Part shown: positions 1-64,000 of the stretch, piece after piece
Layout of the letters: every line of letters starts with the position of its first letter
Numbering within the stretch: position 1 is the first letter of the stretch
NCBI GenBank assembly: GCA_965113315.1
Contig: OZ220365.1
Origin: Podarcis vaucheri
Taxonomy: Eukaryota
Reading direction: 5' to 3' (one strand)
DNA: 64,000 nt
The notes under the pieces: model-generated
The model's database searches: none
The model's input: only the letters and a program-made list of their open reading frames with translations
Told to the model about the DNA's origin: nothing
Made by a program: the position numbers and the translations under genes

Positions 1-323
1 AAAGTTTTCTAATCTTGCATTTGATTGAAGCTATGTTCTGTTAAGCATCATTGTTTCTCATTTTTCACTTTGCCTACCCAAGCAGGGACCCTCCCCTGCT
101 TAGAAAAGTGAGAGAGAGAGGAAAAACAAACACTATGTATATTGTAAAGGGAACTTTCCTTTTGAGATTGTGCCATTAGCTTTGTATTTTATTTTTTACA
201 ATGAGTAAGTTAATTCATCAGCGGCTGGATTTTATTTTCTCCTTTCCATTCATTCTGATATTCTGTAGTTGGTTGTCAGTTACTTAAATAATATAGTGCC
301 TTATCTTGTTTTTCTTGATTGCT

Positions 324-333
324 CGCGCGCGCG

Positions 334-364
<31 letters not shown>
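324..364. repeat. Compound microsatellite (CG)9(CA)11
   Basis: Read directly. Confidence 0.95.
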
Positions 365-3071
365 CGCTGCTCTTGGTACTCCTTTTGAGGGGATGGTAGA
401 TAGTAACAGCCTTTGAAATTATGCTTCTAAAATCAGGTGACCAAGGAAGCATTTCATAGGAAAGTTTGACAGTGATGAAACTGAAAAAAGCACAGCATTA
501 CTTTTACCTTTAAACTGTTCTCATTTAACATTCAGGTACTGTAAATGTAAACTCACTGTATAAAGCAATTACAGTTGTTGTATACCCTTATTGTGAGCCA
601 AAGTACGGTAACCTTTCACTAGAATTATAACTGTCATATATTTAATTGTCCAGTGTTTAGATTAATTCAAATGCTTAAATAGGCATGTCCTGCTTTATTA
701 TAAATATTGTTGTTTTTGTTTTCATGATGTCACTGAACAAGTTGAATAGTTTTGCTTTAAAATGGTCAAACCACTAGTTCATATATTAATGTTTCCCCAT
801 TAAATATTGTGTGGAAAAGTTATCCCCCATTCCTCAGCATGTTTTTGGAATTTCTGCAAACTTTCAGTAGGTTGAACTACCCTCTTCCCTGATTTAAAAT
901 CTTAAAATAGTATATACCAATCCACATCTGAAGAACAGATTCAATTTGTTATTGCAGAAACAAATTATAAAGTGATTTCCTTTGGGAAAAGATGGTTGCT
1001 TTCCCAATGAAATTTGCTAACATTGTTTTAATGAACAGAACTGCGAAGTATAAAGTAAGATCTATGAGCAGCCTAAGTGATTTCTGGATGCAATATGTGA
1101 ATATCCTGGCAGGATTCTTATTCTCTCTCTTTCATTTTGGCTTTGTTTCTAAGCACTGAAGAACAGAAACTACTGAAAGCTTTCTTTAATTAAGAAAAAA
1201 CAAAACCCCCAAACAAACCCCCGAACTCCCAAATGTCCCAAACATAAAATGAAAATAACTGCTTATTCTCATTCTAGGCCCAGTAGCAGGTGCAAATTAG
1301 ATAGAAAAATGGACAGAATAGGTCAATATGGACTTTGAGAATGCTTGAAGGCAATGTTAATTGTAGGAATGGCCATTCCCCTTTGACCTCAGGGTCGCAA
1401 ACAGTCCCTGTTCATCTGTTGTCGCCTGTGGCTACTGGTTTTGCATTCCCTATGGCCATATTTTCTTTATGCATACAAGTATTTGTTAGGGATGGTGGTG
1501 GGTGAGAAAGCTACGTACTGCATGCTTTCTTTTAAAAACCTGGTGGCTGGATCTTAGTGATAGAAAAGTTGGGAGAGGATCAGTAGTTCATAACAATAAG
1601 TGGAGTTGGCCAGGTATCAGTCAGCTTGTTTGAGAAGCTTGGTGGGTCAATGTATTTTTAAGGCTGTCTAATAAGGAACAGGGTTGTAGAGTGTGAGTCT
1701 TGTACATAAAATGAAAAACCTATCAAAACAGGTTTCCAGTACTTTCAGTCAATACATGATTGCCTAAATACATGAAGCTATTGGTCGCACATAGCATGAC
1801 TATGTTGCATTCTCCTCCTGTTTGGGTTGAGGATTCATTCCTTATAGGTAGGCAGTGTACTGCCACAGTCCAGCAGTGAGGGAGGAACAGAATGGAAGCA
1901 GTAGGCCGGCAAAGTGCCCTGCTAATATCGTTTCCATCATTACTTGCACGTCCACCGTGACACACAAACCTAGCAACCTAGATTGACTGCTGGCAGGTGG
2001 CCAGCCGTAGTACATAGTCAAACAGTATTTCATTTCATAGAGGCATATGTTTGTCGCCGGTATTTGTTCAGTATAGATTTACGCAGCTCTCTTAGGCAAG
2101 GTCTTCCTAATAGAATGTATGCAATTTATTGTCGAATTAGGAGATTCCAGTCAGTTGTTGCAGCTAAACTCGATTAACTGCTTCAATAGTTTTGTAAGGA
2201 AGTGAATTAATAGAGCAACGGAAACCTTTTTTTTTTTTTTACTGAGAAAACATTTTACTTTTATTAGTCCATTTTTAAACGCAGTATTAGAAACCTCTTT
2301 ATTTCTTATTTAGTGTTGCCCTGCAGTGTCCTTCCTTCTTTGTCATGTTATTTGATCAAAAACAATTTTTATTAATCCCTTCAAATGAAGTATGTTGAGA
2401 AAATGGAATAAATGCAAGGATGCTCATATGCAGTTCGGGAATATTTTGGGCAGAAGTGGTAACTGGCATTTTTGTAAATAAATCATATTTATTTTATTTT
2501 ATTTAAAAGGCTATGCAGTGAAAGGTTAAACCATTGCACTATAATGCAATGAAAAGTTAGACATTCTAGCTTTACATTGCTTGTTTGGTTTTATATGCTT
2601 TCAGTGTGATGTACCCTCCCTCCTATGCTCCAGAACCATTACCAAGCCTGTGTCCCCCATATATTGTTGGGCTACAACTCTTCTAATTTCCAGTCAGGAT
2701 AGCAAATGTCAGGGAAGATGGGAGGTAGAGTCCAACAGCATCTGGGGACCCAAGATTGGTAAAGGCTGTTCTAGAGGGTGCTCTCTTGCTGGAATGGCAA
2801 GTGTGAGATAGAAACTGTTCTTGTTAGTTGCTAGTGTCTTCCTGTGGGAAGTGGTGAAAGGACAGCCATTCCTCTTCTTTTCTCTAATGCAGTGGCTCAG
2901 ACAGGGTGGTATACTTATTCCCCCAGTGCACGTTGTTCCATTCTTTGGAACACAGTTTACCATTAGCCTGTTCCAGGAACCCTCTAATGGCAGGGAAGTG
3001 AAGGTTTGTTTCCTCCCTGCAATCCAATAACTTTATCTTAGTCGTTAATTATGATGGACATTTTGCGACTT

Positions 3072-3128
3072 TTATTATAAAAGAATTATTATAAAAGAAT
3101 TGTTATAAAAGGATTTATTACAAAAGAA
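3072..3128. repeat. Short tandem repeat, about 4 copies of TTATTATAAAAGAA
   Basis: Read directly; copies degenerate toward the 3' end. Confidence 0.8.
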
Positions 3129-3168
3129 TAACAACTGACTAGACAATGGAAACTGCTGAAAGAATGTA

Positions 3169-3533
3169 CCGTATTTTTTGCACCATAACACTCACTTTTT
3201 TCCTCCTAGAAAGTAAGGGGAAATGTCTGTGCGTGTTATGGAGCGAATACCTGCGGGTGGTGGTGGGGATCTACTGCAGTCGTGAGCAGAGGATCCATGG
3301 TTCCCCTTCCTTCCCTCCTCCGTGGTTACAAAGCATGGATCCACATGAATCCTCAGGATTTTTGCATTGGGCTACCCCAAACTCACCGTCAGATCACATG
3401 TCTGTGGCCACAGCATGAACCACAAAAATCATACATCCACTGTTTTGTTTAGAATATTTTTTTTCTTGTTTTCCTCCTCTAAAAACTATGTGCGTGTTAT
3501 GGTCTGGTGCGTGTTATAGAGCGAAAAATACGG
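3169..3533. mobile_element. Tc1/mariner-pogo type MITE (CCGTATTTT terminal inverted repeats)
   Basis: TA|CCGTATTTTTTGCACCATAACACTCAC ... GTGCGTGTTATAGAGCGAAAAATACGG|TA, with TA target-site duplication. Confidence 0.85.
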
Positions 3534-6489
3534 TATGTATATCCTACTTTGTTAACTAACTAGAGTAAACCATGGTTTTCTGAGTTTGCACAGAATGCGG
3601 ATAGTGGTTTAGTCAAAACTGAAAGCAAAAGCTTTCAGTCTTTCGTCTTTCACACGAGAAGAGAAGAAAGGGCAGCCAGCCAAAGGTTTATAGCAGCTTG
3701 TTCCAGATCATCTAAGCCAGAGCACTGTAATCTGTTTAGTTTAATCACCATGGAACCAGTGCAGGTTGTAATGTCTGTTTGAAATTCTACTTCAAGGAAC
3801 TGAATTCCAGTCCTCCTCATCATGGATCTCACTGGTCAGATATAAATACATGATGGCCCCAATTCATTGAAGCTGTCAACTCAACTTGGCAGCAAATGTG
3901 TGCACTCTCCCATTTACTCTGCAATTGCTGCGCATGAGGATTTGGTTAGTGCTATCAGCTCTGACAGTGATTATTAGTATGTGTTGGTCAGGAAGTGCTG
4001 ATGAGGGAGAAGGTGCTTTGATCCCTTCCCTGATACAGAAATCTGCCATTTCTGATGAATGAAGCATAAAATCAGCACCAAAAGGCAATGCTATTAACAA
4101 AAACAAAACTATTGCAGCTCTTCAAGTCTGGATTTGAGTGAATCTCCAAGAGCATAGAATTCCACAATTTTGGAACTGTTACTAGGAGCACCTCTCTGCT
4201 TATGCATGATAGACCTTAATGCATATATGAGGTTGCCTTTGGGCATGACACAGAGGGGAAGCATAAACAAACCCCATAGAGGCTGATTACTTTCTTTCTT
4301 TACCAAACCGTTTGACAAAAACAAGGCAGTTTTGACAACTATCGCAGAAACCACTTTCCCTGATAGTAGTGCCACTTAGAGAAGTGATTTACTAGCAAAA
4401 TGGTAATCTTAACACTACCTACTGTATATTTTGTGTAGTGTAGTAATCACTTCTTTGCTCTAAAAAATAATAATTAGCCAGGTACTTTCGAAGTCAAAAC
4501 ATTTTTCACAACAGAAAGGAAAAAGCAGGAAAAACTTCAGTATTTTGGAGTCAGCAAATAGCCTCAGAACTTGAATGTTTCTTGAAGGAATAAAGCAATT
4601 TTATATATTTTCCCACACCCAAATTTAACTATTGTTCTGTAGTTCATACATTTCCTGCTAGACCAAGAGAGAGTGTCAGGTTCCTTCTGTATATTAAATA
4701 GTACCCCCCTTTGCAGGAAATAAGTCTTCTGCTATCCCATATTTGCTTTCTTTATTGACACCCTTTTAGAAGACTTAAAAGGATTGGCTACAGTAAGCTA
4801 TCAGTTCATCACAGAACAAAAGTGGTTAATCTTAATTTGTCTAATTAGCATCTGATATGTGTACCAGCTGCTTCCTTGAACAAAAGCAGATGATCAAACC
4901 ATCTTATTAATTGCATATTAATTCTTGCATGCGTCTTAACCATATGGGAGACCTCTGTGAATGTACTGAGGCAAATTCATTATGAGAGCTGGGGAAACGA
5001 AAGAGCAATTGTATCTTCAGAGAACAGAGTGTAGGGACCATGGAAAATGTGTGTGTCATCCTAACATGACCCATCTGTGTTTCCTGTGCTCTTTGTTACT
5101 AACATTGAAAACAATTTAAGAATAAAGCTAGACAACTGAAGCGACATGTGTGTTTGATAGCTGGAGTTCTGTGACTGGGGAACCTATATTATCTCACTAA
5201 GTTATTCTTGCCATACTCCAAAGAAACCTTCCTTATTTATATTAGTTATATGGCTAAATTTGTAAGTCAGATATGACCGCAGATATCTTTTTTTTGTTCT
5301 ATGTTCATGAGTTTCTCTAGTTTTAATTTAAAAAGAATTCTACAGCTGCATCACAGACTGTGGACATCACAAAAACCTTTGGTTCAGCACAGGGGTAGCC
5401 AATGTGCTCCAGGTGTTGAACTCAGCCCTAGCCAGCATGATCAGCGGTCAGGGATCATGATGATTGCTCCTGATTTAGGAAAACATGAATGAACCTAGCC
5501 CTGTCGCAGGCTTGGAGGCTTCCCCTCCTCGCTATCTCCTTGTATAGCTGGGAAGAGGCAGTACAGAAGCTGTTCTGCTTTTAATTAAACATAGTTTGCC
5601 AGATAGACCATGATGCTAATTATATTGAGAGCAATTCAACGTCACAATAACGTGATTGTTCTGCCAGAGCAAGCATTTTGGCTTGCCAGATGGAACGGTC
5701 CTCCTTTCCTCCCCCCTCACACTATTCCAGGAGTCTTCCCGAATTCCTGCCCCCCGGAGCTGGTTTTGGGGGTGGGAGGCAGGGGCAGGAGAAAGCACTG
5801 TTGCACAAGTGTAAGTCCCTGTGTTATCTACACAGATAGGACTTATTAGATGAATCCTTCCTGGTTAGTTCAAAACAGTTCAGCTTCAGAAACCATGGTT
5901 TGAAGATGGTTGGTTTTAAACTGACACTAGTTTATGTTACCCACAGTTTGTCAGTCTAGATGTTATTACAAACCATGGTTGACCAGAGATGCAAATAAAA
6001 CTTTACTGATTCCTCCAGGCCACCAGGAAGGAAGTAGCATTCAAGCCTAGGAGGAAACTAGGTTTGTTTGTACCTAGTTCTTGCAGCATGGTAAGCCAAA
6101 CTATGGCTTCCTAGGACCACACAAATATTCTGGCTCCTGGAACAGAGTTCACACTCACTTTGCTTCTCCCTAGTCTTTTTTAGCTCAGCACAGCATGGCA
6201 GCTAACCCAAAGTCTGGCTTAGCATGTCATTAGAACCCAGGCTCATGGTTAAGCTCTCTCCTTATTAACCATGAGCTGTGGCCAAGTTTTGTTCTTGCAG
6301 AAGTGCAGTGTAACAAAGACATCCTGCCTAGCACCACACATATTTGGATGTTTGTACTAAGCTATGGTTTGGAATAGTGTTGTGTGCAAATGCAGCCATT
6401 GTCTGCATACAACCATAGTGATATGCACAACGAAATACATATATTGAATCTGGTGGATGTTATTATGATAATCATTGTCACACAAAAAT

Positions 6490-6880
6490 GGTTCTGTGTG
6501 TTGCAGCAAAAACAAGACTGTTGAAGCACCTTAAAGGCTAACAAATTTTATTATTTATTATTTATTTATTACATTTATATCCCACCTTTTCTCCCAGGGG
6601 CTCAAAGTGGCACACATGGTTCTCGCTTTTCCCATTTTATTCTCACTACAGCCCTGTGAGGTAGGTAAGGCTGAGAGTGAGTGACTAGCCCAAGGTCACC
6701 CAGCAAGCATCATGGCCTAATGGGGATTTGAACCCTGGTCTCCCAAGTCCTTGTCCAACACATTAACCACTATGCTGCAATGGCATAAGCTTTCATGAGC
6801 AAGCGTGTGTATCTAAAGAATTGGTCTCTAGTCCCCAAAATCTTTCGCTGTAATAAAATTGGTGTTTAAGGTGTCAGTGG
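6490..6880. mobile_element. Decayed Penelope-like reptile repeat split by the SINE at 6549-6780
   Basis: gcaccttaaaggctaacaaatttt on the left continues as tggcataagctttcatg...aataaaattggt on the right. Family assignment is from memory. Confidence 0.4.
6549..6780 (-). mobile_element. tRNA-derived CORE/MIR-like squamate SINE
   Basis: (TTTA)n tail at left, CORE-like ccctgtgaggtagg...gcccaaggtcacccagc, and B-box complement ggatttgaaccc near the right end. Confidence 0.8.
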
Positions 6881-9141
6881 ATGGCTTTTGCAAAACATAG
6901 AGTGTAGTTGAGATAAGAAGTATGAATGCTGACTCTTTTTCTGGTTTCATTTTGGCTAGTAAATTAAAGTTGATAATTTTAGTCAATTCCGTTAAGAACA
7001 TAAACATACAATGGAATTCAATCTTATAAAAGTTTGCCACCTAACCTAGGCAGCTTGTGATTCAAGACAAAGCAGAGCAACAGGTCTCTTCCATTAAAAA
7101 TATAAAAATTTTTTTTGATGGGTTCATCCTCTGAATACGCGTTCTTTAAATTAAATGACTACTGAAATATTACACTACGTTTTCATTTAATAAATTCTGA
7201 GTAAGAATATGGTTATTAGGAGATAGTTGGCTTCAGCTCCTGAAGTATGGTATTCTTTTCTCGCCACCAAAAGTAGCTGTAACTAAAATTAGGCTACTAT
7301 GAGTATCACTTCAGTGCTGTAACTCACATCAGAGTTACAGATTCTTCTAGTGAAGGGAACATAATATTGTTTACCTTTGTCAGTAGAGACAGAAAGATAA
7401 ACTGGAGAGTACTGTTTCTGTTTCCTGCAGATGGCAGCATTTTGCCTTCTTGCAGGTATTCCAAGGCTCTACTGCGTTGGGAGGCATCTAATTATGTTTT
7501 TCTCCCACCCCCAACCATCTGTTTTGATTTTTTGACTAAATAAAAATGTCTATTATACCTAATTCATATGTTAGCTTCTTTTGACAGTTCTTAACATCAT
7601 TTTGTTTCAGCACAATGTCTTCCCAAAGCACCATGGGTGAATCAAGGCATCCATATAGTTTTCTGCTCTTCCCTGATCAATGGCAATATTTCTAGATCAT
7701 TTTATTTCATTTTTTTGTTGCTAATAAAACAGATTTTAGCTATTCACAACAGACAAATATATAACATTGAAATGCTGCCAGTGAGTTATTTGGGTTCCTG
7801 ATTTGCTTGGGTGAAGCAGTATTAAGGTGAGCCTCACAATTTTTTGAATTTATAGAGGATAAGGAGGTACATGTTGCAATAGGGATGAAAACACATCTTT
7901 AGCTGTTAGTCAATCAGTGCACAACACAGAATCCCAAGCCTTCATATTCAAGGAAAAGATGGGTGATTGCATGCCTAATCATTGTTCTTTGTCTGTATAG
8001 AAGAAGGTGAAGAATGTCCACAGTCTCAAAGCGGGTTGCTTATGGAATCCTAAAACTGGCAATCTTAATGTTCAACATCCCAAATGCTGAGTATAAATGG
8101 TTGCCGCCAGTTGTAACCAACCAGCATCTTTTATTTGGTTCATTACTAAAAAAAATGAGTGCTGCACATAGGCAGCTGCTGAACTTTGGCATGCCTCTTC
8201 TCTCCTTCCTAACAACTGAGTGTATGCTTCTTGTTATGTGTGACACTTCCTTGTGGAAAACTGGGCACCTCCTTCGGTACCATATTTCCATGCTCAGAAA
8301 AAGGCATTACATGGCTTAACTCTACTGCTTGTAATGGCAAGCAGCATCAGTATAGAATAACAGAAGTATGATTCTTCTACCAGCTGAACTTCCAGGGGAC
8401 CAAAGCTGAAGATAATGAAATTAAAAATTAAGTGAAGGGGTGTGTGTGTGCAAAGTGCTTTAAAAAAAAACCCCGTGCCTGTGCTCAGGAAGAAAGAATA
8501 GTCTGGTGAGAGAAAAGGGAGAAGAGTAGAAGTGACACATCTTCTTTTTCTGGACCCTATCATGATCTGCCTGCCAGTGTGAACAGGAAATAGAGCCATC
8601 CAAGTCCAAATTAAAATGGAAAATTTTATGATAGGGTGGAAGGTTCATTAAAGTTTACAGCCAATTAAAAAAAACAGACGTATCTGGAAAAAGGCCTTTA
8701 TCTGGAAGCATCAAGAGATCAGTCAAGGGTAGAGGGTGTTCTAATACAAAATATTTTTCTTCCATGTTAAGCAGTATCACTGAGGATAAAATTGTGAGGT
8801 GTCTAAAATTATAGAAGTGACAGGGCAGGGGTCTTTGTATTCAGAAATTTCAATCCAAATGGCTTAAAAAAATGGGGGGGCTTATTGATTGGGTGGGATT
8901 ACCAAACACACAAATCTCTACTTAAAAGTAATTGGGATGTGTCTGGAACTCAGTGCTATACTTGCTCAAAATGTTATTGATTTCAGGAACCCATCAACTG
9001 AAGTGCCCCAGGCTTAAAGCTACTTTTAGTGGCTCTAAGGGATGTCACTGTAGTGACTGTAAAAATTGTGTACAATTCAAAGAATTTGTTAATTGGACAA
9101 ATAAGGAAAGTAGATTCTCCAAGATTTTTACAGTTGTAATA

Positions 9142-9268
9142 CAGTAAGCCTGTAACTTTGTTGTTATTTAGTCGTTTAGTCGTGTCCGACTCTTCATGAC
9201 CCATGGACCAGAGCACGCCAGGCACTTCTGTCTTCCACTGTCTTCTCACGTAAGTTGCAGGCTTACTG
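9142..9268. mobile_element. Minimal Tc1/mariner-type MITE shell enclosing the Bov-B fragment
   Basis: TA|CAGTAAGCCTGTAACTT ... AAGTTGCAGGCTTACTG|TA: 17-bp inverted repeats with 1 mismatch and TA flanks. Confidence 0.7.
9158..9248 (-). mobile_element. Bov-B/RTE LINE 3'-end fragment
   Basis: Reverse complement reads ...GTGCCTGGCGTGCTCTGGTCCATGGGTCATGAAGAGTCGGACACGACTAAACGACTAAATAACAACAA, the characteristic Bov-B 3' terminus with its CAA tail. Confidence 0.85.
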
Positions 9269-9676
9269 TACCACTAAAGGAATCAAATATGTGTCTCAGT
9301 GCCCCTGCAATACCATGTTTGTGGTAATGGCAATGAGATAAAATGAGGATATATGAGCATAAAAGCTGTGTTAGGAATTACAGAAGAACCAATTTGGGTG
9401 TAAGTTTTTAGTTGCTAAGCTCTTGTAATGTTGACCTGCTGGAATAAAAAGACTTCAAGATGAAGATGAGCCAGAAGTTTCTGGTCCAATGGAGAGGCCT
9501 TGAACTCCTGCCTTTCCTTCCATTATAGCCTGATTGAATGGCTGTTCTAGATGAGAGTTGAAGGAAGCATCTGATGGAGCTGGTCTCTCAGCAGTGTTTT
9601 AATCTGTTTGGGAAACCTCCACAGAAGCAGCAGGCTCCCTGATACCCTTCAGTACATGGGAAGGCAGCATATATGT

Positions 9677-9812
9677 CAGGCATAGGCAAACTCAGCCCTC
9701 CAGATGTCTTGAGACTACAGTTCCCATCACCCCTGACCACTGGTCCTGTTAGCTAGGGATGATGGGAGTTGTATTCCCAAAACATCTGGAGGGCCGAGTT
9801 TGAGGAAGCCTG
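9677..9812. mobile_element. hAT MITE, 136 bp, palindromic
   Basis: CAGG...CCTG termini and an exact 8-bp target-site duplication ATATATGT. Confidence 0.9.
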
Positions 9813-11489
9813 ATATATGTGATGGATAGTGGTGGAGCTATTTAGCCACCTCTGCTTTTTCCACCTGTGATTCTGATTATATGAACAGGAGAATGCCTGG
9901 ATAGTGTTAGGGAGACAGTAACTTGCAATAGGGCTCACCCAGTGAGTTCATTTTGTAATTGGAAAACTTATGTCTTTGTTCTTTAGAATGCTATTCACTC
10001 TGATGCTGTGAATAAGGTAAAGGAGCACTAGCTTTTCACACATCAGTTACAGGAAGCCCACAATTCTGGGCTGTTACTGGTTAATTTTACCTAAGGGAGT
10101 TAGTAATTCATTTGTATTGATTGTTTTATTGACTTCTTTATACTGTAATCAAATTTTCTTCTTCTAAGGTCATTTCTCCCTTTGACCTTACAGTAGATTT
10201 CTTAGTAACATAGCTGGCTTTTCCATGTGCTGCTGACTCAGATGTTTTCTGTTCAAACTAGACTTATTAATTAAGTGGCTACTTTGAATAGCATTTAATT
10301 AAAATTTATTTTTGTATGAGAAAAGTACATATAAACCCAAATTCTTTTCTAATAATTGCTGATTCGTGCAGTTATTTGTCCTATTGACATGAAAGTGGAA
10401 CCACTCTGAAACTACTTTGCATGCACAATGTGCTATCACCTGCTGTATTTTAGCTCATTTGTCCTTCAGATTATTTGTAAAAAGGCACTCATCATTGCTT
10501 GGCAAGATATTTGCATGAAGCAAAACTGGATTTCCAGTAGTTTCACTTTGTAAATATGTTGGGTTTTCTTTTTTAAGTTAATACAGTACTCAAGATCATG
10601 GCAAACTTACAGTCATGAATATTAATTGAATGCATGGTTACGCCATGGAAACGGAATTGTTTCATTCAGTTGAAATGCAAATACCCTGTAACAGTTATTC
10701 ATACTAAATTTGGCCACTATAAAATAGTAATTTATTATTTATATCCCCTTCTGTCATGATCAGAATTCAATGAGATACAAATCCACATTCATTTGCATAA
10801 CCTTTCACATTTTGAAAATTTAATTACCATAATTTGATAACCCGATCTTTAGATTGAAGGCTTGTAGAACAGTTTACATATTCTAAAATAAAAAGTAGCT
10901 ACTGAAACTGAAAGTGCAGCAAAGTCAGCATAAAATCTGAAAAAAATCTAAAAGTTCTAATAAAAGGCCTAAAATGGGTGGAGGATGTTTGGCTATACTG
11001 GAGGGCTGCAGGTTTCCCCTACTCTGCCCTAGGCAAAAGAACTTTTAGCACTACAGAAAACCCTTACTAAATCTGACTTGCTAGGTGACCACAATCCAGC
11101 CTAAAGATACTATTGGCTTTTGGATCAGCTACTTTGACCAGTTTCAGTTGTTTTGCTCTATGAATCCTGACATTGCTATTGGGAGTAAGCACAAACATGT
11201 TCCAACTAATTAAGCCAATGGAGAAAATGTGTCCAAATTCAGGCGGACACAAGTAATGGTATCATGAGTAGGAAAATGTCCATCCTGCAGTTAAGGAGGC
11301 AGTGATTGAACTCTTAAACTTTCCTAGTAGACAATCTCAACCTATGTTCCTTCTTAGGAAAACAAATTGGGAATATGGTTGCTGCACAATTCTAGGCATT
11401 ATTGGATAACCTCATTTCTTGACCTGTTTTTAATCAGGATTTCAGCTGACTGTGGAACTAAGACAGCTTCGTTGCACAAAACTATAATA

Positions 11490-11735
11490 TAGTGGTACCT
11501 CGGGTTAAGTAAGTACTTAATTCGTTCCGGAGGTTCGTACTTAACCTGAAACTGTTCTTAACCTGAAGCACCACTTTAGCTAATTGGGCCTCCTACTGCC
11601 GCCGCACCGCTGGAGCACAATTTTTGTTCTCATCCTAAAGCAAAGTTCTTAGCCCAAGGTACTATTTCTGGGGTAGCGGAGTCTGTAACCTGAAACGTAT
11701 GTAACCTGGAGCGTATGTAACCTAAGGTACCACTG
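11490..11735. mobile_element. Tc1/mariner (Tigger-like) MITE, copy 1
   Basis: (C>T)AGTGGTACCTCGGGTTA ... TAACCTAAGGTACCACTG with TA flanks; homologous to 19830-20054. Confidence 0.9.
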
Positions 11736-12293
11736 TAATAACTTAATTAAAAGCTTTAATAAACTGGGTGGTGAGAAAAATTAAAGTTCCAAAGGCCTCC
11801 CCAAACAGTAGGGTTACCCTGGATACTGTCGGCTATGCTTGAAGTAGCAGTTACAACCTGAAGACTACTATGAATACAAACCCTGACACTCTGATAAGTA
11901 TGGGAAAAGATGAAGGAATCTCAGAGAGGATGGTCATGGCAAGCAAAGGCTCTTGGCAAGTGGCACAGGTTCACAACAGAGAGAGCTCTGTGCTGATTCA
12001 GACTTGGCACAATTTAAAACTGGATTAATTTGAACATCCAACAGATATTCTTCAAATTAATCTGATTCCAAATTAGATAGGGAGATTTGATTTGTTGGTG
12101 ATGTGAACTGGTCATGAAACTTACAAAGTTCCTATGAAGGCTTGGAATTTATACAAGATACTCTGTATGTTTGATAAGCTAACTTTTACTGAATGTAGGG
12201 CAGATTTAAAGTTTATGACATCTAAATTATTTCCACATTTGAGCCAAAATTCATTTGTTTTTTCTGCATGGCTCAGTGGTGGATGGGACAAGG

Positions 12294-12324
12294 GTTTGTT
12301 TGTTTGTTTGTTTGTTTGTTTGTT
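12294..12324. repeat. (GTTT)n microsatellite
   Basis: Read directly. Confidence 0.95.
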
Positions 12325-13623
12325 CCATTTCCTATCCCAAAGGCTTGGCTTGGTCAAATGCAAGACTGAGGTCCTTTTTAGCATCTGAACTCCACAAAAC
12401 CCTGTTCCTTGTTCTGGTGGTGCTTGTGGGGGTAGCTCTTAATGGTAGAGATATAATGAATTAGAAAATAGGGAAAGAGCTAATCAATATTTATTATGTT
12501 GTGGTCTAAACAAGATTGTCATAATAAGCTCTGTTTTCCCTTTTTATTTTTTTTGATGCTTCATTGTTTCTTCACCGTATCCTTTCTGCTCCTCAGTTCC
12601 CAACCTCCTTCCTGGAGTCTTCTAGTCTCCTGTGTGCATGGATAATGAGGGAGCTGCCGTTACCTACTTAATAATCTTTGTAAAGCCCCACTTTATGCAT
12701 AATTCTCGCTTTGGATTAAGTGGTGCACAGGTCTTTTCCTTTCCTTTACAGCTGTTAAGAGTAAAATAGGACTTTTTTTCTTATTCCTTTCTGGATCCTT
12801 AGTTTAATTATCACTTCTTAGTAACCAGAGAAGTATCAAGATTCAGGAAGGCTGAGATTGCAGAGTTGAAAGAGACCATTGTGAGTGAGCTGAGTTCAAG
12901 ATGGGAGGGCAGCTGAATTCATTGCCTCTCGGGACTGTCTTTGTGGTGGGAAGTCACTTTTGTTCTCGAGGAAAATGCCAGGGGATGGCTGAGCCTGGCT
13001 GGCTTGAAAGGAGAGAAGAATGCCTCATAATTTATAAATTATTTATCATTCCTTCTTGTAGAAGAACCATTTGATGGCAATATCCCAGTGAAGCAGGTTG
13101 ATTGAGTTAATTGAATCTGAGCGTAAGTGTGCAAGGCTGGATGACTTTTTTGTACCCTTTTTTTAGGTTCTTGCCACAGAACTAATGGAAGGAAGTGTAA
13201 TTTCTAAAGACTTTGAAAGAGAGCTCTTGAAAGTACTAAAAGTTGGCAACCTCCCGCATGTGAGAAGGGGTTCAGTGTTTCCTAGAATCATACCCTTAAA
13301 TAGTTTTCTTTTGCTGTATCATTCCATGTGTTTAGGGAATCTATGGACATAAATACACCTATGCCAAGTGAAATGTGCCTGTTTTTAGTCCCTCATATGG
13401 CTTCTTGCTCAACCTGGCAAATGCTTTTGCTTTGTAAAGAGCCTTTCAACGACCTAATCGTTTTTATGTACATGCAGCATAAAATATATAGCAAAATATA
13501 TAAAATATATAGCAAAATCGAAAGCCCCTGTAAGTTCACTGAGTCTGACTCTCAGATAAGTATACATGTGATTTTTTTATTTAGGAGGTCATGATGCTGC
13601 AAATAGTTCTGATTGTATCTTCG

Positions 13624-13740
13624 TGTGAGGTAGGTTAGTCTGCGAAATAGTGACTGGCCCAAGGTCACCTAGCAGACCTCATGGTTGAGTGCTGATTTCA
13701 CTCGTGTGACCTTCCTACACTTCACTACACTAGCTCTCAG
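13624..13740 (-). mobile_element. CORE-SINE fragment, same family as 6549-6780
   Basis: tgtgaggtaggttag...tgactggcccaaggtcacc shared with the 6.6-kb copy. Confidence 0.65.
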
Positions 13741-16700
13741 CCTTAATTTGTAGATCTGTTTTTCCATTTGCCAGACACACTGAAAAAGCACAGATGTCTG
13801 TCTGTTATCAGTGTCTTCTTTTTTGGCGTGGGGAGGACTTTTTCTTTTAGACTTCTAATGTTTGAACACACCTCCTTATCCCCCCCCCAATGGATTTGGG
13901 AGCATAGATTTTCTGAGATTTCCACCACTGGTGTTTTGGGATTGGCCAGTTATGCAACTTTCTTGACTTCATAGTATGTATTATAGTATGTATCTATTTT
14001 GATAAAGCATTGACTAAACCTTGGAACAGCCTTCCATGAAATTTAGAAAAGGTTGAATCCAGCAGTTACGTTAATAGAATTTAATTTCAGAATCACTGGG
14101 GCTAGACTGGTTGATTAGTGATGAATAGATAACTCAGGAACATTCGGTCAGTGTCTTCACCCTTGAACTCTTCCTGTAAAATTGCATTCTAAAATGTCAT
14201 TCATGTTACATTTTAAACCATATTCGGAGTCATGTTTTGAACAGCAGCAATAGTATAAAAGTTTTCAAATTCTTTACATAGTGCAAGAACGATTCCTAAG
14301 GAGTCTTTGTAGCTTAATTTGAGGAGGGCGGAAGGATGTTTCCAGTTGTTTCATGGCTAAAATCCTTTAATGTGATTCTGATTGTCATGGACCAGGTCAA
14401 CTGGAAACATATATTCAAAGAGGGCAATACAATGGGCTGGGGGGATGGGTGGAATGCATGCTGCAGGCACACCACATAAAACTGACCACTTATGCCTCTC
14501 CTGAAATATCAAGCAGTTCTATGTAACATGTACAAATCCTTAAAACCAGCAGCATTGCATTTGTAATTAACAGCTGAAATAAGTTTTGGTAATGACAACA
14601 TCTGTACAGCTGAATAGAAACAGTCTGTTCTAACATCTCATCTCAAATGGGTAATTTTACTGATAAGAGAGTATTATGGTGATCATACCTTCAAAGATTC
14701 AGTGTGTTTCATTCACATTCCCCAAACCCTTTGGCCCCTTTCAAGGGTTTCTCCCCCACAGCACCATCTTGGAATTATTTATCTTACTGGGTTGCTGTTT
14801 TCTCAATAGCAGGATAGAGAGTTGCGGACAGGAGGATCTTCTTCCTCCTGACCATTTGCTCAGCTATGCACATAATCCGATCTAGTGCTGGGTCACATAC
14901 TTTTCTCTCTAGCAAATATTGTAAAACAAAAACAAAAAAACTTTGTGGCCTTATTGCATTCATTTTACAAAGCAGCGTGTAAGAAAGGTTGCTATTATGC
15001 CTGTTGATAATGAAAATTGCACACGGAGATGAATTGCCCCCCAACTCAACAAGTGTGTTCCTACAGCTAAGAAGTCAAGGATTTGAACTCTGGTCTAAGT
15101 CCATTCCTTCAGAGTACATTGTTAGAACAATGTGGCTTAAGTGTACCACTTCTGATTTTAGCTTCTTAATCTTCTACCTGTGATTTAGCAAACAAGGCGC
15201 ATAGGCGATTCAGCCTCATTTAACGCAAATATTAGTCTTCTTGCTTCATGATAGTGCTTCTGAAACCAGTACAGAGAAAACTATTCATGAAGTATTCCTT
15301 CAGCATAGAGGGAGTTGCATGCCAAAGATTAGATGGTAATCTTCCGTATAAATGAGGAAAGACAAATACAGCTGTTTTTATATATATATATATATGTTTT
15401 TTTATCATTATTTTGACTGATTAGGTGGTGGATTGTCAAAGTTTAACTAGAACCCTTTGAGTTAATGGAATGTTACATTTCTTTAAGGTAAAAACATATT
15501 CAGACCTGCATGAAGTTCCCGTTTTTTATGCTGCATAGGCTAGTGACAGGGGCCAATGAATCTTTGTGCTTTTATATTGTTTGACTTCTATACATGTCTA
15601 TTCAGATGGAAGTCCCCATCGAGTCTTCTCAGTTAGTAGGTATATAACTGCATCCTTAGCATTTTTATACTCTTTGGTAGTCAGTGGGTTTTGAGGCGTG
15701 CACTTCCTGAAGCTAACTTCCCATTAATTTATGCTAAAAGTAGTTTGTGACATTAAATGCCAAAACTTTGTTCAATTTTCAGACCCTTCAGAACACACAA
15801 CATTGTCAAACAGAACTATTTTTATTTCTCCTAGATGTCCTCTTGTAGAAAAGGTTTGTGCATTTATTTTTTGTTCTGTGTACCAGTGATTTTTGAAAAA
15901 TCCACTGAGGCTGGGAATGTTTCCCAAGAGCACCTCCTTCTGCATGTGCTACTCCATAGATCTGAACCTATGTGGCCTCCTTTGGAAAAGACTGGGCAGG
16001 CCGGCCCCTGCTGTTGGGGTTTCTTTGGAGAAGTGAGAATTCCTTTCAATGTCAAGCCAAGACATTGCTTAGCCTTCCTTTGAAAGGGCAGACTGACTTC
16101 TTGAGCCTCAGCATTCTGTTGCAGGCATGCCCTGCTGAGCACATTGATGCTGTAGTTAGCATTTTTCTCTCCAAATATTGTAAATCATTTCTAATGGAAG
16201 GAGATAGATGTTTTCATTACAAAGGCTCTTTGCCTAGCCCGTGAAAGAGATTTTTTTTTTACTTACATGTCTAGGTAACGTGTTAAGCCATATAGGCTTA
16301 GTAATTAAAGTACTTTTTTGTAGCTTCCTTTAAGTTAGCTTTAACAAAGCATGTGAAAGAAAGAAAGAAAGAAAGATGGTGTTTGTTACCCTTCTTCTTT
16401 GCCACCAAATTTGTGGTTAATGGTGGGAAAGGGGGGGGGAAGAGATGTATGACTCGAAAGCAAGGTGATGTGAAGGAAACCCCCGTCCCTGCATGTTGGG
16501 AACAATTAAAATGCAATCCTTAAGAGCTTGCTAAGCATAAATGTTGGGAAAGAGGGGGGCAGGTTTGGAAAGCAATAGTTGAAAGTCTCACTGTCCCAGG
16601 CAAGTTAAATTCTGTATATTCATCGGAGAGGGTTATACAAAGCATAACCATGAAAGCATCCACTTCACATTGTGTCCTGTGGAGGATTTTGAAGATTCTT

Positions 16701-16759
16701 TGAGAATAATGGCAAGGGAAATCACTTAAAATTACTCATCTTTCTTTGTGGAGTACAAC

Positions 16760-17200
16760 CTGGCGTGGTAGGAAAGGGAGGGGGAAACTGTTGATTATTT
16801 GCTAGGGGGAGGGGACAGAGAGGGAGACATGCACGCATGAATGAATGAATGCTGAAGCAGAAATCTCCATCTTGCTTCCATGCAAACATGAACAAAGATT
16901 GGCTCCCCCCCCCCCCACGCTCTCTATGTTGTAACTGGCTGTTGCAGACACCCGCATTATGTTTCAGAAGGAAGCTTTCAGGTTCAAGGACTGTTAATGG
17001 TTTCTAATCGCTAGGACGTTCCCTGCAACTCTGAGCTTGCTCTTAAAGAAGAAACAAAAGGGGGGAGGGGTGGAAGCAGGAGGCAAAAAGTTAGTAAGGG
17101 TTGCAAGGACTGTTGGGGAAGCTCTGGAAATTAGTTTCTTGCATTGTACCCGTGCTTTCTATGGGATCCAAACTGCAGGAACACAGCAGGCTTTTCTGAA
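16760..17200 (+). promoter_or_regulatory. Putative internal (non-CpG-island) promoter and 5'UTR for the MVVF first exon
   Basis: Lies directly upstream of an ATG-bearing first exon. Inverted CCAAT box GATTGGCT at 16897-16904 next to a C-run/CCCACGC (Sp/KLF/EGR-like). G-rich tracts at 16776-16825. TSS unknown. Confidence 0.45.
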
Positions 17201-17258
17201 ATGGTGGTGTTTATCAATACAAAGCTCAAATCGTTAATCAAATTTTTCAAGAAAAAGA
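17201..17258 (+). CDS. NHSL1: NHSL1 internal alternative first coding exon (MVVFINTKLKSLIKFFKKK + 1 nt)
   Basis: ATG in strong context (GAAATGG), then 19 codons + A, then donor GTAAGT at 17259. It joins in frame to exon 2 (A+CT = Thr). Matches the recalled mammalian isoform start MVVFINAKIKSLIKLFKKKT. Confidence 0.92.
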
Positions 17259-20200
17259 GTAAGTAAACGTGGCTTTAAAATCTGTTTAGATATTTTGCAG
17301 AAAAGCTAAATCATGTTGCACAAATTTTAAGTAATGTGCTTTAATTTATTGAATTGCATAGCATTTTTACGTTGCCATACTTTGGAGGGTGTAGAAGCAG
17401 TTTCTTTAAAGGAAACTGCTGAGCACCTGCACTTTTTGTTGTTGTAAACTTTTGAATCCCGAGTCTGCTAATTTTCTTTGGTCTTCCTGAGAAAAGTAGG
17501 GGCCCCTTTCATGCAATAAAATCATTGCAGAGCTTAAAGCTTTTGTTTAGGTAACTTGATTCAGGTAGTAGATTTGTGTGCTGTAATGTTTATCCAGCTA
17601 AAATCTTGTTGAGCCCTCAGCTCCACCAACTATTGTGGACATTCAGAGCCAGCTACAGGCAGAAACCTCTGTCTGGATCCTTTGCTTTATTGCACTGTCA
17701 CAAACTTGCAACAAAACATTTTTTCTCCTAACACCCAGAATGATTATTGGAACAGTTTTGAACAGCAAGCTGATCTTTCTTTAAGTTGCTACTAGTCTGC
17801 ATGCATATTTTCTGTTAACGATACTCTTCCTCTTGCCCAAAACAAAATTTTGGGTTAAGAGCCTAGAGTCCTAGGTACTTATTTCGGGGGGGGGGGGGCT
17901 CAAGATAATTCTGCATGTAGCATCTGTCACCTTCCCTGTAAGTTATTTTATCCCTGGCAGTAGTTTAATACAGCTTTAATTTTTTTCTGGAAGGCTGAGA
18001 ACGATTGCATTTTCTGTTCATTATCTTTAGACTTTGACCTCTGATTAGGAAGGACAGCAAAGACAGTCCTGTATCATGTCAGCATTATCTACCTTGCCGC
18101 ATGAAATGTTCCTGATCATTTTCAGTGTAATGAATGTAGGTGCCCATAAGAGTTCCTCAAGCACATCCTGCTGAGGATGTGCTTGATGAGCTCCAAGGGC
18201 AACAATGTCATGTTCATGCTCTTAATAAAGGAGGGACTTAGATATAGCATGTATATAGCAAGCATAATACGATAAGAACTAGTACATATAGTTGGCTCAC
18301 TGTGGCAAAAGGCGATGGTTTTCCCCCCATTATAAAATGTTTTTGTATTTCCCTCCATACTTCTTTAGCATACAGAACTCTTATTGTGTAGGAGCATGTT
18401 CTGTGACCATTGTGTGCAATAGCAGGAGACATTGACTCAGTCTCGCAAGTGCCTCTCATCTTGAGTCATCCTACATGTGGTTAAGAACCCCCTTACCTGA
18501 TATCTAAATGTTGAGGGCATTGCTGTTTCTTTTTTAGCAGTTTGGACTTTGCAGAGGTAGTGCTCTTTTAACAAGGCAAATAATAAAGTTGAAAAATCTC
18601 TTAATTCAGGGCAATAAAGGGATACGGTCTCAGTAATGAGCAACTAAGAGGCAATGAAAATCAGGCAGGGCAGTGAGGTAGTGACTACGGTCTTAGGTAA
18701 GTTCACATAAACTTAACAAGTGCTTGGGGTGGGGGCGTGGAAGCACAGATGTAAGGTTTGTGCTTGGGAGAGCTAAGAGCAAAGAGAATATCATGTAGGC
18801 TGAAGGTCAAATACTGCCTGCCTGGGGGATAATACAGATCTCCCCTCCTTGATGGCCGCGACAGAAAAATGCTACTAAAAATTGACCATGGTGATGTAAG
18901 CATATGTGTGCTTTAATTTGGCACAGGTATTTCCAGGTATTTCTGTTAGGTGGTATGGGACAATATAAGGGTAGAAAGGAAGAACTTCCACAAGAAACCA
19001 AAATGTCATCTGAAGGCAGCAAAAATACCACTGTTCAGTTTTTGCAGTTTGCTATATAATCATGCAACATTAGGAATGCAGCCCAGGTTACTTACTGCAT
19101 TTAGATTTAGAAATTGCGGGTGATATTCCAACTAAGTGGGAGACCTATTTAAATTAATTAACTGGGGCATTTTGAGTACCACACTGCACTTTTCTCAGTG
19201 TGGTACTCAAAATGCCCCAGTTAATTAATTTTCTCCTTAAATTACAATATTAGCAGCATCCTTTTCGTTTCTCTTCTAAGTCTTTCCTCATACCTTTATC
19301 ATACAAGTTACCCACTACACACCTTTTTTGTACAAGCAGGCCACAAGTAAGAACCCATTATACAAATAAGAAACAAAACCTATAGAAATTATCTGGGGTG
19401 ATGTTTCCTATTGCGCCACCTGAGGTGAAACGGGAAAGTGTAACCCTACCCTGCTTCCACCAAAGCAACCCTTCCTTGGGTCACGTGGCACAGCAAGATA
19501 CTGTGAGGTGTGGGCAAGATCGCGCCAGAAGCTGCCACTGCTGCTTCTCCACTGGTGGGCAGGAGAGCCATGCACCTCCTTCCCAGAGCCTGGCACCTTT
19601 TAACTTCCTTTGGGAAGACAGTGCAATGAGTGGAACTGGGCATCAAATTTTGGCCTCCCCCACCCCCATGATACAAGGCAGTATATGGTCCATGGGTGCC
19701 CTGTTGAAGTACTCTTGTGACCTGCTTGGTATGAAAAGTTGGGCTGCCCTGAACTGAGGTGTCATCGCTATGCTGTTGCTATCCAAATTGGATCACTGTT
19801 AACAAAGTCTAAATGGGCTTTGGAAATTACAGTGGTACCTCGGTTAAGAACTTAATTCGTTCGGAAGGTCCGTTCTTAACCTGAAACTGTTCTTAACCTG
19901 AGGCACCACTTTAGCTAATGGAGCCTCCCGCTGCCGCTGTGCCATTAGAGCCCGATTTCTGTTCTCATCCTGAAGCAAAGTTCTTAACCTGAGGTAATAT
20001 TTCTGGGTTAGCAGAGTCTGTAACCTGAAGCGTCTGTAACCCAAGGTACCACTGTATTCAGAAACTTCAGTTGGTACAAAAAGCAATTATAATACTGATT
20101 TATTACTTTACAGATCATTTCATTCTACTTCTCTTCCATCTGCACTGGCTTTTAGTTTGCTTCTGATTATAATACAGTTCAGAGTTCTGGTTCGCATCTA

Positions 20201-23200
20201 CACATCCCTAAATGGATTGGGACCAGGATATCTGAAGGACCACTGTCGTCCATGTGATCCTCCCTCCTATGCATTCACCTCCCTCCTATGCATTCAGGGA
20301 GTCCTACTATGTGTCATGCTGAGATCTTTGTATTTTGTAGAGCTTTCAGTATGGTCCAGTGTCTTTTATCCAGTGATACAAGCTTTCAGAGAAAATTAGA
20401 AATGGAATTGTTTCTGGAAAACTTTCACATGCAAATTAGAGTAAGTTGCACCATGATTTTTTCCTGATGCTTCAGAGAGTGATCTTAATTTTCATGTTTA
20501 TTTTTCTTGTATGTAAGAAACAAAGCTAAAAACTTGGAAACTGCCTAATAATGAATCTGCAGTTGACACCCATTCATTGTTACTAATGAACTTACGTAAT
20601 ATAAAATTTTCTGCAGAAAAATAAAGCACTAAAGTTTCTCCGCATAGCTGAATGAGGAATCAAAGCCTGTTGATGAGCAGCGCTATTTGCAATCCTTGTG
20701 TGGTGCTTTGAAGTCACTTATTCTTCTCCCCATCCCCCCAACAACAGACAACCTTTGACAGGCGGGGTAGGAGAGCCCACCTGTCAATCACCTCTCCTCA
20801 TTATGACATCAGATGATTGACAGGTGTGTTATCCTACCCATCAGCTAAACATAGGCCATGGGGAGGGGGCTGATATCTGATCCGGCAGAGCAAAATTCTC
20901 CCCCACTCCTGTTGTAGAGCATAACTTCAGGTTAATAGCAGCATCCCTTTTTAATTTGACTCTCTCTTATTTACAGCTGTCTCCAATCTAGATGAAGAGA
21001 GCAGATGGACAGTCCATTACACTGCACCCTGGCATCAACAAGAGAACGTGTTTCTACCCACCTCAAGGCCACCCTGTGTAGAGGATCTGCACCGCCAAGC
21101 CAAGCTGAACCTGAAGTCGGTACTAAGAGGTAGGAAGTTGACAATAATAACACACCATATCATTACAGATTTTTTTCTTTAGCAGTAAAACTATGTGCCT
21201 GCTTGCATCTGCCTACTTTCACAGCCCTGTGACCTCTTGTACTTTTATCAAGGAACTAAACAAGAGGGAAGAAAACATCACACCAGTGTTTCAGATGATT
21301 ATACTCTTCCTGCTGTAAAGTGGTCTCCATAAAACTTATTTATGCAACATGCAGCTCTAGTTGGTTTCAGCCATACACAATAATATCATCACAAGTTCCA
21401 ACTGTAGCTGAAGAGGAGGCTGGAAAAGAAAGTCTGAAGAGCCATCCTAGAAATGAGATTGAACCCATCCTGCTGATTACAAGTTTCAGGACAATCTCTG
21501 ATATATGGAACATGTGGAATCAAACAAAACAGGTTAAACTTGACATTGGAATATTCTGATTTTAGAGTTCAGGTGTAAAGTTCTGAACAAATATATTAGG
21601 TCAGTAAATATATATTTGTCAGAGTGCATACTGCTTCTGTCCTTTCTTCTCAAAAGTGGGTTTTTTTATTTTAAATCATACGTTTTTGGGTGATATGGAG
21701 GTATGTTCAATTGGGCCACATAGAGGGGGAGAGGTTGCCAATGACAGCTTCCCTTTGAGGCAAGATGGCTAATCAATAACCATAGAAACAATGTAAAATA
21801 CAAGATAATAGCTAGCTTTTATGCTTGTTCCTGCTTGCATAAGGTTTTAATTTTAACCTTGCTGCAATTTCCCATTTAATAAAAATGCAGCAGAGGTCGG
21901 TTTCAGACCTATATATGTAAAATTTGCAGGCTCTTTTGTTTTCAGTAAATATTGATTCTCCATCATCAGTTCATTCATATATACCATTGCTTTTGTTGCT
22001 GCAGGGCCCCAGTATCTGTGGTGATTCATTAGTTATCCCAGCTTATTGGCGCACTGGTTTTGTAGACTAAGGTTGGAGATGTGTTTCTATACTGTCCTGG
22101 TTCCAGACATAGCTTAGGAAGCAATGCTTTAAGTGTTTGAATTAAATCCCAGAAGACATCTGGTTAGCATGTAAAATAAACAAATTAAAAGATAAATCAG
22201 CAGACCTTCCTACATGTTTCCCTAATCTTATACAGAGAATAACATGTTATTGCTCAGGCTTTGTTTTTCCTATGATTCATTGGATCAATATGTTGATGAG
22301 AAATATGGGTCATCCCTCGCTGGTGGTTAATTTCTGCTGAGAAGATTACTTGTTTTATATATTAATCATATGTTCAATTAATGGCCTGTTAAGCAAAAGG
22401 GAACCATTTAATATGAGTAACAGTTTTAGCCCTGGATTTATGTTGATGCTGAGATGTGAAATTTATATCAATTCAGAATAATGAAATAAAAGATAGGCAA
22501 GAGGCAGCATGGTTAAGCAAGGCTGCCTTGTTTCCAAGGGAGAAAATAAAATCAAGACTGTTTGCTAGCGCTGGTAGCTATACCCATTTATTCTTTATGG
22601 TTTTTAACTATTTGAAGCCATTCACAGTTCATACGCACTTGGCTTTGGAAAATGTCTGTCTTTCAAATGCTCTTCTGAAGAATTGCGAGGAGTCCTATGC
22701 AATGAAAATCTTAAAGAATATATTTATACATAATAGTTGCTGGTTCCATGCTGAGAAATGGAATCTATTGAACTACTGTTGTGCATTTACTACAAAAGTA
22801 TTCTGCTGGCTGTGAAGTATGTAAGAAAAAAAAATTAACTAGATTCAATAGTTTTGACCTGCACAGTGTTAGAAACTGAGATTTGAAAGCTAGGAGCTAC
22901 CGTATTTTTTGCTCTATTGGACGCACTGGACCATAGGACACACTGGACCATAGGAGGGGGAGAACAGGAAAAAAATTTTTTTCTTGTTCTCCCCCTCTAA
23001 AACAAGGTGCGTTCTGTGCGTTCAAGGTGCGTTCACCCGAAGAGCCTTTGGGTTCCTTTCGACCTGCTCTTTGGGGCTGGTGGGGGGGGGAGCGCTGCTT
23101 TCCCCCACCGCCAGTCCAAAGAGCAGGTCAGGGAGCAACGGGAAGGCGCACTCCGCCTCCCCGCTGTCCCCCGAGCTTGTGGGACTGGTCTTTAAAATGG

Positions 23201-26200
23201 AGTGCCACTCCATCTAGGACTAGCTGTAAACTGTCGTGCACAGGAGATAACCTCCCAGTTCATAGTGTCTCCAGTTTGCTTTGCTGTAACCCCTGCTTGT
23301 TCACAGTCCTCCGCTTCTGCATAATTATAGTATGGAAAATTTTCCTAAGTGGAAATGTCTGTGCTCTGTATTCTCTCACCTCACATGATAATAGTTGCTT
23401 ACAAAAGTACATGCTTGGAGAGAATGGCTAGGAATCTCAAGTTAGCAGAGCTGTGTTGCACAAACTAGTTATACATGAAAAGAGCATCTGTGGTCTGAAA
23501 TGATCTTTGAGGAAAACCTCAGTAAGATGTTGGACCCTACTGGTAGAATGGGATAAGCTGCTAGTTGTAGCAGCTGCTACCTCTTCCTTCTGTCAGGAGA
23601 AATGGCACGGTTTTGTTTAGTCTTGTATGCAGTGCATTTCTAGCTCCTGTCTACTGTTCCTTTTTCTACAAAGAATATTTAGAATGTGTTGGTTTAAATG
23701 TGCACACATTTGTTTTGTTTCAACAACACAGCTGCTGTGTGATTTGCATCCCTTGTTCAGTATCGTAGACAAGCTGATTGAATGCTTAAAATAAAAAAAA
23801 TCCCAAGATTAGAGAAGAGAAGGAACACCTTGGAAATCCAAGTTGAAAGTATAATACATTACCATATTTGAGCACATCCTTTATCTTATTCTCTCACCAT
23901 TCTCTAAAGGAGAAAATTCAAGGAAAGTGGTTGAAAAGATGCTATCAGCATGACTCAGGGAATCCAACAGGCTTTCCAGTGGCATGAAGCTGAAACAGGC
24001 ATTACAAATGATATTTGTTAACAGGCTGTCACTGGGGAGCGCTCAATGTGATTATCTCCATTTGTCTTGGGCTAATTTGGATTTCTACGGGGATGTAATC
24101 TTAGTACACTTGTGGATGATAAATCGCGATTGCTTCAGTCATGCCTGCTTATCTCTACATTTTGCAAGCTGAAAGACAGAAAAGAAAGGCCTGTGCCTGA
24201 CCCTTTTGCTGTTAATCGAAATAGATTTTGAAAAAGAAAATACCCACAAAACTATTTATGGCTTTCTGTCCAAGTCATTTCATAGAATCACAGAACTGTA
24301 GAGTTGGAAGGGATCCCGAGGGTCATATATGCTGCTATGCTTGCATCCTGCTATGCAAGAATCTCAACTAAAGCATCCATGACAGATGACCACCCAACCT
24401 CTACTTAAAAATATCCAATGAAGGAGAGTCCACCACCTTCCGAGGGATTATGTTCTGCTGCAAGCTCTTATTGTCAGAAAGCTCTTTCTGATATTTAGTC
24501 AGAATTTCCTTTCTTAACTTGAATCTGTTGGTTCAAGTCCTACCCTCCGGAACAGGAGAAGACAAACTTGCTCCGTCTTCCATGTGACAGCCCTTTAGAT
24601 ATTTGAAGAAGGCCATCGTATCTCCTCTCAGTCTCCTCTTTTCCAGGCTAAACATATTCAACTCTCTCAACCTTTCCTCATAAGGTTTGGTTTCTAGACC
24701 CTTGATCATCATGTTTGGGCTTGTCAATATCCTTCTTAAATTGTTCTGAGCAGGACCAACCTAACAATTCTGTTGCAGAAAATTCTAGAGGAGTGTCTTC
24801 CTGTGTGATGTGATTTGAAAAAGGAATCTGCCATTGGCTGTCACTTTCTCTTCACTTGAATACATTTGGGCCAAAAAGGTGGCCAGTGTGTAAGCAGTAG
24901 CTTTCACTGGAATCTATTGAATAATGCTTGACAGTTTTAGTCTCAAATGGACAGCACTCTGTGATAAGCCTGGGGGGGGGCTCTATGTTTGAACAGAGAT
25001 GAAGAGATGTTACATCTGAAAGATTGTGATAGTGGTACAAAGAGCTATTTTGGAAACAGCAGGAACTCTTGTAACCAAAAAGGTGAACTTCTTCTTAGCC
25101 ATGTGGCAGAGTCCTGGCTGCATGCTTGGTTCTCACATGTACATCAAAGTCAGTTAGTTTGCAGAATTGATATATATATAGTTGAGTTATGCCATTTGCA
25201 TGTAAACTGTTCTGTGGACAACTAATTTCCTGTTGCCTTTGGGAATGTAATGATGGAAGAAGAATAAGCATCTCTTAAAAACCTACTTGCCTACTCAAGC
25301 TTTCCTGAACGCTTGACTCTAATGGTTTTGTTTGTTTGCGCCTCTGTTTTATTTGTAACATTTTGTTTCATTTTTTAAAAGGTTTTTTTCTGGTAAATTT
25401 TATTAAATGTTGTTGCATTTTTATTGTTTTTATGTAAACCTCTTAGGTACACACACACACACACACACACGGATAAAATTGGCAAAATCAGCTAAATTCC
25501 GTTAAACCAAACATATTTCAGTTAATCTGCTCTGGCAGTACATCTGTTGGAATTCCTGACTCAGGAAAAAAAAGTAAAAGGGTTTCCATTTCCAAAACTA
25601 CACTGAACTGTATTATTGATAAAGTTCATGAACCTGCTTTATAGTCCATGCTGGCTGTTTTTTAGCAACAGTCCAAAAGCTGCCGCGGTGTTTCTCTCTA
25701 GCATCTTTTTAAAACTAAGCTTGACATGGAACAGTCCTTGTGATAACTCCTTTTTGCAGATGATATAAGGGGGTTTTATCTGCAGAAATGGGTCCTGTTC
25801 CAAGTCAGATGCCTTCTTGTGTGGCTCAATGGCTGATGCTTGCCTTATTTAGACGGTGTTACAAAAATAGAACCTTCATCAGGATCTAAGTGAGAATTGT
25901 ATTTTGAAGTCCTGTTATGATACAGATAGCTGCAGAATCTAGTTTGTGTTGCCAGCTGGTCTATTCTTCCATAGCATGCATTGTTGATAGATTCTAAATG
26001 TCACTTTCAAATGTCATAATTAATTTCCAACCCGTCATATGGATCAGTAGGATACGATGCGGTAGAGATGCTTGTAGCTAGGCAGATTCTATGCAACAAC
26101 AGTCCCATTAGGAACAGAACACAAGCTGCTGGCAGGTCATATCAATTCAAATGATAAAACAGAGAAGAATTTAAATATATTTTAGCAGAGTACTGATAGG

Positions 26201-28252
26201 TGTAGACTTTGACAGATGAGAGGTTATGAAGGTCCTGAATGTGCATTTATGTTCTGCTACAATCTACTTGTTCTTTCCTCACCACCACCATACCTTTAGC
26301 TGCTGGCTCTAGCTAGGTTTAAAGTCAAGAGAGGCAGGTTGGATAATTCCAGCCTAAGTCAGATGTCAAGGTAAACGGTGTCACATCAGTCGTACAACTG
26401 CATATGTGCACTTTTTCTCTCCTTCAGGCAACATGTGAGGCCATCACCTTTTGGTGGGCATCTTGGAACATGAAATAAGCTGTGAAGTGAGTTTTCTGAG
26501 CTATCATTATGTCCCCAGGTGGTATTTGAAGGTTGGGCAAGAGCCAGTATTTGCTTCTTTCTACCTGAAATACACGGGTAGCGCTGTGGTCCAAACCACT
26601 GAGCCTAGGGCTTGCTGATCAGAAGGTTGGCGGTTTGAATCCCTGCGACGGAGTTAGCACCCGTTGTTCGGTCCCAGCTCCTGCCCACCTAGCAGTTCAA
26701 AAGCACAGCAAAGTGCAAGTAGATAAATAGGTACCTCTCTGGCAGCAAGGTAAACGGCATTTCCGTGCGCTGCTCTGGTTTGCCAGAAGTGACTTAGTCA
26801 TGCTGGCCACATGACCCAGAAGCTGTCTGCAGACAAATGCCAGCTCCCTCAGCCAGTAAAGCAAGATGAGCGCCACAACCCCAGAGTAGTCCACAACTGG
26901 ACCTAACGGTCAGGGGTACCTTTACCTGAAAGATGGTCTGAATTAGCATTTGCAAATTTATTTCATGTAGACTTGGCCCCCCGGGTCTTGTTAGCAGTGT
27001 CCCTGGTGAGCAAAACAAGCTTTGAAATTCCACTGAGATCTTGTGCTAGAATGACTGCTGTATGAAAGATAGCCTCTGCTTCTAATTTCTTTCTCCTGAG
27101 TCTCATGAACAGTTAGGCCAAGAAGTCAACCTGAATTTAGCGAAGCTGATCATTTCAGACATACAAATGCTTGCCAGTAGGTTTTCATTCTTTACCTACT
27201 TCCGCACATCTGCCAGAACAATGACAGCTCCTATATGCTGTTCTACCTTTTTCTTTTTTTTCTAGTCTGGATGCTGCCCCCCCCATCCGGCCACTTGGAA
27301 TCGGTTCCATACAGATCCATCTGCTTTGCTTATCAGTGTGCCAGCAGAAATTACTAAGTGCCAGCTGGCTTTTTAGTTCTGGACTTACACCAGTCTGGAA
27401 TTCTAGTGAAATTGTTTCTTTATTGAGATAAAGGGGAAGAAATGTGATTTGTGGTTTTCAGAGAAATAAAATAGTAAACTGCTTGGTTTTATGTGAAAGA
27501 CAATGTATAAATGAAATATTCAGACCATGGACATATATGCAGCCTTTGCACATATAAAATTCTTGAAGGAACTGAATCTGCCCAAATGTCTTTCCCAAAA
27601 CTACCCAGTTCTTTAATAAGTAGCCTCCTCCTTCGGGGTGGGGGAGTTGTGAGCAACACACTAGGGATAGTACAGTCATACCTTGTGTTGTGTTAGGTTC
27701 ATGTTGCGTCTTTTCGGCTTGTGAACACAGCAAACCTGTAAGTGTATACTTCCGGGTTTCGTCGCACGCGCAGAAGCGTTCTGCGTGCTTCACACATGCG
27801 CAGAAGCGCTCTATCGCACGCACTCTGCGCTTGCACAGAAGTGCTGCTCTAGTTGCGGACTTTTTGGGGTGCAAACGGCACCCCAGAACAGATCCTGTTT
27901 GCAACTAGAGGTACGACTGTATTCAACTAAATTTTACTCAGAGTAGCCCCACTGAAATTAATGGCCCTAGCATAGTGATGTTCATTAAGTTTGATAGGTC
28001 TACTCTGAGTAGCACTTAGTTGAATACTGTGTTAGGCTTGTCAAAATGTTATTCTTTGAGTTGCTCTTGGAACCTAAATAATATCTCCATGATCTTTATG
28101 CTACAGAAAGGTCCTGCTTTGTCTTTGTCTTGTTTTTAATGATGCCAGCTTGCAGATTTTTAAAGGCAAAAGCTTCTAAGCTCTGCAATAGAGAGGCTTG
28201 TTTGAAAGGGAATCCTGTGATCTGCTGCATAACACAAAAACTTAAGGAGTTT

Positions 28253-28288
<36 letters not shown>

Positions 28289-29803
28289 GTGTGTAGGAGC
28301 CCTTGAACCAGTGCTGCTAAGGTGTGCCAAACCCAATGTTGCATAGGTGTAGCACCACATAGCTGCTTCGCAGACACCCACAACCAGTAGTGATGTAACA
28401 TGGTCTGATCTGTGCAATCACATGCACAGGGCTGGATCATATGTCTTTTCTAATTTTCCCACATACATGATTGCTACAACTCACAAGGCACAAAATGTGC
28501 TACAACCCACAAGGCACTACATGGCTACAGGTGTGCATAAAGAGGACCTAAAAGAATACCTTGGATTATGTGCTAACATACTTAACTAGTATACAGATAA
28601 TAAATGTAATATATCAAGTGTTTTGTGAGGCTAGTGAATTTTCTCAGTTAGCCTGAATTTAGACAAGCAGAAATCATACCTTAAGAAAAGAAAGTCAGTA
28701 TGACTTTTAATAGCTGCCTTTTTGCTTTTGTTAGGTGGTCATACAGCCTCTGGCATCCTTTGTTATAATAATCGTAATCTTGTAAAAGATTCTTTCTGCT
28801 AAGATATTCTGTATCACTTGCTATATGCTGTCTTTAATTAACAAAAGATTACTTTGAAGTCTAGAAACCTGCTGACTTTTTTGCAAGAACGTCTCAAGTT
28901 TTCTGTATCGTTTTAAGAGATAAGTAACCATGTAACATGATTTCAGGAGATGAGAAAACAAAAACCTGGTTATCTGCCATAATCTTGCACTTCTGAATTT
29001 AATCATGAAGTTTGGCATTATACTCTATTCAGAGCATTGCAATTAAAAACTCTCTTTGTTACATGGAATTCAATTCCTGATCTCAACAAAAAAGAGCTTT
29101 CTGTTTGTAGAAATAGATGTAGAGCATGTTTTAATTTGTTTTTCTTTACCAGTGATTTCTTGCTTTTGGGGAAAGCTATGGAACTAGGTAATAGAGTTGC
29201 TGAATAAATTTAATTACAGAAATATTGGATCTGAGTTTGCTAGACTTCAAGTTCTTGTAAGAGCAAAACTTTCTGGAAAGCCAAAGGATATATCTGTTTC
29301 CAGATATACTTCTATTCAGCCATTTCTTACAGAAAATTTATTTTGAAATATAATATTGATATTCTTATATGGTAGTTGTGTGCTTTTGTAGAGGAAATAT
29401 CACAATGTGCATTCCATTAATTACTTAATGCCAAAATAGGTTTCTAAGCAGTTTATGATGTATAAAAAGCAATTAAACATTAAAATATCAGCATCCATTA
29501 CTGAAATGCACAAAGTAACAATTTTGTTAAAACAATACAGCAATTAAGGGAGGAGACTAAGATCAAGAGTATATTCTGAGTTATTTCCTCATAGGATTAC
29601 TTTACACGCCCCTGATCATCTTTATTCTTCTTTGTACTTGTTCCAATTAGTTGATACCTTTCTGCAAGTGTGAATGGAAGAACTGGCTCATACTGCTGGA
29701 TGTGTAATTCAGATTAAATATTATGAATTAAAACAAGAAAAAAAATATTTGATTCGCAAGGGTTTGGGTTTTTTTTATAAAAGAAGTGCACCTGTTATGG
29801 AAT

Positions 29804-29898
<95 letters not shown>

Positions 29899-32800
29899 TA
29901 AACTATTCAGAATATGTGTATGTATGAATCATGGTAGCATCATGATATGATCTGTATTTTACAGATAAAATTTAATTTCTTGAAAATTGATGCTTAATAT
30001 ATTTTCCACTCTGTGCTCCTGACAGATTTTCTGGAAAGGTAAAAGTAACAGTTGGACTAGGCAGCTTAGCATGTTCATCCACATCTTGAAGATTTCATTT
30101 TTCCCTTATGTTCCAGCGTCTGTTGCTCTTTAGCTGTATTTCATTGAATATCAATTAAGGAAGAAGACAGGGATTGGGAAACAGCTACAGTAATGATAAG
30201 GATTTTTATCTAATTTTAAATTCAGGGCATGTTGTTTGGAAGTTTCATGGAAATATTTCAGTTGAATCAGTTTCTCAGCAATTCCAATTTATTCTGAAGA
30301 AGGCCGAGGATTGTTATTTTGATAAGTGTTTTGTTCTCCATTGGGGGGAAATGTTAGTTTTCTTCACCCCATGGAAGGAGGTTAGCTTAGTAGTCTTTGC
30401 CAAAGCTGCTTAGCAGATGGTGATTGTGTAGTGAGCAACATCCCTACTCAGATTCAAAGCATTTTATGGGGGTCTACCAGACTGGTGAATAAGACCCCTA
30501 TCGCTAGTGTTCTTCTCTCCCTATATCTCATGTTTCTAGCAATCTTCCACCTAAATGGTTCAGTAGACAGCCATCTGTCAATCTAGACCACAGTTTGTCC
30601 ATTTCTCTCCATCAATTTTGACAACTTCTGTTTTGAAATGAGTAAATGCACATGTGCCTTTTAGTACAGTGGTACCTCGCAAGACGAATGCCTCGCAAGA
30701 CGAAAAACGCGCAAGACGAAAGAGTTTTCCGTTTTTTGAGTCGTTCCGCAAGACAAATTTCCCTATGGGCTTGCTTCGCAAGATAAAACGTCTTGCGAGT
30801 TCTTGCAAGTTTGTTTCCTTTTTTTAAAAGCCGCTAAGCCGTTAATAGCCGCTAAGCTGCTAATAGCCGCTAAGCTGCTAATAGCCGTGCTTCGCAAGAC
30901 GAAAAAACCGCAAGACGAAGAAACTCGCGGAACGGATTAATTTCGTCTTGCGAGGCACCACTGTATAGCACATTCCCTGTTACCCTGTGTAAAGTAAATA
31001 TCGTTTTACTTTCTAAATTGTTCAAAGAAAAAGAGAGTTTGAGTTCGTACTGTGTTTCCTTAAGTCTATTTTTCACAAAGTGATATAAATGTGTCTACTG
31101 ATGACATGCAATATATTAACATTTGATAGTTTTGAATCTAGGACTACTTTATAGTCTAGAAACTATAGATAATTACATTTTGGAGTAGAGAGATGTATGG
31201 GTAACAATGGAGAGGTCACACTTAGTCTCCTGGGTTCCAAAATGGCTCAAGACTCTGGCGTGTCTACTTCTGTCAGAGAATCAAGATTGAAGCAGAACAG
31301 CAGACGATGACATTTAATGTGTATTATATGCATAATTTAGGTATTAAATATGTCCGTTAAAATATTCTGGTTTTTTAATGATAAAACCCAGAAATGTCCT
31401 TTAACCGGAAGGGACGGGCAGCGATTAAATGTGGGGTTCCAGTCAGCCTAAACAAATATGGAATTTGGAGCAGAATTTAATATTCAGAGAATGTCAGCAT
31501 GCATTTTTATATGTAACACGTTTGTTGTTCATTCAGCTGCAAAGGTGGGTTTGAAAGTGTGGGCCTGATGGAAACTCTGAAGCCAGAGTTAGATTTGAAA
31601 ATGTTGTCGGGGAGATAAAATACATTCATTCATCCTCAGGACTGGAAAAAAGACAGAATTTATTAAAATAGCAAAACATATTCATAGAACCATAGATCGG
31701 GAGAATTGGAAGGGACCATGAAGTCATCTGTTCCATCATCCTGCACTGTAGGAATCCTTTGCCCAACATGATTCCTCAAACCCACAACCTTGAGATACAC
31801 AATTTCCTGTTCTACCAACGTGAGCTAGCCCAGCACTTAGTTGATTGATGGGATTTACTTTGGCCAAAAGTCCTTTTCTATTCTTGAAGCAGAATTACGG
31901 TCACATTTTTTCTTTTTCTTTTCGGCAAAGAATATAAGGCTGTGGTAGCTGGTTGTGTGTTTTGGTCTCACACCACTTTGTGCCAGTTCTCTTGGGAACT
32001 TTGTCACTTCTTTAGCTGAATGTGTCCCAAACATTGGTGGGTGGATGAAGTTGTATATAAATGAACAAATTTGACACTGGCACAATTTCACCCCTGTGCT
32101 TTAGTCTGCATATGTTGGTTTGTTGAGGCCCATTTTCCACCAGGAAGGGGCAGTCTGCCAGGGGCCACATGCCTATATGATAGATGGAGACAGAGCTGAA
32201 GATAGGAACATAAGGAACCGCCTTTCATGGAGTCAGACCATCTAGCTCAGTGTTGTCTGAATGGCAGTGGTTCACCAAGGTTTCAGATTGGGGATATTCC
32301 CAGCTCTATCTGGAGATATGTACCACGAATTGAATTTAGGACCTATGAATTTGGGAACTTGAGCTATGACCCATTCTGAAGATGGATGGATTGAAAGTGG
32401 AAAGCAGGATATAGAATACCCTGCTTCAGTTTTCATCACGGCTACCTCAAATTAGAATTCCAACTCTTATGCAGATTTACTCAGAAGGAAGCTCACTGGG
32501 TTTGAATGGGTTAATCTCAAATAAGCATACAGATGCAGGGAACAGATGAATACAACTACTGTTCTGGAAAGCAAGCAAAACTAATTCCTTTCTGACTTAG
32601 GCTTCTGCCATGAGCTTGCATGCAGTGAGTTTGTTTCGAGACAGTGGGAGTTGGGAATGGAACTTCTTTCCCCAAACCATACAATCAGAAAGAAAGTTTT
32701 AAAATTTGAATATAATATTGCTCCTTTGAAAGGAGGAGAAAATACTTTAAAAGGCCAGGAATAGTGTAGCCATAGGAGGTTTTAGGGGTCACATGAATTG

Positions 32801-35800
32801 AGTTTGGGTACCACATGTTGCCTGCAGGCTGCCTACCTTGGTATCTAGCAACCAAAACACTAATGTTTATTTTTTATTTTTTTCCTCTTCATGATGTACA
32901 GAATGTGACAAGCTGCGAAGGGATGGCTATCGAAGTTCTCAATACTATTCTCAGGGCCCAACTTTCTCATCTTCTTCCAGTGCAATCTGCGGAAGTCACC
33001 ATGATGACTATGAAGAAATTGAACAAAAGGTGAGGTACCAAGCGCCCTAGGAAGTAATGTAGTATAATGCACATATAAGCCAAAATTAAATCAACATAAA
33101 ACTATAGAAGTGCAAAATAGAACTGTGCAAAATATTTAGAAAAATATGGGCCTTTAAAGCTATGCTGTTTTCAAAAACACCACCTATAGTGTGGTTCAAC
33201 TCAAAGAAGAAAATTGCAATGCAAACATCTCTGGCAGGCAGAAGTACAGATTTTGAAACCGGTTATATCAGTGCTTGCTGCTTTCATGAGCAAATAGAAA
33301 ATAAAGCCATTATCCCTTTGTGAGCACTAGCTTTGTTTTTTAGTTTTTTAAAGTGTTCATAGTTCACCTTACATTTTATTTCAAGCAAGCTTGATGTGTT
33401 CAAAGTGGACTTAGTGCAGTTCGGTTCTCTGGAAGGAAATAAACGTTGCACTATGTCAGATGTTTTGTCGGTGCAAGCATTGCAGCTTGCCTGATGGACT
33501 GTTCCCCACTCTCTCTCCTTGCCCCATGTGCTATCCTGGGGGTTCTCCTGCCCCTGCACCAATTTCAGGGACCTGAGAGGGAGGAAAACCAGAGTGTGCA
33601 GGCAGAAGTCCTTGTGTGAGCGTCCCCTGACAGAACTCAGTAGCTGAATCCTTCCCTCTGTTCTAATTGTGCATTTGTTTCTTCATTGTGATTTCTGTAT
33701 AGTATCCACTTGAGTAATACTTGCCCCTTGTGCAGGAATCTGTTATGTGCAGTGGCGTAGTGTGGGGGGTGCAGGGGGGGCCGGCTGCACCGGGCGCAAC
33801 ATCCGGGGGGGGCACTCGCAGCTCTCTGCCCCTACCGGGTTAGGGGGTGCAAATTACTTGCCTTGCCCCGGGTGCTGACAACCCACGCTATGCCACTGGT
33901 TATGTGCACTGTGTTTCATAGCTATCAGCTCCTTATCCACCATCTTCTTTCCTTTCTCAGGATCAGCCATGAACTCATAGCATATGTATGTGCTCAACCA
34001 CTGGCCCTGTTCTCATACATGTGTGTACAATATATAATAATACTTACCTACCTACCTTAAAGGGTTATTGCAAAGATACTGAAATCCTTGAACAGTAAAG
34101 ACAGCACTGTTCGGATGGGAAGTTGTTGTTGTTTGCACCCTTCTAGTTTATTTAATCTTGAAGTTAAAGGCTGAATAATGATACTTAAAAAATAAACAAA
34201 CACAGATGTGATGCATTTTCCAATAGCCTCCTCACTCCACTCCTTCCCTGTTGGTCTTCAACCATGAGTGTGTGCACTTCAATATCCCACCTGGAGAGGG
34301 TGGGATTCATGCATGAAGATCTTGAGATGGTATTATTTACTTTCAAGTAAATGTATTTAGAACTGTGTTGGTTTAAATCCAAAAAAATTATCTTAGCTGG
34401 TTTTTGGACTATGAATTTTTTAGTATTTATAACAGAAAATATAGTGCAATGTCCTCAGCAAGTCAGTATTTCTTAATAGTCCTGCAATTTTGTTCCTGTG
34501 TAGGAGAAATTATTACATAGGTGTTATTTGCACAATCAGTGAAATATTAAAATTGACTCAATAAGTGGCATTATGAGGAGATTATAGAACCGCTGAGGGC
34601 TAATTTATAGTGAAATACTACCTAATATTATAAGCAAAATGGCATTTTCCTTGAAAACTACCTTCCCATAAAAATTATCTTAGAGTGATATTCCACTTTT
34701 CTTTATTTTGATATGGTATGTACTGGTGGATATCAGTCCTCAGTGAAAGACACAGTGAGATGTACTGTTGGGTGAGGCTGTTGTTATGGTCCCTCTAGAA
34801 CTAATATTGTGGAGAAGGTGGGAAGCCTGAAGCTGAGGGAGGTTTTGCAGAGAAGTAACTTGGTATCTGAGAATATTTGTTCAAAAAACAGCAGTAATAT
34901 ATTTAGGAGAAGTGTTAGCCTCAAGGGTTGGAGAGGGGAGGTTCCTTCCTTCTCTGTGGCTCCTTCCTGAGATGGTCCCAGAAGGGGGTCTTTCAGGGTT
35001 CTTGTTGCCCCAGAACTTCAAAGGAAGGGGAAAATGAGCATTTGATGTAAAAGTCTAACGTGCAGTCCCTTTGCAAGTCCAGATCAGGATGCAGATGGTA
35101 TGAAATACATCTACTTAGGACCCTAGAAATTTTCTGGAAATCAGATCAGATGGTTAATATGATCGACTTCATGCATATTCCTGTAATTTGGTTCATACTG
35201 CCCTCAGATACTTCTGTGGGGACAGTTTGGGGTGGAGCCATCTTTTTAATGTGATAAATGGCCCTAATTCATGGCAGCATTTCTGACACCCTGTACTGAA
35301 GCATATTTCCCTTTTGTGAGTCCACTGAATTGGCTGGTTTATTATTATTATTATTATTATTATTAAAACCCTTTGATTAAAACACGACAAACTAGTATGA
35401 TATTTTCTCTCTTTCTCTTCATCACTTAAGCATGTTTTCCTTGCATGGAAAATTGATGTCTTCAGATAGCAACTCCTCTCTGCTTTCTGAAATTATGTTT
35501 ATCTTGTTGCTACGTTTACTGTGTCTGTTGTGTCTTTTTATGTGTGTGTTTTTTTCATTCTCTTTTCTTTGCCACTCATTCACTTTCTTTTTTCTCTCAC
35601 TCAACAGTCTAGTCTGTTAGACTGCCTCCCTCAGTCTTGCCTTAGTGCCTGCTGTTGTTTGATTCCATGGAAGATCAAGGTATCTGGCTCCAAAATGGGA
35701 TCATCCAGCTGTTATGTATATATACAGCTTGATGTTATTGTGAATATTCTCAAATCTTACTTTTAAATTTTCACCTATTGTTGGTTTCACGTTTTCAAGG

Positions 35801-38800
35801 TAAATCTTGTACTAACATTGTGTGCTTCTATCCTTATCTCAGTAGTTGTCAATCTAGAACCCTCAGTTTGTATATTTAATGGACTAACTCCTTTTTTACT
35901 GCTCATACTTTGTTAATGTTTTCTGTTCTCTGGGAACAGTTTACAAACTGTTATAAATGTTCTTGTAATTTGGATTGTTGTGCTGTTTTACAATAATTTA
36001 TTCCAAATCAAACAAACTATATATTGATTTATATATGAAATGGAAAACAAAACATCTTAGCATTGAATCTGAGAGTGAATGTGAGTGTCTATTAGGTTCC
36101 TCTTAACTCACATGTTTTACGACAGGGGTGGCTACCTCCCAGTTCAAGGGCCTAATCCAGCCCCCCCCCCCATTTTTGTCTGCCCCTCAAGACTCCATCA
36201 ACTTTTGCAATGGTTGCAAATGTAAACTTTTTTTAAAAGTAAACACAGCATTTGGATGAATGGCATCCAGGGTCTAGATGTGGATGCAAGTTATCCCCAC
36301 TCTGATAATGAGATTTATCATTTGATGAGTGGGAAGAGGATGATAATCCCTGTTTACTGGCTTCAGCAACCAAAATGCCACTAATCTCATTTCTGAACAT
36401 TCCTTTTTCAATCCTTACTATATGCTTTCCTCTACTGAAAACAAATAATGTTTTTGTTCCACCGTGTTCTATTAAGAAATCTCAGATGACAATCTTAAAA
36501 GATCAGTTTACTGAAATGAAATCTGAAACTTTTAATAACTGCTATTATATTTATTGAGCAATCCAACCATCTCAGTATAACATTGGGAAAAATAATATTT
36601 AGTAATACAATTAAGCATGAAAACCAAACTGTGCTACTCTTTGTAATACATAAGAATAATATTAATTTCGCTTCCTATTCATTCTCATTCCTTTTCTTCT
36701 AACACTAATCTTTGGACTGAGTTTTAAACCACCACAAATCTGCATACTATTTGGTTTCTTTATTATAGGCTTTGTTGGAGCAATGAATTCAAGTTGCTGC
36801 TTATTCTGAAGAGTTGTTATTTCCTTTGGGACTTGTGCCTGCCTTTGAAATAGTCATTTAAGAACATATTGTTACACACCACCCCAGTCTTCACAGCAGT
36901 GCAAGATTCCAGGGGTTACAGCGGAGACTGTGGTGTCTTTATGATATATGGTTCATTTACAACATGAACCTACAATGGAGGAACTCCCAGGATTACACTC
37001 CAAAGCGGGTCCTTTTCCTCCCATGGGTGTAACGTTGGATTCAAACTGCCCACCCCATTCTGCTCTAACCCACACTTTCCAGCTTTGAAACTGCTTTCTA
37101 AATGCAACTATTTCCCCTTCAGCTTACATAACCCCTCACTGCTGTTCTGAAACTTCCTCCTCACCACTCTGGCATTGTCTTTTGTTAACTACCCAGAGCC
37201 CAGAGTGGGGGGGTTCACCCCTCTCCATGACTTTCTTGATGAGTCATCATTCTGTTTTTGCTTGCTTAATGGCTAGGCCATTCACAGTCTCACCTGGCTA
37301 TTTTGATATAAATCCAAGCACCCAAAAACTCTGATACCCAAAGACCTATAACAATATTCAAAGAGTGGAGTCTTCATTCCCAGCTGTTTGTTGGGGAATG
37401 CAGCCAGAACACAGGAACTCTCTGGGGCAAAACTAGGGGCTGTGGCAGGGTGGGGGGCCGCATGGTGGGATGCATCCATTGCAAGAAGTTAGTACAGTCG
37501 TACCTTGGTTCTCGAGCGCCTTGCTACTAGTACGTTTTGGCTCCCAGATGCAAAAACCCGGAAGTAAGTGTTCTGGTTTCCGAACATTTTTTGGAAGTCG
37601 AACATCCGACACGGTTTCCGCTTGAGTGCTGAAAGCTCCTGCAGCCAATTGGAAGCTGCACCTTGGTTTTCAAACACTTTCGGAAGTTGAACAGACTTCC
37701 GGAACGGATTATGTTCGAGAACCAAGGCACATGCACACCTTTCAGACATACACAGGTCTTAGAAATTCCAGAGCTGATGTTTTCAGGATGTTGACTGGTA
37801 GATAGTGTCAAAGCCCTACCTCAGCTGCCCCAGCCATAAACATCTACAATTTTATGATTCTGTAATTAATTTCACCCTTGGCTGAGATACTTTTGAAAGG
37901 TTGTTTTCCATGAGGGCTGAGAATAGGGCCAGGTGTGAGTAACCAAGCGATCCCAGGACCTGGAGGATTTTTTAATGGATTAAAGCAGGCTTTGCCAACC
38001 TGGTGCCCTCCAGATGTTTTGGCCTACAACTCACATTAGCCCCAGTCAGCACAGCCATTTGGCTGGGGCTGGTGGGAGACATCTGGAGAGCACCCAGCTG
38101 TGCACCAGAGAAGGAAACAATTGCTGCTTGGATTGTATCAAAATGTTTGTATGCACTAAAACTTGGAACAACATTTGGACAGTGTTTTGATCAGAGTAGC
38201 TGATCTGACTATTTAAATCAGGCATAGGCGAACTCGGCCCTCCAGATGTTTTGGGACTAACAACTTCCATCATCCCAGACCGCTGGTCCTGTTAGCTACG
38301 GATGGTGGGAGTTGAAGTCCCAAAAGTCTGGAGGGCCGAGTTTGCCTATGCCTGATTTAAATGGTCTATTATTTATTGGCCATCGGATCAGCTGATTTAT
38401 TTTCCCATGTGTCGAAATGGTGAATTTTGTTTGTTTTGTATAACAAGGATTCAGACATAAATTTACCTGTCTGCCTATGTGTGTGATTTGTTTTGCTTCA
38501 TGCCTCACAATTGCTTTTAAAATATGCTTTATTTGCAGTTTCCTTGAAAAAGAAGGAAAGTTATATAGTATACATTTATGTCTCTGTCTCTTGTCATGTT
38601 CGAAGAGCCCCTGGTGACTGGCTAATGGCAGCTGGGTTTCCAAATACAATACACTGGGTCAACATAACATGACAGTTATTCATTTTGACAATGTCAACCA
38701 ACCAGATAAAAAGTAGGTTACTGGGGCTTATCACACAGCACCATGCTTGAAGTATTACTCCCTTGGCACCTGAGCCTAGAGCAAGCTTTTTTTCATGTGT

Positions 38801-41800
38801 AATAGTAAGATAAACAAAAGCCACACACTAATGAACCATTGCATATCATTTTGGTTTGCATTTCTATCTCTGTGACTCAGACCTTTTAAAAACTGATTTG
38901 GTGGGGTCACACTTGCAAATTTCCCCTTTGTACAAAGGAAGAAGATGGCACAGAAGGTTTCTTATCCTAATACTAAGGTCAGGGATACCAAAAGAGGGGC
39001 CATTTCCCCTAAGATTTGGTCATTGCATTGAAGAATCTCTTCTGACATTTCAGTTGTAAATGTTTTACAAGATTTGTAAATCCATTCTTTCATATTTGGG
39101 ATTTTTAAAAATCCCATCAAAGTAGCCCTAGAGCATATTTTTAAAGAGTTTGGGCAACTAGAAGCACTGTATTTTATAGCACTGCTAAAACTCCTACTGA
39201 AAATAGTAGAGTTCTTGGTATATCATTAACAGACCAGTATTAATTCCTATGTTTTATACGTAAATTTAGTATATGGTTTTGCATAATGTCCCTTTTTTTC
39301 CAATGAGAAAAAGAGTTATGTACAAGTTTAATAATTAGATTTTATGCATGTTTACTCATAAGTATTCTGTATTCAGTAGTACTTGCTCCCAGGTAAGTGT
39401 GCATAGGATTGCCTGTCACATTGAATTCAATTCCTTAACATGTGCTTAATTGGGTTATACGTTTATTGATTTTTAAAAAAAACACGTATTGGATGCTGGA
39501 TGAAATCGGTTCAGTATTTGTAATTACTGCTAAACAGGATGTACAAACCTTTCCTTATGTACAAATTGGAACAAGGTCTGTCTAATTCATATTTTGCTAG
39601 ATATAGCCAAGGCAAAAGCATCACAACTATTTTGAGTGCTTTAATTTATATTTGAAAGATAAATAAGTAAGGTAAATATATTTGCACTGAATTTACAGCG
39701 TACTTTTTTTTAATAGTGTTCGACCCCTTCTCCTGAGGAGGAGAAGCTCATTAGCATCAAGAGACCCAAAACACCAGTTTCAAATGAATTCTCTGATATC
39801 AACACTCAAACAAATTGGACCAAATCACTTCCATTGCCAACCCCGGAGGAGAAAATGCGACAACAGGCTCAAGCAGTCCAAACTGATGTTATACCTATTA
39901 ACGTAACTGGTAGGCTTTTAATTTTGTTTCTGTGTGGTGAGAAAGAGCAAGAGATCTCAATTGGTTATTGGTTTTTATTTTGTCTGAAAATACGTTTTGC
40001 AAACTGTTGTACTGATGAAACTTAAAATGAGAGGCTGATTAGATTGAAAGTACTGGTTAAATTACTACTACACTTTTCAAGAGCAGGGTTCTTTGCAGGA
40101 ATTATGAAGAATATCGGGAAGAGCACACATTCAGCCTTAGATCTGAAAAGGATTCTTGTGGCATGGTCAAATATATACTGAGATTTAAAAAGAGCACAAA
40201 ACCCAAAATGTTTTCTACAATAACTTTCTCTTAAGATTTTAGGATCTCTCTGCTTTTCAGTCTATGAATAATATTAAGAAACTTGCCCAAGCCAGCAGAT
40301 TTACGTGCTCATCTGTGGCAAAAAATATTGTTGTATGGAATATTCTTCAGGACCTTTGAGATGAAACCTATGTTAACCTCTTTCTCGGTCACAACGAAAT
40401 GCTCTGTGTTAGCTTCAAAGATGAAGTGTTCATATTAGAAATGGTTTGCTGCTATATTAAGCTTAAAAGGTTTCAAGAAGCCTTAGATAAGATCCACTTA
40501 CAGTATGTGAATATCCGCCTCTTTTGTACAATGACTGTACTTCAGTTATCCACTGGAGGAGGAAAGTGAAATGCAGAACTGTACTCCTGTTCCATTAACA
40601 AAGAAGATTTGTCTTTCTCCTGCAGCATGGTTGTTCTTCACTGGTGCAAAAATGACCCCAAGGGCCATGGCACAATTACTAAATTACAACCACATTGCCA
40701 CATTCCAGCTGGTCTGAGGCACAAGAAGTTAACTTCAGTTATGCCGCATAGACTTCCATTGTGCTTTAGGCTTTCAATTAGATATTTTTGATTACATTGT
40801 TAAGGCAGCTGACTTTATTTCATTAATAATCACTTAACTTGGGCACGCCTTTCCCTTATGTGATTGCTAATAACCACTTAGCGCTGGCATCCATCTTATT
40901 TTAGCAAGATTTTCAGTATAAAACAGTTGTCTGGGATAAATAAGAAGCTCGTGAAAGTAATTAGAAATGCAAAATGAAAAGATATTATTGAATGCCACAA
41001 CTTAAAAGAGAAATGGTTTTGCACATTTAATTCATTACACAAATGAACAAACTGGGGTTCCTCCCAGTCAAGGTTGCTGCCTTTCAATTGCATAGATGTT
41101 AAAAGACAGAGAAATAATCAGTATGCTTAATCATAAGAGTGCAGTATATTTAGAAAAGTATGCAGTTTAATCTTCTTTAACTCTCAAAGTATGTAAAAAC
41201 AAAAGGTTGGACATGAGATGGGTGAAAGGTGGGCAATTCAATGGATATACTGAAGCTGAGCCATATTGCTTTACACTTTAGAAACTGAGGTTGCATTGTG
41301 AGCTCAATTGAACACAGTGTGACTTCCTTTTGAATGAATATATGTAAGACAAAATTTGCAGTGAACTATCCTCTTTGATATGTACTTAGCTGGGAGAGGA
41401 AAAGGGGGAAAAATATATTTTAGTTCTAACCATATCTTTAAATTGATGTAAGCGCTAGAAATCATGTATTTGTATACTTTCTTCTCCCCTCTCCTTTTTT
41501 TGAAATGGCAAGATAATATTTTTGGCTGTCTAAACCAGCAGTAGTAGATTGGGCTATTCGCCGCAATAAAATATGGATGTGTCTGAAATAAAATATTAAC
41601 CCTAGATGTACTTTTTAATAAATCAAGTGCCTTTTTAAAAAGATTAATTAATAATGAACACAGCCCACAACCTTTCACTTGGCTGCACAACAGATGAGAC
41701 CTGCTTTGGTTTCATTTGGCAGCGCTCTTTCAGTCGGACAGATTGTAGTATTGTAAATCTGGCTAGTAACCTGAAGGTGCTGGGGCATTGCATTAATCTG

Positions 41801-43669
41801 AAAAGCTGCTGACTGGCTATCCATGTTTGGGAGTGGAATTAGTTTCTTGGGTCATCAGGAGCTGAGCTTGCTGTGGAAGGGATAGACTCAAAGTTTTAGT
41901 CTTTAAAAAGCATATGCTGCCAATCTATTGAACACCATGCTCTAATTGTTAATCCAGGAACAGGTGGCGTCGTCGGGTGTGGGTCTTACCCAGATACAAA
42001 GGAAGATAATAGGAGCTGGTGCGCATCTAAGTCATAAATAAAAGATAAAGGGCTTCATTCTGCAAATTACTGAAACACAGACTTAAGTACCATTGACTTC
42101 ATTGGGCTGTTCCTTGATGAACAAGATGAATTTAAGCAAGTGCATAAATTGAATTGTGGCTAGAGAAGGCTACTGAAAAGGTTGTTTTTTAAAAAAAACA
42201 AACCCACCACAAAAATTAAATACAGGTTTATTTTTAAAAACTAAAACTTTCAACCAGTTTTTGCACACAAGTTTCCTAACAGGTTTTATTTGATTTTGGA
42301 TGAATGCAGACAGTTGTTTACCAAGTGGTAACTTCTCAAAGTATGTATACAGAAACTTGGTAAACCACTTGCCTGTAGCAACCTGCTAAATGGTGAGGAT
42401 AACTTTTTTATCACATATGCAAGCTGAGTCAGAACTCTGGTGAAGCAGAAGAGCGGTAAAAAGTATCCTTACTACGTGAAACAATATTACTTCCTTACCA
42501 ACTAATTAGCGGTTGGTAAAGAATAATACCTATAAATATGCTGACTTAAAAAAATATTTCTGTACAAGTTGACTTTGTGCCTTCACTGATACAGATTTTG
42601 GTACAAAATAGACAACTTTGCCACTATTTCCATGTGCATGATGGGGCTTTTGATCCTTTTTCCAACAAGGCTCAGTTCTTATCTCTCTCAGGGTCTAAGC
42701 TACACGGTGAACTACTCAGAGGAGCTTCAGTAGCTTTTCCAGTGTGACATAGGAGGGCTGCGGTTCAGTGTAATAATTAAATAATTAACCCACTGGCATG
42801 CCTAATAGCAGGCCATTGGTCTGAAACTCTTAATTTTATAACTCCCAGTTCTCCTCACTAACCTCATCTACTATTAGAGTTTCAAAGGTTTCACTTAACA
42901 AGCACATCGTATCTTTAAACCCAAATATGATTATTCAGGGAAAATGCAATTCTTTTCATTTGGCAACTAGGGATGGAACATTTCTCTTCTAGTCTTTGTT
43001 CCTGTAATCTAGAAATGTCCAAGTGCATTGTTGTATAATTTTTAAAAGTCATTTTCCTTATGCCATACAATCTAATGGAAGCGTTCTGGTCCAAGACTCC
43101 TAGGACGTCACATATGATGCGCACAGCAATGTCTAGCAAATACCAAATGCACTGTTCAATGAGAAATAACTTGGCTATCTAGATGTTTAAAATAGAATTC
43201 GGAAGAATTCAAATACCTACCTTTTTCCCAGAAAGAAGCATAGTGAAACAGAGCTTTTCCTAAAGACACTTCTATACTTACCGTCCTAAGGATTTATAGG
43301 TTTGAGAAGAATATTAGGAATGTTAAGTTTGTTAAGGGGGAGAAAATAAAATGAGATTTTAAAATCACTTGTATGTTTTAGCTAATTTGTAAAGCATCTC
43401 AAATGAAGCAAGATGCAAATTTTAAACAAATGGAAATGGCCAGGTTATTACTTCATTGAAAGAAGTGAATTTGTTTGAAGCTGTTCAACCTGTAGAAATG
43501 CTGCTGGGTCCAGATATGATACAGCAAATGGTCAACTATAAGGCTTTCTTGTTTTGCATGCACCACACAAACTTTTAATGGTGGGTTCAGTCAATTGCGA
43601 AAATGCAGTATCACCCAATGATAGATTATTATTATTATTATTATGGTGATTATTATTATTATTATGGTG

Positions 43670-43704
<35 letters not shown>

Positions 43705-46700
43705 CATCAATTCATATACTGCTTACATGCCAAAATTACTTTAAAGACTAAATATAGCCAGGGTGCAGTTCTGTGACACTGAAGTCTATATAGAGAATTT
43801 ATGTTCAATAAATGTTACTGGCATTTGGCATGGCTCTTTGGTACCAACCAAAAAGAGACAGTGAGACCTCTGCCAGGGTTTCACAGTATGATGGAGCTGT
43901 TTCCATCTGCATCAGTCTCTCTCTGTCTCTTTCTCTCTCTCCCCCCCCAATATAATGTTGTATTTAAATATAGTAAATTTTCAGAGGTAACAGACATTAA
44001 ATTTTGGCTAACCTGAAAGTCAGAACATTGTCTAGACTCAGTCATGTTTGTTATTTAATATTTTAATTTTTCTCCCACTGTTCCAAGGCTGTTCACAACA
44101 CTGCTAACATTATAAGTTCACTGCAAAATACAGCAGTGCTTACTGAAACACTGTTTCAGTTCAAATTGTTTGTTCATTTTAAAAATACCTAAGACATTCA
44201 GATATTATAAAACTTCATCGTAGTCATATAATAAATAATCTGCAATCAGTTCCTCTGAAGTTTCTAATGCAGGGGAAAGTAGCCAGATTTCTTATGACTG
44301 TCGGTATAAAAATTTTGGATGCAGAGGTATCATCTTACTTTACTTATGCTTAGAGTCTGGGAGTTTCAAAAAACTAAAACACACATATAAGGGCCTACGT
44401 TTGGTGTTGAACAAAAGAGGCAGTCTAGGGATGTTCTTAGTGTATGTCCACCCTGCTGCTTAACAGCAGCAAGAAACCAAACTTTTTGTGTTGTCATCCC
44501 AGTTCTGCCAATAGAGGTTCATCAGGCATATTCTGTTCTAACTTTTGAAACACCTCCTGAAAACTTTTCCATGCTACCGAGCTAATGCAGTCAATTAAGA
44601 AAATATATTTAAATGTTAAATGATTTGTCATTTTCCAAATTAACAGCTTACAACAGTGGAAAAAAGAGAACCACAGTCCCTCAGAAAATATCTTTGTAAT
44701 AGTTCTGATGTTTTTATGAATAGTGATATACAATTTTTAAGTAAATAAATGAGCAATGAGGCCTCAAACCTCTGACATCATTCCAGGAACCCACTTATCC
44801 AAACTGACCTCCACACCTTACATCCACTTCCATTAGCTTCATATCTGCCTCATGTCCATTAATTTAAATTAAACCTCCAATTAAGTATATTTAGGATCGT
44901 CGCTGAAGTCATTAGCCATGCCATGCCATAAGAAAATGAATAAATACTTATTCAGTACATTTCTCAAAAACAAGAGCATAAATTCTCTCTCCCCCATTCC
45001 TCAAAGTTCATAAGAAGGTAAGCTGGGACATAGTGTAACTATAAATGTCCAATATTGACATTAATAGCTCACTGATATGTTTAGATTAAATGAAGATTTG
45101 GTTTGATGAGACAAATGTATTTGATAGGAGCATGTAATCCGTTCCATTATAAAGCCTTAAAGTGACAGTATGCTGTATCTTTTCCTTCTATGTATATCCA
45201 CTCTGTATGACTGAGCTAACATCATATATTAATGCCTTTTCTTCATTTCTATAATAAGCAAGTGGAAGAAAGTGCATGATGTCAGCGTGCTTGAAAGTAA
45301 TGGTGCTTTGCTTGTTCTACTGTACATCAGGGGAGAATTTTGACCGCCAAGCCAGCATACGGAGGTCTCTAATTTACACAGATACTGTGGTAAGGCGGCC
45401 GAAGAAAGTGAAAAGGAGAAAGACTATTACAGGAGTCCCTGACAACATCCAAAGAGAGCTAGGTATGGCTCATCAGAACTGTATTCCATTACAATTAATA
45501 ATTATCTTGCTTACTGTGACTAAACTCATAACATTTACCCCACGCTCATGAAGTCAATACAGTCTGATAGCCTATTAAAAGTTAAAATGAATGTATGCCT
45601 GACCACTAGGAAAGAATAAATAGTGTATGCTTAAACCGATCATTTTGCCCGCCTGGAAATTAAAGTTCCATCTTTACAAACAAACAAACAAACAAACAAA
45701 CAAACAAACAAACAAACTGAATTTACTGAATGCCATGCAAAGCTGCAATTTTCTGAAATCATGTACTGGGACAGTAAAAATCTATAAGAATTTTAGGGTT
45801 GTTTTCAGGAGGGTTTTTTATTCCCTTGGTCTTAAAGATATATCTTACAATTACTGGTAAATTTGAGCACGTCAGTCTCACATTTCCTTCATTCTTCACT
45901 GAAGATTGGATTTTAGTAGGAGGAGTACTGCTGTCTAAAATTGGTTCCAGAATCTCATTAAAAACTTCCCCCTTTACCATCTGATCATAAGGCTTATCAG
46001 TCAAATGGCTCAAACATTTGTGAAATGCTATAGGAGAGTCCATATTTGAACATAAATATTCACTATGCAATTATCATATTTGAGGTCTTCTGGGTTTGTC
46101 ATTTGTTTAACCATAAATAACTTTCGTCCCCAGCCATTCCTTCTTGGCAAACATCAATGTAATGGGCATAAGCTAAGGCCCTTTTTAGGCTAGACCCTTG
46201 TTTGTATTCTGTCACTTCAATTTTTTTTCATTCCTAACAACAACAAAAGTGTAGATAGCTTTTATTCTCTTCATAGCCAACTTCAGACAATGATCTTCCT
46301 GCTTGTTCACTTGAATGCTTAGTAGACATTCTAGGCTCCCTGAAATCCTGCTTGAGGCATTTAGTTTGCATATTCAAGTAGCTGTGGCATGGCTGTTTTG
46401 AAATCCATGTATTTGTGGCCATCTCCCAACATGGAAGCTTTGATTTTACACCATAGCACCACAAACCCACATTTAGGAAGGCTTGTGCTGACATACTGAA
46501 TTGCTATGCAGAAATTACTTGACACACCCACGCACAGTGCAAGTTACAGTGTTAATCAAATGTCTTAGAAGCTTTATTGGTGTCTGCAATGGTGCCGGTG
46601 AAATGCTGCCCTCATTTGGCATGGAGTCATGCCAGTTGCATGCAACTTGATGGCAGTTCCATTGGGTTGTGGGACTTAAAGGAACTTCCTATACATTTCC

Positions 46701-49700
46701 CCCCAGCCATGATGTCTTGTGTTCCTTCTGTAGCTTTGGTGTAGGTGAGCTCCATTGGCCTACAAATTAGTGCAGGCAAACCTCTGGTTGCTCCTTCTCC
46801 TCTAAAACCTCTACCCACCTGACCTTTGGTATTTGAAGAACCCAGTAGTCTTTTTCCTGACCCCCAAACTTCATTATATTGGCAGCTACCGCCCTTGGCG
46901 CCCGCTCTTGTGCTTGCATGCTTGCTTACTCACATTCAGAAGAGACAGTCTGCAATATAACCATCACAGCTCTGTGCTGAGTTTTTCTGGCTAGTGTAAC
47001 TATGTTTTAAAGGGCACTGAAAGGGTGGACGAATCCCCACTGCTCCTGATAGCCTATTATGGACTGCACTGTTGGACTTTATCCTGTAATTTAAAGCAAG
47101 TAAATGATATCTACCATGGTGTTTTCCTATCATTCAACATGGAAGGAGCACAACACTATTTGGGCTACTTGCCCTAGCATTAAAGGGCAGGGTAAGGCCC
47201 AGTATTGCAGCCAAGAAGGGAACTGAAGGGAAACTGGCAGTTTGCAATTTGGCTTCTTCTTGAGGATTGTTCTTCAGCACAAGATACCTTATTATACTTT
47301 CCCAATTAATAATATCTTACATAATTTGGCATTTAATTTTCTGTTAAAGAATTTGAGACGAATCTCTGGTTTCATAATCTGTCAATATGAAACTCACAAT
47401 TCCCCTGACAGGTTCTCTGATTCCACATACAGTTCTGTGAATAAGAGAGACATGAGTAGAATATTAAAAGTATCCATTTATGCCAGAAATACTTTTTGAA
47501 AAACATTACGCTACAATATATATTTTAAAGTGCTTTGAGTCTCTTTGAGTAGTGGAAAAAAATGCCACAAATAAATACATTAGTTTAAGTACATATTTAA
47601 GCAGTAGTTACAATGATAACTTGGAATTTAGTAACTGAAACTTAACTTACGGACTGACAACTTTTGTTGTTGGAAAAATCTGAATTTGTATCATATTCAG
47701 GAAACTGATTTCAGGAAAGGTGTTTATTTTTAGTTACAGCTCATGCTGATCAATATAGAATAAATAAATCTCTCTTACAAGTCCTCTCTTTCTTGCTTGA
47801 TTGGCCTTTGTGCCTATAGTCATTTTGATAAAACTCTGCTTTTGAGAATTATCAAGCTGCTTGCCAGCATTGAAGGGACATAATGTAATTTCTTACTTGA
47901 GCCCATTGTGGTAGAAAAAAAAGTCTAAAGGTCAAATTCTAGCTGCCTTGAAGTTCTAGCTAAAACCACACTGACTTTGCTGAAGCAGGGCTTCAATTTA
48001 TGCTTTTTGGAAAACTTTAAAAGCAGGCAAAATGCACAGAAACATGTGTAAAGGTTTGATTTTATTTGAAAGCCGGTTAATGTTTCATAAATGGCATTGT
48101 CCTTAACTTTCCCTCCATCCTCCATTCTCTCCAATGCCAGTGTTTTGTTGTATGCCAAGAAAAACAAGAAGTGAATATGACTTAAACAGCTATTAAATTT
48201 TATGGGGAAGAATGACCTTACTCTTCACAGTCCACTTGCATTCAACAATTAAGAGAATTGAAAGGCTCTGGGAAGGGAGCTCCTTATCTGACATGCCATA
48301 AAAAACCGGCAAGAGCTGCTTAGAAGCAAGCAGTCCAAAATGGCTGCATTTTTCAATGGCAGAGTTGCAGCATTTCAGATACCAAACTTTTCCCCACCTC
48401 TTTTTTACATCATTGTAGCATAATTTGGACAGAAGAAAATGCTATTTTGATAGAATTTCAGTGCAGATATATATTTAAGTATATAGTGCAGTGATCTCAA
48501 GTGCATTCAAATCAGTGACTTTCAAGCTTGTTGGGGTAATAATAAGGGTGGCAAACAACATTCCTTGAAAGACAGCTCACTAGTACTGATCTCCTTCAGC
48601 AATGGACAACATCAAGAGAATGTCGGTTCATGGCTTGACTCTCAGTTAGCATTGGCAATGATGAAATCAGCATTCCATGTGAACTGTTTGTATGTACTTG
48701 GGCATGATTCTATAATACTTGTTTTCTTCGGCAGGAATAAAAGCATTCTCCAGCCGATATCGCTGACCTGGTTCTTTCTTCATTTTAAACCATAGTTAAG
48801 ATTTAGCGTATAGCATGCTGGTGCACAGGACAAAAATCTTGGTCAATTTGCACCTTCTCTGTTCCTAATGCTGCTTTGCTACTGGGAGCTAAGCCATGGT
48901 TTGGCTCATGGTTTGTTTGGGGAAAACAAACCACTAGTCCCCTTTTGGACATAACACTTAGATTTGCATGAAACCAGAAAACTGCAAGCAACCCAAATTT
49001 TTAAAATGTGGAGAATTAAAAAAAACAACACAACACACAGGAAGTGTGCCTGTCAATAGTTAATTGGCATTATAAAATCAGCAAATCAGAAGGCAGGGAC
49101 AGCCATAAAAATTCAAATATGGGCGGGTGTAGACTGCTTTGAATGGAGGATTCACAACTAAATAATGCTCAAATGTGGACAAACCCTTTAACTATGGTTG
49201 AATGCTGTGCAAGCACTTGCCACTGGGGAAGGGGCAGCCTGAAGACAGGAAGTCAACTTCAAATTATGGGAGTTGGATTTGCTGTGAGATGACTCTCTTG
49301 CAATTCTGTCTGTACCTTGCCTTGCGCTTAGTCTCCCTCCACCTGCATCGCAGACAGAAGCCATTGTCTAATTAGGCAGTAGACTCTGCTTCAGTAGGTG
49401 AGCAACACTATTCTCCCTGCCTTTTGTTCTTCCTCAAAGAACAATGTAGACGTTGCTATGCTAAGTATTAATACATAGATGAAATAGTTCTTAGAAACTT
49501 GGCCAGGCCTTTAGAATTTCTTTATTTAATGTGTTTAAATATATTTCAATTTATTCCTTTAAAGAAGTCAGTGGTTTTAAAAAGCAATTGTTAGCACTTT
49601 ATTTTTCTCCTGTGGTATAGTGCAAGGTCCCAAAAATAAACATTTCATGATTCAAGTAGATAATAATATAGAAAAATAGTTTGTGTGGAATTGCTTGAAT

Positions 49701-52700
49701 TTCCTGGAATCCCATGGTGCTTTTGAATGGAAGGTGCAGCAGTCAAGACATAGTTTGCAAAGAACAAGGACTGATACACACTTTGCTTGTTTTTTATTTT
49801 CTTCATTTTTCACACTGGGGATAGGGTAATATATTATATATATGTAACATAAATAAGCTCCTGTACATTGTGACTTAAATTATGGTCTGCTGAGTGCTAC
49901 AATAGCTGTAGCTGCTATTATTTAAAGTGAAGTGTGCAGGCAGCCTAGTAGGATAGTATTGATTGTTCCCAGTTGGCCTTTAGCCTGTTGGTTAGGTAAT
50001 AACAGCTATTCTTGTCTATCAGGGGTTTTGTTTGTTTTTTATCTGAGTGACGTGACTGGAGAGTAGTCCTAGTTTGAATGTAAACAGACCCAGGTTCTTA
50101 TTTATATTTGAAACAATGAAGCATATTTGAAACATCCAAGGAAACAACTTTTTGATACATGTTTTGTTAATGAACACAGGAGCTTAAATGTGAAATCTTG
50201 ATGTGTATAATAATTGTTTTATTTTAACTTCCAACAGTTGGCACTGGTAAAAACGACTTCCGTGGCCATTCATTATGCGTCCCTGACCACTATTCCACGC
50301 TAGGAAGGCTTGATAGCTATCACTCTTCCATGCAGCAGTCTGACACCAAGGACTCCGGCTGTCAGACGGAGGAAGTCAAAGTGGTGCCACCTTCAGTCAG
50401 GCGAATACGTGCCCAGAAAGGTCAAGGAATTGCAGCCCAGATGTCACAGTTGTCCAGTTCTTCTGGAAACATGTCTGTGATGAGTGATTCCGCTGGGGTT
50501 GTGTTTGCCTCCCGCCTAAACAATGACCTGGGTTTTCATAGTCTACCTCGGTCTGGGGCAAGGGTGTCCCTACAGTTCCTGGAACGTAGACATAGCCTGT
50601 CTAAGTCAACAGAAGGTGGAGCACTGTCACACCACATAAGCAAACTGCAAGTGGATGATAGCATAGACCACATGAGGAACAACAGTAGGACAGGTATGCT
50701 TCAAAGGCCAAAGTCCCAAGAGGTAAAGGGCTCTGAGAGTGACCAAACAGAAAGTCTAGCATGCATGGTCTCTCCACATAGTATGTATTCAACCAGCATT
50801 ATACCAAATGCAACCCTATCATCCTCTTCAGAGGTTATTGTGATTCACACCACACAGATTGCGGGCGCGATGGATAGTAAAATCACCCACCCTTCTTCAT
50901 ATACAAAACCTAGAGACAATCTTGTTGTCAACAGCATGGTAGGCACAAAAGATCAACAGCATTCCTCTAGTGGGACCTGGAGCGAGACCAGTTCAACACA
51001 TCACTCGCGTTCCTCAGACACTGCTGTTTCATCGAATGCTGCAATGGTGCTCAGTCTTGGAGATTCAGGAGTCTCTCTCACCGGTGCAGGAGCTGTGGAA
51101 AATGCCCCTCAAAGTATGACCTACAGCAGTAGGAATAATCTCAATTTTCCAATGCACTCTCAGGACAGTGACAGTAGGAGTGAATCAAATTACTCTGTTG
51201 ACAAAACACAGAGCCAGGTTCAGAACAGCACAGAGCACTGTGGTTTGAAGCGCTCTGGAAAGGAAGAGGTGTTGTTACACAAACTAAACTGTGCCACTCC
51301 AGGCTGCTCCACGCCTGTGAGCAACTTGAGTACCAGCAGCCTTGAAAGAGTCTCTGCCAAAGAAGACTCAAGCTCTTTATATTCTGTGGACCATGATGGC
51401 TATTACACTTCCATGCACATGGACTCGGGACTCAAGTCTGGCAAAACTTGCAATAGCAATAACGGCTTTGGAAACCCCAGGCACAGTGTCATTAATGTGT
51501 TTGATGGCACCGAGAAGAAATCTCTGGGAGACTTGTCGAATTACAGCGACAAATCCCTCTCACGAAGCATATCCTTTAAAAAGGCAAAGAAACCGCCTCT
51601 GCCACCATCCCGAACAGACTCTCTTAGAAGGATCCCCAAGAAGAAAACTCAGTCCAATGGGCAGGTATTGGATGACATGTTGATTGCTAGCCTCCAACAC
51701 TCCCTACAGTTGAACCTCAAGTGCAAAAATGGCAGCTCACCATCTCAAAGCCCCTGCAGTGATTATGATGACCCTTGGGTGCTACGCTCTCGTAGTCAGA
51801 GCTCGGTGAGCGCCAGTAGCAGCATGATGTCTGGAACAGGCCTGAACATGTACTCCATCTGTACTGTCACACCCTCCCAGAGTGAGACAAGCAGCATCAG
51901 GTCAGAGTATGCTGACCAGTGGGGCTACTACAGCGATTGTCCTGGGATGCCGGAGGATCAGCTGAAATCCCCAGTAGTTCATTCGGCTAATGCTGGACCC
52001 AGGCTAAATGATTATAACGTCAGCCGCCTTAATGATGGGTCAAGGGCTTCTACACCACAGGTGCCCAGCGGGTTGGCCAAACCAAAGACCACTTCTCCAG
52101 AAAAGCCACATAGGGTTACATCACCATCTAGTGGGTATTCTAGCCAATCCAACACACCCACAGCAGTTACACCAGTGCCTGTCATTCTGAAATCTATGTC
52201 AACAGGAAACGGGAAACCCAAGATGAAACCTAAAGTGCCTGAAAGAAAGTCATCCCTTCTGTCTTCAGTTTCAGTGTCTTCCTCCTCCACATCCCTCTCT
52301 TCTAATACATCTGCTGAAGGGAGTGGGAGTGTGAAGAAATCTGACTCTGGCCCAAGCTTCCCTCTGGTTTCGTCTCCAGACTCTTCTGAGTACCTTCTTC
52401 CACCACCACCACCTCCCTCAACAGATGTCATGGATCTGCCGCCTCCCCCTGGATCTCCCAACTTCCCACCGCCTCCACCAGAAGCGGTTATAAACATATC
52501 GTTTTCTCAAAGTATCCCATGGTTTAATTACCTACCGCAAGACCCTTCGTTGGATCATTTCTCTCCCTCTTCACCTCCTGTGCCATCTCCTCCCCTTCCA
52601 CCTCCTGTCCCTTCTTCAGTTCCTCCACCAGCACCCCCCTTGGACCCCAAACTCACAAAAGGTGCATACAAAAATGCACCATGTTCTTTCAAGAAATATA

Positions 52701-55700
52701 ATCAGGAAGGTTCTTCTCACAGTACAATAAAGAGAGCTTCCTTGAAAAAGGAGGATCCCGCCAGGCCTTCAATGCCTCTAGTAACCACCCAAGCACTGCA
52801 AATGGTACAGCTGAGGTCCGTGAAGAAAACTGTGGTGTCAGAGGTTGAACAGCCAGGTGAATCTACTTCTGACATAAATTCTCAGGAAAAATCAACTGAT
52901 GTGCTTTCAGGACAGCTGCCTATAAAACCAGGTGTAACAGTAGGACACTGCGACAGCCTGGAAGAAGGTGAAGTGAAACCCCATGGTGCTTTTGACAATA
53001 CCTTTGTTTACAGTCCTAATCAGAGATCTTATCCAGGACTCTGTGGTAACTATGAACTTTCGAGTGGTGCAGTGCCTGGAAATGCAGGCAGTCTAGCTAA
53101 TTCCTTTGCCAGTGATTTACCACCAGCCAGTGTTGAAGAAGCAGCACAGGGTTTTTGCTCTGATCTTGCAAGCTCATCTCTTGAGGGACAGCCAGGATGT
53201 CTCAACAAGCCTCAGGGTGTATCGCCAAACAAGAAGCCGCCACCTGTTTCAAAGAAACCCAAACTGTTCCTGATTGTGCCACCCCCACAACCCGATGTTA
53301 CAGCAGAAAAAATAGCTGGAGTGGGTGAAACAGTCAGAATCGCTCCAGGGGATGCTGCCATTGCACAGTACAGCCAGGCTGAGGATTATCCTACAGATGG
53401 ACTCTGCTCCTATGAAATGGACGCTGGCAGCCTGGTTCCAGGAGGAGGAGCTGCAGGTTCCACCTCCTGTGAGACACTGGAAGTCAGCGTTTCTGCGCTG
53501 CAGCCCAAGCAGGAGGAGCAGCCTTGCTTGTGCGAACGAAGCAGTTCCAACAGAATTGGAGACAGTGTCTCTAGAGGAGACAGGCATGCATCTCAAGGGG
53601 ATGAAAGTGGTAAGTCTGTTTTCTATTTTCATCCAGTATCTTTAGTGACTAGACCTATTTGGGAGTAGGATAGGGAGGGCTGCAGCACTGGCATCAGTGT
53701 AACACTCTCGGTGCAAATGCATGCAGGTCCTAAGGGAAATAATAGAACTTGGGCTAATGGTGTGTAAAGAATCTGCACTGCCTTCTTTATTTAAGGGAAA
53801 CAATTGTCAAGGGGGATTTCTCAACCAAATCTCTGTTGTGTTGATTTTTAAACTGAGACAATAATGATGGCCATGAGGTGGGGATTAGGGAATCCAGAAA
53901 TGTCAGTGTTGTGTTCCTTGTAAGCAAATAAATAGCTTTTCACAGAATGTAGTTACTCAAAATAATTTTGTTGTTGCCATCAGTAAAAAGGCAGAAGCAT
54001 GGCTGTGTTGTGTATTTTTAGGGAAATTTACGGTCTTTATTGCCCTGTTGGCTACTTAACTCTTAATTCTTCAGATATTGCGAGTTTATAATCCCACATA
54101 ATTTTCTTACTTACTGCATTTTAGCTGAGGGGTTTGAATCAGATGCAGCAAACAGCTTTTTACTGCAAAGCCCTAGTTATGGAGAAGACAGTGAGGTGGT
54201 GGCAGTGCCAACCAGACCAAGGACTACTGAGGATCTTTTTGCAGCCATTCACAGGTATTGTTTAATTGACTTATTTGTGTTGCTTTATCCATTATCCCTT
54301 AAGAGTTTTAAATATATCTTACATAATATGTAATGCTAATTATTATTATTTTATTTTTCAAAGAAATTCGCTTTAGTTTCTGGTAATACGTAGTTAAAAT
54401 AGATTATTCATATATGCACCTTTTATTGCTTTGCAGTCAACTAATTCTGAAACTAAACTTTGCTGGCAGCAAAATCAAGTTTGGTAAAATTGTCAGCCTC
54501 TGGCCCTTGTGTGAATGTCAAGTGATCCCTTGTTTGTATTGTACTGTTTCTCTCAACTTTGCTTGATTTAACATATACTATTGCTTTCTTTGTGTATCTT
54601 TTTGTTTTCATTTCCTCTACCCTCCATTCTTTCCCCCCCTCTTCTCTGCTGATTATATGGTGCAGTTTGGGACAGAGGCTCAACTCTAATGCTTCATGGC
54701 AAGCTTGGCTTAAACTGGCAAGTAAACATGATCTATCCGTCATATGGCAAAACATATGACAGTAGCTGGATTATAGATTGCCATAATCCAGTTGAAGATG
54801 AGCTATTTCTGTGACACACTGATCTGTTGTTTCGAATGTGCAATACAGACTAACCCCAATCATTCTCTCCTGATTAAAGGAAGGAAGTTCAATGGATGAA
54901 CACATTTCACAAGGCTAAACAAATGCAAATGATTCTCTACAAATAATTATGGTTCTTTAGATGATATCTCTGATTACAGATCTTCAGAATGCAACCCATT
55001 TTTAAAAATACTTTAAGATACCTTTAGCTAGAAGGGGCAGACAGGAAATGCCCTAAAAAGAAAGTGACATATCTTGAATTGGAATATCTAATGTGTGTTA
55101 CTGGTGCCACCTTGTGGAGATTTTTCTTTCTCCACGAATTGGAACATCTTTGGGGAGTGTAATTGAAAGTGGCACAAATATGTTCTCATTATGTTATGTG
55201 AATAGAGGTTGGGAATGCTCTGTGTTGGGAATTTTGGATCATGTTTATATATTGTACAGTTTATATATTGTAGTGTTAAATATTGCAGGGTAGAAAAGTT
55301 TTGCTTCTAGGATGATATCCTTTCATGGCAAACAGTTGTGCATTTCAGAGTAACGTGTTTCCCACTACCCTACATATTTCCCATTACTAAACATATATAT
55401 AAACCAAGACTGAAGACACCACTCAACTTGTTCCAGAAGGCACTGAAAGGAAGTGAATTGCAATATGGCACAGGAGTCTGCTATATTTAGAGAAAAGTAA
55501 CAATTCCCACCACACATGGCAAGTCCATGGATATAACTAAATAACTCTTGGATTCAAGAGAAACATTCATCTTTGTGTGGGAAAAGAGCAGTGTGTATAT
55601 GTGAGACACAGATTGCATTTGTGAGTAGGGGAAGAGTGTTTACATTCTTCTCTCACCTTTCCTCCCTCAGTCTTCCTTGTAAAAGAACAAATAAGCCCTG

Positions 55701-58195
55701 AGCATGTTGACTACAAAACTGGCAAACATCCTCTGGAAACACCTGAGATGTGATTACACAGCCACTTTCAAATTAGATACTGAGTGAGGATACATCCCAT
55801 GGATACCGACATGCATTAACTGATAACACCCCAAGTTGATGTTTACTTTTCATGCTGTTGTGTGTCACAGTGCAAACTTCAGCTGTGAATGTCGTATGAA
55901 ACTTCCTATTATGACTGGAGAGAATCATAGAATAAAATAACATGGGCATAATTTTATAATGTAGTTATGTCCCATAGTTTTCAGTTGTGTTTAAGGACAT
56001 CTAATTTTCTATGGATGGTGTTCTTTGTTTTTCGCAAGGGGCTTGGTCTGTATTGCACAATTATACAGACTGTGTATTTTGTGTGAAATGTACATAAGAA
56101 TAAGTCCTGAAAACATGTTTTTACTAGTTACATAGTGCTAGATATCTTTCATCTGCTGACCCCAAAATTTTCAAATTTATCTGCTAGTCCACATTTGTAT
56201 GATCTCATTCTCAGTGAACTGAAATAAACATGGAGAAGGTGGTCCTTCCCTTCCCCTAATTTTTCTTGAAATCCCAGCTTTGGCTTGGCCATTTTCAGTT
56301 TGAAAATGATTTTATCGGTACCCCAACCAGGGGTAATGAACATACCATCCCCCATCCAACATGGCCATCCAACATGATAAGGGATAATGGGAATTGGATT
56401 CCAACATCTGGAGGGCATTTTGGCTACTGCTATGCTAGACTTTACTGGAAACTCATTTTCAGTATAGGCACGCATGTCCATGTGTATCATCAAATAGTTT
56501 AGGCATGTTTATTTTAACCCAGGAAAGTGTTTACCCCCTTTCCAGTATTTGTTTGTATGCAGTATCTCTGCAACCCCCTTTAAAAAAAAAAAAACGTAAT
56601 GCATGGTCAGTTATATATATAGCATTTAAATAAATATAGAACAGCCTAGCCCATTTATGTTCTCCCTCTGGATAGGCAAAGGGGCACACAAGAGTCCAAG
56701 ACCCTTGGGTTGAGGTTTCTTCCTAGAGACTGACAAGTGAACATACTGCTCAGTCTTTTCTTCTAAACTGTGAATCTACATAAGGCTTTCTTCAAAAGTG
56801 ATATTATTTTGTTATCAGTACCATTTTTAAATGTGTTGGGAGTGTTTGGACGGCATTAATATATGATTGGTGTTAACTTGAAAGGAATACTACATGTACT
56901 TTACCATCTTTGTTAATCACTTACCAACTCCTTGTTTTATCCTATACACTTTCTGATTTCCCCTGTATACAAATTAATTTGTTGTTTTTAAGGGATGTCC
57001 TTTCCCTTCTTTGCAGGTCAATGCAACTGCTTTTAGATGAAGCTTCATAGTATGTCCTATGTGCTAATTACTTTTGATACAGTAAAATGCTTCTTATGTT
57101 CCTAGCTCCCCACAGAGCATGTGGATTTCACTTAGGCTTCATTAATTTCACGCCCTTTGGCAATTTCATTTGGAACACCTTGACAAGTGTAGCTAGAATA
57201 TATTAATTTGGAGGATGCTACTATATTGGAAAGCTGTTTTAATTAAGAAAATACAATTTAGCAAGATTCAAATATTTGCTTTGCAAAATATTAATGAGAA
57301 ATGAAATATTGTAACTTGCAAGTAAATTGGATTAATTCAGTTCTGTACTGGAGAATACAGTTCAGAAGAAGACTCCTGTTATCAGAATGTCACCATTCCT
57401 GTTTCCAGTATCTTCCTACTCATTTCTGTAATAGCTTATATTCATCTGCTTGCTTGTTACAATATTCATATGTGAAATAGGAAAAGCATTGAAGTGAGGG
57501 GCTAATACTGATTTTATGTTTTTCTTCTGCATTAAAATCATAGATCCAAAAGGAAAGTCCTTGGCCGCAAAGACTCTGAGGATGATCATACCCGAAATCA
57601 TTCGCCATCACCCCCTGTTACACCCACTGGTGCTTCTCCAAATCTGGCTTCCCTTAAACAGGCAGGATCAATTCAAAGAAATATTCGCAAAAGTAGCACC
57701 AGCAATGACAACTTCAAGGCACTTCTGCTTAAAAAAGGGAGCCGTTCTGATACCAGTTCTCGCATGTCAGCAGCAGAGATGCTAAAAAACACAGACCCAA
57801 GGTTTCAAAGAGCCAAGGCAGAGTCTTCCTGGGACCCCACTGACAGCAGCACAAGTTGTTCTCCTACCAAGAGCAGACGGGCCCAGGAAGAATGGGCCAA
57901 GAGCGAAGGCCTGATGCCAAGAAGTCTGTCCTTTTCCAGCGCCAGGTACGGCAGGTCTCGAACCCCACCATCTGCTGCAAGTAGCAAATACAATGTTCGA
58001 AACAGGATCCAGAGTAGCCCTATGACTGTTATCAGCGAGGGAGATGTGGAACCATTTGAACCTGCAGAAAGCAGAACTTGTAGGTCTTTAGACGAGGAAC
58101 AATTTGATGTGTTTGACAGTGATGAAATGGACATTAATGAAGATGTGGGCTCCAGTGAGAACAGTACAACTCACCCAGACTTGATAACTGGTTGA
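17201..58195 (+). CDS. NHSL1: NHS-like protein 1, spliced CDS join(17201..17258,20977..21129,32902..33029,39717..39909,45331..45462,50238..53609,54125..54254,57544..58195), 1605 aa
   Basis: Exon lengths 58+153+128+193+132+3372+130+652 = 4818 nt give an open frame. All introns are GT-AG with matching phases (1,1,0,1,1,1,2). The translation contains NHSL1 blocks I recognise: [118 protein letters not shown]. Confidence 0.96.
19151..19231. repeat. Perfect 36-bp inverted repeat with 9-nt loop
   Basis: 19151-19186 is the exact reverse complement of 19196-19231. Confidence 0.95.
19830..20054. mobile_element. Tc1/mariner (Tigger-like) MITE, copy 2
   Basis: TA|CAGTGGTACCTCGGTTA ... TAACCCAAGGTACCACTG|TA. 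Confidence 0.9.
20135..20330 (+). mobile_element. L2 LINE ORF2 C-terminal remnant
   Basis: Broken LHWL...IQFRVLVRIYTSLNGLGPGYLKD, matching the L2 motif LHWLP-x-FKVL-x-LNGLGP-x-YL. Confidence 0.75.
20977..21129 (+). CDS. NHSL1: NHSL1 exon 2 ([10 protein letters not shown]...KLNLKSVLR), C-terminal part of the WAVE-homology region
   Basis: Acceptor tctctcttatttacag, donor G|gtagga, 153 nt, phase 1-1. Confidence 0.96.
22900..23200. mobile_element. Partial CCGTATTTT-type mariner/pogo MITE with GC-rich interior
   Basis: TA|CCGTATTTTTTGCTCTA left end and cctctaaaac...gtgcgt block resemble 3169-3533. No right terminal repeat found. Confidence 0.65.
24280..24745 (-). mobile_element. CR1 LINE 3' fragment
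   Basis: ORF 24533..24727(-) [27 protein letters not shown]...FKYLKG is the CR1 ORF2 C-terminus. catagaatca at the left is the complement of the CR1 ATTCTATG tail. Confidence 0.93.
25449..25470. repeat. (AC)11 microsatellite
   Basis: Read directly. Confidence 0.95.
26572..26927 (+). mobile_element. Sauria SINE, near full length
   Basis: tRNA-like head (gcgctgtggt...ggtttgaatccc), central gcaagtagataaataggtacc, tail ggggtacctttacct, flanked by TACCTGAAA direct repeats. Confidence 0.9.
27673..27919. mobile_element. Tc1/mariner (Tigger-like) MITE with internal GCGCAGAAGCG repeats
   Basis: TA|CAGTCATACCTTGTGTTG ... CAACTAGAGGTACGACTG|TA. Confidence 0.85.
27920..28026. repeat. Old palindromic (hairpin) interspersed repeat
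   Basis: TATTCAACTAA..TACTCAGAGTAG ... CTACTCTGAGTA..TTAGTTGAATA imperfect inverted repeat. Confidence 0.75.
28255..28286. repeat. (GT)16 microsatellite
   Basis: Read directly. Confidence 0.95.
29808..29889. repeat. Compound (GT)n(AT)n microsatellite
   Basis: Read directly. Confidence 0.95.
30667..30963. mobile_element. Young Tc1/mariner (Tigger-like) MITE with iterated GCAAGACGAA motifs
   Basis: TA|CAGTGGTACCTCGCAAGACGAA ... TTCGTCTTGCGAGGCACCACTG|TA (22-bp repeats, 1 mismatch); CpGs retained. Confidence 0.92.
31683..31833 (-). mobile_element. Decayed tRNA-Lys-derived SINE with CR1-like tail
   Basis: 31761-31833 resembles the reverse complement of tRNA-Lys(CTT) (gcccaac...acccacaaccttgagat...tctacc...tgagctagcc). 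The left part catagaa...ttggaagggacc is CR1-3'-like. Confidence 0.65.
32201..32370 (-). mobile_element. Old tRNA-SINE remnant with CR1-like tail
   Basis: taggaac...gagtcagaccatctagctcagt...gaattgaatttaggacct; degenerate. Confidence 0.45.
32902..33029 (+). CDS. NHSL1: NHSL1 exon 3 (ECDKLRRDGYRSSQYYSQGPTF...EEIEQK)
   Basis: Acceptor gtacag after a T-rich tract, donor AAG|gtgagg, 128 nt. Confidence 0.95.
33750..33898. mobile_element. hAT MITE (CAGTGGCGTAG termini), GC-rich
   Basis: CAGTGGCGTAGTGTGGG ... CCCACGCTATGCCACTG with an exact 8-bp target-site duplication GTTATGTG. Confidence 0.9.
35341..35364. repeat. (ATT)n microsatellite
   Basis: Read directly. Confidence 0.9.
35608..35679 (+). CDS. 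NHSL1: Candidate NHSL1 cassette exon 3a, SSLLDCLPQSCLSACCCLIPWKIK (Cys-rich)
   Basis: 72 nt, no stop, phase 0-0 inside a phase-0 intron. Acceptor ctctcactcaacag follows a 136-nt AG-free pyrimidine-rich zone. Donor AAG|gtatct. Confidence 0.72.
36870..37353. mobile_element. Probable solo LTR (Gypsy-like), 484 bp
   Basis: ATAT|TGTTA ... TAACA|ATAT: TG..CA inverted termini, 4-bp target-site duplication, and a shift in base composition from the flanks. Confidence 0.55.
37495..37730. mobile_element. Tc1/mariner (Tigger-like) MITE with clipped right end
   Basis: TA|CAGTCGTACCTTGGTTCTCGA ... TCGAGAACCAAGGCAC; the terminal GACTG is missing. Confidence 0.85.
37986..38100. mobile_element. Older decayed palindromic hAT MITE related to 9677 and 38219
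   Basis: ccctccagatgttttgg...acatctggag core shared. Confidence 0.6.
38219..38354. mobile_element. hAT MITE, 136 bp, palindromic (same family as 9677-9812)
   Basis: CAGGCATAGGC...GCCTATGCCTG termini and an exact 8-bp target-site duplication ATTTAAAT. Confidence 0.92.
39717..39909 (+). CDS. NHSL1: NHSL1 exon 4 (CSTPSPEEEK...[31 protein letters not shown])
   Basis: Acceptor ttttttaatag, donor G|gtaggc, 193 nt. Confidence 0.95.
43625..43704. repeat. (ATT)n microsatellite with two ATGGTG interruptions
   Basis: Read directly. Confidence 0.9.
45331..45462 (+). CDS. NHSL1: NHSL1 exon 5 ([44 protein letters not shown]), symmetric and skippable
   Basis: Acceptor tacatcag, donor G|gtatgg, 132 nt, phase 1-1. 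Confidence 0.95.
45676..45717. repeat. (ACAA)n microsatellite
   Basis: Read directly. Confidence 0.95.
50238..53609 (+). CDS. NHSL1: NHSL1 exon 6, giant 3372-nt Ser/Pro-rich exon
   Basis: Acceptor ttccaacag, donor G|gtaagt at 53610. Overlaps the 1112-aa ORF 50330..53668 in the same frame. Encodes PxxP motifs, LPPPP/FPPPP tracts and PLVTTQALQMVQLRSVKK. Confidence 0.96.
54125..54254 (+). CDS. NHSL1: NHSL1 exon 7 (AEGFESD...[14 protein letters not shown])
   Basis: Acceptor gcattttag, donor AG|gtattg, 130 nt. Confidence 0.94.
54666..54717 (+). CDS. NHSL1: Candidate NHSL1 alternative exon 7a (S-LGQRLNSNASWQAWLKL), frame-switching
   Basis: Acceptor ggtgcag follows a 141-nt AG-free zone and is open in the incoming frame. 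Best donor is non-canonical CTG|GCAAGT; the 3' boundary is uncertain. Confidence 0.45.
57544..58195 (+). CDS. NHSL1: NHSL1 exon 8, coding part ([14 protein letters not shown]...HPDLITG stop)
   Basis: Acceptor aaatcatag. In frame with ORF 57764..58195. TGA stop followed by TAA. Confidence 0.95.
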
Positions 58196-59725
58196 TAACA
58201 AAATTATTTTAATATGTATGCCATCAACTGAAAAAAGGGTGAGGATTAAGAAGGCACTATGATGTCACAGCTTTCTTAAGGTATACAAAATGATCCAGAC
58301 TTAGCGGGAAGCCCTAATCAGTACAATTTACTTCGCCAAGTATTTAGAATGTGGTAATTGATGCTACAGTACTGATAACTCTATGTGGCTCGATGGGATG
58401 CGATTTTTAGTTTAAATGGATGTGACTTTTAGTTTAAATGGAACTAAGTCAGATCAGTCCATTAAAGCATTAAAATCCTTTAGATAAAGAAAGAAACTAA
58501 TATTTTCAGATTCTGGGTTGTGTGTGAATTTTTTTTTTTTAAGAGTGTAGAAAATTAAAGTAAGCCTACAGAGAAAATGGGGAGCTTCTGTGGTACAGGG
58601 TGGCAGCGGCTTTCAAAGTGTTATATTTATGAAACCTAGTAATCTCTTTTGAGCAGGGAACGATAGAATATGTGGCCTAGTAGTTAGCCGTGTTGGCTGT
58701 TGTCCCACTGTTTCTTCTAGTTTGTGTAGGGGGGTCCTCTGCTGGTCTAACCATGTCATGATAGCATAACAAACAGGCTGGCCAGATTCTGAATTACTGT
58801 TTTTTTAAAAACGCAACAGGAAAGAAGCACTATTGTAATACAGAAGTGAATGCTGTGTGGGTATATTACAGTCCATCTATTGGGTTCTTAAGAAAAAAGA
58901 CCCCATAGGTGAATTTGTTTCTTTGAATGGAAATTATGATGTCCTATAGAAGACCTAAAATAAATGGCTGCCGATTTGTAAAGAAGATGTAGGTAAATCT
59001 GGGATGGGGTGAGGCATAATAATAATAAGCAAATGGCCATAACTTCTCGATTTGAGAGCTTAATAGTATATAACTGCAAATGGTACCCTTTTCTTTTCAA
59101 TTAAACTGGGAATTACCAGTTTTTCTTATATTTGTCAAAATGGGAAAGTTTTAAGCAACATATCACTTGGAATATTGAAAAAACTTGCTAACTTTTGGTT
59201 ACCAAAGAATACACTACGATTAGTTTTACTTTTTTGTCTACAGTCAGCATCTCCTTGATATGGGAAAATAAACTTAACAATTTAGGAGACTTTGCTTAAT
59301 TTTATTGAGTCTTTACCAGTGTGTTTAAATATATAGATATATATATATAACTTTCTTATTTGTAAAGACTATAACTGATAGCTAAAATATCAGCTGTGAT
59401 TTTGATCACAGGATTGTTGGGTTTTTTGGAAAATGAATTTTGAATAAGTTGCTACTCTTCTGTTTTTATAATGTTTGTACATAATACAAGTTCTTGAGGT
59501 AGCCTTTGCCCTACCAGTGTTGGACTTTTTACATTTTTTAAAGAAAAAAACAACCCTCCTCTATGTAGATAATTTATTTTGATGAAAAACACTTGGCTCT
59601 TTTTCTCTCCATCTCTGTTCTTTGTTAGTTCTATAAATTTTAGTGGCCTTCACTCAACTCGAGAAGGGGATGGGGACAATCCTGTGACTGCGTCAATAAA
59701 CAAGGCTGCCATTTGTCATCTTGTG
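58196..59725 (+). other. NHSL1: NHSL1 3'UTR (probable)
   Basis: AT/U-rich stretch with no recognised transposon after the stop. AATAAA at 58959, 59267 and 59695. TGTA elements lie upstream of the last one. Confidence 0.65.
59695..59700 (+). terminator. Probable polyadenylation signal AATAAA
   Basis: Canonical hexamer at the end of the U-rich UTR-like segment, with GT-rich sequence downstream. Cleavage site not determined. Confidence 0.55.
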
Positions 59726-61907
59726 GCTAGAGTTAATAATGCAACACTTGAAAATCTGGGAGTGCTGTTATACTGAACGCTAGCCTGGCAGAGCAAGGGT
59801 TTGTGGCAGGCTTCAACATGAGGAATAGGTAGGTCTGAACACAAGCTTATGGTCTTACTAAAGGGGGTAAGAATTGATCAACCACAAGGAGGCATAGATG
59901 CGACTGAGCCTGCTGGTCAAAATCCAAAGCCCCTAACAGTTTTCTATTCAAGAGAAGCTGTTTGTGCAAATACGGTGATTTCCTATTAGGCCTCTCTCAA
60001 AAAGGAATGGTATCTCCCTGTGTGTAAACTGAGGCCACTGGATCACAGCTATTAGATTTAGTGGATCATGCCCTATATAGTTCCATGACTGAGCCTCCGC
60101 TTCCTAAGCTGCACAGCAATACGTTTTTTCTGCTCTCCTTGCTCAGGGAGGAATTCAATGTCATACTCTTCTCATCGGTCCATCAGCACAAGCATTTCTG
60201 TTTGCCAAACAGGAGGATCCCACCCCCATCTTTGCACCCCATATACTCTTCCGGGGGTTCTGCTGATCCTCCAGAGTGGATTGGGGGAGGCATGGGGGAA
60301 TGAGAGGAAGACCCCATTGAGCTAGCAGGGGCTTCTGCTAGTGTGCTGCATTTGTTGAATCCAGCCCTAAGTGTGTCTAATGGTTGTTTTCAGGGAACTA
60401 CACAGTTGCCCCTCTTCTCTCCTCCAACTCATGTTGTGTCCTATATGTTCTAAAACATGTAAATTGTTACAAAGTAAGGGGGGAATTGATAAATGAACAC
60501 TTTTTGCTTCCCAAAGCCTGATGTTTATGGATGCTGGGAAAATACACCATTATGATATCCTCAGAACAAAGGAAACTATTTTTTTAAAAATTAGTTGTAT
60601 TTATTAATGACAAGTTTTATTGGCGACAATGGGACACATTATTTATATTATTACCACTGAAATAGGCAGCTTTGTAGCATTTCTCTCTGCAGCTGAACAA
60701 AGCTGCTGGTTTCTGTTAGAGCAGGTGCTAAGAAAACATCCATTGTGTTTTCCATTCATCTGTCACAGCTGCTAGTGTAAATAGATTGCACATACTATTA
60801 GCATCTCGCATTAGCAGATACATTAACTGGCAAAAAACTTTTTAAAAGCTAAGTGTATAAGAAAGTAACAACATTCAGCCTTTCCTGTTAATTCACATGT
60901 TTCCATAGATGCTATATCTTTCTAAAGACTGACAGCCTGTCAAATGGTTTCAAGTCCACTTTCAAGCTCATCTGTGTGTTCAGTACAAACACAAGGCTTT
61001 TCTGGCTAGCGACATTTCAGAGCTTAAAACTTAAATGTGCAAGTAAACACTACCCCTTCATATTACTTTTGATACGTCTTCACGTGTATGATCTATTTGC
61101 TAGGAGCAGCACTACAGTTTGGCAACATCAGCGTCGGTAGTTTTCAGTGTCAATTATTTGATTTAACATTTTGGTTTTACAAAAGTCACACTTTATACAA
61201 CTTAAAAATTATTATATAGCACCTTACAAAATTCCAAAGGCGAAAAGCCCTTCAAAGCCTAATAACTGAATATTTTAATGTGCTGAAAATTACAGTTTGT
61301 CCATTTAATATAAAGTACTGGAGAATAGGCACCACATGTTGTCTTCCCCATGAAAATATGCCCATGTAAGTGGCTATTCCAGCACCACCCTTCAGTTGAC
61401 CTACACTGCATCTTCACTGCTGGCACATAGGTTTCTATGAAAGATCTCTTGATGTATCTATAATGTGAGAAGGAACATTAAGGCAGGCACATCAAATTCC
61501 AATTGTTTGGAGGGCCATTTCCCCCTCCTTTCAAGTGCCCAAAGGCAAAAACTTAAAACTAATGTCAGCGTGATCTAAATTAGTCTCAGTTTAGATATCA
61601 AAATGGTAAAGGTTTTAAATGATTCCTGTAACTTTGAGAAGTAATATGGATAAAAAACTACAAAATATTATTAAAAGAATTACAAAGGTTACAGCAAGCC
61701 CCCTTTCCCCATTAAAGCATCAGTTTCCTACCCCAGAATCTGATTCAGTAATTACTGAAGGGGCAACAATGGAGGTCCTTAATGCCCTAGTAATTAGGCC
61801 ATTGAGACCATAACTATTACAGGACATCTGAAGAGGCCTGGCTTCCTTCCTTTTGAAATGGACCCTTTAACTACTGTTTTTAAAAGGCTGCAGTAAAAAG
61901 GAACATA

Positions 61908-62057
61908 TAATCACAGAATTGGAGAGATTGAAGGGACTACGAGGGTAATCGAGTCCAATTCTCTGCAATGCAGGAATCTTGTGCTCAACATGCATTAGTT
62001 AAAATCAGAGATCAGGGCCTGTGCATTCCTACCTTCTGCTACTCTAATCAACTGAGA
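61908..62057 (-). mobile_element. Decayed SINE/CR1-tail remnant, similar to 31683-31833
   Basis: aatcacagaattggagag..gaagggac...gtccaa..ctgcaatgcaggaatc shared CR1-like 3' block. Confidence 0.55.
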
Positions 62058-64000
62058 ACTGCTTATGTCTTGTTTCCTACCCGTGCCTTAGGAGTATGGA
62101 ATCTGCATAGCAGTTCAGAAGCTATAATGTTCCCATACTGACGTCAGTGGAGTTGAGCCAGCTATAAGGACAGAGAAATTGCCTGCAGAAAGAGACAGTC
62201 TGATCACATGTTCACTGTGATGCATGGCTGCACATGCAGCCACACTATAGCAACCTATACAGCCATCTTACATTTTTGTAAACCACTTGGAAGCTTTATT
62301 ATATAGTTATATATAGACATTGCGAAATAAGTATTATATTGGCACTGATAGATATTAAGGCAATGGGCTAAGTAGGAAAATATTAGGAAATATATTTAGT
62401 TAAGGACACTTATGGTTATTAAGGCTATAATCTGAATTGTTGAGGTTTTAGCTTTTCCTGATAAGCCAAACTTCATTGTGTCTGTTCAGCAATTTAAATG
62501 GACTATCATAGCCAGCAGTATAATAGACCTTTTCTTGAAAAGTTTTTCCATCCCGCTTCAGACTTTCAGCAAGTGCCAGTATTTCATCCTGGTTCTTTTT
62601 AGCATTGGCAAATCCTCCAAAAGATCTGTTGAGAACAAAAAAACAAAGTATTCTGTATGTGTTGAGACTACTGTTTTATGTTCTAAGTAGAACACCTGTG
62701 TACGTGATAGACAAATGTAGGCAAGCCACATGGAATCAACACTCATAAACCAGTATTAGTAAATTTTTCTACCTACGATGGTCCAAATCAGTGATTTCAT
62801 TTATATGTAACTAAATTTATGTTGAGGAAACAGGGATCCTTTCCATTTCATTGCAGAGGGATTCAAAGATTCTTGCTCTGCAACATTCTCGTGTATACAT
62901 TTTGAAAGCTGCTGTGTGGCAACTGCTCAATCTCCTTCCACAGGCAAGGACAGCAGTAACTTATATGGCCTGCATTGTGGGAACATGGGAAACTCTACAA
63001 GCCACTTCACATGCATGGCTAGATCCTGTGACAATGCCACTGAGCTTGAGTTTGGGCAGTAATTTCTTGGACACAATGTTTGTGTGAACCAGCGTAGCTA
63101 ACATGGAAGCTGTCTACACAGCAGGTTATGATTTTAATAACTAGTGTCTCAAAAAAATCACTGCAGTTCTTTTGCAACCTGGGCCAGGATGGAGTACCGA
63201 CATGAAGGCACCAGTTCATTCATATATATATTATGAATTTGTGGAGACAAAACCACCCATCACAGTGCCTCCTCATAATGCAGACATCGATTTCCAAGGT
63301 TTTTGTAGAGCCTCTCAGTATATATAAAACAGCTTTTAATGTCACAGACACTACATATGTGAGCAAGAACATGCAGGCCCCAGTTTTGAGCTCACTTTTA
63401 AGGGAAAGAAGAAACGAGAAGGCACTGGAGAAAGCTCTTGTTTACACAAATACATTTCACCAGGACTGTGTGGCTCGCCTGAAGGCAGTTTGGATTTTTA
63501 CAGCTCCACAAAGCAGTAAGAACTGTAGCAGAAATATTAATGGGGAAAAATGGCTCATCTTCCCTATTAAAGCCTCCAAGAAGGTTTATTGAACTTCTAA
63601 TTTCAGCAGTTTTTCTTTCCAGTTTCTTCCACCTCCCATATATGCACCTTCATGAAACACATAAAACCTTGACAAAATACAGTTACCACAAGGTGGCAGT
63701 CAAAGTTAGAAGACATTTTCCAAGATAAATTACAAAAATGGTGTTGGCCACACGGAGGTAGTCTTGGGGTTGATGGTTCAGCCATCATGGCCAATGGCTA
63801 GGGAAAGTGGGAGCTGTAGTTCTCCACACCTGGTGCAGGTTACAGACACACATGCTTACCTGACAAACACAGTAATTGCTGGCCTCGTTTCTATGAAGAC
63901 ATCTGCCTCTGATGGCTTAGGTGGATTTGCCTGGTGTTGAGGTGGCACGTAAAAAGAAACGGTTGTTGTGGACTCACAGAACGGGCCAGCACCTGGCTGC

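Follow-up and report, generated by a model that had tools for sequence, protein, structure and literature searches.

The NHSL1 gene of the lizard Podarcis vaucheri very probably contains a real alternative cassette exon, conserved in evolution, between its exons 3 and 4, at 35608-35679 of the window, by which we mean the whole 64,000-nucleotide stretch analysed (contig OZ220365.1 of assembly GCA_965113315.1). The exon would add 24 residues in frame, among them a cluster of cysteines. Its features taken alone are inconclusive, but the conservation of the insert across Sauropsida identifies it as a genuine alternative cassette exon.

The cassette and the NHSL1 locus

The large exon of the gene in the window is 97% identical to that of Zootoca and 98.5% identical to that of Podarcis muralis, which identifies it as lacertid NHSL1. 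The gene has an 8-exon structure here, the large exon being exon 6. The only Pfam match is to the NHS family as a whole and says nothing specific about the cassette. The coding units needed for the argument are as follows.

32902-33029, + strand: NHSL1 exon 3, 128 nt, ending on a codon boundary (phase 0) with ..EIEQK
35608-35679, + strand: cassette exon ('exon 3a'), caacag/TCT...AAG/gtatct, 72 nt, phase 0-0, 24 residues, no stop, cysteine cluster
39717-39909, + strand: NHSL1 exon 4, 193 nt, beginning CSTPSPEEEK..

When the cassette was re-read and translated, its position, its AG...GT borders and its stop-free frame of 24 residues were all as first described. A local frame check by script placed the intron between exons 3 and 4 in phase 0. 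Since exon 3 ends at a codon boundary, at 33029, and exon 4 begins at 39717, inclusion of the cassette preserves the reading frame, as had been claimed.

Conservation across Sauropsida

In squamates, turtles and birds alike, annotated NHSL1 isoforms contain a 24-residue insert exactly between ..EIEQK and CS.PSPEE.. Examples are isoform X3 of Varanus komodoensis, X2 of Anolis carolinensis, X5-X7 of Caretta caretta and X1 of Haliaeetus albicilla, in which the orthologous exon occupies the same exon 3/4 junction, encodes 24 residues and has 71-100% identity to the lizard peptide. The Varanus insert matches it at 24/24 positions, those of A. carolinensis and A. sagrei at 23/24, and those of birds, where more than 100 proteins from many species carry it, at 17/24. 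Turtles with the insert at this junction include Chelonoidis and Gopherus as well as Caretta. Sauropsid NHSL1 isoforms have exactly two optional internal exons, the cassette and the 132-nt exon 5.

A set of 116 insert-bearing proteins was reduced to 33 variants, with a length of exactly 24 residues in 115 of the 116; the single 25-residue match is an artefact of where the search pattern ended. Positions S1, S2, L3, L4, C6, C11, C15, C16, P20, W21 and K24 are invariant among the 116 proteins, and the overall pattern is SSLL-D-C-x2-Q-S-C-x-S-x-C-C-x-L-x-P-W-x2-K. Between lizard and eagle the cassette is 71% identical and the large exon 62%; between lizard and Varanus, the corresponding values are 100% and 73%. 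With its fixed length, four cysteines and Pro-Trp pair kept across reptiles and birds, the insert clearly appears to be under selection. Comparison with other amniotes had been proposed as a check in the original prediction, and frame, length and junction turn out to be kept in squamates, turtles and birds alike. At the level of predicted proteins, these alignments demonstrate a conserved coding unit across Sauropsida. Junction, phase, length and peptide all agree, the cassette has splice sites of its own that score as usable on a rough scale, and judged on these features it is the orthologue of the annotated sauropsid exon. The claim of a real cassette exon in NHSL1 is thereby upheld.

Searches of sequence collections gave further examples and set the scope of the comparison. 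Word searches with 40-residue regions around the cassette returned either turtles and birds (125 candidates) or Varanus and Anolis (3 candidates), numbers so small that the absence of other groups carries little weight. An exhaustive search with a 30-residue reference matched unnamed read-through open reading frames (ORFs) and one unrelated repeat protein. The representatives of NHSL1 in the 50% clusters evidently lack the cassette, which makes this search uninformative on mammals, amphibians, fish, NHS and NHSL2. A search of the ESM Atlas gave no usable match. Three 31-mers sampled from the cassette were found in 20 sequencing runs, with 7 organism labels and from 10 studies. In the contig of a relative, no difference is listed inside the cassette, differences near its ends being unlisted, and those that are listed fall in the upstream intron.

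The cysteine cluster

The insert was originally described as carrying a five-cysteine patch. Four of these residues (C6, C11, C15 and C16) are indeed invariant; the fifth, at position 17, is cysteine in squamates only and Asn, Ser or His elsewhere. C6, C11 and C15-C16 are bordered by L/I/V, with K after them, a context that fits candidate S-palmitoylation sites and makes a lipid anchor a reasonable idea. S-acylation is commonly seen in cytosolic cysteine clusters that adjoin hydrophobic and basic residues, but the modification has no strict consensus, and conserved cysteines could alternatively bind metal or contact protein. NHSL1 is a cytosolic lamellipodial protein, located at the very edge of lamellipodia. 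That the invariant cysteines are S-acylated and give NHSL1 at the lamellipodial edge a reversible lipid anchor is a serious possibility, if one that falls a little short of probable.

A different role for a real conserved exon, with cysteines that are not S-acylated but instead bind a metal (Zn), respond to redox state or belong to a hydrophobic motif on which a partner protein docks, comes close to an even call. Nearly all positions beyond the cysteines are kept (SSLLD, QS, L18, P20-W21 and K24), and such conservation resembles a specific binding surface more than a loose acylation patch. The replacement of the squamate-specific fifth cysteine in other groups points the same way. No link between NHSL1 and palmitoylation was found in the literature searched, and Law 2021 does not mention one. 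Against a role of this kind stand the acylation-like context of the cluster, the work of NHSL1 at the membrane edge, and the C-x4-C-x3-CC spacing, which is not a standard zinc-knuckle pattern.

In the original prediction, the insert lay just after the WAVE-homology region. This placement does not hold, as about 95 residues, encoded by exons 2 and 3, lie between them; the WAVE-homology domain itself occurs only in the exon-1a isoforms of NHSL1.

Splice sites, intron flanks and chance pseudo-exons

Around the cassette, the following elements were located.

35442-35447, + strand: TGCATG (RBFOX-type hexamer), 166 nt upstream of the cassette, with another GCATG at 35430
35470-35607, + strand: AG-free pyrimidine/TG-rich tract closing in the 3' splice site CAG (AG at 35606-35607), crude acceptor score 8.1
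35519-35607, + strand: upstream intron flank that birds appear to share, judged from the translations of Logan-contig read-through ORFs P0236 and P0238-P0245
35575-35583, + strand: candidate conventional branch points CTCAT and TTCAC, matching yUnAy, with the A at 35578 and 35582
35680-35685, + strand: weak 5' splice site AAG/GTATCT, lacking the +5 G, crude donor score 4.8
35680-35776, + strand: downstream intron flank that birds and another squamate appear to share, with motifs including ..SSC.. and SLMLL/LQLDV found again in shifted frames
35811-35888, + strand: two ACTAAC hexamers (35811-35816 and 35883-35888), 2 of the 7 on the + strand of the window

Splice sites were scored with a position weight matrix (PWM) built from remembered consensus frequencies, so that the scores are rough. 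On this scale the cassette acceptor is the second best in the gene, and the donor is weak compared with those of exons 2 to 6 (6.6-11.4). The AG-exclusion zone of 136 nt at 35470-35605 was confirmed, with no AG within it, and ranks second longest among about 4250 AG-free runs on the + strand. The distant branch point that had been deduced from its length is not required, given the much nearer yUnAy matches, whose A residues precede the exon by 30 and 26 nt. RNA structure around the cassette does not differ from that of shuffled sequences (z = -0.97).

Translated ORFs of unrelated Logan contigs show similarity over about 90 nt before the cassette and about 95 nt after it, and in another squamate the upstream similarity, again in translated read-through ORFs, reaches back to about 35420. 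These translated ORFs, as distinct from a nucleotide alignment, suggest that roughly 90 nt of intron are kept on each side. With its strong acceptor and polypyrimidine tract, its weak donor and flanks that seem to be conserved, the cassette has the usual anatomy of a regulated, mostly skipped exon.

The motifs reported for splicing factors (TGCATG at 35442, ACTAAC at 35811 and 35883, and a YCAY cluster) are all present where they had been placed, and their assignment to RBFOX, NOVA, PTBP and QKI is an inference from putative motifs. Because TGCATG occurs 33 times in the window (0.52 per kb), finding one within 170 nt of the exon is unremarkable and not significant, and the translated ORFs give an ambiguous picture of its conservation. 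YCAY is found at 35555, 35572, 35576, 35580 and 35597, and the four copies in 35572-35597 overlap the likely branch points inside the pyrimidine tract. The ACTAAC pair, 72 nt apart and accounting for 2/7 of the window total, is unusual, but this is a post hoc observation. A pyrimidine tract and then an AG (35841-35842 and 35928-35929) lie downstream of each copy, and these sites also look like branch point and 3' splice site decoys.

Exon-like features of this kind recur by chance. Pseudo-exons were counted as stop-free, in-frame segments of 30-300 nt with both sites scoring at least as high as those of the cassette by the crude PWM. The internal introns (32 kb) contain 2 such segments, one of them the cassette itself; the 21 kb upstream contain 7 and the whole minus strand 8. 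Since segments as good as the cassette appear about once per 6-8 kb in the window, its exon-like features alone prove nothing. On this count the cassette could be an open AG...GT intronic segment, a multiple of three in length and never spliced in, a reading in keeping with its absence from the lacertid models inspected and with the lack of junction reads among the few RNA reads available (2-4 per run). That explanation is nevertheless very improbable, as the peptide is 100% identical in Varanus and 71% identical in birds, and in 116 proteins the same junction carries a unit fixed at 24 codons, in which these Cys, Pro and Trp residues never vary. As a general reading, a chance pseudo-exon is refuted by the conserved insert at this junction across sauropsids.

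Annotation and use in lacertids

The exon was originally described as hidden. This is true of lacertid models, since none of the 16 NHSL1 isoform models inspected contains it, in contrast to the sauropsid isoforms named above; it is not true in general, as annotated models of Varanus, Anolis, turtles and many birds include the exon. Many bird NHSL1 models are homology projections, most of the entries being named 'NHSL1 protein, partial', and they therefore show conservation of a coding unit, not expression. Spread of one wrong model to many genomes by such projection is an extremely improbable origin for the exon, because projection is unable to make an intact, conserved 24-codon frame in more than 100 independent genomes. 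The exon is also present in separate NCBI isoform models of squamates, turtles and birds, and independent Logan contigs bear this sequence together with flanks that appear to be conserved.

On the 6 kb from 32800 to 38799, which were compared with three polyA RNA runs of a related species and one contig set, each RNA run gave 2-4 reads, with no splice joints. These reads are 90-95% alike to the window, and so come from another species. One read and one contig span the intron-cassette boundary unspliced. In a search of sequencing runs with the 72-nt cassette, represented by three sampled words only, no run holding them was recorded as RNA. The cassette is presumably used in this lizard, and its inclusion is probably tissue-restricted; a lineage-specific loss of its use in lacertids is possible.

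Comparison with known systems

The NHS family is described as having a 'conserved genomic structure', and the paralogue NHS has an alternatively spliced exon 3a that is 'variably expressed', with NHS-A and NHS-1A differing in length (1630 vs 1651 residues). Like the cassette, NHS exon 3a is optional, keeps the frame and lies between exons 3 and 4, and at 21-22 codons it is similar in size. The NHSL1 cassette is its counterpart by position only. Human NHSL1 has alternative first exons and two skippable internal exons ('exons 3 and 6' in Krause-lab nomenclature, with isoforms numbered 1-4), and thus resembles the sauropsid isoforms in having two optional internal exons. This human numbering maps poorly onto the 8-exon structure found here, and neither exon is equated with the cassette.

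A similar mechanism to the one proposed is found in the BK channel, where three reports (PMC2911306, PMC2963414 and PMC3256903) describe STREX as an alternatively spliced insert that brings in cysteines; once these are palmitoylated, a cytosolic region becomes attached to the membrane. The protein and its sequence are unrelated to NHSL1, for which palmitoylation is hypothetical.

It is conceivable, though rather unlikely, that splicing of the cassette controls an ancient lipid-anchor switch, which would date back at least to the split of lizards and birds and which NHS exon 3a and one optional human NHSL1 exon may share.

Implications for NHSL1

The exon itself is already known, being annotated in relatives. 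The functional hypothesis is new only in that nothing published was found: the literature searched gave no function for the cassette, and the start of the peptide gave no occurrences either. The lacertid NHSL1 models inspected omit an exon that is present in models of their relatives, and it should be added to the annotation.

Functional work so far has used cDNAs without the optional exons. The standard human NHSL1 cDNAs lack both optional internal exons, and so do those that the Krause-lab preprints specify. NHSL1 is coming to be recognised as a regulator of Scar/WAVE-Arp2/3 at the cell edge. Inclusion of the cassette would add its 24 residues to the N-terminal part of the protein, in exon-1a isoforms downstream of the WAVE-homology domain. 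On the rather unlikely reading as an ancient lipid-anchor switch, S-acylation of the four invariant cysteines would then hold NHSL1 at the plasma membrane, the WAVE-like NHSL1-A complex included, and such tethering would alter how NHSL1 regulates Arp2/3 at the lamellipodial edge.

The NHSL1 Gene in the Window

Judged by protein identity, the window is part of a lacertid lizard NHSL1 gene. The translation of exon 6 (3.4 kb) has 97% identity with NHSL1 of Zootoca vivipara and 98.5% with that of Podarcis muralis, and is an exact match to none. Exon coordinates were obtained by aligning full-length relatives to the window, and these alignments give the classical eight-exon layout. Exon 3 terminates at a codon boundary, so the intron that carries the cassette, a 72-nt segment of 24 codons, is in phase 0, as was originally proposed.

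Exons of NHSL1 and features of the cassette-bearing intron
20977-21129, +, exon 2, 153 nt
32902-33029, +, exon 3, 128 nt
35575-35583, +, candidate branch points CTCAT and TTCAC, fitting yUnAy, 30 and 26 nt from the cassette
35608-35679, +, cassette, 72 nt
39717-39909, +, exon 4, 193 nt
45331-45462, +, exon 5, 132 nt, 44 residues (GENFDR...KEL), optional in the isoform sets of birds and turtles
50238-53609, +, exon 6, 3372 nt
54125-54254, +, exon 7, 130 nt
from 57544, +, exon 8, end not given

Conservation of the Cassette in Reptiles and Birds

A word search with exon 6 returned 120 NHSL1 proteins from reptiles and birds, and inserts were read from the part of each protein that lies between a conserved anchor in exon 3 and one in exon 4. 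Two classes of protein emerged: most have no insert, and in 22 an insert of 24 residues falls precisely on the junction of exons 3 and 4. Compared with the window peptide, the insert is identical at 24/24 positions in Varanus komodoensis, at 23/24 in Anolis carolinensis and A. sagrei, and at 17/24 in turtles and birds, where other changes are mostly conservative. With the turtle cassette at the centre of the query, about a hundred bird species were added; with the Varanus cassette in that place, the only cluster representatives recovered were Varanus and the two Anolis. Altogether, 116 insert-bearing proteins represent 33 variants, and the insert is exactly 24 residues long in 115 of them, the single 25-residue match being an end effect of the search pattern. 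Residues S1, S2, L3, L4, C6, C11, C15, C16, P20, W21, and K24 are invariant. The original prediction described a patch of five cysteines; the residue at position 17 is Cys only in squamates, with Asn, Ser or His in the other groups, and the conserved core is therefore the other four.

Between lizard and eagle, identity is 71% in the cassette and 62% in exon 6, and between lizard and Varanus it is 100% and 73%, comparisons by which the cassette is more conserved than the bulk of NHSL1. An unused intronic segment could not have stayed so similar over the divergence of lizards and birds, and this conservation decides that the cassette is a real exon. The originally proposed comparison of the peptide with other vertebrates thus finds the same insert at the same junction in squamates, turtles, and birds.

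An exhaustive search of representative proteins, using 30 residues spanning the cassette as reference, returned no annotated protein. It recovered four small unnamed ORFs on Logan contigs of 1.3-13 kb, one of squamate and three of bird type, that run straight through intron, cassette, and intron. Comparison of these translated ORFs with the window in three frames shows similarity extending upstream for ∼90 nt in birds and ∼190 nt in the squamate contig, and downstream for ∼95 nt. By this indirect evidence the intron flanks are apparently conserved, as is typically seen around regulated alternative exons. A 459-residue protein with ∼7 tandem repeats (..DSIMDCVPQALFS..), matching the cassette query at E = 3e-6, was taken as a chance match boosted by its repeats.

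Splice Sites and Surrounding Motifs

The bounds of the cassette, caacag and gtatct, and its stop-free translation of 24 residues agree with the original description. On a rough position matrix of consensus frequencies, its acceptor is the second best in the gene (8.1) and its donor is weak (4.8, with 6.6-11.4 for the donors of exons 2 to 6). Pseudo-exons were counted as stop-free segments of 30-300 nt, a multiple of three in length, with both sites scoring at least as high as those of the cassette. The internal introns (32 kb) contain 2, one being the cassette itself; the upstream 21 kb contain 7, and the entire minus strand of the window contains 8, so that about one is expected in a 6.7-kb intron. 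Taken alone, the exon-like features of the cassette are no more than chance.

A scan confirmed that AG is absent from 35470-35605, the second longest of ∼4250 AG-free runs on the plus strand of the window; the longest (54523-54663, 141 nt) is in the intron after exon 7. The idea that this zone marks a distant branch point is not required, as yUnAy matches occur near the exon, at CTCAT and TTCAC. These coincide with the cluster of YCAY motifs (several at 35555-35597) that had been assigned to NOVA. TGCATG at 35442 and ACTAAC at 35811 and 35883 are likewise present. The window has 33 copies of TGCATG, and two of the seven copies of ACTAAC in 64 kb stand 72 nt apart; this pair, picked post hoc, is the only unusual motif. 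The first ACTAAC is a perfect TACTAAC, 26 nt ahead of an AG at 35841-35842, and downstream of each copy come a pyrimidine tract and an AG (35810-35842 and 35883-35929). Both look like decoys of a branch point and 3′ splice site as much as QKI sites. The assignments to the splicing factors RBFOX, NOVA, PTBP, and QKI are motif matches only. Because UGCAUG and YCAY upstream of an exon usually accompany repression rather than inclusion, the motifs do not give the direction of any splice switch.

Other features were observed nearby. A possible alternative donor, CAAG/GTAAAT, is located at 35799/35800, and translation continued beyond the cassette ends before reaching it, at TAA (35764-35766). An (ATT)n microsatellite occupies 35341-35367, ∼240 nt upstream of the cassette, and was masked as repetitive in the read mapping. 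Local RNA folding around the cassette was no better than that of shuffled sequences.

Transcript Data

Three sampled words of the cassette were found in 20 sequencing runs, with 7 organism labels from 10 studies, none of the 20 being recorded as RNA. Three polyA RNA-seq runs and one contig set were mapped to 32800-38799; the runs gave 2-4 reads each, and there were no joints. The reads are 90-95% alike to the window and therefore come from a related species. One 151-nt contig and one read are colinear with the window across the boundary between upstream intron and cassette, and are therefore unspliced or DNA. The differences listed for this relative, a list that leaves out those near contig ends, are all in the intron and none in the cassette. 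At 37995-38042, ∼40 nt are matched by several unrelated contigs of one run, including one with a depth of 42, and the matches have loose ends to left and right; this is probably a dispersed-repeat fragment.

The exon was originally described as hidden. This holds for the lacertid models inspected, where it is absent from 16/16 isoforms (Zootoca, Lacerta agilis, and three Podarcis species; 15 are the members listed of a 51-member cluster), but not for the many sauropsids in which it is already annotated.

Related Exons and Possible Function

The cassette is positionally equivalent to a published exon of the paralogue NHS. This ‘exon 3a’ is variably expressed, in-frame, 21-22 codons long, and lies between exons 3 and 4 in a gene structure said to be common to NHS, NHSL1, and NHSL2. 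Two preprints attribute the 25 GenBank isoforms of human NHSL1 to alternative use of eight first exons and to omission of ‘exons 3 and/or 6’, and the cDNAs used in experiments lack both. Bird and turtle isoform sets have exactly two optional internal exons, the cassette and exon 5, the same number as in these human accounts, although the human numbering maps uncleanly onto the structure in the window. Equivalence of the human and sauropsid optional exons is plausible.

The cassette peptide ends in a basic residue, and its four invariant cysteines have hydrophobic surroundings. The literature searched contains no mention of this peptide and no report of NHSL1 palmitoylation. The near-total conservation of the non-cysteine positions is explained equally well by a metal site or by a motif for specific binding. 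S-acylation is a somewhat tentative proposal; it resembles the case of the STREX insert of BK channels, described as palmitoylated in PMC2911306, PMC2963414, and PMC3256903. As a reasonable hypothesis from sequence, S-acylation of the cassette cysteines would anchor NHSL1 reversibly to the membrane.
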